Origin: an uncultured Bacilli bacterium
Lineage (GTDB): Bacteria > Bacillota_I > Bacilli_A > RF39 > UBA660
NCBI GenBank assembly: GCA_944358625.1
Contig: CALVRL010000003.1
Coordinates: 1-41,255 of the forward strand
DNA: 41,255 nt
Reading direction: 5' to 3'
Shown: positions 1-41,255 of the stretch, one piece after another
How positions within the stretch are numbered: position 1 is the first letter of the stretch
Layout of the letters: each line of letters begins with the position of its first letter
Notes under the pieces: model-generated
The model's database searches: none
Told to the model about the DNA's origin: nothing
What the model saw: the letters and a program-made list of their open reading frames with translations, nothing else
Translations under genes and position numbers: made by a program

Positions 1-192
1 GATAAATATTATCCAAGTAGTCAGATATGTAGTATATGTGATTATCAAAATAAAGAAGTAAAAGATTTGAAGTTAAGGAAATGGGAATGTCCAAAATGTC
101 ATACAAAGCATGACCGTGATTATAATGCAGCACTCAATATAATGTTCGAAGGGTTAAAAATATATATGAAAGGATTAGAACAAACTATCTAA
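1..192 (+). CDS. tnpB: 3' end of IS200/IS605-family TnpB (RNA-guided endonuclease), partial at window edge
   Basis: Frame 1 reads [63 protein letters not shown]. This has the SSQxCxxC...WxCPxC zinc ribbon and the HDRDxNAAxNI RuvC-III motif. Confidence 0.92.
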
Positions 193-306
193 CCATAAAT
201 TTTGACAGGTAAAAAGTTAGGGTGGCGACCATCCGATATTGGTCTATGGAGAAACCTTAGGTTTCTATGAAGTAGAAATGGCTTACCGTGAGGTAAGCCG
301 GGTCAA
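193..306 (+). ncRNA. Putative TnpB omegaRNA scaffold / IS605 right end
   Basis: GC-richer structured tract directly after the tnpB stop: hairpin AGAAACC-TTA-GGTTTCT (250-266), hairpin GGCTTACC-GTGA-GGTAAGCC (280-299), ending in GGTCAA (TCAA at 303-306, a typical right-end cleavage motif). Boundaries approximate. Confidence 0.65.
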
Positions 307-351
307 AATTTATTTGGCATTTTGTTCTATATTTTGTAAAAAATTCATATA

Positions 352-387
352 AAAAGAGGAAATAGAATATTTTTGCCGTATATTAAT
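352..387 (+). promoter_or_regulatory. Candidate alternative-sigma (SigH-like) promoter of the DUF1016 array
   Basis: AAAAGAGGA-N16-CGTATATTAAT. The same motif and spacing recur at 24381-24416 upstream of the Rpn nuclease gene. Confidence 0.45.
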
Positions 388-403
388 TTATAGAGGTGAA
401 AAT

Positions 404-1297
404 ATGAAATATTATGAAATTATAAAAGAAACATTAATAAAAAATGAAGTATATAAAAAAGTAAAAGATTATTCAAAAAATAAAAGTGATTTAAATACTT
501 ACTATGAAGTAGGAAGATTAATAGTAAAGGCTCAAGGCGGAGAGGCTAGAGCAAAATATGGAAATAAGCTAATAAAAGAATATTCAGAAAAATTAACTAA
601 AGAATTAGGTAAAGGTTATGATATTTCTAATTTAAAAAGAATGAGACAATTTTATATGTTTTTCCAAAATGGTGGCTCATTGAGCCACCATTTTGGAAAA
701 GTTAGCTGGACACATTATAGATATTTATTACCTTTGGAAGATAAAAATAAAATTAATTATTATATTTATATTACTGATAAGCTAAACTTATCAGTAAGAG
801 AGTTAAGAGAAAAAATAAAATCTAATGAATATGAAAGAATAGGAGAAAAAACAGAGTTAGAAGAACCTAAAGTAAATACGTTAATTAAAAATCCAATATT
901 AATTAAAGTAAAAAACAAAAATAATAAATTAACAGAGTATGCTCTACATCAGTCTATTTTAGAAAATATCGATGATTTTTTAAAAGAACTAGGAATAGGT
1001 TTTACATTTGCAGGTAGTGAAGTAAAAATAAAACTAGGAGACAGGTATAACTATATTGATCTATTGTTATTTAATGTAAATTATAACTGTTATGTTGTAA
1101 TAGAATTAAAGGTAACAGAGATAAAAGCAGAATATATAGGGCAAATAACAAAATATATAAATTATGTAGATAAGAATATTAAGAAAGTATTTCATGAAAA
1201 AACGGTTGGAGTAATCATATGTAAAAAAGAAAACAAATATGTTATGGAATATTGTACAAATCCCCAAATATTTGTTAGAACTTATGAAACAGTGTAG
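404..1297 (+). CDS. DUF1016/YhcG-family PD-(D/E)XK nuclease, copy 1
   Basis: N-terminal YYEVGRLIV...RAKYG...GKGY..SNLKRMRQFY...SWTHY; C-terminal FLKELGIGFTF, YIDLL, VVIELK, GQITKY, TVGVIICK; RBS GAGGTG. Confidence 0.9.
   Translation: MKYYEIIKETLIKNEVYKKVKDYSKNKSDLNTYYEVGRLIVKAQGGEARAKYGNKLIKEYSEKLTKELGKGYDISNLKRMRQFYMFFQNGGSLSHHFGKVSWTHYRYLLPLEDKNKINYYIYITDKLNLSVRELREKIKSNEYERIGEKTELEEPKVNTLIKNPILIKVKNKNNKLTEYALHQSILENIDDFLKELGIGFTFAGSEVKIKLGDRYNYIDLLLFNVNYNCYVVIELKVTEIKAEYIGQITKYINYVDKNIKKVFHEKTVGVIICKKENKYVMEYCTNPQIFVRTYETV
660..700. repeat. Perfect intragenic palindrome (20-bp arms, 1-nt centre) in DUF1016 copy 1
   Basis: TTTTCCAAAATGGTGGCTCA-T-TGAGCCACCATTTTGGAAAA. Confidence 0.97.
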
Positions 1298-1311
1298 AAA
1301 GAAGGTATTAA

Positions 1312-2196
1312 ATGAATTACTATAATGAAATAAAAGAAACATTAATAAAAAATGAAATATATAAAAAAGTAAAAGATTATTCTAAAAACAAAAGTGATTT
1401 AAATGCTTACTATGAAGTAGGAAGATTAATAGTAGAAGCACAAGGAGGAGAAGCTAGAGCAAAATATGGAAATAGGCTCATTAAAGAATATTCGGAAAAA
1501 TTAACTAAAGAGTTAGGTAAAGGGTATACAGAAAGAAATTTACGTAATATGAGAATGTTTTATATTAAGTTTAAGAAATGGCACGCAGTGCGTACCGAAT
1601 TAACTTGGACACATTATCGTGTGTTGTTATCATTAAATGATTCTAAAGCAATTGAATATTATATGAATGTTGCAGTATTTCAAAACCTTTCGTATAGAGA
1701 GTTAAGAGAAAGAATTAAAACAAAAGAATATGAAAGAATAGGAGAAAAAATAGAGTTAGAAGAGCTTAAAGTAAATACATTAATTAAAAATCCAATATTA
1801 ATTAAAGTAAAAAATAAAAACGATAAATTAACGGAATATGCTTTACATCAGTCCATTTTAGAAAATATGGAAGATTTTTTAAAAGAATTAGGAATTGGTT
1901 TTACATTTGCAGGTAGTGAGGTAAAGATAAAAATAGGTGATAGATATAACTATATTGATTTATTATTATTTAATTATATCTACAATTGTTTTGTGGTAAT
2001 AGAATTAAAGGTAACAGAGATAAAAGCAGAATATATAGGACAAATAACTAAATATATAAATTATGTAGATAAGAATATTAAAAAAGTATTTCATGAAAAG
2101 ACGGTTGGAGTAATTATATGTAAAAAAGAAAATAAATATGTCATGGAGTACTGCACGAACCCTCAAATATTTGTTAGAACTTATGAAACAGTGTAA
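1312..2196 (+). CDS. DUF1016/YhcG-family PD-(D/E)XK nuclease, copy 2
   Basis: Close paralog of copy 1 with near-identical N- and C-terminal parts and a divergent middle (about aa 73-140). Confidence 0.9.
   Translation: MNYYNEIKETLIKNEIYKKVKDYSKNKSDLNAYYEVGRLIVEAQGGEARAKYGNRLIKEYSEKLTKELGKGYTERNLRNMRMFYIKFKKWHAVRTELTWTHYRVLLSLNDSKAIEYYMNVAVFQNLSYRELRERIKTKEYERIGEKIELEELKVNTLIKNPILIKVKNKNDKLTEYALHQSILENMEDFLKELGIGFTFAGSEVKIKIGDRYNYIDLLLFNYIYNCFVVIELKVTEIKAEYIGQITKYINYVDKNIKKVFHEKTVGVIICKKENKYVMEYCTNPQIFVRTYETV
1580..1596. repeat. Near-perfect intragenic palindrome in DUF1016 copy 2
   Basis: GGCACGCA-G-TGCGTACC (7 of 8 pairs), at the homologous position to copy 1. Confidence 0.85.
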
Positions 2197-2209
2197 AAGG
2201 AGGAGTTAA

Positions 2210-3093
2210 ATGAATTACTATAATGAAATAAAAGAGACATTAATAAAAAATGAAGTATATAAAAAAGTAAAAGATTATTCAAAAAATAAAAGCGATTTAA
2301 ATACTTACTATGAAGTAAGTAGATTAATAGTAGAAGCGTGGGGCGGAGAAGCTAGGGCAAAATATGGAAATAGGCTTATTAAAGAATATTCGGAAAATTA
2401 ACTAAAGAATTAGGTAAAGGGTATAAAGAAAGCAATTTGAAAAATATGCGTCAATTTTACTTTGTTTTTAAAAATCGCCAGGCAATGCTTGGCGAATTAA
2501 CATGGAGTCATTATATTGAATTGCTTCGTTTAAGAGATATGCATGAAATAGATTATTATATTTATATAACTAAGGTTCAGAATTTATCATATCGTGAACT
2601 TCATAATAGAATAAAATCCAAAGAATATGAAAGAATAGGGGAAAAAGCAGAATTAGAAGAACCTAAAGTAAATACTTTAATTAAAAATCCAATATTAATA
2701 AAAATTAAAAATAAAAATAAAAAACTAACTGAATATGTTTTGCACCAATCCGTTTTAGAAAATATGGAAGATTTTTTAAAAGAACTAGGAATAGGTTTTA
2801 CATTTGCAGGTAGTGAAGTAAAAATAAAACTAGGAGACAGGTATAACTATATTGATCTATTGTTATTTAATGTAAATTATAACTGTTATGTTGTAATTGA
2901 ATTAAAGGTAACAGAGATAAAAGCAGAATATATAGGACAAATAACAAAGTATATAAATTATGTAGATAAGAATATTAAAAAAGTATTTCATGAAAAGACG
3001 GTTGGAGTAATTATATGTAAAAAAGAAAATAAATATGTTATGGAGTACTGTACGAACCTTCAAATATTTGTTAGATACTATGAAACATTATAA
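2210..3093 (+). pseudogene. DUF1016/YhcG nuclease copy 3, split by a 1-nt deletion
   Basis: ORFs 2210-2401 and 2437-3093 are two halves of one paralog. TCGGAAAATTA (~2391-2400) has A4 where copy 2 has TCGGAAAAATTA (A5). Confidence 0.85.
2475..2495. repeat. Near-perfect intragenic palindrome in DUF1016 copy 3
   Basis: TCGCCAGGCA-A-TGCTTGGCGA (9 Watson-Crick pairs plus 1 G-T), at the homologous position. Confidence 0.9.
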
Positions 3094-3152
3094 TTTTTCT
3101 TTAAATATTTTTTAAAATAAGATATAATTATTAAAGGATAGAGGTTGATAAA

Positions 3153-4217
3153 ATGGAATATATTATAATTGGACTTTTAATTGTCATATTAATTATTTCT
3201 ATAATTAGTTTGACTAAGAATGTAAATGAATCTAATATTACGGAAAGACTTGGAAAATTAGAAACAGAAACTATTCGTAATTTGGGTGATTTTAAAAACG
3301 ATATTAATAAAAATTTAACTGATGATTTTAATAATTTAAATGAAAGAATAGAAAATAGACTTAATTTAATTAACGATAGAGTGAATGAAAGGTTAGATCA
3401 AAATTTTGAAAAAACTAATAAAACTTTTACTTCAGTTTTAGAAAGGTTATCAAAGATAGATGAAGCTCAAAAGAAAATTGATTCTTTGTCTAATGATATT
3501 ATTTCTTTACAGTCAGTGTTAACTGATAAAAAAACTAGAGGTATTTTTGGTGAAGTTAATTTAAAACATATTTTGGTGAATGTTTTTGGCGAAAACAAAG
3601 ATAATATATATAGACTGCAGTATACTTTAAGTAATGGTACTGTTGCGGATAGTGTTATTTTTGCTCCTGAACCTTTAGGTACTATTGCGGTTGATTCTAA
3701 ATTTCCTTTAGAAGATTATCAGGCTATGGTGGATAAGAAAAATCCTAATCCCGCGCTTGCAGAACGTAAATTTAAAAGTGATATGAAAAAGCATATAGAT
3801 GCAATTGCTTCTAAATATATTATTCCTGGTGAGACGGCTGATCAAGCAATTTTATTTTTACCTGCTGAAGCTATTTTTGCTGAAGTTAATGCTTATCACC
3901 AAGATGTTTTAGATTATGCTTATAATAAAAGAGTTTGGATATGTGGACCTACTACTTTAATAAGTACGTTAACTACTTTACAAATTATTATTAAAAATAT
4001 TGAAAGGGATAAGTATACTAAAGTTATTCATAAGGAACTTAAATTACTTGATTTAGAGTTCAAAAGATATAAAGATAGATGGGATAAACTTTATAGAAGT
4101 ATCGAAACTGTTAGTAAAGATGTTAAAGATATTCATACAACTACTGATAAAATTACTAAAAGGTTTGACGCAATTAATCAAGTAAATGTGGAGGAAATTG
4201 GTCATGAAGAAGATTAA
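3153..4217 (+). CDS. rmuC: DNA recombination protein RmuC
   Basis: N-terminal TM helix, coiled coil, KTRGIFGEVNL, VDSKFP, AILFLPAEAIF, GPTTL motifs. Confidence 0.92.
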   Translation: MEYIIIGLLIVILIISIISLTKNVNESNITERLGKLETETIRNLGDFKNDINKNLTDDFNNLNERIENRLNLINDRVNERLDQNFEKTNKTFTSVLERLSKIDEAQKKIDSLSNDIISLQSVLTDKKTRGIFGEVNLKHILVNVFGENKDNIYRLQYTLSNGTVADSVIFAPEPLGTIAVDSKFPLEDYQAMVDKKNPNPALAERKFKSDMKKHIDAIASKYIIPGETADQAILFLPAEAIFAEVNAYHQDVLDYAYNKRVWICGPTTLISTLTTLQIIIKNIERDKYTKVIHKELKLLDLEFKRYKDRWDKLYRSIETVSKDVKDIHTTTDKITKRFDAINQVNVEEIGHEED

Positions 4218-4746
4218 TATATGTCTTTTAATTATTACTTTGGTTTGTTCATTTATTACGATTATGGGCGAACTTGATAAAGGTATAGTTATTATTTTAA
4301 AAGATTCTAGTATTGTTTTAACGGCTACTTTACCTTATATTTTGAATAAATTATTTAAGGTTAATTTGAGTGATGGTATTATATTTATTTGGCTTATATT
4401 TATTTTTCTAGCTCATTATATGGGGGTTACAGCTGAATTTTATAACAAATGGGAAGGCTTTGATAAGGTTGTACATACTTTTTCGGGTATTCTTACTGCT
4501 TATGCAGCTATGCTTATAGTATCTAAAAGTGATAATATTTGGTTTAATATTTTATTTATAATTTCTTTTAGTGCTTTTTGTGCGTTTGCTTGGGAGACTT
4601 TTGAGTTTGTTTGTAATATATTATTTGGTGGTGATGCGCAGAGGGTGGCTGAAACTGGTGTTACTGATACAATGATGGATATGATAGTGGCTTTTATAGG
4701 GGCTTTCATATTTAGTTTAGGTTATTATTTGAAGAAAAAAAGCTGA
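4204..4746 (+). CDS. Multi-pass membrane protein (DUF2238/VanZ-like)
   Basis: Hydrophobic helices with FDKVVHTFSG, WETFEF, DTMMD motifs. ATG 4204 preferred over GTG 4186. Confidence 0.7.
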   Translation: MKKINICLLIITLVCSFITIMGELDKGIVIILKDSSIVLTATLPYILNKLFKVNLSDGIIFIWLIFIFLAHYMGVTAEFYNKWEGFDKVVHTFSGILTAYAAMLIVSKSDNIWFNILFIISFSAFCAFAWETFEFVCNILFGGDAQRVAETGVTDTMMDMIVAFIGAFIFSLGYYLKKKS

Positions 4747-4794
4747 AAAACTATTATTTTATGGCTTTTTGATTTATAATTATTTTGAAGGGGC

Positions 4795-6930
4795 GTGAAG
4801 CTTATGGAAGAAAAAATTTTAGATATAATTAATAAACATAATAAGGCGATGACTTATGATGAGATTTTAGAAAAATTAACAGATGAAGAAATTCCTTTAC
4901 TTCCTTCAACTTTGAGTAAATTAATTAAGGATTTAAAAATTAGATTTACTAATAAGGGAAAGTATGCGAAATTCGATGATAAATCACAAAAAATAGGTGT
5001 TTTTGCGGCTAATAAACGTGGTTTTGGTTTTGTTATTGTAGATGGTGAGGATAAGGATTATCATGTTTCTTATGAAAACGTAAATGGCGCAATTGACGGT
5101 GATGAGGTTGTTATCAAAGTCATAGATGAATCTAAACATGAGGCTGCTGTTGTACGTGTTAATAAGAGAAATTTAAATAATTTATTAGTTGGTGAACTTT
5201 ATACAAAAGATGATAAAAATTTCCTTAAATTAGATGATGATAAATTAAATATTATTGTGGAAATTTCTTCTGATGATTTAGAAGGAGCTGTTCCTGGACA
5301 TAAAATTGTTGTTAAAATTGAAAATAAAATTACTAAGAGTAACTATTATCAAGGTAAGGTTATACGCATTTTAGGTCATAAGGATGATCCTGGGGTTGAT
5401 ATTTTATCTATCGCGGCTAGATATCAAATTAATGATGTTTTTCCTGATGAAGTAATAGAGGAGTTAAAGAGTATTCCGGATGAGGTTAGTAAAGAAGAAC
5501 TTGTTTCTAGAAAAGATTTGACGGGTGAGGTTATTTTTACTATTGATGGTGATGATACTAAAGATATAGATGATGCGATTAGTATTAAGAAATTAGATAA
5601 TGGTAACTATTTACTTGGTGTTCATATTGCGGATGTTAGTCATTATGTTAAAGATGGTACTGCTTTGGGCGATGAGGCTTATTTAAGGGGTACTAGTAGT
5701 TATTTGGCTAATACGGTTATTCCTATGCTTCCACATCAACTTTCTAATGGTATTTGTTCACTTAATCCTGATGTTATTAGATTAACTATTTCTTGTATTA
5801 TGGAAATTGATGATAAGGGTAATTTAGTGGATAGTGAAATTTTTGAGAGCTATATTAAATCTAGAAAACAGATGACTTATAAGAATGTCAATAAAATACT
5901 TAATGAAAATATTGTTCCTAATGGATATGATGAGTTTGTTTCTGATTTGAAATTGATGGAGGAGCTTTCTAAAATAATTAGAAAAAATAAAATAGAGAAA
6001 GGTTATCTTGATTTTGATGTTCCTGAACCTAAAATTATTACTGATAAAAATGGTAAGGCTATAGATATTCAAAGAAGAGTTCAAGATACTGGTGAGAATT
6101 TAATTGAAGATTTTATGATTATGGCTAATGAGACTGTTGCTAGTACGATTTCTTATATGGATTTACCTTTTATTTACCGTGTACATGGACTTCCTGATGA
6201 GGAGAAAATTAGAAATTTCTTACATTTTATAAATATTTTGGGTTATAAAATTCATGCGAATTTAAATAATATTACACCTAAAACTATTCAAAATATTTTG
6301 AAGCAGTTAAAGGATAAAAAAGAATATAATATTTTATCTTCTATGCTTTTAAGAAGTATGCAGAAGGCTATTTATGATAATGTAAATATTGGACACTTTG
6401 GTTTAGCTAGTAAGTTTTATACTCATTTTACTTCACCAATAAGGAGATTTCCTGATTTAACTGTTCATAGATTACTTAGGGCTTATTTGTTTAATCATAA
6501 TATTGATAATCAAACTATAGATTATTATAATAGTGTTTTACCTGATATTGCGAAACATTCTTCTGAAAGAGAAATGGCTGCGACACAGTGTGAGAGAGAT
6601 GTAGACGATATGAAGATGGCTGAATATATGGAAAGTCATGTTGGAGAGGTTTATAAGGGTGTTATTAGTACGGTTACTAATTTTGGTGTTTATGTAGAAC
6701 TTGATAATTTAGTAGAAGGTATGATTAAAATAGATGAACTTGATGATGATTATTATTTTTATGATGAATCTACATTTAGTTTGGTTGGTAAAAGAAGTCA
6801 TAAAAGATATATGCTTGGTCAGACTATAGATATTATAGTTGATAGTGTTATAAAGGATAAAGGGCTTATTAATTTTAAACTGTATAAGGGTGATAAAAGT
6901 GGAAATACTAAACAGAAAGGCGAAGTATAA
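4795..6930 (+). CDS. rnr: Ribonuclease R
   Basis: Cold-shock domain GFGFV, RNB motif [30 protein letters not shown]-terminal S1; upstream of smpB. Confidence 0.96.
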
Positions 6931-7333
6931 TTATCAGATTTTTGAGAGTTTGGAAGCGGGGATAGTTTTAACTGGAACTGAAATTAAATCTATTAGGGAA
7001 GGTAAGGCTAATATTAAAGATAGTTATGCTAGAATTAAAAATGATGAAATTTTTCTTATAAATATGCATATAAGTAGTTATGATAATGGTAATAGATTTA
7101 ATCATGATGAAACTAGAGAAAGAAAACTTTTGCTTCATAAAAAAGAAATTCTTAAATTTAGAGATAAAATTAAGTTAGAAGGATATACAATAGTTCCTTT
7201 AAAGGTTTATTTAAAAAATGGTAGAGCTAAAGTTTTAATTGGTCTTGCTAAAGGAAAGAAAAATTATGATAAAAGAGAAGATATTAAAAAAAGAGATATC
7301 GAAAGAAATATTAGAGCAAGATTAAAAAGATAG
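6890..7333 (+). CDS. smpB: SsrA-binding protein SmpB
   Basis: [41 protein letters not shown]; adjacent to tmRNA. Start may be GTG 6899. Confidence 0.97.
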
Positions 7334-7383
7334 ATTTTGTTAAAAAGCTTTTATGTGGTATAATATAAGAGCTTTAATGAATT

Positions 7384-7736
7384 GGGGCCGCTTTTTGGTT
7401 TCGACAGAAATGTGGAAGATTAGATGGCAAGTCGGAGTGACACGTTAAGTCTAAAATTAAATATAACTGGAAACAGAAATAATTACGTACCAGCATTTGC
7501 CTAAGATTGGCAAGGTACACTCTTTTAATTCTATAGCTTCCATAGGATTTTAAGGGTTCGCTTTTAGGAAGATATATCATTATTTAGCCTAGAGGTAATG
7601 ATGAATTTTATAGGCTTACTAATAAAATAGTTGTTAGTTACTAATTTTTATTAGGACGTTTTATAACTAACTAAACTTGTAGATGTCTATTTGGAAATGT
7701 TTTTGGACAGGAGTTCAAATCTCCTCGGCTCCACCA
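7384..7736 (+). ncRNA. ssrA: tmRNA (SsrA); tag ORF 7469-7504 encodes (A)GNRNNYVPAFA*
   Basis: 5' GGGGCCG...GGTTTCGAC; 3' T-arm GGAGTTCAAATCTCC and acceptor CGGCTCCACCA; ATAACT-GGA resume context; TG-TATAAT -10 upstream; follows smpB. Confidence 0.96.
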
Positions 7737-7745
7737 TTTGTAATT

Positions 7746-7769
7746 AATCCCTTGATTTTCAAGGGTTTT
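7746..7769 (+). terminator. Intrinsic terminator after ssrA
   Basis: CCCTTGA-TTT-TCAAGGG followed by TTTT. Confidence 0.7.
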
Positions 7770-7910
7770 AATATATTTTGTTTTTGCTGTGTTAGTAAGT
7801 TGTTTCATTATACTGGAATAACTTTTAATATGTAAATCAAATTTTTGTTTATCTAGACTTTATATTTACCTATTGATATAATGTAACTAGTGAATTTAAT
7901 GAGGTGATTT

Positions 7911-8657
7911 ATGTTTGATATTAAGATTAATATAATGGATAATGTAGATATGGATATAATAAGTAATATAGAATATAAACTTTTGAATGGTTTTGATTTA
8001 ACACAAAATGAATTAGATTATTTTTTGAATTATGTGGCTTATCAGACTAGAGTTTTACTTTCTTTTAAAAAAAATAAAAATATAGAAGATTATAATTTTA
8101 ATTTTATGTGTGATACCGCACAGTCTATAATTGCAAGATATTTTGATGAACTTGGTTTAGTTTATAATGCTGTTCAAACTCAAGATGCTATTTCTAAAGA
8201 TATTTTAGGTCATAGTTTTATTGTTTGTTCGTTTATGGTAGATGGTCTGGATAAAAGTTATATTATTGATCCTACTTTTAATCAGTTCTTTGATATTGAT
8301 AGATGTAAAGAAAGTGAATTTAAAGTTATTAACAATAATGTTTTGAAAACTCCTGATTTGGGATATTTTGCTTTAAAATCTAATGAGAATTCTCAAAATA
8401 GTATAAAAAAATTACTTAAAAGAGGTTATATAAAATTAAATGAAGAGACGGCAAAAATTTATGGTGATTTATTTTATAAAACTAAACTTGGTAGTGTAAA
8501 TTATTTTAATTCTAATTTAGAAATGCCTGGTAATATTTATATTAAAAGTTTTTTAAAAGCTAATTCAAAATTAACTTATACTTTGGATGAGTTAAGAGAA
8601 ATGGGACTTAGTTTAGAAACTTGCTATAAGGATAAAAAAAATAGTATAAATTTTTAA
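7911..8657 (+). CDS. Hypothetical protein with a possible Cys-His-Asp (transglutaminase/papain-like) triad
   Basis: 248-aa ORF with RBS GAGGTGA; motifs MCDTAQ, GHSFI, YIIDPTFNQF in the expected order. Confidence 0.55.
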   Translation: MFDIKINIMDNVDMDIISNIEYKLLNGFDLTQNELDYFLNYVAYQTRVLLSFKKNKNIEDYNFNFMCDTAQSIIARYFDELGLVYNAVQTQDAISKDILGHSFIVCSFMVDGLDKSYIIDPTFNQFFDIDRCKESEFKVINNNVLKTPDLGYFALKSNENSQNSIKKLLKRGYIKLNEETAKIYGDLFYKTKLGSVNYFNSNLEMPGNIYIKSFLKANSKLTYTLDELREMGLSLETCYKDKKNSINF

Positions 8658-8690
8658 TAACTTTCCACAATATAATTGAGGAGGGAAGTT

Positions 8691-9389
8691 ATGAAAAAAG
8701 TATTATATTTATTTGCAGCTTTGGTTTTACTTACTGGATGTAGCTGTACGGCTAATATGGGTAATACTCCGACTAAAAAGGTTGAAGAATACTTGAATAA
8801 ATATCAGACTAATGATGATGATGTCTTAACTGATTTAGATGAAGTATTAACTAATGATATTAGTTTAACGGATGCGGAAAGAAGTAATTATAGTGATTTT
8901 ATGAAAACTCATTACCGTGATATGCAGTATGAAATAAAAGATGAAACTATCGATGGTGATAGCGCTACTGTGAATGCAGAAATAACGGTTAGAAGTTATG
9001 CAGATGCTGTAAATGAAGCTAATGATTATAGATTAAATCATGCAGATGAGTTTGATAGTGAAAACACTTTTGCTAACTATAGATTAGATAGATTAAAAGA
9101 GGTTACTGATACAGAAACTTATACTATTACTTTTCATTTAACTAAAGATAATGAAGAGTGGAAAATCGATGATTTATCTGATGATGATTTAAGAAAAATT
9201 AGTGGACTTTATGGTGTTACTGATGTCAACGCTATAAATGACGGTGCTGATACAACCACTGATGATGGTAAAACTGATAATAATGATAATGGTATTGTCG
9301 GTGACGCTATAGATGATATTTCTGATGGTATTCAAGATACTGCTGATGATATTGTTGATGGAGTAGACGATACGAATAAAAATAATTAA
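8691..9389 (+). CDS. Lipoprotein with acidic low-complexity C-terminal tail
   Basis: MKKVLYLFAALVLLTGC lipobox; RBS GAGGAGG before ATG 8691; D/N-rich tail. Confidence 0.8.
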   Translation: MKKVLYLFAALVLLTGCSCTANMGNTPTKKVEEYLNKYQTNDDDVLTDLDEVLTNDISLTDAERSNYSDFMKTHYRDMQYEIKDETIDGDSATVNAEITVRSYADAVNEANDYRLNHADEFDSENTFANYRLDRLKEVTDTETYTITFHLTKDNEEWKIDDLSDDDLRKISGLYGVTDVNAINDGADTTTDDGKTDNNDNGIVGDAIDDISDGIQDTADDIVDGVDDTNKNN

Positions 9390-9394
9390 GTGGA

Positions 9395-9422
9395 CATATT
9401 TTCCACTTTTTTTGTATATATT
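9395..9422 (+). promoter_or_regulatory. SigE-like promoter of dacB-spmAB, overlapping the upstream terminator hairpin
   Basis: CATATT-N14-TATATATT resembles the SigE consensus; dacB-spmAB is SigE-dependent in B. subtilis. Confidence 0.5.
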
Positions 9423-9437
9423 TTTTTAGGTGATAGT

Positions 9438-10511
9438 GTGAAAAAATTAATTTTTTTATTAATTTTGTTTTTACCTTTTAAAGTTTTTGCTTATGAAACT
9501 AATGCGAAAGCATTTATTTTGATGGATATGGATAGTGGAAGGGTAATTGCTGGTAAGGATGTTCATTACGTGCAAAGTGTGGCTTCTATATCTAAAATTA
9601 TGACGGCTATTGTTGCTATTGAAAATAGTGATATAAATAAGACTATTACTGTTGGTGATGAGGTATTAAAAGCATATGGTTCGGGCATTTATATTCGGGT
9701 TGGTGAAAAACTTAGAATTAAAGATTTACTTTATGGTCTTATGCTTAGAAGTGGTAACGATGCGGCTTTAGCTATTTCTGTTGCTGTTAGTAATGATGTT
9801 GATAGTTTTGTTAAACTTATGAATGAAAAGGCTAAAGAAATTGGTATGAAGGATACTACTTTTAATAATCCTAGTGGTTTGGATGAGGAAAATGGTAATT
9901 TTTCTTCTGCTTATGATATGGCTTTGCTTATGAGTTATGCGATGAAAAATGAAGTGTTTAGAAAAATTACGAGTACTAAAGATTATACTTTGAAAACTAA
10001 TAAAAATGTTTATAAATGGCATAATAAAAATAAGCTTTTGTCTACTTATAAATATACTACTGGTGGTAAGACTGGTTATACAAAGATAGCTAAAAGAACA
10101 TTAGTGACAAGTGCGAGTAAAGATGATGTAAATTTGTCGGTTGTTACTATTAATGATGGTGATGATTTTAATGATCATAAAAATTTATATGAAGAGGCTT
10201 TTAATGAATATGCTTCTTATAGTATTTTAAATAAGGGTTTTATTAATATAATTGGTGAAGATTATTATAAGAATGATTTACTTTATTTGAAAAATAATTT
10301 TAAATATTTGCTTAGGGAAGATGAAAAGGATATTTTAAAATTAAAATATGAGATTAATAAACTAAAGAAATATAAAAGTGGTGATAAAACTGGGGTAGTT
10401 AAGGTTTATTTGGGAGATAGTTTAATTCATAAAGAAGATATTTTCGTAAAAAAGGGTAAAGAGAAAAAAAGTTTTTGGGATAAAATAATTAGTTTTTTTA
10501 AAAATGATTAA
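9438..10511 (+). CDS. dacB: D-alanyl-D-alanine carboxypeptidase (DacB, peptidase S11)
   Basis: SISK, SGN, KTG motifs; signal peptide from GTG 9438 (RBS AGGTGA); upstream of spmAB. Confidence 0.9.
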   Translation: MKKLIFLLILFLPFKVFAYETNAKAFILMDMDSGRVIAGKDVHYVQSVASISKIMTAIVAIENSDINKTITVGDEVLKAYGSGIYIRVGEKLRIKDLLYGLMLRSGNDAALAISVAVSNDVDSFVKLMNEKAKEIGMKDTTFNNPSGLDEENGNFSSAYDMALLMSYAMKNEVFRKITSTKDYTLKTNKNVYKWHNKNKLLSTYKYTTGGKTGYTKIAKRTLVTSASKDDVNLSVVTINDGDDFNDHKNLYEEAFNEYASYSILNKGFINIIGEDYYKNDLLYLKNNFKYLLREDEKDILKLKYEINKLKKYKSGDKTGVVKVYLGDSLIHKEDIFVKKGKEKKSFWDKIISFFKND

Positions 10512-11079
10512 TAAACTTTGGATTTCTTTAATTGTTATTGGCTCTTTATTTCTTATTTTTACTGGTAATGCTTCTATTTTGAATGAACAAATTCTTTCTT
10601 CTGGGAAGGCAACTTTGGAACTTGTAATGCAAATTTTTCCTTTGGTTTCTTTATGGCTTGGTATTATGAATATTGCAAAGGATTCGGGTTTACTTGATAG
10701 ATTATCTCATTTTATTTATCCTTTATTACATAAAATTTTTCCTCTAATTCCTAAAGGTCATGAATCTTTGGGTTATATTTCTTCTAATATAATTGCGAAT
10801 ATGTTTGGACTTGGTAATGCGGCTACGCCTTTTGGGTTAAAGGCTATGAAATCTTTAAATGATTTAAATAAAAATAAAGATGAAGCTAGTGATAGTATGG
10901 TTACTTTTATAATTATTAATACTTGTGGTCTTTGTGTTATTCCTACTACGATTATTTCTTTAAGAATGCTTTATGGTAGTAAAGATCCTTCTTCTATTAT
11001 GATTCCTTGTTTTTTGATTAGTTTTATTTCTCTTTTGTTTGGGCTTTTAATTGATAGAATATGGAGGCATCATAAATGA
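10504..11079 (+). CDS. spmA: Spore maturation protein A
   Basis: NIIANMFGLGNAATPFGLKAM, IPTTII motifs; operon context. Confidence 0.95.
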   Translation: MINKLWISLIVIGSLFLIFTGNASILNEQILSSGKATLELVMQIFPLVSLWLGIMNIAKDSGLLDRLSHFIYPLLHKIFPLIPKGHESLGYISSNIIANMFGLGNAATPFGLKAMKSLNDLNKNKDEASDSMVTFIIINTCGLCVIPTTIISLRMLYGSKDPSSIMIPCFLISFISLLFGLLIDRIWRHHK

Positions 11080-11591
11080 ATATATCTAGTTTATTTATTC
11101 CTATTATAGTTTTGGTGGTTATAATATATGGTGCTTATAAAAAAATAAATGTCTATGATAGTTTTGTAAATGGGGCTAAAGAAGGGCTTCCTATGGCTAT
11201 TTCAATGTTTTTTTCTTTACTTGCAATGATATTTGGGGTGAATATATTTTTAAAAAGTGGGGTTATTGATTATTTTTTGTCTTTTTTGAAACCTTTTTTG
11301 ATTTTGATAAATGTACCTTTTGAAGTTTTGCCTGTTGCTATTATGAGACCTTTTTCTGGTAGTTTTGGCTTGGCCTTGCTTAATGATATTTATAAGGTTT
11401 ATGGACCTGATAGTTATATTAGTGTTTTGGCTTCTATTATTCAAGGTTCTAGTGATACTACTTTGTATGTTATTACTTTGTATTTTGGAACTATAGGTAT
11501 TAAAAAAATCAAACATGCTTTGTGGGTTGGGTTACTTGCGGATTTATTTATGGTTATAATGGCTTTAATTATTGTTCCCTTGTTTTTTTAA
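11076..11591 (+). CDS. spmB: Spore maturation protein B
   Basis: YDSFVNGAKEG, MRPFSGS, QGSSDTTLYVITLYFG. Confidence 0.95.
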   Translation: MNISSLFIPIIVLVVIIYGAYKKINVYDSFVNGAKEGLPMAISMFFSLLAMIFGVNIFLKSGVIDYFLSFLKPFLILINVPFEVLPVAIMRPFSGSFGLALLNDIYKVYGPDSYISVLASIIQGSSDTTLYVITLYFGTIGIKKIKHALWVGLLADLFMVIMALIIVPLFF

Positions 11592-11612
11592 CTCTTATTT
11601 TGTATAATTTTA

Positions 11613-12347
11613 ATGGTGGTTTTGATGGAAAGATTACAAAAAATTATTGCGAATAGTGGGTACTGTTCTAGGAGAAAAGCTGAAGAGCTGATTTTAAATG
11701 GTAAGGTTAAGGTAAATGGTGAGGTTGTTAATACTTTAGGTTCTAAAGCTAGTTATAATGATACTATAGTTATTAATGGCGTTACTTTGAAATTAGAAAA
11801 TAAAGAGTATATTTTACTTTATAAACCTAGGGGAGTTTTATCTAGTGCACATGATGATAAGGGTAGAAAAACGGTTACGGATATTGTTGATAGTTTAAAT
11901 AGGCTTTATCCTGTTGGTAGGTTAGATTATGATACTAGTGGACTTATTTTACTTACTAATGATGGTGAACTTACTAATTTACTTATTCATCCATCTCATG
12001 AGGTTGAGAAGGTTTATATTGCTAAAATAGATGATGTCGTTATCCCTAGTAAGGTTAAGTCTTTGGAAAAAGGTGTTATCATAGATGGGAAAAAAACTGG
12101 TAAAGCTAAAGTTAAAATTAAAAAAATTGATAAAAAGAAAAAATGTTCTATCATTGAGCTTACTATTTATGAAGGAAGAAATCATCAGGTTAAAAAAATG
12201 TTTGAAGCTATTGGATATTATGTTTCTAAGTTAAAAAGAGAAAGGTTTTCGTTTTTGACTTTGGATGGGCTTAAATCTGGTGAATATAGACATTTGAATA
12301 TTAAAGAGGTTAAAAAATTATATGCAGTATGTAAAAATGTAAAATAG
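11613..12347 (+). CDS. rluB: 23S rRNA pseudouridine synthase RluB
   Basis: S4 domain ERLQK..SRRKAE; YPVGRLDYDTSGLILLTNDG; EGRNHQVK; follows spmB as in Bacillus. Start may be ATG 11625. Confidence 0.9.
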   Translation: MVVLMERLQKIIANSGYCSRRKAEELILNGKVKVNGEVVNTLGSKASYNDTIVINGVTLKLENKEYILLYKPRGVLSSAHDDKGRKTVTDIVDSLNRLYPVGRLDYDTSGLILLTNDGELTNLLIHPSHEVEKVYIAKIDDVVIPSKVKSLEKGVIIDGKKTGKAKVKIKKIDKKKKCSIIELTIYEGRNHQVKKMFEAIGYYVSKLKRERFSFLTLDGLKSGEYRHLNIKEVKKLYAVCKNVK

Positions 12348-12420
12348 CTGTAATTTGGTTTGAGCTTGTTTTGCTTTTTGATTTTAAATATAGTATACTG
12401 TAATTAAAAGGAGGCTTTTT

Positions 12421-13335
12421 ATGAACAAAGATATTGAAAAACTAGCACATTTAATTTATGAGGCTTGTCATACTTTAGATGAAATTGAAAGAGAAGAAAT
12501 TATAAATGATATTAAGCGGTTACCTAAAAGTTTGTTTGGTATGGTAGAATCTACAGATACTTTTAGAGATTATATCGAAAATTATTTAAATAAGGAAGTT
12601 AATAATTATCACTCTGAAGTTGTTAGTAATTATGTAAATGTGGAAACTCCAAGTTTAATAGGAAATAGTGCTTGTAATAATTCATATGATATGGTTGTTA
12701 ATTTGTTAATAGAATATCCTAATCTTGCTAAAGTAATTAGAAGTGTTGAAATTAAAGAAAATAAGTCATTATTAGAATTAGGTAAAGAGCGTGGAAAAAA
12801 ATTTAAGGATAAGTATAAACAAGATAAAGGTCTTTCTTTATTACATGAAGCGGAAATTACTCAATTAAACTATTATAAAAACGAGGCTAGTTTAAAAGCT
12901 GAAAAAGAGGATTTGCAAAGACGTAAGCAGGAATTACATTTTTTGGTTTCTAATGGTGAGATAAGTAAATCAGAATATATGAAACAGAATAATATTTTGA
13001 ATGTAGAAATTGAGAGCACGGATGTTGCATTAAATGCTAGAGAGGCTCATTTTAATTTTAATTATTGTAATTTATATAATCAGGCTTCTATTTTGTCGGG
13101 GAATGAGACTATTTATGATAGAGATACGGTGATGGATTATAATTATGAATCACAAAGATTAATGGCACAATCAAATTTTATGGGGTATAGAGTACTTTTT
13201 GCTAAAGGTGAAATTAGTGAAAAAGAGCTCATTGATGCTCAAAGAGTGTGTCAAACAAGAATTGAAAAAATTGATAAAAATCAACAAATATGGATAGAGT
13301 CTGAACAAAATAAAAAAGCTCATAAAAGTAAGTAG
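12421..13335 (+). CDS. Hypothetical protein (helical/coiled-coil)
   Basis: 304-aa ORF with strong RBS AAGGAGG and its own TTGATT..TATACT promoter; no family recognised. Confidence 0.75.
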   Translation: MNKDIEKLAHLIYEACHTLDEIEREEIINDIKRLPKSLFGMVESTDTFRDYIENYLNKEVNNYHSEVVSNYVNVETPSLIGNSACNNSYDMVVNLLIEYPNLAKVIRSVEIKENKSLLELGKERGKKFKDKYKQDKGLSLLHEAEITQLNYYKNEASLKAEKEDLQRRKQELHFLVSNGEISKSEYMKQNNILNVEIESTDVALNAREAHFNFNYCNLYNQASILSGNETIYDRDTVMDYNYESQRLMAQSNFMGYRVLFAKGEISEKELIDAQRVCQTRIEKIDKNQQIWIESEQNKKAHKSK

Positions 13336-13368
13336 AAATGAACTCCATTTTAAAGGAGTTCATTTTTT
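13336..13368. terminator. Probable bidirectional terminator
   Basis: AAATGAACTCC-N8-GGAGTTCATTT between convergent genes. Confidence 0.75.
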
Positions 13369-14109
13369 AATTTTGATTTTTACTAATTTATGATCACTTA
13401 TATTATTGTCTATGACATCTATATTTTCAATATTAAAGTCTATTGGAATAAATATATGGTCTGGAGTTTTGAAATTATATGATATTTTAAAGGGGTTTAC
13501 AGGTGGTTTAAATGTTTTTTCTTTTATAGGAACTAATTTACAGTTTTTAGTGTTCATGTATTTTATAAAATCTATGAAAATGTTGCTATCTGTATTTAAA
13601 TTAAAATCTCCTACTAAAATAATAGGGTAGTTATTTGCTTCAATTATTTGTTTTAAATAAATTAATTGTATTTTTCTCGCATGATTTGATAGGTGATCTA
13701 AATGAGTGTTTATAATAGTAAATGTTTGATTTTCTTTTGTTACGGTTGTAACTGTAGCAATTCTAGGAAATATAGATAGAAAGCTTCTTTTCCCCAATTT
13801 GTTTATATCTTTGGATAATGAGTGGGTTTGAGTTTTTAAGATGTTTAAATTAGTGATGATGGAGTTATTTTCTCCAAAGTGGTTATACCAAGGACTTTTT
13901 TCTTTAAATCTATTTTGACCTGTAAATTTATAATTGGGTATATATTTTTGTAATTTGGTTTGATAGTTATCGGTTAATTCTTGAAGACAAATTATATCTG
14001 GTTTTTCTTCTTTTATTAATTTACTAAAGATTTTTGGGCTGTTTTTTCCATCATAATTTTTGATATAAACTTTATTTTGAATATTAAAATTTATTATTGT
14101 TAGTTCCAT
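13360..14109 (-). CDS. Endonuclease/exonuclease/phosphatase (EEP) family protein
   Basis: NFNI, DIICLQE, NTHLD, VGDFN, DHIF, SDH motifs. Confidence 0.92.
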   Translation of the reverse strand: MELTIINFNIQNKVYIKNYDGKNSPKIFSKLIKEEKPDIICLQELTDNYQTKLQKYIPNYKFTGQNRFKEKSPWYNHFGENNSIITNLNILKTQTHSLSKDINKLGKRSFLSIFPRIATVTTVTKENQTFTIINTHLDHLSNHARKIQLIYLKQIIEANNYPIILVGDFNLNTDSNIFIDFIKYMNTKNCKLVPIKEKTFKPPVNPFKISYNFKTPDHIFIPIDFNIENIDVIDNNISDHKLVKIKIKK

Positions 14110-14142
14110 ATTTTTACTCTCTTTCTATACAAAAAGAAAACT

Positions 14143-14331
14143 TTAATTGTTTTCTTCAATTTCAATGGCTTCTGTTGGACAACCTTCTGCAGCCATTTTT
14201 ACGTCATCATTTACTTCATCTTTAATTACTTTAGCTAATCCGTCATCATCAAAGTCAAATACTTCTGGACAAGTAGCTGTACATGCACCGCATCCGATAC
14301 ATTTATCTTTTTCTACTGTTACTTTCGCCAT
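14143..14331 (-). CDS. fer: Ferredoxin (single Fe-S cluster)
   Basis: CIGCGACTATCP...GCPTEAI; RBS GGAGG. Confidence 0.93.
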   Translation of the reverse strand: MAKVTVEKDKCIGCGACTATCPEVFDFDDDGLAKVIKDEVNDDVKMAAEGCPTEAIEIEENN

Positions 14332-14428
14332 TTTTTATACCTCCATAAAAATTATAAATAAAAAAAATTTAAAAAGCAAGTCTTACCTTTTAAAAAGTGA
14401 CAAAATATGATATTATTAATAATAAGAG

Positions 14429-15223
14429 GTGGTACGGGTGGCATCTAGGATGGAGAGATATTATCAAACTGAAAAAGAGGGTAATACAAGAACTAAACGT
14501 AATACAAAACTTTATAATAGTATTTATTCTTATGGTAAATATAGTAATATTGAGGGTATTGCATCTATTGATAATACTAATGAAATAGATATTACTAAGG
14601 TTAAAAAAATGCTTGAAACTAGGGAAAAATATCAAGCTGAAAGAAGATTTAGAAGATTAACTGATGGGGGTAAAGAACCTAAAGAGTTGCCTAGAATTCA
14701 GAAGAGATATGATAATGAAGATAGAACTTATGATATTATGGATGTTTTGTCTAAAGCTAAAGAAAATAAAGAACCTGACGATAAAGAAAGAGTACTTAGT
14801 GAAACTAGTTATGATGTTTTGAAAAATCTTCATTTAAAAAGAAAAGAAAAATCTTATGATGATGATTCTTCTGATTTGGTTAAGACTATTTCTAATACGG
14901 CAATGCTTAATAAGATGGATGATGCTGATTTGGCAGCTTCGATGTTTAGTGATTTACAAGGCTCTAATGAAGATACAAAAGTTAGTAATGTTAAGGATAT
15001 TAAAGAATACATAAAGGAAAATAAATCTTTAGAAAAAGAAAATACTATGGATAATTCTTTCTTTACTTCTAATATAAAACTTAAGAAGAAAGATTTTGTT
15101 AATTATGATGAGGATGAGAAAAAAAGTGGTTCTTTATTAAAAACTATCTTTGTGACTATTTTAATTTTAGGTATTATTGGGGTTATTGGAGTTTTGGTTA
15201 TTCAAAAACTTGGACTTTTTTGA
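14429..15223 (+). CDS. Hypothetical C-terminally membrane-anchored protein
   Basis: Charged cytoplasmic body (ASRMERYY start region) with one C-terminal TM helix; start may be GTG 14438. Confidence 0.75.
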   Translation: MVRVASRMERYYQTEKEGNTRTKRNTKLYNSIYSYGKYSNIEGIASIDNTNEIDITKVKKMLETREKYQAERRFRRLTDGGKEPKELPRIQKRYDNEDRTYDIMDVLSKAKENKEPDDKERVLSETSYDVLKNLHLKRKEKSYDDDSSDLVKTISNTAMLNKMDDADLAASMFSDLQGSNEDTKVSNVKDIKEYIKENKSLEKENTMDNSFFTSNIKLKKKDFVNYDEDEKKSGSLLKTIFVTILILGIIGVIGVLVIQKLGLF

Positions 15224-16276
15224 GATTAAAAATGTTATTAGTGGTAATATAAAGCATGTTAAATAGAGTATATATATTAATTCATTTTTAAAATAGGCAT
15301 TTGAACTTCCGGCTGTTTTGAATATGATTTGGGTTAATATGATTATGATTAAACAAGTAACTATTGAAATTGTGTTATTTGTTTTTTCTTTTACTTTGAA
15401 TACTTCTTTTAATCCTTCTTTGATAAAATATAATCCCATAATTATTTGGACAAATAAAGCTAAAAACCATTCGAGTGATAAGATACTTTCTATTCTATCT
15501 ATAATATCCAAAACGCTTACTCTTTTTAATAGGTGAAAACTAGGATAATGATATAATTCTGCTAGATGGATACCAAAAATACTGATAGTTAGGAATATTA
15601 CATTTAAAAGTGATAGAGTACTTATAAAATAAAATAGATAACTTTTTTTTGATGAGTAGTTTTTAATTTTATTTTTAGGAATAATGTTTAAGAGGAATAG
15701 GGGGAGGATATTAAATCCTATAAAATAAAATGATGATATTAAAATATTTTCCTTACTATTATTTAAAATGGGTTTTATATTATCTATGTTTACATTTCCT
15801 ACTAAACCTATTAATATAATTATGATAAATATTAAGGATGTAAAAAACATGATAAGACTTACTTTACTGAATACATGAAATTTTTTTGTAATAGTATATA
15901 AAACTGGTAATATCAATATTATTATGATGAAGATAGTTGGTGTTTTGTAAAGATACTGTGAATCTATAAAGTTTGTTACTATCCAAAAACTGGAGAGTGT
16001 AAATATAAAAATTCCGGCTATTGATATTAAATTGAGTAGAGTGCCTATTTTACCTAGTTTTTGATTTATGGTTATTATGTTTTCGTTTGGATATTTATTT
16101 TTTAATTTATTATATAAGGTAAAGGGAATTAAGCCTATAAATATGGCTAGAAGAATACTTATCCATGAGTCTTGATGGGATTTTGATAATATAAGTTCAC
16201 AGGTTATTTCGATAAATGTGGCTCTTGTTAAAAACCATAAAATAGTGTTATATTCTAGTGAACTTATTTTTTTCAT
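15167..16276 (-). CDS. gerKB: Spore germination receptor subunit B (GerAB/KB family)
   Basis: APC-like polytopic membrane protein; QDSWISI, KTP, NIKP, YP...IDRIES. Confidence 0.85.
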   Translation of the reverse strand: MKKISSLEYNTILWFLTRATFIEITCELILSKSHQDSWISILLAIFIGLIPFTLYNKLKNKYPNENIITINQKLGKIGTLLNLISIAGIFIFTLSSFWIVTNFIDSQYLYKTPTIFIIIILILPVLYTITKKFHVFSKVSLIMFFTSLIFIIIILIGLVGNVNIDNIKPILNNSKENILISSFYFIGFNILPLFLLNIIPKNKIKNYSSKKSYLFYFISTLSLLNVIFLTISIFGIHLAELYHYPSFHLLKRVSVLDIIDRIESILSLEWFLALFVQIIMGLYFIKEGLKEVFKVKEKTNNTISIVTCLIIIILTQIIFKTAGSSNAYFKNELIYILYLTCFILPLITFLISKKSKFLNNQNSNNPNNT

Positions 16277-17442
16277 GATTTTTCCCCCTTAATCGTCTTA
16301 TTTAATGAGCCTGTTTTGTTTATATTTAAATTTGTGTTTATTTTAACATTTAAGTTTGGAAAATATACATCATTCCAATTCTTTTTTATTTTTTCCCATG
16401 TTTTAGGATCTTGTTTATATATTTTATTTCCAAATCCAAAGATATCTGATTTGTATTTTTCTTGTATTTTTTTTATTGTTTTATTTAATTTTTCTTTTAA
16501 CTCTTTATTCCAAGCTTTTTCTATTTTTTCTATTTCTTTATAGTCTTCGATATCGATATTATTTATATTATATATATTTCCTGTTCCACTTATATTTATT
16601 TCAATATTTTGAGTGTCTTTTATTTTTATTTTGGATTTTAGGTTGCTGGCTTCTATACTTATGTCTTCGTTTTTGTATTTTACGTTTGTGTTTGTTTCTT
16701 TTGCTTCATTTTTAATAATATTTATAGCCCAGCTTTCTTCTTCTTTTGTAAAGCCTTTTAATTTGTCATTTTTGAAGATGGCTAGTGGTCCTAGTGCTAG
16801 AAAAGTGTCAGGTTCTGTTGTTTCTAGGTTTTTTTCGTTGCTTCCTTTTTTTACGCTTCCTTTAATTGTTATGGATGGTAAGACGGGTTCTATTCCTTCT
16901 TCTAGTATTTGACTTATAAAATTACTGTATGTTACTGATGTGGCTACGGCTTTACTTTCGGAGTTTGATTCTATTAATGTGGCTATACTTTGAGATGGGA
17001 ATGATTCTAAAGGTGAGACTATTTTTAATATATTTTTGGCACTTACGTCTTTGGCTTCTAGTAGGTAAAATTTTTTTCTTGTTTGTGGATTTCTAATTAA
17101 CCAATCGGCTATTTTTAAAAATCCTTCTTTGGCTATATCTTCTGATATTATGACGACGTTTATGTGACCTAGATATAGTTCTTTTGGCACTATTTGTTCT
17201 ATTTTTTTAGCTGCTTCTGCTATAGTTTTACCTTCACTTGAGTATACTGTTGTTTTGGCTTCTCCTTCTTTTGATGATGTTTGGGCTTTTGGTGAGTTTG
17301 CTATTAAAAAACTTAATTCGTAGTTATCTTCTTTTTTATCGAAAGCGACGGCTGTTACTATTGATAGATTATTTAACTCTTTATATCCGGCGCATCCGGT
17401 TAGGGTTATGGTTATTAATAATATTAAAATTATTTTTTTCAT
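16273..17442 (-). CDS. gerKC: Spore germination receptor subunit C, Ger(x)C lipoprotein
   Basis: LTGC lipobox, ELNNLSIVTAVAFD, LYLGH, DIFGFG. Confidence 0.92.
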   Translation of the reverse strand: MKKIILILLITITLTGCAGYKELNNLSIVTAVAFDKKEDNYELSFLIANSPKAQTSSKEGEAKTTVYSSEGKTIAEAAKKIEQIVPKELYLGHINVVIISEDIAKEGFLKIADWLIRNPQTRKKFYLLEAKDVSAKNILKIVSPLESFPSQSIATLIESNSESKAVATSVTYSNFISQILEEGIEPVLPSITIKGSVKKGSNEKNLETTEPDTFLALGPLAIFKNDKLKGFTKEEESWAINIIKNEAKETNTNVKYKNEDISIEASNLKSKIKIKDTQNIEINISGTGNIYNINNIDIEDYKEIEKIEKAWNKELKEKLNKTIKKIQEKYKSDIFGFGNKIYKQDPKTWEKIKKNWNDVYFPNLNVKINTNLNINKTGSLNKTIKGEKS

Positions 17443-18899
17443 TTTGTCCTCCTTTGTCTATGAGGGTTTAATGTACTGATGTATTTTGGTCTTGTTATTA
17501 ATTTGTCTTCTTCAGCATGATAGATAGTGTTTAATTGTTCTTCTTTGTAAAATGGGGCAAATGGGGCTAGAAAACTGGTGTTTAGATTTTCTAGGGACGC
17601 TAGTTTGATAAGCCATATTATAGCGAATGATAGTATTCCTATTATTCCTAAGAAACTAGCGGCTAATATGAAAATAAAACGCCACGCTCTAATACCATTC
17701 ATAAAGTCAATATCTGTAAATATTAGACTACATATCGAAGTGAATGCGACAACAATTACGGTAATTGGTGAGACTATTCCGGCGTCTACGGCGGCTTGAC
17801 CTAGTACTAAAGCTCCTACTATACTCATGGCTGCTGACATGCTATTTGGACTTCTGATATCACTTTCTCTTAGTATTTCAAATATTGCGGTTAATAATAT
17901 TATTTCAAATGTGGTTGGAAAGGGGACTCCTTCTCTTTGTATTGCTAGAGAGATTAATAGCTTATCTGGTATGGTGTTTTGATCATATGTTGTTATTGCT
18001 ATATATATAGCTGGTGTAAATACTGTTATTATAAGTGCGATTACTCTTAAAACTCTTGTAAATGTTATATTTCCTGCTTTTTGATATTCGTCTTCTGATG
18101 TGTGAAGGTAGTCGATAAATACGGTTGGAAGGATTAATGTAAATGGGCAGTTTTCGACGAATATTACTATTTTTCCTTCTAGTAGGGCTTGGCTTACGAC
18201 ATCTGGCCTTTCTGTGCTATGGATTTGTGGGAAAATTGATTTTTGTTTTATTAGATAATCTCTAATATTTCCACTATCTAATACGCCGTCTATGTCTATT
18301 TTATTTAATCTTTCTTTTATTTTTTTAAATTTTTGGGGATCAGCTATACCGTTTATATAAGCTATGCTTATTCTTGTTTTTGTCCTTCTTCCTAGTTTTA
18401 ATTCGTCAAACCATAGATTTGGGTCTTTGATTCTTTTTCTAATTAATCCTAGATTTTTGGAATGGCTTTCGGTGAAACTATCTTTTGAACCTCTTAAAAT
18501 GGGCTCGCTTGATGATTCGGTTACCCCTCTATCTAATTGGGCTCTGGTTTCCATGACTATTGCTTTATCGCTATCATCTACTGTTATTATTGTAAAACCA
18601 CTTGATAGGTAATATGGAAATTCGTTAAAATCGTTTATGATAAATAACTGACTATTAAATAAATTGTTTTTTAAGGCTTCAAAGATATTTTGAAAGATGT
18701 TTTTATTTTCTTTTGTGTATAATGTTCCTTTTATTATAAAATCACTTACTGTTGAAGCTTGCGCGGAACTTTCTAAAAAAATAATACCGACGTTTTTTCC
18801 TTTTATATTTATGATTCTTGAATTTACGTCTGGACTATTTCCATATAAGGTTTTTACTTTTTGCACTATTTTTTTAGCGTTTTTTTCTATTTTTTCCAT
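17439..18899 (-). CDS. gerKA: Spore germination receptor subunit A
   Basis: RGSKDSFTE, LIRKRIK, TERPD, QREGVPFP, EILRE, SIVGALVLGQAAVDAG; A-C-B order as in gerK operons. Confidence 0.93.
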   Translation of the reverse strand: MEKIEKNAKKIVQKVKTLYGNSPDVNSRIINIKGKNVGIIFLESSAQASTVSDFIIKGTLYTKENKNIFQNIFEALKNNLFNSQLFIINDFNEFPYYLSSGFTIITVDDSDKAIVMETRAQLDRGVTESSSEPILRGSKDSFTESHSKNLGLIRKRIKDPNLWFDELKLGRRTKTRISIAYINGIADPQKFKKIKERLNKIDIDGVLDSGNIRDYLIKQKSIFPQIHSTERPDVVSQALLEGKIVIFVENCPFTLILPTVFIDYLHTSEDEYQKAGNITFTRVLRVIALIITVFTPAIYIAITTYDQNTIPDKLLISLAIQREGVPFPTTFEIILLTAIFEILRESDIRSPNSMSAAMSIVGALVLGQAAVDAGIVSPITVIVVAFTSICSLIFTDIDFMNGIRAWRFIFILAASFLGIIGILSFAIIWLIKLASLENLNTSFLAPFAPFYKEEQLNTIYHAEEDKLITRPKYISTLNPHRQRRTK

Positions 18900-18919
18900 A
18901 ATATCCCTGCTTTCTTTTA

Positions 18920-18948
18920 TATTATGTTCTTTTTTTATTTGTTTATGT
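18920..18948 (-). promoter_or_regulatory. SigG-like promoter of the ger operon
   Basis: Minus strand ACATA-N17-CATAATA; ger operons are SigG-dependent in Bacillus. Confidence 0.5.
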
Positions 18949-18970
18949 TATAAATTTTTGGTTGATTTTG

Positions 18971-19014
18971 ATGTGAAACTTTTTTAAATAAAAAGATAGA
19001 AAAAAGTTTCACAT
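18971..19014. repeat. Perfect 15-bp inverted repeat between divergent gerKA and rlmD
   Basis: ATGTGAAACTTTTTT-N14-AAAAAAGTTTCACAT. Confidence 0.85.
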
Positions 19015-19066
19015 TTTAATTTAAAATGTTATAATTGGGGAAAGTATACTATTATGGTGATTATTT

Positions 19067-20251
19067 ATGGAAGAAGTATTAATTAAATGTGATAGACTTG
19101 ATTATTTTGGTAGGGGTATTGGTTATGTAGATGGTAAGATTATCTTTGTAGCTAATTTACTTCCTTTAGAAGAAGCTTTAGTTAAAGTTATAATAAAAAA
19201 GAAAAAATATATGATAGGTGAGGTTATTAAATTTATTAAAAAATCTAGTGATAGGGTAATTCCTAGGTGCTCTTACGTTAACTGTGGATGTGCACTTCAA
19301 AGTTTAGATTATTTTAAAACTTTAGAATTTAAAAAAAATAAAGTTACTGATATTTTAAAAAGATATAGTGGTTTAGATAATGTTGTTAGTGATATTTTTT
19401 ATGGTGATAAGTTTTATGGATATAGAAATAAAATTAGTTTAAAGGTAAAAAGTGGGGAATTGGGTTATTTTAAAAATGGTTCTAATGAATTAATTCCTAT
19501 TAGTGGATGCGCTCTTGCGAGTGATAAAACTAATGAGATAATTAGTATTTTGAATAAAGCTGATTTATCTTCTGTTTCTAGCATTGTTATTAAAGATTTT
19601 GGTGATATTTTAATTGATATCAAGGGAAATATGGATATTAGTTCACTTAAGGATTTTGCTTACTCTATTTATATGGATGATAAACTTGTCTATGGTGAGG
19701 AAAATCTTTTGGCTAGTCTTGGTGATTTTAAGTTTTATGTTTCTAAAGATTCTTTTTTTCAGGTTAATAGTGATGTTACTTTAATGCTTTATAATAAAAT
19801 TATAGAGTTTCTTGGTGATAATAAGAATAAAACTATTTTAGATTTATATTGTGGTGTTGGTACTATAAGTTTATTTTTGAGTAAACATTTTAAGAGTGTT
19901 ATAGGTGCTGAAATTAATAGGGAGGCTATTAAATGTGCGAATTTGAATAAAAAATTAAATAATATTGATAATGTTAGTTTTATATGTGGGGATGCTTCTT
20001 TAGAACTTAAAAAATTAAAAGCTGATTTTCTTGTAGTAGATCCTCCTAGAAGTGGGTTAACTTTGGATGGGATTAATGAAATTTTAAGGTTTAGCCCTGA
20101 AAAAATAGTTTATGTTTCTTGTGATCCGATGACTCTTGCTAGAGATTTGAATTATTTTAAGGATAAATATGATATTAAAGAGGTTAATTTGTTTGATATG
20201 TTTCCTTGGACTTATCATGTGGAAAGTTTAGTTTATTGTGTGAGAAAGTAG
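19067..20251 (+). CDS. rlmD: 23S rRNA (uracil-5-)-methyltransferase, RlmD/TrmA family
   Basis: TRAM domain, Cys cluster, SFFQVN, LDLYCGVG, VDPPRSG, YVSCDP, DMFPWTYHVE. Confidence 0.93.
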   Translation: MEEVLIKCDRLDYFGRGIGYVDGKIIFVANLLPLEEALVKVIIKKKKYMIGEVIKFIKKSSDRVIPRCSYVNCGCALQSLDYFKTLEFKKNKVTDILKRYSGLDNVVSDIFYGDKFYGYRNKISLKVKSGELGYFKNGSNELIPISGCALASDKTNEIISILNKADLSSVSSIVIKDFGDILIDIKGNMDISSLKDFAYSIYMDDKLVYGEENLLASLGDFKFYVSKDSFFQVNSDVTLMLYNKIIEFLGDNKNKTILDLYCGVGTISLFLSKHFKSVIGAEINREAIKCANLNKKLNNIDNVSFICGDASLELKKLKADFLVVDPPRSGLTLDGINEILRFSPEKIVYVSCDPMTLARDLNYFKDKYDIKEVNLFDMFPWTYHVESLVYCVRK

Positions 20252-20255
20252 TAAA

Positions 20256-21032
20256 TTGAAAACAAAAATTTTGGATGGTGATATTATGGATAATAAAGAA
20301 AAATTATGCGTTTTAAATAAAAAAGGACTAAGAAATATTTTTATTATAATATTAGCCTTTATTTTAATATTTTTGTTTAAGGTTATTTCTTTTGGCTACG
20401 ATGTTAAACATATGAAATATACTTTTTACGATGATAAATTTATTAATTTAGGTGTTCCAAAGTTTTCATTTTTAATGCAGAATAATGATGAAAATTATTC
20501 TTTTAAAAGTTTTAGGAGTAAAGGTGTTTTAGAAAAAGAGGTTAAAAAATATTTGAATACTTTAGAAGATTTGAGTTGTAATAATACTATTTACTATTAT
20601 GATGAAGATTCTGATATAACGATTATTGATTATTCTATTATAAGTAATCCGATTTACTCTACTATTTCTTATTCTCTTAAAAATGGTAATTACTGTGATA
20701 ATTTTAAGATAAAAGAATATGGTGATGTTCTTGGAAGTTTAAATGGTGTTAGATATATAGAAAATAATGATATTTATATTTCATTTATACCTTCTTATAT
20801 TGATAATATGTTTGTTTCTAATTTAAAAGCGATTAGAAAAAGTGATAACATAGTTTTAGAAGATTCTAGCGGAAGTTTTGAGATAAAAAATAATGAATTA
20901 ATCTATTTTAGAGAAAATATGTATGAAGAAAACATTAATATTCCTAAGAAATCTATATTTAAAATTAAAGATAATAAACTTATTTTGAAAGATAATTACT
21001 TTTCTGATTATATAGATGAGGTTATTTTGTGA
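20256..21032 (+). CDS. Hypothetical membrane-anchored protein
   Basis: One N-terminal TM helix then a Y/N-rich extracellular domain; likely start ATG 20286. Confidence 0.7.
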   Translation: MKTKILDGDIMDNKEKLCVLNKKGLRNIFIIILAFILIFLFKVISFGYDVKHMKYTFYDDKFINLGVPKFSFLMQNNDENYSFKSFRSKGVLEKEVKKYLNTLEDLSCNNTIYYYDEDSDITIIDYSIISNPIYSTISYSLKNGNYCDNFKIKEYGDVLGSLNGVRYIENNDIYISFIPSYIDNMFVSNLKAIRKSDNIVLEDSSGSFEIKNNELIYFRENMYEENINIPKKSIFKIKDNKLILKDNYFSDYIDEVIL

Positions 21033-22131
21033 GGCGCTTATGAAGAAATTTTTAAAACGTTTTAGAAAAAATATTTTTGCTTATAATTTTATTTTTATAT
21101 TTGTATTTTTATTTATTTGTTTTATTTTATCTTTGTTTAATATTAGGTTTATGTCTTGGTTTATAATTTTAATGATTATTATTTTTGTGATTATTTTTAT
21201 TCTTGGTATGATTCAAATTATACGTAGGGAATCTAAAATAGTTAAAATTGTTAGTATTGTTTTAACTTCATCGTTTATAATGCTTTGTTTGATATTTCAT
21301 GATGTTATTATTTTTATATTTGCTTTTACTTACAGACCTGAACACATTACTAATTTAGATGGTAAGACATATGTGGCTTCTGTTAGAATGGGATTACTTG
21401 ATACTGATGTTTTTTACTATGATTATTATTTTCCGTTTTTTATGGGGACTAAGGAAAGGGTAATTGGCGATTTTGGTGATGGTAGTTTTGATCCTTTTGT
21501 TAGTCATGATTCTATTAACAATATTAGATATACTTTTTATGATGATAATGGGAAAATAATTTATGAAAAAACTGAAAATTATTCTAAAGATAAAAATGGT
21601 GATATTAAATTGGATAGTGAAAGTAACAGTGATAGGACTTTAATAAAAGAACCTACTATTGATGATAATGTTTTATATGAAGTTAAATTTGGTAAAAATG
21701 TTTTAAGGGTTAGAAAAACTGATTCAGTTCTTGCTGGAAATATGGTTATAGGTGTTTATTTAAGCACTGATAGTGGTAAAAAATTTAAACTTGTAACTAC
21801 AGATGATGTTATTGTTAGTTTGGAGGCTAAATTTAAATTTTTGGATAAGGATAAAGGGTTTATAATTTCTACTGGTGATATTCGGTTTAATGAAGATAGT
21901 AAAGATTTACTTGTGACTAGTGATGGGGGAAAAACTTTTCAAAATGCGAAATTTAATTATAAAAGTGATAGTGCGGAATATATGAGTATTACCAGTTATC
22001 CTTATTTTGAGAATGAAGTTTATAATTTGAACTGTGAAGTTTATACTTTGAACGATAAACGTAATGGTTATGAAAATAAGAAATTACATTTTGTGAGCAA
22101 TGATGGGGTTGTTTGGAGTTTAGAAAAATAA
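21016..22131 (+). CDS. Membrane protein with extracellular Asp-box (BNR) repeats
   Basis: Three N-terminal TM helices; STDSGKKF, TSDGGKTF, SNDGVVW Asp-box-like motifs; likely start ATG 21040. Confidence 0.7.
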   Translation: MRLFCEALMKKFLKRFRKNIFAYNFIFIFVFLFICFILSLFNIRFMSWFIILMIIIFVIIFILGMIQIIRRESKIVKIVSIVLTSSFIMLCLIFHDVIIFIFAFTYRPEHITNLDGKTYVASVRMGLLDTDVFYYDYYFPFFMGTKERVIGDFGDGSFDPFVSHDSINNIRYTFYDDNGKIIYEKTENYSKDKNGDIKLDSESNSDRTLIKEPTIDDNVLYEVKFGKNVLRVRKTDSVLAGNMVIGVYLSTDSGKKFKLVTTDDVIVSLEAKFKFLDKDKGFIISTGDIRFNEDSKDLLVTSDGGKTFQNAKFNYKSDSAEYMSITSYPYFENEVYNLNCEVYTLNDKRNGYENKKLHFVSNDGVVWSLEK

Positions 22132-22175
22132 AATGATATAATTTGTAGTTTGTTTTGATTAGAAGGTGAAGGGTT

Positions 22176-22421
22176 ATGTATAAAATTTTAGATGATAAAA
22201 TAATTTATATTTTTAATGATAATATTATTGGTGAAGTTTGTTTTGAGATAAATGGTAATAGGGCTTTGATTTATCATACTTATGTTGATAGTAATTATAG
22301 GGGCATGGGTATTGCTTCTGCTTTGATGAAAAAGGCATTTGAATATTTGGAAAAGAATTATATAGTTGAATGTTCGTGCTCTTATGCGAAAACTTGGGCT
22401 ATTAAGCATGGAAAACTGTAA
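22176..22421 (+). CDS. Small GNAT acetyltransferase (YjdJ/Acetyltransf_CG-like)
   Basis: HTYVDSNYRGMGIA acetyl-CoA motif and CSYA. Confidence 0.9.
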   Translation: MYKILDDKIIYIFNDNIIGEVCFEINGNRALIYHTYVDSNYRGMGIASALMKKAFEYLEKNYIVECSCSYAKTWAIKHGKL

Positions 22422-22491
22422 GTTTTTAACTTATGGTTTTTATTTTAGCTATTTTTTGTTATACTATTTATAGTAGTGAGATGATAGATGT

Positions 22492-23967
22492 ATGAAACAA
22501 ATTGTAAATAGTATATTGGGTTTTGCGATAGGCGATGCGATGGGTGTACCTAATGAGTTTAAAAAAAGAGATGAACTTTTGAAAAATCCTGTAACTGATA
22601 TGACGGGTAATGGAACTTATGATGTGCCTTTGGGTGTTTGGTCTGATGATACTTCTATGGTTTTGGCCACTATTGATTCTTTGGTTAGTTTACATCAAAT
22701 TGATTATGAGGATATTATGAAAAGATTTTGTGAGTGGATAAATGATTCTAAGTATACTTCTACAGGTTTAGTTTTTGATATTGGTATTAATACTAAAGAG
22801 AGTATTTTAAAATATTATATTGATAAAATAGAACCTATATCTTGTGGCGGGGCTTCTATTAATAATAATGGTAATGGCTCACTTATGAGAATGATTCCTA
22901 TTGCTTTATATACTTATTATGAGGATACTTTGGGTGATAAACTTTTGGATATTGTTAAGAATTCTTCTTCTTTGACGCATGCTCATGAATATAGTATTAT
23001 GGGATGTTATATATTTGTAAAATATGTTCACTTTTTACTTTCTGGTCTTGATAAATTTAAAGCTTATGAAAAGGTTAAGAGTTTGAATTATTATAAATTT
23101 AGTGAAAATGCTAGAAGGGTATATAAGAGATTTTTGACCACTGATATTTATAAACTTGATATTGATTACATTAGGTCTACGGGTTATGTTGTGGATACTT
23201 TGGAAGCGGTTATTTGGACATTTTTAAATGCTAATTCTTTTGATGAGAGTATTATTGGTGCTATTAATTTGGGTGATGATACTGATACTATTGGTGCTTT
23301 GACTGGTTGTTTGGCTGGACTTATATATGGTATTAATGAAAATTGGCTTAATCAAATTAAAAATAAAGAATTCTTGATTAGTTTAGCTAATTCTTTTGAT
23401 GAGGAACTTAGGCTTAATATTTTAAAGTATGATGAAGTTTTGTTTGATAGGTATGGTATTGTTAGTGGTAATGATAATGTGTTTTTGATTAAAACTGAAG
23501 TTAATTCTTCTATTTATGGTATGCAAAATAGATATTTGAAAATTGCTAAAAGGGTGCATTTTGAATATGGTTATACGGTTATTGTAGCTATAAATTCTTC
23601 TGATGTTGGTTTGAATGATGATTTTGATAATTTGAAAGATTATTTAAAGGGTGATATTTATTTGATGGGTATTTCTAATGGGGCGGCGCAAGCAATACAA
23701 AATAAATATGATAATGTTAAAGGTATGCTTTTGGTTAATACGCCTTTGATGATAAATTTGCACAAAACTAAAGAGGGAATTTTAAATTATAAAGGTAAGC
23801 TTATTTTTGTATATGGTAGTAAAGATCCTTCTTTTAATTATTTACCTCTGATTCAAGATTTTAGAAATATTAAAGTCGTTATAATTGCTGGGCAGGATCA
23901 TAATTTTAGTAATGGTGATGAGTTTTTATATTTACCTGAAAAATATTTGTTTGGTGATGTGAAATGA
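22492..23967 (+). CDS. ADP-ribosylglycohydrolase fused to a C-terminal alpha/beta-hydrolase
   Basis: GDAMGVP.E, WSDDT, GNGSLMR, LTHAH, NLGDDTDT (ARH); then GISNG, YGSKD, QDHNF (Ser-Asp-His). Confidence 0.88.
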   Translation: MKQIVNSILGFAIGDAMGVPNEFKKRDELLKNPVTDMTGNGTYDVPLGVWSDDTSMVLATIDSLVSLHQIDYEDIMKRFCEWINDSKYTSTGLVFDIGINTKESILKYYIDKIEPISCGGASINNNGNGSLMRMIPIALYTYYEDTLGDKLLDIVKNSSSLTHAHEYSIMGCYIFVKYVHFLLSGLDKFKAYEKVKSLNYYKFSENARRVYKRFLTTDIYKLDIDYIRSTGYVVDTLEAVIWTFLNANSFDESIIGAINLGDDTDTIGALTGCLAGLIYGINENWLNQIKNKEFLISLANSFDEELRLNILKYDEVLFDRYGIVSGNDNVFLIKTEVNSSIYGMQNRYLKIAKRVHFEYGYTVIVAINSSDVGLNDDFDNLKDYLKGDIYLMGISNGAAQAIQNKYDNVKGMLLVNTPLMINLHKTKEGILNYKGKLIFVYGSKDPSFNYLPLIQDFRNIKVVIIAGQDHNFSNGDEFLYLPEKYLFGDVK

Positions 23968-24368
23968 AAGTTTTAACTATAAAGCAGCCATATGCTTCTT
24001 TGATTATGGCTGGGATAAAAAAATATGAATTTAGGACTTGGAAGACTAGTTATAGGGGTGAGGTTTTAATTCATTCTTCTAAAACTTTAGATAAAAAAGC
24101 TATGAAAGAATTTAATTATGATTTGGATTATCCTTTAGGCTTTATTATTGGTAAGGTAGATATTACTGATGTGATTAAGGTTGATGATGATTTTAGGAAA
24201 GTGTTGGAAAAGGAAAATAGTTTTATTTATAATCATGTTATTAATGATAAATCTTTTGATGGTTATGCTTTTAAATTAGAAAATTTAGAACTTTTAAATC
24301 CTATTTATATTAATGGAAAATTAGGACTTTGGAATTACGATATAAACTATAATGATGAAAAATTATAG
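23964..24368 (+). CDS. ASCH domain protein
   Basis: LTIKQPYASLI..GIKKYEFR.W...YRG.VLIH, GKLGLW; ATGA overlap with upstream gene. Confidence 0.93.
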   Translation: MKVLTIKQPYASLIMAGIKKYEFRTWKTSYRGEVLIHSSKTLDKKAMKEFNYDLDYPLGFIIGKVDITDVIKVDDDFRKVLEKENSFIYNHVINDKSFDGYAFKLENLELLNPIYINGKLGLWNYDINYNDEKL

Positions 24369-24380
24369 TTTTTTTATAAA

Positions 24381-24416
24381 AAAAGAGGATTTTAAGAAAA
24401 AAAATCGTATCTTAAT
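24381..24416 (+). promoter_or_regulatory. Candidate alternative-sigma promoter of the Rpn gene
   Basis: AAAAGAGGA-N16-CGTATCTTAAT, matching 352-387. Confidence 0.45.
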
Positions 24417-24446
24417 ATATGAAAGGGGCTTAGATAGGAGGGAGTT

Positions 24447-25382
24447 ATGACTTTAGAATTAACTAAAGAATATTTTGAAGATTTGGATAGTAAGCTTACT
24501 TTAATTCCTTTAAGCTATGATAGGGCTTTTAAATGTGTTTTTAAATTAAATTTAGATTTATTAAGAAAGTTTTTAAATGAGATTCTTCCAATTAAAATAA
24601 CTGACGAAAATAAAATAACTTTATTAGATGGTGAACTACCTATTTCAAATAAGAAAGAAAGACAAAAAATTGTAGATATATTTGTGGTTATAAATGAAAA
24701 TATATTTATAGATATAGAGATAAATAGGAGTAAATTCAAAGATGTTTATGAGAGAAATAAACAATATTTAGATAAGGTTTCTAATTTATTATTTGAAAAA
24801 GGGGAAGATATAAAAGATTTAAAAAATAGAAAGATATATCAAATTAATATTAATGCGCATCATAATGAAGATATAACAGATGATATTATCGTATCTTATG
24901 GACTTATAACAAAACAGGTATATCCATCTTTAGGCCAAATGATAGTAAAAGGACTTGAAAGATATAGGCAAAAGTATTACAATGGTGATGTAACAAAAAG
25001 TGTGATATGGCTTACTATATTAACAGCAAGGACATTTACAGAGATGTATGATTTAGTGAGCAAGGTACTTGATAAAAATGAGGTTCAAAGGCTAATGGAG
25101 GCGGTAGTAGATATGTGCAGGGATGGATTTATATTACATGAATGGCAGAAAGATAAGATGGATGCGTTAGTTAAATATAATGAGATAGAAAATGCAACTA
25201 ATGAGGGAAAGGCTCTTGGAATAGCTGAGGGAAAAACCCTTGGAATAGCCGAAGGAATTAAACAAAATAAATTTGAAATAGCTAAAAACATGTTAAAAAA
25301 GAATATGTCTTTAGAAGATATTTCAGAAATAACGGGCTTAACTATCTATGATATTAAAAAAATAAAAAACAAAGAGGTATGA
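24447..25382 (+). CDS. Rpn/PD-(D/E)XK_2 family nuclease ('putative transposase')
   Basis: YDRAFKCVF, VDIFV..IDIEIN core; EGKALGIA-EGKTLGIA-EG repeats; IAKNMLKKNMSLEDISEITGL tail. Confidence 0.88.
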   Translation: MTLELTKEYFEDLDSKLTLIPLSYDRAFKCVFKLNLDLLRKFLNEILPIKITDENKITLLDGELPISNKKERQKIVDIFVVINENIFIDIEINRSKFKDVYERNKQYLDKVSNLLFEKGEDIKDLKNRKIYQININAHHNEDITDDIIVSYGLITKQVYPSLGQMIVKGLERYRQKYYNGDVTKSVIWLTILTARTFTEMYDLVSKVLDKNEVQRLMEAVVDMCRDGFILHEWQKDKMDALVKYNEIENATNEGKALGIAEGKTLGIAEGIKQNKFEIAKNMLKKNMSLEDISEITGLTIYDIKKIKNKEV

Positions 25383-25384
25383 TT

Positions 25385-26366
25385 TTATCTCTTTGTTTTT
25401 ACATTTCTATTTATAAGTTTTATATTTGGGTGTGATATTAAAAATTTAATTAGTGGATTTTTGTTTAAAATATTTTCGAATTTTTGTATTTTATTTTTAT
25501 CTTTACTTCTTTTTATTATATTATAAAGTTTTAATTGTGTTTTGATAGATGTAGCTAGATTATAAATTGGTATACTTGTCATAGCTAAATTGTTTAAGTT
25601 ATTCATTATTTCAAAAAATTCTTCTTTTGTGCCATATTTACAAAATACTTGAAATAGTGTTTCGATGTCACTATGGAAATAGGCGCTTTCCATTTCATTT
25701 TCGCTTTCAAAAAATGTTTCAATTAATCTGGCAATTTGAACGTTATGATAATATGCGATAGATTTACTATTAAAAATTCTGTGATTTAAAAGCTCTGTAT
25801 ATCCCTCATTTATTCCTATTCCTAGGGTTTTGTTAAATTTTGTATATACTTGAAATCCATAGTTATATTTGTCTATACTTGAAGTCATGTGAAGAAATTC
25901 ATGGGATAATGCATATTTTTGATTAAAAAATATTTCTATTTCATTATTTGGTGTATTATATCTTCCAGCAGCTATTTTTACATTTAATAAATTTTTATGT
26001 ATTTTTCTAAATATTCATAAAAATTAACTTTTATAAAGGAAATAGTTTTTAAATTTTTTAGACATGTTATAAAGTTTTCTGGTGTTACATAATTTTTAAA
26101 TTTGTTAATAATTTCTGTTAATTCTTTTGGATAGTTACTTTCTTTAAATATTTCGTTTAGTTTTTTAATGATTCTTTATCTAATTTGGCGTATATAGCTT
26201 TATAGTTTGATTTTTGTTCGTTTTATATGGATTTATATATAGCAAAGTTTCTTTTTTTATTTTGTTTTTTAATATTTAAACTACGGGCTATATTGGCTGT
26301 TATTATTATGATATATCCATTTAAAATTGTTGGAATAGAATTTAAAGTTAAATCTGTTAAAAACAT
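25385..26366 (-). pseudogene. Zinc metallopeptidase (gluzincin-like) gene with several frameshifts
   Basis: The frame of ORF 25385-25888 continues upstream as ...AAGRYN...ALSHEFLH-MTS, followed by INEGYTE. Further coding segments in other frames run back to ATG 26366, with breaks at or near poly-A runs. Confidence 0.7.
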
Positions 26367-26367
26367 A

Positions 26368-27237
26368 TTATTCACTTCCTTTGACTAATCTATATACGTT
26401 ATATGATGGGGTATTAAAGAGTCTAAAATTAAAGTTTGATACTCCTAAACCGTTAGATATATATAGATCTTTGTTTTCTATTTTATAGTGGCTTTCGTGA
26501 TATTTTTTCGCACCATCTGGTAAGAATATGGGTCCTATAAGTGGCAGTCTTACTTGACCTGCGTGTGAATGACCGGCCAAAATTAAATCGAATGGATTAT
26601 TTGTAATTTCATCTACTGTATCTGGTTCATGTATTAATAGTATTTTATAAATTGGTCCATTTTTTTCAAATGAATTTAAATATTCTATTGGTGTTTTTAA
26701 TTTTTCGTTTACGTTTAATTTATCTTTTTCGGTACTTAATCCTGTTATAAAAATGCTTTCGTATCCATTTTTGTATATTTCATCATAGCTATTATTTAAG
26801 TTTATAAAATTAGCTCCTGATATGATGTTTGTCCATTCATCAAAATTTAAATCGTTATTACCTGTTATGGCATATTTTCCGGCTTTTGTTTCTAGTTTAC
26901 TTAATGAATTACTTATTTTGCTGGATAATTCGCTTGTCATTTTAGTATCTTTATCAATTAAATCTCCTGTTAAAACTACAATATCTGGTTCTTGTTCGTT
27001 TATGCTTTTAACTAATTTATTTAAACTTTCTATATCAAAAACTCTACCAAAATGAATGTCTGTAATATGAACTATTTTAAAACCATCAAAATTATTTGGT
27101 AAGTTTTTAACTGCTATTTTATATTCTTTAACTTTGATTAATTTTGGTTCTATTAAAAAGCCGTATGCGACTATAAGGCTTATTATTAATATTATAAATA
27201 TAAAAAATTTTAAAAACGAAAAATGTCTTTCTTTCAT
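26368..27237 (-). CDS. Calcineurin-like metallophosphoesterase (YkuE-like)
   Basis: N-terminal TM; DIH, GDLID, GNND, HEPD, GHSHAGQ. Confidence 0.92.
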   Translation of the reverse strand: MKERHFSFLKFFIFIILIISLIVAYGFLIEPKLIKVKEYKIAVKNLPNNFDGFKIVHITDIHFGRVFDIESLNKLVKSINEQEPDIVVLTGDLIDKDTKMTSELSSKISNSLSKLETKAGKYAITGNNDLNFDEWTNIISGANFINLNNSYDEIYKNGYESIFITGLSTEKDKLNVNEKLKTPIEYLNSFEKNGPIYKILLIHEPDTVDEITNNPFDLILAGHSHAGQVRLPLIGPIFLPDGAKKYHESHYKIENKDLYISNGLGVSNFNFRLFNTPSYNVYRLVKGSE

Positions 27238-27286
27238 ATTTTCACCTATATTAATTTTAACACATTTAAAAAAAAGACAAAAGTCT

Positions 27287-27988
27287 TTATGAAAAAATGA
27301 GTAAAAATGTCTGCATGGATAATATTAACCCGTTATGCATAAAGTGAAATCCCATTGAGACAAATATATTGTTTGTTTTTTTAAGCATATAGGCAAATGC
27401 AATACCACAGCTACAGTATGATAATAGATAAAGTGGTAAAAGTTCGTTTATTGGCGTTCCTATTAGGTGAAGTGAGCCGAAAACTAAACTTGATACGGTA
27501 ATATATAAAAAATCATTTTTAAATATAGCTCTGAAGGCTAATCTGAAAACACTTTCTTCTAATAGTGGGGCTAAAATAACAGCTGATATAAATATATATA
27601 TTGGAAATACGGTAAATTCATTTCTTATCGTAGTTTCGTTAGTAGAAGTTCCTCCTCCTAATATATTTATTAACATATTTGATGCCATCATTACTATTAG
27701 ACCTATAATATAGTATTTTAAGTTGTCTTTAAAATAGGTATAGTGTTTTTTCTTTATATCATTAAATGCATCTTTAATTTCTTTATCAAATATAGTAAAG
27801 ATAACTGTAATCATCAATATTTCTACTGCAAGATTATACATTATGGAAATGTGACTTGGTAGGTTTGCTGTATTTATGTGCATAAGTATAAATGGTATAT
27901 CTTTAAATAGACTTACAAAAAAATATAAGAATATGATGGAAATACCTTTAATTATGTATTTTAATTCATTTTTATTTCTTGTTATCAT
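27287..27988 (-). CDS. CPBP/Abi family intramembrane protease
   Basis: APLLEESVFR, FGSLH, HFMHN motifs; multiple TM helices. Confidence 0.92.
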   Translation of the reverse strand: MITRNKNELKYIIKGISIIFLYFFVSLFKDIPFILMHINTANLPSHISIMYNLAVEILMITVIFTIFDKEIKDAFNDIKKKHYTYFKDNLKYYIIGLIVMMASNMLINILGGGTSTNETTIRNEFTVFPIYIFISAVILAPLLEESVFRLAFRAIFKNDFLYITVSSLVFGSLHLIGTPINELLPLYLLSYCSCGIAFAYMLKKTNNIFVSMGFHFMHNGLILSMQTFLLIFS

Positions 27989-28099
27989 TTTATCACCAAA
28001 TATATTTTATCATTAAAAGGGGAAAAAAGATATATAATGTTTGGAAAAAAGTGTGTTAAAAGATAGTAAAATGTGATATAATCTTTGTAGACGTGCAGA

Positions 28100-28123
28100 A
28101 AAGAGTGGGCTATCCCACTCTTT
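28100..28123 (+). promoter_or_regulatory. rimP-leader-like hairpin
   Basis: AAAGAGTGGG-CTAT-CCCACTCTTT between a TG-TATAAT promoter and the rimP RBS. Confidence 0.7.
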
Positions 28124-28146
28124 AATGTAGTTTTAGGAGGTACTAG

Positions 28147-28404
28147 ATGGAAGATAAAATTAGGAATTTATTAGAAAAACCTATTATGGATGCGGGTTAT
28201 GTTTTAGATTCTGTTTTTTATGGTTTGGAGGATAATGTTAATACTCTTAGACTTGTTATTGATAAAAAAGGTTATATCAATGTTGGGGACTGTGTTAAGG
28301 TTAATGAAATAGTAAATCCAATATTGGATGAAGCTGATCCTATTAGTGAGAGTTATGTATTAGATATTTGTTCTAAAGAGAAGGGAAGTGGTATAGATGA
28401 ATAG
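28147..28404 (+). CDS. rimP: Ribosome maturation factor RimP, N-terminal domain only
   Basis: LRLVIDKKG.I.V.DC..V...LDEADPISESYVL; first gene of the nusA-infB operon. Confidence 0.85.
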   Translation: MEDKIRNLLEKPIMDAGYVLDSVFYGLEDNVNTLRLVIDKKGYINVGDCVKVNEIVNPILDEADPISESYVLDICSKEKGSGIDE

Positions 28405-29551
28405 TTTAGAATTTAAAAAAGCTGTCGATACTTTATCTAAAGAAAAAGGTATTGATAAAGATTATATTTTTGATGCAATGGAACTTGCTTTAACTAGTGC
28501 TTATAAGAAAAATTATCATTCTTTATCTAATGTTAGGGTTGATATTAATAGAGAAACTGGCGAAATTAAAATATTTTCTTATAAAACTGTTGTTTTTAGT
28601 AAAGAATATGAAAAGGAAGATGGGGTTTTAGAAAAAGAGGTTATTACTGATGAAGATGGTAATGAGGTAGTTAGAGAAAAAGAATTCCATTTTGATGATA
28701 GAATTCATATTACTTTAGAGGATGCGAGAAAAAAAGTTCCTGATATTCAAATAGGGGATACTATTGAAAAAGAGGTTACTCCTAAAGATTTTGGTAGGGT
28801 AGCTGCTTCTACGGCTAAACAGGTTGTCGTTCAAAAAATTAGAGAAGCTGAAAGAGAACTTATTAATAACGAGTTTCAAGATAAACAAGATGAAATGGTT
28901 ACTGGACTAGTTGCGATGGAGGATTTACGTAATTATTATATTGATTTAGGTAGAACGCAAGGTATTTTACCTAAAACGGAGATTATTCCTGGTGAGACTA
29001 TTAAAATGGGTTCTAGTATAAAGGTATATATTACAAAAGTTGAAAATAATTCTAAAGGTCCTTTGATTTTGCTTTCTAGAAAACATTTTGGTTTTGTTAA
29101 AAGACTATTTGAACTTGAAATTCCAGAAATAAATGAGGGTATTATTTTAGTTTATAGTGTGGCTAGAGATGCTGGTAATAGAACTAAAATTGCTGTTTAT
29201 TCTGAAAATAGTAATGTTGATCCTGTTGGATCTTGTATTGGTGAACATGGTTCACGTATTAATAGAATTATAGAGGAACTTAATGGCGAGAAAATCGATA
29301 TTGTTAAATATGAAGCTGATCCTGCTAGATTTATCGAGAGTGCTTTAAGTCCTGCTCATAATCTGCACGTTTTTATAACTGATGAAAAGAAGAAGGAAGC
29401 TTTAGTAATTGCGGATGGCGAGAATTTGTCTCTTGCTATTGGTAAAAAGGGTATGAATGTTAAATTAGCTGCTAGACTTACTCATTTTAAAATAGATGTT
29501 GAGACTGTAGAACAAGCTAAAGAAAAAGGTATTAATATTTATGAAGGTTAG
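28397..29551 (+). CDS. nusA: Transcription termination factor NusA
   Basis: FGRVAASTAKQV, ARDAGNRTKIAV, DPVGSCIG, LSLAIGKKG.NVKLAARLT. Confidence 0.97.
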   Translation: MNSLEFKKAVDTLSKEKGIDKDYIFDAMELALTSAYKKNYHSLSNVRVDINRETGEIKIFSYKTVVFSKEYEKEDGVLEKEVITDEDGNEVVREKEFHFDDRIHITLEDARKKVPDIQIGDTIEKEVTPKDFGRVAASTAKQVVVQKIREAERELINNEFQDKQDEMVTGLVAMEDLRNYYIDLGRTQGILPKTEIIPGETIKMGSSIKVYITKVENNSKGPLILLSRKHFGFVKRLFELEIPEINEGIILVYSVARDAGNRTKIAVYSENSNVDPVGSCIGEHGSRINRIIEELNGEKIDIVKYEADPARFIESALSPAHNLHVFITDEKKKEALVIADGENLSLAIGKKGMNVKLAARLTHFKIDVETVEQAKEKGINIYEG

Positions 29552-29801
29552 AAAAATACCGATGAGAACTTGTGTGATTACTAAAGAAAAATTACCTAAA
29601 AAAGAACTTATTAGAGTTGTTAGAACGCCTGAACATGATGTCATAATTGATGAATCTGGTAAGGCTAATGGTAGAGGAGCTTATTTAAAAAAAGATAAAG
29701 AGGTTTTTTTGAAAGCTAAAAAAAATAAAATTTTAAATAAAGTTTTAGAAGTTGATGTGCCAGATAAGGTATTTGATGAACTTAATGATTTATTAGATTA
29801 G
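29541..29801 (+). CDS. ylxR: YlxR (RnpM) RNA-binding protein
   Basis: RKIPMRTCV...KKELIRVVR...GKANGRGAYL. Confidence 0.95.
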   Translation: MKVRKIPMRTCVITKEKLPKKELIRVVRTPEHDVIIDESGKANGRGAYLKKDKEVFLKAKKNKILNKVLEVDVPDKVFDELNDLLD

Positions 29802-29818
29802 AAAAGAGGTGCATAAAT

Positions 29819-31897
29819 ATGATGAGTGTTAGAGAATATGCGGAGGATATTAACCGTGATGTTTCTTTGGTTTTGGAAAAGTGTTTAGAGCTTGATATAG
29901 ATGCGAAAAATGAAGATGATATGCTTGATGAAGAGGCTATTATTATGCTTGATAATAGTTTTGATGAAGTGGATGAAGAGTTAGAAGATGAAAAAATTGA
30001 AGAAGAAGCTCTTTTAGAAGAACGCGAAATGAAGTCTGTTAAACCTGAGAAAAAGAAAAATAAAATTTCTAAAGATAAGACTTTGGCTCAAAAGAAAAAG
30101 GAAATGTATAAAAATAAAGAAAAATTACAAAGTAATGCGCCAGTAGAAAATGAAAATGTTATTTTATATAAAGAAAACATGACTATTGCTGAACTTGCTA
30201 AAGCGATGGGTGTTAATTCTACAGAACTTATTAAAAAATTATTTTCTTTGGGTTTTATGGTTAATGTTAATAGTGCGGTTTCTTTTGATCAGGCTGAAAT
30301 TTTAGTTTTAGATTATGGTAAAGAACTTAAAAAAGAAGAAACTGCTAATGTAGCTAATTTTGAGGAATTTGAGGTTCATGATAAGGATGAGGATTTAGTT
30401 TCTAGACCTCCTGTTGTTACTATTATGGGTCATGTCGATCATGGTAAAACTACTTTGCTTGATGCGATTAGAAAAACTAATGTAGCTGAAGGTGAAGCTG
30501 GGGGTATTACACAGGCTATTTCTGCTTATCAAGTTAAACATGATGGCAAATTAATTACTTTTATTGATACTCCTGGTCATGCTGCTTTTACTGAAATGAG
30601 GGCTAGAGGTGCTAGTATAACTGATATTGTCATTATTATTGTGGCTGCTGATGATGGGGTTATGCCTCAAACTAGAGAAGCTATTGATCATGCTAAAGCG
30701 GCTAAAGTTCCAATAATTGTAGCTATTAATAAAATGGATAAACCTGGAGCAAATCCTGATAGGGTTATGACGGAAATGGCTGATGCTGGATTAATGCCTG
30801 AAGAGTGGGGCGGAGATATTATATTTAATAAAATTTCTGCTGTTACTGGCGATGGTATTGGTGATTTACTTGAGAATATTTTATTAATTGCTGAAGTTAA
30901 TAATTATAGGGCTAATCCTAATAGATATGCAATGGGTACGGTTGTGGAATCTAAACTTGATAAACATCTTGGGCCTACTTTGACTGTTTTGGTTCAAAAT
31001 GGTACTTTGCGTTTGGGTGATCCTATTGTTGTGGGAACGGCTTTTGGTAAGGTTAGAACTTTGAAAAATGATAAGGGTGAGGAAATTACTGAAGCTTTAC
31101 CTTCACAACCTGTTGCTATTACGGGTCTTAATGATGTACCTGCTGCTGGTGATAGATTTATGAGTTTTGCTACCGAAAAAGAGGCTAAAAATATTGCTTC
31201 TATTCGTAAAGAGCAAGTTAGAGTTAAAGAAAATAATATTAAATCTAGTGTTTCTTTGGATGATTTGTTTGCTAAAATTGGCGAGGGCTTGAAAGAAATT
31301 AATGTAATTATTAAAGCTGATGTTAATGGTAGTGCTGAGGCTGTTAAGAATAGTTTACAAAAAATAGAGGTTGACGGTGTTAAGATTAATGTTATTAGAA
31401 GTACTGTTGGTTCTATTACGGAAAGTGATATTGTTTTAGCTAAAGCTTCTAGTGCTATTATTATTGGTTTTAATGTTAGACCTTCTAAAAATATTGCGGA
31501 TAAGGCTAAAGATGATGGTGTTGAGATTAGATTTTATAATATTATTTATAAGGCTGTAGAGGATATGGAAGCTGCTATGAAGGGTATGCTTGATCCTGAA
31601 TTTGAAGAAAAGGTTTTAGGTAGTGCTATTATTAAACAGATATTTAAATTTTCTAAAGTTGGAAATATTGCTGGATGTTCTGTTAGTGATGGTATTATCA
31701 AAAGAGATTCATCAGCTAGAATTATTCGTGATGGTGTTGTTATTTATGATGGTAAAATTGGCTCTTTACAGCACGAAAAAGATAGCGTTAAAGAAGTTAA
31801 AAAGGGATATGAATGTGGTATAACTATTGAGGGCTTTAATGATATTAAAGTTGGAGATGTTATAGAATCTTATGAGATGGTAGAGGTTAAAAGATAA
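29819..31897 (+). CDS. infB: Translation initiation factor IF-2
   Basis: RPPVVTIMGHVDHGKTTLLD, DTPGHAAF, NKMD. Confidence 0.98.
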   Translation: MMSVREYAEDINRDVSLVLEKCLELDIDAKNEDDMLDEEAIIMLDNSFDEVDEELEDEKIEEEALLEEREMKSVKPEKKKNKISKDKTLAQKKKEMYKNKEKLQSNAPVENENVILYKENMTIAELAKAMGVNSTELIKKLFSLGFMVNVNSAVSFDQAEILVLDYGKELKKEETANVANFEEFEVHDKDEDLVSRPPVVTIMGHVDHGKTTLLDAIRKTNVAEGEAGGITQAISAYQVKHDGKLITFIDTPGHAAFTEMRARGASITDIVIIIVAADDGVMPQTREAIDHAKAAKVPIIVAINKMDKPGANPDRVMTEMADAGLMPEEWGGDIIFNKISAVTGDGIGDLLENILLIAEVNNYRANPNRYAMGTVVESKLDKHLGPTLTVLVQNGTLRLGDPIVVGTAFGKVRTLKNDKGEEITEALPSQPVAITGLNDVPAAGDRFMSFATEKEAKNIASIRKEQVRVKENNIKSSVSLDDLFAKIGEGLKEINVIIKADVNGSAEAVKNSLQKIEVDGVKINVIRSTVGSITESDIVLAKASSAIIIGFNVRPSKNIADKAKDDGVEIRFYNIIYKAVEDMEAAMKGMLDPEFEEKVLGSAIIKQIFKFSKVGNIAGCSVSDGIIKRDSSARIIRDGVVIYDGKIGSLQHEKDSVKEVKKGYECGITIEGFNDIKVGDVIESYEMVEVKR

Positions 31898-32134
31898 ATG
31901 TTTTTTAAAGAAAAAATAGGTGTGGCTTATGTGCTTGATGATAGTATAGATAATGGAGAATATATACTTGATTTATATATTGTTTATTTAGATAAAAGTC
32001 AGTATGAGTTTAAATTATATAAAAAAATATCTAATTTCAGTCTAGAGCCTTTATATAATTTAATTGATGAGGTTGAAGCTAAACCTATTGATTATTATAA
32101 AAGTCAAGATTTTGGAAAAGGTCTTAAAAGCTAG
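31898..32134 (+). CDS. Small hypothetical protein
   Basis: 78-aa ORF abutting the infB stop and followed by a terminator-like hairpin (~32126-32156); no YlxP motifs recognised. Confidence 0.55.
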   Translation: MFFKEKIGVAYVLDDSIDNGEYILDLYIVYLDKSQYEFKLYKKISNFSLEPLYNLIDEVEAKPIDYYKSQDFGKGLKS

Positions 32135-32182
32135 CTTTAAATGTGCTGGCTTTTTTGTTATAATTATTTTGGAGATGATATT

Positions 32183-32524
32183 ATGAATATTAAAACAGAA
32201 AGAATTTCTGATGCTTTAATTGAACAGATTAGTTATATTATTGCTACTGAAGTTAAAAATAGTCATATTAAATTTGTAACAATTACTGATGTTAAGGTTA
32301 GTAATGATTTAAGTTATGCTAAAGTTTATTTTACAGTTTTAGATGAAAGTAAAATTGATGTAACTAGTAAGGCTTTAAAAGAAGCTAGTGGTTTTATTCG
32401 TCATGAACTTAGGGATAGGGTTGATATTAGACAGATTCCTGAACTTGAATTTGTATATGATGAATCTATCAAAAATGCTCAAAAAATAGAAGATATAATT
32501 GATAAATTACATGAAGAGGGATAA
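32183..32524 (+). CDS. rbfA: Ribosome-binding factor A
   Basis: VTITDVKVSNDLSYAKVY, ASGFIR, IRQIPELEF.YD.S; ATG 32183 after RBS GGAG. Confidence 0.96.
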   Translation: MNIKTERISDALIEQISYIIATEVKNSHIKFVTITDVKVSNDLSYAKVYFTVLDESKIDVTSKALKEASGFIRHELRDRVDIRQIPELEFVYDESIKNAQKIEDIIDKLHEEG

Positions 32525-32549
32525 ATGTGTGAAAAAGTAATATAAAAAC

Positions 32550-32578
32550 TTGACAAGCATAGTATTTATATGTATAAT
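32550..32578 (+). promoter_or_regulatory. SigA promoter of the infC operon
   Basis: Perfect TTGACA-N17-TATAAT. Confidence 0.9.
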
Positions 32579-32584
32579 CGTTTG

Positions 32585-32714
32585 TGTAATTTGAAAAAGG
32601 AAAGAAGAAGTATCCACTTCTCACCCGATTACTTATAGGTGATGGGTTTAATGCCAAATATAGTTTTTACTTATTTTATTGTGCATTAGTGGATACTTTG
32701 TATTCACTTTTTTA
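32585..32714 (+). ncRNA. L20 leader (infC attenuator)
   Basis: AAGTATCCACT (32608-32618) is complementary to AGTGGATACTT (32688-32698), which alternatively forms terminator AGTGGATAC-TTT-GTATTCACT-TTTTT; upstream of infC-rpmI-rplT. Confidence 0.85.
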
Positions 32715-32729
32715 TTGGAGGTGTCTAGT

Positions 32730-33257
32730 ATCGCAAGAGATAAAGATTTGTATATCAATGAGCAAATACGAGCAAAAGAGGTTATGGTAATTGGTCCAAA
32801 TGGTGAACAGTTAGGTGTTAAGCCTATTAAAGATGCACTTACTTTGGCTGATTATGCGGGTTTTGATTTAGTATTAATGAATCCTAATGGTAAACCGCCA
32901 GTTTGTAAGATTATGGATTATAATCGTTATAAGTATGAGAATAAGAAAAAACAGAAGGAAAATATGAAAAAACAAAGAGAGGCTAACTTAGATATGAAAG
33001 AATATAAACTTTCTGTAAATATCGATGTTCATGATTTTAATACTAAATTAAATAATGCGAGTAAGTATTTAGAAAAAGGTCATAAAGTAAAAGTTAGTGT
33101 TCGCTTTAAAGGACGTGAAATTACTCATAGCTATTTAGGTAAAGATGTTTTACTTCGTTTTGCGGATGGAGCAAAAGATATTGCTATTATCGAGCAAATG
33201 CCTAAAATAGACGGTCGTATTATGTCAATGATACTTGCGCCAAACAAAGAAAAATAG
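32730..33257 (+). CDS. infC: Translation initiation factor IF-3 (probable ATC start)
   Basis: INEQIRAKEV, PPVCKIMDY, FKGREI; RBS GGAGG (32717-32721) lies 8 nt before in-frame ATC 32730. Confidence 0.95.
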   Translation: MARDKDLYINEQIRAKEVMVIGPNGEQLGVKPIKDALTLADYAGFDLVLMNPNGKPPVCKIMDYNRYKYENKKKQKENMKKQREANLDMKEYKLSVNIDVHDFNTKLNNASKYLEKGHKVKVSVRFKGREITHSYLGKDVLLRFADGAKDIAIIEQMPKIDGRIMSMILAPNKEK

Positions 33258-33268
33258 GAGGAATGTTT

Positions 33269-33469
33269 GTGGCTAAAATTAAAGCAAAATCTCATAAGGG
33301 ATTAAGTAAAGTTTTAAAGGTTAGAAAAAGTGGTTCAATTAAATTTCAACCAGCTATGAAAAACCATAAATTAACACACAAAAGTAACCAGTCAAGAAGA
33401 AGAAGACATCATGAATCAGAAATGAGTTCTTCTGATATTAAAAGATTAAAAGATTTAATTAATAAGTAG
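33269..33469 (+). CDS. rpmI: 50S ribosomal protein L35
   Basis: Small basic protein K.KSHKG..K...H.LTHKS between infC and rplT; GTG 33269 fits RBS spacing. Confidence 0.9.
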   Translation: MAKIKAKSHKGLSKVLKVRKSGSIKFQPAMKNHKLTHKSNQSRRRRHHESEMSSSDIKRLKDLINK

Positions 33470-33480
33470 GAGGGATATAA

Positions 33481-34038
33481 ATGAGAGTTAAAGGTGGAAC
33501 TATACATGCTGCTCGTCGTAAAAAAGTTTTAAAACAAGCTAAAGGTTATTTCGGTAGTAAGCATAGACTTTATAAAACTGCTAAAGAACAAGTTATGCAT
33601 TCAGGTGCTTATGCTTATAGAGATAGAAAAAATAGAAAAAGAGATTTTAGAAAATTATGGATTACGAGAATTAATGCGGCTTGTAGATTAAATGATATTA
33701 GTTATTCTAAATTTATGAATGGTTTAAAGAAAGCTAATATTGATATTAATAGAAAAATGCTTGCTGAAATTGCTATCGATGATGCAAAAGCATTTACTGA
33801 ACTTGCAAATGTTGCTAAAGCAGCTTTAGAAGGAAAAGAATATAAAGTTTCTGTAAAAAAAGAAGTTAAGAAAGAAGTAGAAACTAAAAAAGAGGTTAAA
33901 AAGGAAGTTAAATCTAAAGAAGAAAAACAAGATTTAAGTAAATTAACTGTAGCTGAACTTAAAAAGTTAGCTAAAGAAAAAAATATTGATGGTTACAGTA
34001 CAATGAAAAAAGCAGAACTTTTAGATGCTTTAAAATAA
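33481..34038 (+). CDS. rplT: 50S ribosomal protein L20 with C-terminal Rho_N-like extension
   Basis: [30 protein letters not shown]; then a K/E-rich linker and [33 protein letters not shown]. Confidence 0.96.
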
Positions 34039-34057
34039 GGGATTAATCCCTTTTTTT
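34037..34057 (+). terminator. Terminator after rplT
   Basis: AAGGGAT-TA-ATCCCTT followed by a T-run. Confidence 0.75.
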
Positions 34058-34064
34058 CTTAGGG

Positions 34065-34562
34065 GTGGTATTTATGAATTTATATATTGATTTTGATGGT
34101 GTTATTTATAATACTATTGATGTTTCTTATAAAATTGCAGAAGACGAGGGTATAAATAAAGATTATGAAAGTTATTATCAGTTTTTTAAAAGTTTAGACT
34201 GGTGCGATGTTTTAGAAAAATCTTCTGAAATTAATGATGCTTTTAAGGCTATTAGAAAAATTATCGATAGTAAGAAGTTTAATGTGTTTGTTTTAACGCA
34301 TGTTGTTTCTTTAGAGGAAGCAGAATTTAAGGTTAATTTGATTAAAGATCATATAAGTGATATTACAGTTATTCCTGTACCTAAAAATTTACCTAAATAT
34401 AAAATGGTCGATGTAAAAGATTCTATTTTAGTTGATGATTATCCAGAAAACTTAAGAGAATGGAAAAAAGCTGGTGGTATTGGAATTAGATTTGATTTAG
34501 ATATGGATGGTAAGGGCTTTCCTGTCATATGTCATTTGGATGAACTTATAGAAATGTTTTAA
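34065..34562 (+). CDS. HAD-superfamily hydrolase, 5'(3')-deoxyribonucleotidase-like
   Basis: DFDGV motif I, LT, K, ILVDD..NLREWKKAGGIGI; likely start ATG 34074. Confidence 0.8.
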   Translation: MVFMNLYIDFDGVIYNTIDVSYKIAEDEGINKDYESYYQFFKSLDWCDVLEKSSEINDAFKAIRKIIDSKKFNVFVLTHVVSLEEAEFKVNLIKDHISDITVIPVPKNLPKYKMVDVKDSILVDDYPENLREWKKAGGIGIRFDLDMDGKGFPVICHLDELIEMF

Positions 34563-34620
34563 ATAATATGTACAAAGTATATTAAAAAATGGTATAATTG
34601 TACTACTTGGAGATGAGGAT

Positions 34621-35613
34621 ATGTTAGTATTAGCCAAAGCTGTACTGTCAATTATGTTAGGTTTCTCAGTCTCAGTTATTTTTGGCTATTTTGCCATCAA
34701 GTGGCTGAAGAAAAAACATATTAGACAGCAAGTTAGTTCAACACTAGGTGAAAGACATAAGAAAAAAAATGGTACACCAACTACGGGTGGAATAATATTT
34801 ATTATTCCGACGGTTTTAATTATGATAGCTCTGGTGCTTACTGGAAAAGTTGATTTTTCCACTAATTTATTTATCGTATTATTTGTATTTATTGCTTATG
34901 CGATATTTGGTTATGTTGATGATTATTTGATTATTAAAAAACATAATAATGATGGACTTAGTATATTTTGGAAACTCGTTTTACAAATAATTGTTGCTTT
35001 AGTATTTTTCTATATGTTTTTGAGTAGTGGTAATGAACCTATTGTCGATATTCATACTTTGGGTATAAAGCTTGATTTGGGATGGCTTTATGGTATGTTT
35101 TTGTTATTTGTTTTAGTTGGAAGTAGTAATGCTGTTAATATTACTGATGGTTTGGATGGTTTAGCTGGAGGTTTATCTGCTATTGCATTTTTTGCTTTTG
35201 GTATTATTACTTGGGGTGCGGACTGGGCATCTGGTAATGAGGCTATCGCAATATTTTGTTTTGTATTAGTTGGATCTTTGGTTGGATTTTTATTTTATAA
35301 CTGTTATCCTGCTAAAATATTTATGGGTGATACTGGATCTTTATCTTTAGGAGCAGCACTAGCTAGTGTGGCTATTATTACTAATCACGAAATCACTTTA
35401 ATTATCGTGGCTGGTGTATTTGTAATTGAAACATTAAGTGTTATTATTCAATGGATTGCAATAAGTAAATTTCACACTAAAGTTTTTCTTATGGCACCAC
35501 TTCATCATCATTTTGAAAAGCTTGGATGGAGTGAAAGTGATGTAGTTAGATTATTTTGGTCTGCTGGTTTACTTTTAAGTATGGCGGCTATAGGCTTTGG
35601 TGTATGGATATAA
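34621..35613 (+). CDS. mraY: Phospho-N-acetylmuramoyl-pentapeptide transferase
   Basis: KNGTPTTGG, GYVDD, NAVNITDGLDGL, FMGDTGS, MAPLHHHFE. Confidence 0.97.
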   Translation: MLVLAKAVLSIMLGFSVSVIFGYFAIKWLKKKHIRQQVSSTLGERHKKKNGTPTTGGIIFIIPTVLIMIALVLTGKVDFSTNLFIVLFVFIAYAIFGYVDDYLIIKKHNNDGLSIFWKLVLQIIVALVFFYMFLSSGNEPIVDIHTLGIKLDLGWLYGMFLLFVLVGSSNAVNITDGLDGLAGGLSAIAFFAFGIITWGADWASGNEAIAIFCFVLVGSLVGFLFYNCYPAKIFMGDTGSLSLGAALASVAIITNHEITLIIVAGVFVIETLSVIIQWIAISKFHTKVFLMAPLHHHFEKLGWSESDVVRLFWSAGLLLSMAAIGFGVWI

Positions 35614-35625
35614 GGAGGATTAATT

Positions 35626-36879
35626 ATGGCAAAAAGTGAAAAAGAAATTGAAATTGTTATTGATGGAAAAGAATGGAAAGAAGCTTTAGATAAGGCTTTT
35701 AAGAAAGCTAATAAAACTGCTAAAATCGATGGTTTTAGACCTGGTAAAGCTCCTAAGGAAGTATTTATTAAAAAATATGGTAAGGCTTCTTTATATATGG
35801 ATGCAGCTGATGAGGCAGCTGATTTAGCTTATCAAAAAATGTTAAAAGATCATAAAGATGATGTTGCTGAACTAGTTGCTAGACCTGAAATTGCTTTAAA
35901 AGATGTAGATGATGATAAGATTACATTTATCTTTACTCTTACTTTAAGACCTACTGTTAAACTTGGTAAATATACTGGTTTAGGTATTAAAAAAGATGAG
36001 GTTAAAGCTAGTGAAAAAGAGATAGCTGATGCTATTGACCATATGAGAGAAAGATATGCTGAAGATGTTATTAAAGAAGGAAAAATTGAAAACGGAGATA
36101 TAGCGGTTATCGATTTTGAAGGATTTGTTGATGGTGTTCCATTTGATGGTGGAAAATCAGAAAATTATTCTTTGAAAATCGGTAGTGGAACTTTTATTCC
36201 TGGTTTTGAAGAAGGTTTGATAGGTCTTAAATCTGGTGATGAAAAAGATGTTAAGGTTAAGTTTCCAGATGATTATCATGCTGATGATTTAAAAGGTAAA
36301 GACGCTATATTTAAAATTAAAGTACATGAGGTTAAAGAGGTTAAAATTCCTGAACTAGATAAAGACTTCTTCGATGATTTGGGTATGGAAGGTATTACTA
36401 CTAAAGAGGAATTGGAAGCTCAAATTTCTGAAAATATAATTGTTCAAAAAGAATCTCAAGCTGAAAATAGATATTATGATGATTTACTTGAGGCTGCTGC
36501 TAAAAATGTAGAAGTTGATATTCCTGAGGCTATGATTAGTGAAGAGTTAGATAGAATGGTTGGTCAATATTCAGATCATTTAAAAATGCAGGGTATTACT
36601 CTTGAACAGTTCTATAAACTTACTAATTCTGATGAAGCTGCTTTGAAAGACCAAATGAGACCTGAAGCAATTAAGAGAATTACTTATAGACTAATGCTTG
36701 AAGAAATTGCTAAAAAAGAAAAAATAGAAATTGATGATAAAGAAGCTCAGGAAGAGGCTAAAAAATTAGCTGAAAAATATCAAATGAAAGAAGATGAATT
36801 CTTAAGTGCATTTGGCGGAATTGATATTGTTAAATACGATATGAGAATGCGTAAAGCTATGGAAATCTTAAAAAAATAA
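35626..36879 (+). CDS. tig: Trigger factor
   Basis: GFRPGKAP ribosome-binding loop; FKBP domain FIPGFEEGLIG. Confidence 0.97.
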   Translation: MAKSEKEIEIVIDGKEWKEALDKAFKKANKTAKIDGFRPGKAPKEVFIKKYGKASLYMDAADEAADLAYQKMLKDHKDDVAELVARPEIALKDVDDDKITFIFTLTLRPTVKLGKYTGLGIKKDEVKASEKEIADAIDHMRERYAEDVIKEGKIENGDIAVIDFEGFVDGVPFDGGKSENYSLKIGSGTFIPGFEEGLIGLKSGDEKDVKVKFPDDYHADDLKGKDAIFKIKVHEVKEVKIPELDKDFFDDLGMEGITTKEELEAQISENIIVQKESQAENRYYDDLLEAAAKNVEVDIPEAMISEELDRMVGQYSDHLKMQGITLEQFYKLTNSDEAALKDQMRPEAIKRITYRLMLEEIAKKEKIEIDDKEAQEEAKKLAEKYQMKEDEFLSAFGGIDIVKYDMRMRKAMEILKK

Positions 36880-36946
36880 GATTTCTTTTTTTTAAAATAT
36901 TTTGATTTTTTCCTGTTTTGCTTTATAATTATAAGTGGTGTAGGTT

Positions 36947-37966
36947 ATGAACAAAAGGTATTTGGTTATAATTTTAGTATTTATTATTTTAATAAATGTT
37001 TCTTTTATATTTTGTAAATCTTATTTTAGTGGTGTTAAAATAGGAAATACTAAAAAAAATAATAAATCTATTAGTGAAATTCTTTTAAATAAGATTAATT
37101 ATAATAAAAATATTATTCAAAATCATGAATTTCAAAAATGTATGAATAAGAGTTTTGATGAAAATAATTTTAGTAAAGAATTAAAAATTAAAAAAGAAAA
37201 AATAATCAGTTTATATGATGATTTGGATGCTAATTTTATGTATTCAGATTTAATAGATAATTATAGTTTTGGAAAAGATATAAATGAAGAAAGTTATGCA
37301 GCTAGTGTAACTAAACTTCCTTTAGCTATATATATTTACAAGGAAGCCGATAAAGGAAATATAGATTTAAATAAAGAAATAACTTTTTTATCTAAATATA
37401 AAGTTAGTGGTAGTGGAGTTTTAAAGGAAACTGATTATGGTAAAAAATATAAGATAAAAACTGTTTTAGAGTATGTCATTAAGTTTAGTGATAATGCAGG
37501 TTATGATATGCTTTTAGATGAAATTGGTGGCACTGATAAAGTTAAAAATTATTTTAGTAAATTAGGATATGAAATAAAGTATTATGATAATTTTGGTGAT
37601 ATTACACCTAGTCTTGGTAATGGATATATCAAAGAAGTTTATAAATATTATTTATCTGGTAGTAAAAACGCTAAAAAATTAGTAGATGATATGATTAACT
37701 CTGATAATTCTAAATATGTTAAAACGGGTGATGTTTTGGTTGCCCATAAATACGGTGAATATGTAGAAGGCGGTGGATATTATAACGATGTTTCTTTAAA
37801 CTTTACTGATTATCCTTTTGCTTTATCTATAACTAGTACTTTGGGTTATTCAGATGAAATGGAAAATTTATTTAAAAAATCTCACGAACTTTCTATTAGT
37901 TTTAATGAGTTATATCATACTGAAAAGTATAATTACTGTAAAGGGAAAGCACATATTTTAAATTAG
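36947..37966 (+). CDS. Serine hydrolase, class A beta-lactamase-like fold (membrane-anchored)
   Basis: AASVTKLP (SxxK), SDN, HKYG, YNDV; N-terminal TM helix. Confidence 0.85.
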   Translation: MNKRYLVIILVFIILINVSFIFCKSYFSGVKIGNTKKNNKSISEILLNKINYNKNIIQNHEFQKCMNKSFDENNFSKELKIKKEKIISLYDDLDANFMYSDLIDNYSFGKDINEESYAASVTKLPLAIYIYKEADKGNIDLNKEITFLSKYKVSGSGVLKETDYGKKYKIKTVLEYVIKFSDNAGYDMLLDEIGGTDKVKNYFSKLGYEIKYYDNFGDITPSLGNGYIKEVYKYYLSGSKNAKKLVDDMINSDNSKYVKTGDVLVAHKYGEYVEGGGYYNDVSLNFTDYPFALSITSTLGYSDEMENLFKKSHELSISFNELYHTEKYNYCKGKAHILN

Positions 37967-37977
37967 GAGGTGATAAT

Positions 37978-40116
37978 TTGTATGCTGATGTACTTGTAGA
38001 GATTATTTCTAAAGGAACTAATAAAACTTTTACTTATTATATTCCTAGTGATATGAAAGCCCATGTTGGAATGAAAGTTAAAGTTCCATTTGGTAAACGT
38101 GTTATTGAGGGTTTTATAATAAATATTCATAATAATAAACCTGAATATGAGGTAAAAAATATTATTTCTATTAGCGAATCTACTATTTTAAATAAAGAAA
38201 TGTTAAAATTAGGTGAATATATTAGTAAAAAAACTTTATCTCCCTTAACACTTTGCTATCAAACAATGCTTCCTAGTGCATTAAAAGCTAAAGAGAAAAA
38301 TAATGTTAATAAAAAAATGCTTAAATATTTAAAAGTTTTAAAAGAAGATAATCTAACAAGTGAGAAACAAAAAGAGGTTTTTGATTTTGTTAAGAAAAAA
38401 GTTGAGGTTTTAAAAAGTGAAGCTAATAAAATTTCTTCATCGGCTACAGCTACTTTAATTAAAAATGGTATTTTGGGTGAATTTTTGAAAGAAGTTTATA
38501 GATTAGAAGATGATATAGAAATAGATAAAAAAAATTATAATTTAACTATAGATCAAGAAAATGTTATTAAAAGTATTAAATTTGATACCTTTAAACCTTA
38601 TTTACTTTATGGCGTTACTGGTAGTGGTAAGACTTTGGTTTATATTAAACTTATTGAAGACGTTTTAAAAAAGGGTAAAGAAGCTATATTACTTGTTCCA
38701 GAAATTAGTTTAACACCACAGGTTACAGAAATATTTAAAAAAAGATTTGGTAAAGTGGTGGCTATTTTACATAGTTCTTTAAGTGATGGTGAAAAATATG
38801 ATGAGTGGAGAAAAATAGAAAGAAAAGAGGTTTCTATTGTTATAGGTGCTAGAAGTGCTATTTTTGCTCCTTTTACTAATTTGGGTATTATCATTGTCGA
38901 TGAAGAACATTCTGATACTTATAAACAGGAAAATAACCCTAAATATAATGCTATAGATATTGCTTTAAAAAGAGGTAAGACTTATGATATTCCTGTTGTT
39001 TTAGGTAGTGCGACGCCAAGTATTGAAAGTTATACTAGAGCTAAAATTGGAGTTTATGAACTTTTAACAATGAAAAATAGAGTAAATAAAACTTTACCTG
39101 AAGTTTATTTAGTTAATATGAAAGATGAATTTAAAAAGGGTAATCGGATATTTTCTTCTTTATTTAAAGAAAAACTAAATGATAGATTAAATAAAGGTGA
39201 ACAGGTTTTAGTTTTACTTAATAGAAGGGGATTTTCAACTACAATAACATGTCATGAATGTGGATTTACTCATAAATGCCCTAATTGTGATATTCCACTT
39301 ACTTATCATAAAAACGGAAATATTATGAGATGTCATTATTGTGATTATAAAGTTCCTAAATTATTAGAATGTCCAGTATGTCATAGTAAAAAAATCGATT
39401 CTTTAGGTATGGGAACAGAAAGATTAGAAAGTTTAATCAAAGATGAATTTAAAAATGCGAATGTTGTTCGTATGGATGCAGATACTACTAGAAATAAAGG
39501 TATGCATAAAAAAATTATTGATGATTTTAAAAATGAAAAATTTGATATTTTAGTTGGTACACAGATGATAGCAAAAGGACTTGATTTTCCTAAAGTTACT
39601 TTAGTTTGTGTTATTAATGGTGATGCTTCACTTAATATTCCTGATTTTAGAAGTGCTGAAAGAACATTTGAACTTTTATGTCAAGTAGCTGGTAGAGCTG
39701 GTAGAGATAAAATTAAAGGGGAAGTTATTATACAAGGTTTTAATGTTGATCATTATAGTATGTTGTGCGCTAAAAATAATGACTATGAAAAATTTTATAA
39801 TGAAGAAATGAAAATTCGTAAAACTTTAAAATATCCACCATATTATAATCTTTGTTTAATTAAAGTTAGTGGAAAAAATTATGATAATGTTTTTTCTGAA
39901 GCTAATAAGATTGTGACATATTTAAAAAATAATTTAGATAATATTATTTTAGGCCCAGCTTCAGCTAATATGCCTAAAATAAACAATATTTATTATGTTC
40001 AAATTATTATTAAATTTAAAAAAACAAAAGATATTTTGAGTAGTTTGGAATTTATTAAATTACATTATCAAAACAAAATTAATGTTGATATAGATTTAAA
40101 TCCTCTTAGAATATAG
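37978..40116 (+). CDS. priA: Primosomal protein N' (PriA)
   Basis: GVTGSGKT, LVPEISLTPQ, DEEH, four CxxC pairs, GTQMIAKGLDF, QVAGRAGR. Confidence 0.98.
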   Translation: MYADVLVEIISKGTNKTFTYYIPSDMKAHVGMKVKVPFGKRVIEGFIINIHNNKPEYEVKNIISISESTILNKEMLKLGEYISKKTLSPLTLCYQTMLPSALKAKEKNNVNKKMLKYLKVLKEDNLTSEKQKEVFDFVKKKVEVLKSEANKISSSATATLIKNGILGEFLKEVYRLEDDIEIDKKNYNLTIDQENVIKSIKFDTFKPYLLYGVTGSGKTLVYIKLIEDVLKKGKEAILLVPEISLTPQVTEIFKKRFGKVVAILHSSLSDGEKYDEWRKIERKEVSIVIGARSAIFAPFTNLGIIIVDEEHSDTYKQENNPKYNAIDIALKRGKTYDIPVVLGSATPSIESYTRAKIGVYELLTMKNRVNKTLPEVYLVNMKDEFKKGNRIFSSLFKEKLNDRLNKGEQVLVLLNRRGFSTTITCHECGFTHKCPNCDIPLTYHKNGNIMRCHYCDYKVPKLLECPVCHSKKIDSLGMGTERLESLIKDEFKNANVVRMDADTTRNKGMHKKIIDDFKNEKFDILVGTQMIAKGLDFPKVTLVCVINGDASLNIPDFRSAERTFELLCQVAGRAGRDKIKGEVIIQGFNVDHYSMLCAKNNDYEKFYNEEMKIRKTLKYPPYYNLCLIKVSGKNYDNVFSEANKIVTYLKNNLDNIILGPASANMPKINNIYYVQIIIKFKKTKDILSSLEFIKLHYQNKINVDIDLNPLRI

Positions 40117-40155
40117 CTGTTTGCTTTATTAAGAGAAATGTGTTATTATGTATAT

Positions 40156-40269
40156 AGATGAAGGAAACTTCATATAATAAAAAAAGGAACATTCAATACT
40201 TCCATGTTGGATGTTGCCAAATAATTTTGGTTGTCACCTAATCACAGATGTGTTAGGTGATTTTCTTTT
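40156..40269 (+). ncRNA. Putative antitoxin sRNA 1
   Basis: TTGCTT-N17-TATTAT promoter (40121-40149, extended TG), 5' GAAA-loop hairpin, terminator TCACCTAA...TTAGGTGA plus T-run; convergent on the peptide gene. Confidence 0.7.
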
Positions 40270-40351
40270 ATATTAAAGTTATTAATAATAACGATAATTG
40301 AAAGAAGATAATAATGAGTAAGTTTAAGATTAAAAAATCTTTCTTGTTCAT
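40268..40351 (-). CDS. Putative type I toxin peptide 1 (27 aa) MNKKDFLILNLLIIIFFQLSLLLITLI
   Basis: RBS GGGAGG; one hydrophobic helix; own TTGATT-N17-TATACT promoter at 40444-40416; paralogs in the other units. Confidence 0.8.
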   Translation of the reverse strand: MNKKDFLILNLLIIIFFQLSLLLITLI

Positions 40352-40510
40352 TAAATCGCCTCCCTTCTAAATAGAAGTTTGGCAATCACCCAACTATCAA
40401 ATGTTCCTTAATATAAGTATAACAAACAGTTATATATAAATCAATGCAATTTATTACATTTTGTTAAATTTTAATTTGCTTTATTAAGAGAAATGTGTTA
40501 TTATGTATAT

Positions 40511-40622
40511 AGATGAAGGAAACTTCATATAATAAAAAAGGAACATTCAATACTTCCATGTTGGATGTTGCAAAAAAATTGTTGTTTCCACCTAATCACA
40601 GATGTGTTAGGTGGTTTTCTTT
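40511..40622 (+). ncRNA. Putative antitoxin sRNA 2
   Basis: Same promoter (40476-40504); terminator CCACCTAA...TTAGGTGG plus T-run. Confidence 0.7.
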
Positions 40623-40704
40623 ATATTAATACTTTATAAAGTAGAAATACAAGTGAAAAGATAAGGAAGATTAAAGATAAAATTAAAAAATCTTTTTTAC
40701 TCAT
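40621..40704 (-). CDS. Putative type I toxin peptide 2 (27 aa) MSKKDFLILSLIFLIFSLVFLLYKVLI
   Basis: RBS GGGAGG; frame and hydrophobicity conserved relative to peptide 1. Confidence 0.8.
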   Translation of the reverse strand: MSKKDFLILSLIFLIFSLVFLLYKVLI

Positions 40705-40864
40705 CTTATCAGCCTCCCTTCTAAATAGAAGTTTAGCTCCACCCAACTATCAAACGTTCCTTAATATAAGTATAACAAACAGTTATATATAAATCAATGC
40801 AATTTATTACATTTTGTTAAAATTCTAATTTGCTTTATTAAGAAAAATGTGATATTATGTATAT

Positions 40865-40989
40865 AGATGAAGGAAACTTCATAAAATAAAAAAAGGAACA
40901 TTCAATACTTCCATGTTGAATGCGACCTATATATTTTCTATCGCACCTAAATCACTAGAAGCTAATGAGTTAGGTGCGCTTTTCTATTT
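40865..40989 (+). ncRNA. Putative antitoxin sRNA 3
   Basis: Promoter 40830-40858; terminator CGCACCTAA...TTAGGTGCG plus T-rich tail. Confidence 0.68.
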
Positions 40990-41061
40990 AAATAATAATG
41001 TAAATATTAAAATAAATAGAAGCAGGATTATGAAAAAGAAATAGTTATCTCTTTTAGACAT
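40984..41061 (-). CDS. Putative type I toxin peptide 3 (25 aa) MSKRDNYFFFIILLLFILIFTLLFK
   Basis: RBS AAGGAGGTG; hydrophobic helix; same position in the unit. Confidence 0.78.
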   Translation of the reverse strand: MSKRDNYFFFIILLLFILIFTLLFK

Positions 41062-41240
41062 AAACACCACCTCCTTAATGGAGATCGCACCCAAATTATT
41101 GAATATTCCTTAATACAAATATAACAAACAGTTATATATAAATCAACACAATTTATTACATTTTGTTAATTTTATTTATTTTTCATGTAAAGCTAGTGAA
41201 TTTTTTTAATGTGTGATAAAATATTAAATAAGGTGATGAT

Positions 41241-41255
41241 ATGGACTTTGATAAA
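41241..41255 (+). CDS. Start of a CDS running off the window (MDFDK...)
   Basis: RBS AAGGTGA followed by ATG; too short to identify. Confidence 0.4.

What the first reader, a model, noticed from the sequence alone, without database searches (positions are those of the whole stretch)
40121..41170. Unannotated triple array of type I toxin-antitoxin-like modules
Seen: each ~355-bp unit has a plus-strand promoter (TTGCTT-17-TATTAT) driving a ~110-125-nt non-coding RNA with a terminator. It also has a minus-strand promoter (TTGATT-17-TATACT in units 1-2, TATATT in unit 3) driving a 25-27 aa peptide M(N/S)K(K/R)D-hydrophobic with a GGAGG RBS. Peptide DNA diverges while frame and hydrophobicity persist, and terminator stems covary (TCACC/GGTGA, CCACC/GGTGG, CGCACC/GGTGCG). 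Known: this convergent layout matches Firmicute type I systems such as TxpA/RatA and BsrG/SR4, and tandem copies recall Ldr/Rdl and Ibs/Sib. The peptides lack the Fst motif, and I cannot assign them to a known family.
Basis: partly seen in the sequence, partly recalled or inferred. Interest (0 to 1): 0.75.

Follow-up and report, generated by a model that had tools for sequence, protein, structure and literature searches.

The report
Tandem type I toxin-antitoxin-like modules
Three back-to-back copies of a small two-RNA unit, a tiny membrane-peptide gene faced by an antisense RNA, sit between two housekeeping genes of an uncultured gut bacterium and look like an undescribed family of RNA-controlled toxin-antitoxin genes.

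Summary
Window 40117-41180 holds three ~355-bp units. Each has a plus-strand promoter, a ~115-125-nt structured non-coding RNA and, on the minus strand, a promoter, a strong ribosome-binding site and a 25-27-aa hydrophobic peptide gene.

New here:
- The peptide mRNA most likely runs through the sRNA gene, so the sRNA lies inside its 3' UTR.
- The first ~30 nt of the mRNA pair with its last ~60 nt in a long-range 5'-3' helix, supported by compensatory changes and a strand-specific G·U excess.
- The ribosome-binding site is mostly sequestered in predicted folds.
- The peptide frames show coding-type selection.

The family is multi-copy: 9 copies in this 1.0-Mb assembly. The sRNA model hits 79 of 150 genera of the same family and 0 of 137 genomes from 25 other Bacilli families. 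At least six peptide subfamilies share the sRNA 5' part. There are no Rfam, Pfam or NCBIfam matches and no phage or plasmid copies.

Three metatranscriptome runs hold the unique part of unit 1, but they show neither strand nor RNA ends.

Verdict: most likely a new type I toxin-antitoxin family (confidence 0.7). It combines the 3'-overlap layout of Gram-positive systems with a hok/AapA1-like 5'-3' lock. Toxicity and antitoxin action are untested.

The parts
40121..40149 (+). Unit 1 sRNA promoter: TTGCTT (40121-40126), 17 nt, TATTAT (40144-40149), with TG at 40141-40142
   Evidence: Read. Conserved in all three units. Not scored by the consensus scan because the -35 box matches 3 of 6.
40156..40269 (+). 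Unit 1 antisense sRNA (~114 nt): 5' hairpin H1, A-run, hairpin H2, variable hairpin H3, terminator hairpin H4 plus T-run
   Evidence: Fold -36.5 kcal/mol, z -5.66. Covariance model R1 hit 40156-40275, 112.7 bits. Covariation in H2 and H4. The ends are predicted, not mapped.
40268..40351 (-). Unit 1 peptide gene, 27 aa, MNKKDFLILNLLIIIFFQLSLLLITLI (stop codon included); SD GGGAGG at 40359-40364
   Evidence: GRAVY 1.79, net charge +1. Subfamily A shows coding-type selection.
40176..40409 (-). Unit 1 putative peptide mRNA (~234 nt). Its 5' UTR (40409 down to ~40378) pairs with its 3' end (~40240 down to ~40184). It covers the sRNA gene except H1.
   Evidence: Fold -69 kcal/mol, z -7.5, with a ~30-bp 5'-3' helix. 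The helix covaries in 56 copies. RNA-library contigs lie on 40201-40395. The ends are predicted.
40416..40444 (-). Unit 1 peptide promoter TTGATT-17-TATACT with TG
40476..40504 (+). Unit 2 sRNA promoter TTGCTT-17-TATTAT
40511..40624 (+). Unit 2 antisense sRNA
   Evidence: R1 hit 40511-40628, 114 bits
40621..40704 (-). Unit 2 peptide gene, 27 aa, MSKKDFLILSLIFLIFSLVFLLYKVLI; SD at 40713-40718
40529..40762 (-). Unit 2 putative peptide mRNA
   Evidence: Row of alignment A2. The ends are predicted.
40769..40797 (-). Unit 2 peptide promoter TTGATT-17-TATACT with TG
40830..40858 (+). Unit 3 sRNA promoter TTGCTT-17-TATTAT
40865..40990 (+). Unit 3 antisense sRNA (~126 nt, longer terminator stem)
   Evidence: R1 hit 40865-40991, 104.5 bits. 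Inverted repeat I10.
40984..41061 (-). Unit 3 peptide gene, 25 aa, MSKRDNYFFFIILLLFILIFTLLFK; SD GGAGG at 41070-41074 inside a CUCC/GGAG hairpin
40885..41112 (-). Unit 3 putative peptide mRNA with 5'-3' helix
   Evidence: Fold -74.6 kcal/mol, z -8.2. The ends are predicted.
41118..41146 (-). Unit 3 peptide promoter TTGATT-17-TATATT with TG
37978..40116 (+). Upstream flanking gene, 712 aa. I read it as priA from its motifs (no family search was run). Not part of the modules.
   Evidence: In five same-genus genomes the homologue is followed by the next gene with no complete module.

Best explanation
Each unit is a type I toxin-antitoxin-like module.

Peptide mRNA. The minus strand gives a ~230-nt mRNA for a 25-27-aa single-helix membrane peptide, the presumed toxin. 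Its ribosome-binding site is mostly held in a hairpin with an upstream CUYC anti-SD. Its first ~30 nt pair with its own 3' end, closing the molecule into a stable and probably poorly translated form.

Antisense sRNA. The plus strand gives a ~115-125-nt sRNA, the presumed antitoxin, from a promoter inside the mRNA's 3' end. Apart from its 5' hairpin, the sRNA is perfectly complementary to the mRNA's 3' UTR, up to but not into the ORF. That stretch includes the 3' strand of the long-range helix. As a result the sRNA carries a near copy of the mRNA's 5' UTR.

Inferred mechanism. The sRNA docks through complementary loops (its H2 and H4 loops against the bulge and hairpin of the mRNA 3' UTR). It then zips into a ~90-bp duplex that RNase III cuts, and it displaces the 5' end. 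The mRNA is destroyed before the peptide is made.

Shown here: the sequence anatomy, the covarying structures on the appropriate strands, coding selection, multi-copy lineage-wide spread, presence in RNA libraries, and an rnc gene in the genome.

Inferred only: transcript ends, toxicity, neutralisation by the sRNA, and the role of RNase III.
For: 1. Anatomy in all three units.

2. sRNA structure. In 72 copies, 93.4% of cells are paired against 82.3% in shuffles (0 of 500 reach it), 17 of 21 pairs change on both sides, and slid controls give 30-47%. In hairpin H2 there are 65 G·U cells and 0 A·C cells, so the hairpin is selected on the plus-strand RNA.

3. Peptide mRNA. Folds have z -7.5 and -8.2 with a 5'-3' helix. 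In 56 copies the helix has 13 pairs, 8 with changes on both sides, and 96.4% of cells paired against 45-53% when slid. It has 71 G·U against 12 A·C cells, so it is selected on the minus-strand RNA. The duplex between the cognate 5' UTR and 3' end averages -34.8 kcal/mol, against -25.5 for non-cognate pairs and -15.0 for shuffled ones.

4. SD unpaired probability averages 0.16 over 56 mRNAs. The anti-SD pairs are 94.7% paired.

5. Coding signal. Nucleotide diversity by codon position is 0.277/0.114/0.310 (24 CDS, subfamily A) and 0.249/0.170/0.342 (16 CDS, subfamily B). Synonymous to non-synonymous single-base differences are 1194:1084 and 545:417. By my own rough estimate, unselected sequence would give about 1:3.

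6. 88 of 114 unique units from many genomes have an SD-preceded hydrophobic ORF of 18-45 aa on the antisense strand. They fall into at least six peptide subfamilies sharing the sRNA 5' part.

7. Nine copies in this assembly, in tandem pairs or triples. Model R1 hits 79 of 150 genera of the family.

8. Presence/absence at this very site among five same-genus genomes.

9. Contigs of 174-195 nt, at least 99% identical, on 40201-40395 in three metatranscriptome runs from two studies.

10. An RNase III gene in the same genome, 248.6 bits against a cut-off of 166.
Against: - No experiment shows toxicity, translation, or control by the sRNA.
- The RNA-library contigs give no strand, and their ends coincide with repeat boundaries. 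DNA carry-over is not excluded.
- The plus-strand -35 box is weak (3 of 6), and promoter-like matches are no more frequent than in shuffles.
- Modelling sRNA binding does not change SD accessibility in a consistent direction: 12 mRNAs more open, 11 more closed, of 56.
- The alignments were collected with a pattern lying in H1 and the A-run. The invariance of H1 and of the T-run behind the mRNA's last hairpin is therefore partly by construction. The sequences are also relatives, not independent samples.
- The peptides match no known toxin family. Some have no charged tail.
Confidence: 0.7

Rival explanations
1. These are genes for small membrane peptides with an ordinary, non-toxic role (for example a subunit or regulator of a membrane complex). 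Their expression is tuned by a cis-antisense RNA, so this is not a toxin-antitoxin pair.
For: The coding selection, the SD and the antisense RNA fit this reading as well. No toxin family matches. Toxicity is untested. Sites lie between housekeeping genes.
Against: - Up to 9 copies in a 1-Mb assembly and up to 18 model matches in one ~1.3-Mb relative.
- Tandem arrays and presence/absence at one site among species of one genus.
- At least six unrelated-looking peptide subfamilies behind one sRNA type.
- Orphan sRNA copies.
- A locked, SD-sequestered mRNA.

From established knowledge of hok, AapA1, Ibs, Ldr and Zor, these are the habits of type I toxin loci, not of housekeeping micro-proteins.
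Confidence: 0.2
2. The plus-strand RNA is an independent trans-acting sRNA, or merely a terminator or 3' element of the upstream gene. It has no regulatory link to the peptide mRNA, and the overlap is incidental.
For: The H1 hairpin plus A-run is conserved and lies outside the overlap. Many BLAST matches in relatives cover only this 5' part. An sRNA copy without a peptide gene exists.
Against: - Each unit, including the internal ones, has its own promoter.
- In 88 of 114 units the sRNA is paired with an antisense peptide gene at a fixed distance.
- The peptide mRNA's 5' UTR covaries with the strand complementary to the sRNA.
- Only 1 of 56 peptide mRNAs has a T-run behind the shared hairpin, so the mRNA should read into the sRNA gene.
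Confidence: 0.07
3. A non-coding repeated DNA element (MITE- or REP-like intergenic repeat) whose inverted repeats and small ORFs are by-products.
For: It is multi-copy and intergenic, contains inverted repeats (I6-I8), and shows insertion polymorphism.
Against: - Second codon positions are the most conserved, and synonymous changes are in excess.
- SD and start codon are kept.
- G·U tolerance is strand-specific: 71 G·U against 12 A·C in the 5'-3' helix on the minus strand, and 65 against 0 in H2 on the plus strand. That points to selection on RNA, not on DNA.
- No terminal inverted repeats or target duplications were seen at the array ends.
- No copies in phage, plasmid or viral collections.
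Confidence: 0.03

Closest known systems
BsrG/SR4 and TxpA/RatA of Bacillus subtilis (type I TA, Gram-positive)
   Same: - Convergent genes.
- The antisense RNA overlaps the 3' end of the toxin mRNA.
- Small hydrophobic peptide.
- SD held in secondary structure.
- For BsrG/SR4, duplex cleavage by RNase III plus an effect on the SD (passage of review PMC8309996).
   Different: - In those systems the antisense RNA overlaps the ORF (T1TAdb paper, passage). Here the overlap stops at the stop codon.
- Here the mRNA has a ~30-bp 5'-3' helix whose 3' strand is the sRNA target.
- The peptides are shorter: 24-30 aa against 38 aa for BsrG.
- No Rfam match to any family at E up to 10.
Fst/RNAII (par of pAD1) and SprA1/SprA1as
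   Same: Gram-positive systems in which the antisense RNA lies on the 3' side and does not overlap the ORF (T1TAdb paper, passage).
   Different: - In those systems the productive pairing lies outside the overlap, at the translation start.
- Here the sRNA and the mRNA 5' part share like-sense, not complementary, sequence.
- A duplex test found no cognate-specific pairing: -30.7 cognate, -28.6 non-cognate, -25.9 shuffled.
- No match to any Pfam family, which would include a Fst family if Pfam holds one.
hok/Sok (plasmid R1) and AapA1/IsoA1 (Helicobacter pylori)
   Same: - The full-length toxin mRNA is locked by folding, with an occluded SD.
- hok mRNA needs 3'-end processing and refolding to become active (passage of PMC8309996).
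- 5'-3' long-distance interactions are used as descriptors of type I toxin mRNAs (T1TAdb paper).
   Different: - Those are Gram-negative systems whose antisense RNA targets the 5' part or the ORF.
- Here the antisense RNA covers the 3' strand of the lock itself.
- The window's units have no leader ORF.
Ibs/Sib, Ldr/Rdl, Zor/Orz (tandemly repeated chromosomal type I loci of E. coli)
   Same: Tandem duplication of whole toxin-sRNA units in intergenic regions. The search logic 'tandemly duplicated, small, hydrophobic' is what found ZorO (passage of PMC8309996).
   Different: Unrelated sequences, different placement of the sRNA, and a different phylum.

Membership tests
Type I toxin-antitoxin systems (the kind) | Small (about 20-60 aa) hydrophobic peptide encoded on a short mRNA | tested here: met
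   25-27 aa, GRAVY 1.5-1.9. Coding-type selection. Predicted mRNA ~230 nt. Size range taken from the T1TAdb paper.
Type I toxin-antitoxin systems (the kind) | A non-coding antisense RNA with a region complementary to the toxin mRNA | tested here: met
   - Own promoter and terminator.
- Covarying structure.
- No conserved frame, since the A-run length varies.
- Perfect complementarity to the predicted 3' UTR: cognate duplexes -158 to -178 kcal/mol.

Transcription is shown only as unstranded contigs in RNA libraries.
Type I toxin-antitoxin systems (the kind) | The peptide is toxic when over-produced | not testable with these tools
Type I toxin-antitoxin systems (the kind) | The RNA prevents toxin synthesis (translation block and/or mRNA decay) | not testable with these tools
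   Only indirect evidence: an rnc gene is present. The in-silico SD accessibility test was inconclusive.
Type I toxin-antitoxin systems (the kind) | The toxin mRNA folds so as to limit translation (SD/anti-SD, 5'-3' interaction) | tested here: met
Known antitoxin RNA families in Rfam (13 type I families according to the T1TAdb paper) | Match to the family covariance model | tested here: not met
   cmscan of 39900-41255 on both strands at E up to 10 gave 7 chance-level matches, none to an antitoxin family.
Known type I toxin protein families (Pfam, NCBIfam) | Match to a family profile | tested here: not met
   0 families at E up to 10 for the three peptides in Pfam and NCBIfam. This is a weak test for 25-aa peptides.
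Fst/RNAII, SprA1/SprA1as | The sRNA pairs with the toxin translation-initiation region through sequences outside the 3' overlap | tested here: not met
   Cognate -30.7, non-cognate -28.6, shuffled -25.9 kcal/mol over 27 of 54 pairs. The shared 5' sequences are like-sense.
TxpA/RatA, BsrG/SR4, BsrE/SR5, YonT/SR6, SprG/SprF | The antisense RNA overlaps the 3' part of the toxin ORF | tested here: not met
   The predicted sRNA 3' end (about 40269) meets only the stop codon (40268-40270). The same holds in units 2 and 3.
hok/Sok, AapA1/IsoA1 | The antisense RNA targets the 5' part of the mRNA; hok also has a leader ORF | tested here: not met
   The sRNA lies in the 3' UTR. No leader ORF in the window's units. 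The 5'-3' lock itself is shared.

The most novel reading that the evidence does not exclude
The antisense RNA works as a decoy of the toxin mRNA's own 5' end. It carries a near copy of the 5' UTR, so it competes with that UTR for the mRNA's 3' end.

The 5'-3' lock and the antitoxin would then be mutually exclusive partners of one 3' segment. The locked mRNA would be an antitoxin-resistant, long-lived store. sRNA invasion would both create an RNase III substrate and free the 5' end for 5'-exonucleolytic decay. Loss of the 3' segment by trimming would arm the toxin.

This would be a third logic beside 5'-targeting (hok, AapA1) and ORF-overlapping (BsrG, TxpA) antitoxins. It would be found at very high density (up to 9-18 model matches per 1.0-1.5 Mb) in reduced genomes of an uncultured gut lineage.
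Probability: 0.25. Interest if true: 0.72.

Novelty: new variant of a known kind. Interest (0 to 1): 0.6.

Why it matters

This family would add an abundant, lineage-wide set of such modules in a group of small-genome, uncultured gut Bacilli for which nothing of the kind is in print in the libraries searched. That statement rests on two searches. 'type I toxin-antitoxin' with 'CAG-822' gave 0 papers. The same term with 'Mollicutes' gave 5 papers, none relevant by title or abstract.

The family comes with more than a hundred natural variants of both RNAs. That is a ready-made covariation data set for how a 5'-3' mRNA lock and a 3'-embedded antisense RNA interact.

Practically, the sRNA covariance model and the peptide subfamilies would let annotators label hundreds of currently blank intergenic regions in gut metagenome genomes.

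Tried and rejected
1. Rfam at E up to 10: only chance-level hits.

2. Pfam and NCBIfam on the three peptides: nothing. One call failed because my coordinates for three extra peptides from loci held a stop codon. I re-sent only the window's three peptides.

So I cannot say whether public gene calls hold these peptides.

4. Does sRNA binding change SD exposure? Mean unpaired probability was 0.16 against 0.18, with 12 mRNAs up and 11 down of 56. No consistent effect.

5. Fst/SprA1-like trans pairing of the sRNA with the translation start: no cognate signal (on every second one of 54 pairs; the full run, timed out).

6. The shared hairpin H4 as a bidirectional terminator for the peptide mRNA: only 1 of 56 have at least 6 T in the 10 nt behind it on that strand. 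Its G·U bias also favours the sRNA strand, 22 G·U against 10 A·C.

7. Mobile-element origin: 0 pattern matches in viral contigs, and no blastn match in plasmids or phages.

8. RNA runs: no contig lay on priA or on units 2-3 in X18-X20. X15 is probably DNA. The contig ends at 40201 and 40383-40395 coincide with the edges of the repeated parts, so they are not RNA ends.

9. Earlier findings of this scan: nothing on this genome or this sequence, and the word search gave unrelated items.

10. Supplement of Fozo et al. 2010 (lists of candidate toxin ORFs): not searchable here. Its main text has no Mollicutes, Mycoplasma or Tenericutes. T1TAdb itself cannot be queried here. Similar peptides could be listed in either.

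11. The GTDB order and family names that I recalled for 'CAG-822' could not be confirmed. A paper on RFN20 does not mention CAG-822, so I give no GTDB name.

12. The two BLAST matches outside the genus (E 3e-4 and 8e-4, under 50 nt) I treat as chance. The covariance model found nothing outside the family.
Full report
**What is there**

The stretch lies between a 712-aa gene ending at 40116 and a gene starting at 41242. I read the first as priA from its motifs; I ran no family search on it.

It consists of three direct repeat units at 40117-40471, 40472-40825 and 40826-41180, with 85% mean column identity. Conservation is uneven. The two ends of each unit are nearly identical between units. The middle differs, most of all in unit 3.

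Each unit has these features:
- Plus strand: TTGCTT, 17 nt, then TATTAT with an upstream TG.
- A ~115-125-nt stretch with four hairpins, the last followed by a T-run.
- Minus strand: TTGATT-17-TATACT (or TATATT) with TG. The scan finds all three.
- A GGAGG-type ribosome-binding site and a 25-27-aa ORF: MNKKDFLILNLLIIIFFQLSLLLITLI, MSKKDFLILSLIFLIFSLVFLLYKVLI and MSKRDNYFFFIILLLFILIFTLLFK. GRAVY is 1.5-1.9 and net charge +1 or +2.

**The organism and the spread of the element**

The window is contig 3 of a 1.02-Mb, 80-contig, 69.5%-complete assembly with 26.7% G+C.

A profile of the unit finds nine copies in it: three here, two tandem pairs on other contigs and two singles. All have a 24-30-aa hydrophobic ORF behind GGAGG.

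BLAST finds the unit in 22 of 24 other genomes of the genus, with up to 13 matches in one genome.

A scan of one genome per species for a motif in the sRNA's 5' part gave 111 stretches. All lie in metagenome-assembled genomes titled uncultured Bacilli, Tenericutes or Firmicutes, 'Firmicutes bacterium CAG:822', Candidatus Coprosoma or Candidatus Faecisoma.

A covariance model of the sRNA (R1) gave:
- Matches in 79 of 150 genomes taken one per genus from the same family.
- 90 of 149 genomes of that family and 0 of 1 of the only other family in the order sample.
- 0 of 137 genomes from 25 other families of the class at E up to 1e-4.

There is no match in viral contigs, plasmids or phages. The element is therefore chromosomal, multi-copy and, as far as these samples show, confined to one family of small-genome gut Bacilli.

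**The small ORFs are real genes**

From the fetched loci plus this genome I extracted 114 distinct units. Of these, 88 have an SD-preceded ORF of 18-45 aa on the antisense strand with an uncharged run of at least 12 residues.

This count is a floor. Unit 1 of the window fails the run filter, and unit 3 does not match the collecting pattern.

The ORFs fall into at least six subfamilies. Examples are MNKKDFLI...ITLI (27 aa), MTKREKALY...ILFK (25 aa), MKTKTFIVK...VIKK (30 aa), MSKKDLLIS...LLYK (24 aa) and MLELLVLALIVILYTIIAIKNK (22 aa).

Within the two largest subfamilies the second codon position is the least variable: 0.114 against 0.277 and 0.310, and 0.170 against 0.249 and 0.342. Synonymous single-base differences are about as frequent as non-synonymous ones (1194:1084 and 545:417). 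By my own rough estimate, roughly one in four random single-base changes would be synonymous. This is the signature of translated, hydrophobic coding sequence.

**The plus-strand RNA is a structured non-coding RNA**

Unit 1's candidate (40156-40269) folds at -36.5 kcal/mol with z = -5.7.

In an alignment of 72 copies (A3) I tested a three-helix core. Of the cells, 93.4% pair against 82.3% in shuffles (0 of 500 reach it). 17 of 21 pairs show changes on both sides. Sliding the partners drops pairing to 30-47%.

A caveat applies. The copies were collected with a pattern that lies in hairpin H1 and the A-run, so H1's four invariant pairs say nothing. The covariation in H2 and in the terminator H4 is independent of the pattern. 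The sequences are also relatives of each other.

No reading frame is kept, because the A-run varies in length.

In H2 there are 65 G·U cells and no A·C cell. This fits a hairpin selected on the plus-strand RNA and not on its complement.

**The peptide mRNA and its 5'-3' lock**

The inverted repeats reported (I6-I8) mean that the sRNA and the peptide mRNA share like-sense sequence near their 5' parts. The reason appears when the minus strand is folded from the predicted start (40409) through the sRNA gene to the T-run at about 40176.

The first ~30 nt pair with the last ~60 nt in two helices around a 7-10-nt bulge. Unit 1 gives -69 kcal/mol (z -7.5) and unit 3 gives -74.6 (z -8.2).

In 56 aligned mRNAs (A2) RNAalifold recovers this helix by itself. 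Of its 13 pairs, 8 change on both sides (for example C-G 35 with U-A 16, and A-U 35 with G-C 10). 96.4% of cells pair, against 45-53% when slid.

Non-Watson-Crick cells are 71 G·U against 12 A·C. The helix is therefore selected on the minus-strand RNA, not on the DNA or on the sRNA.

Cognate 5' UTR and 3' end duplexes average -34.8 kcal/mol, against -25.5 for non-cognate pairs and -15.0 for shuffled ones.

That the mRNA reads past the shared hairpin H4 is supported in two ways:
- On that strand only 1 of 56 copies has a T-run behind H4, while all 56 have one behind the last hairpin. The latter is partly by construction of the collecting pattern.
- H4's G·U bias favours the sRNA strand.

The SD is mostly paired, with mean unpaired probability 0.16. 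Its usual partner is an upstream CUYC, and those pairs are 94.7% paired.

**Transcription**

Three runs on record as metatranscriptomes, from two studies, each hold one short contig at least 99% identical to the unique middle of unit 1. The contigs are 195, 174 and 184 nt and lie on 40201-40395, 40216-40389 and 40201-40383.

Contigs show neither strand nor RNA ends. Their ends coincide with the repeated parts, where assembly graphs branch. DNA carry-over cannot be excluded. I count this as weak support for expression.

**Behaviour as a locus**

In five other genomes of the genus I found the homologue of the upstream gene.
- In one, the next gene follows after 64 nt with no module.
- In another, a 245-nt gap holds an sRNA copy only, with the peptide gene gone.
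- In three, the model finds nothing near the gene.

The array here is therefore a lineage-specific gain or expansion at this site. From my knowledge of the Ibs, Ldr, Zor and hok loci, tandem duplication, copy-number change and decay to orphan sRNAs are habits of chromosomal type I toxin-antitoxin loci.

**How it most likely works**

Shown here: two convergent, overlapping transcription units; a covarying sRNA; a locked, SD-occluded mRNA for a selected hydrophobic peptide; and an RNase III gene in the genome (248.6 bits).

Inferred: the sRNA is perfectly complementary to about 90 nt of the mRNA's 3' UTR. Cognate duplexes are -158 to -178 kcal/mol. Units 1 and 2 cross at about -122 to -126, and unit 3 against the others gives -79 to -97.

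I propose the following sequence:
1. The sRNA docks by its H2 and H4 loops on the complementary bulge and hairpin loop of the locked mRNA.
2. It displaces the mRNA's 5' end.
3. It forms a duplex that RNase III cleaves, as described for SR4 and bsrG (passage of PMC8309996).

A simple model in which sRNA binding alters SD exposure gave no consistent result. A Fst/SprA1-like contact with the translation start has no support. Whether 3' trimming arms the mRNA, as in hok, is open.

**Comparison with known systems**

- The layout (sRNA on the 3' side) is that of the Gram-positive families.
- The absence of overlap with the ORF is shared only with Fst/RNAII and SprA1/SprA1as, according to the T1TAdb paper (passages). 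Those systems pair elsewhere.
- The 5'-3' lock recalls hok and AapA1, whose antisense RNAs act at the 5' side.
- No Rfam, Pfam or NCBIfam family matches.

I therefore file it as a type I toxin-antitoxin-like family that is new in sequence. It is a variant in architecture because the antitoxin target is the 3' strand of the mRNA's own lock.

I found nothing in print in the following searches:
- 'type I toxin-antitoxin' with 'CAG-822': 0 papers.
- The same term with 'Mollicutes': 5 papers, none relevant by title or abstract.
- A four-term search on type I toxins in metagenome-assembled genomes: 12 of 49 papers listed, none on such genomes.
- The main text of Fozo et al. 2010, which has no Mollicutes, Mycoplasma or Tenericutes.

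Its supplement and T1TAdb itself could not be searched.

**Verdict**

Confidence that these are functional type I toxin-antitoxin modules is 0.7. The main rival, at 0.2, is non-toxic membrane micro-proteins under antisense control. Interest is 0.6. This is not a new kind of system. It is a large, well-resolved new family with an unusual combination of features in an uncultured lineage.

Noticed in passing
L121, L123, L046, L147, L138 (peptide side of the units): One peptide subfamily (MLELLVLALIVILYTIIAIKNK, 21-23 aa, GTG or TTG start) is preceded by a 16-aa leader ORF (MHINIITGGLCWNYLF) with a stronger SD. The leader overlaps the peptide's own SD and start, which recalls the mok/hok arrangement.
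   Followed up: no
L158:2438-2552 (same-genus genome G012, just downstream of the homologue of the window's 37978-40116 gene): An orphan copy of the sRNA (R1 73.2 bits) with only a remnant of the peptide gene's 3' end. It is a decayed module at the same site where the window has three intact ones.
   Followed up: partly
window 40175-40282 and 40528-40633, minus strand: The sRNA model also scores weakly (about 34 bits) on the opposite strand of units 1 and 2, because the hairpins are near-palindromic. This shows that the mRNA's 3' UTR can adopt an sRNA-like fold when it is not in the 5'-3' lock.
   Followed up: no
Relatives, (for example G001:C58:6070-6127, G024:C91:124-169): Many BLAST matches cover only query positions ~25-80 (sRNA promoter, H1 and A-run) at 90-96% identity. 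Either orphan sRNAs are common, or this 5' part is joined to peptide and terminator parts too diverged for BLAST.
   Followed up: partly
G000:C76:2800-3138 (own genome, not in the window): The most diverged copy (R1 50 bits) has a different H1 sequence but the same layout, with peptide MVKKDMLICSLLLIIFSLLTILFTLVK. So H1's sequence is not invariant across the family.
   Followed up: partly
window 40201-40395: In three metatranscriptome runs the only contigs laid on the 1456-base stretch cover the unique middle of unit 1. Units 2 and 3 and the flanking genes had none. That may reflect strain content, assembly breaks at repeats, or expression level.
   Followed up: partly
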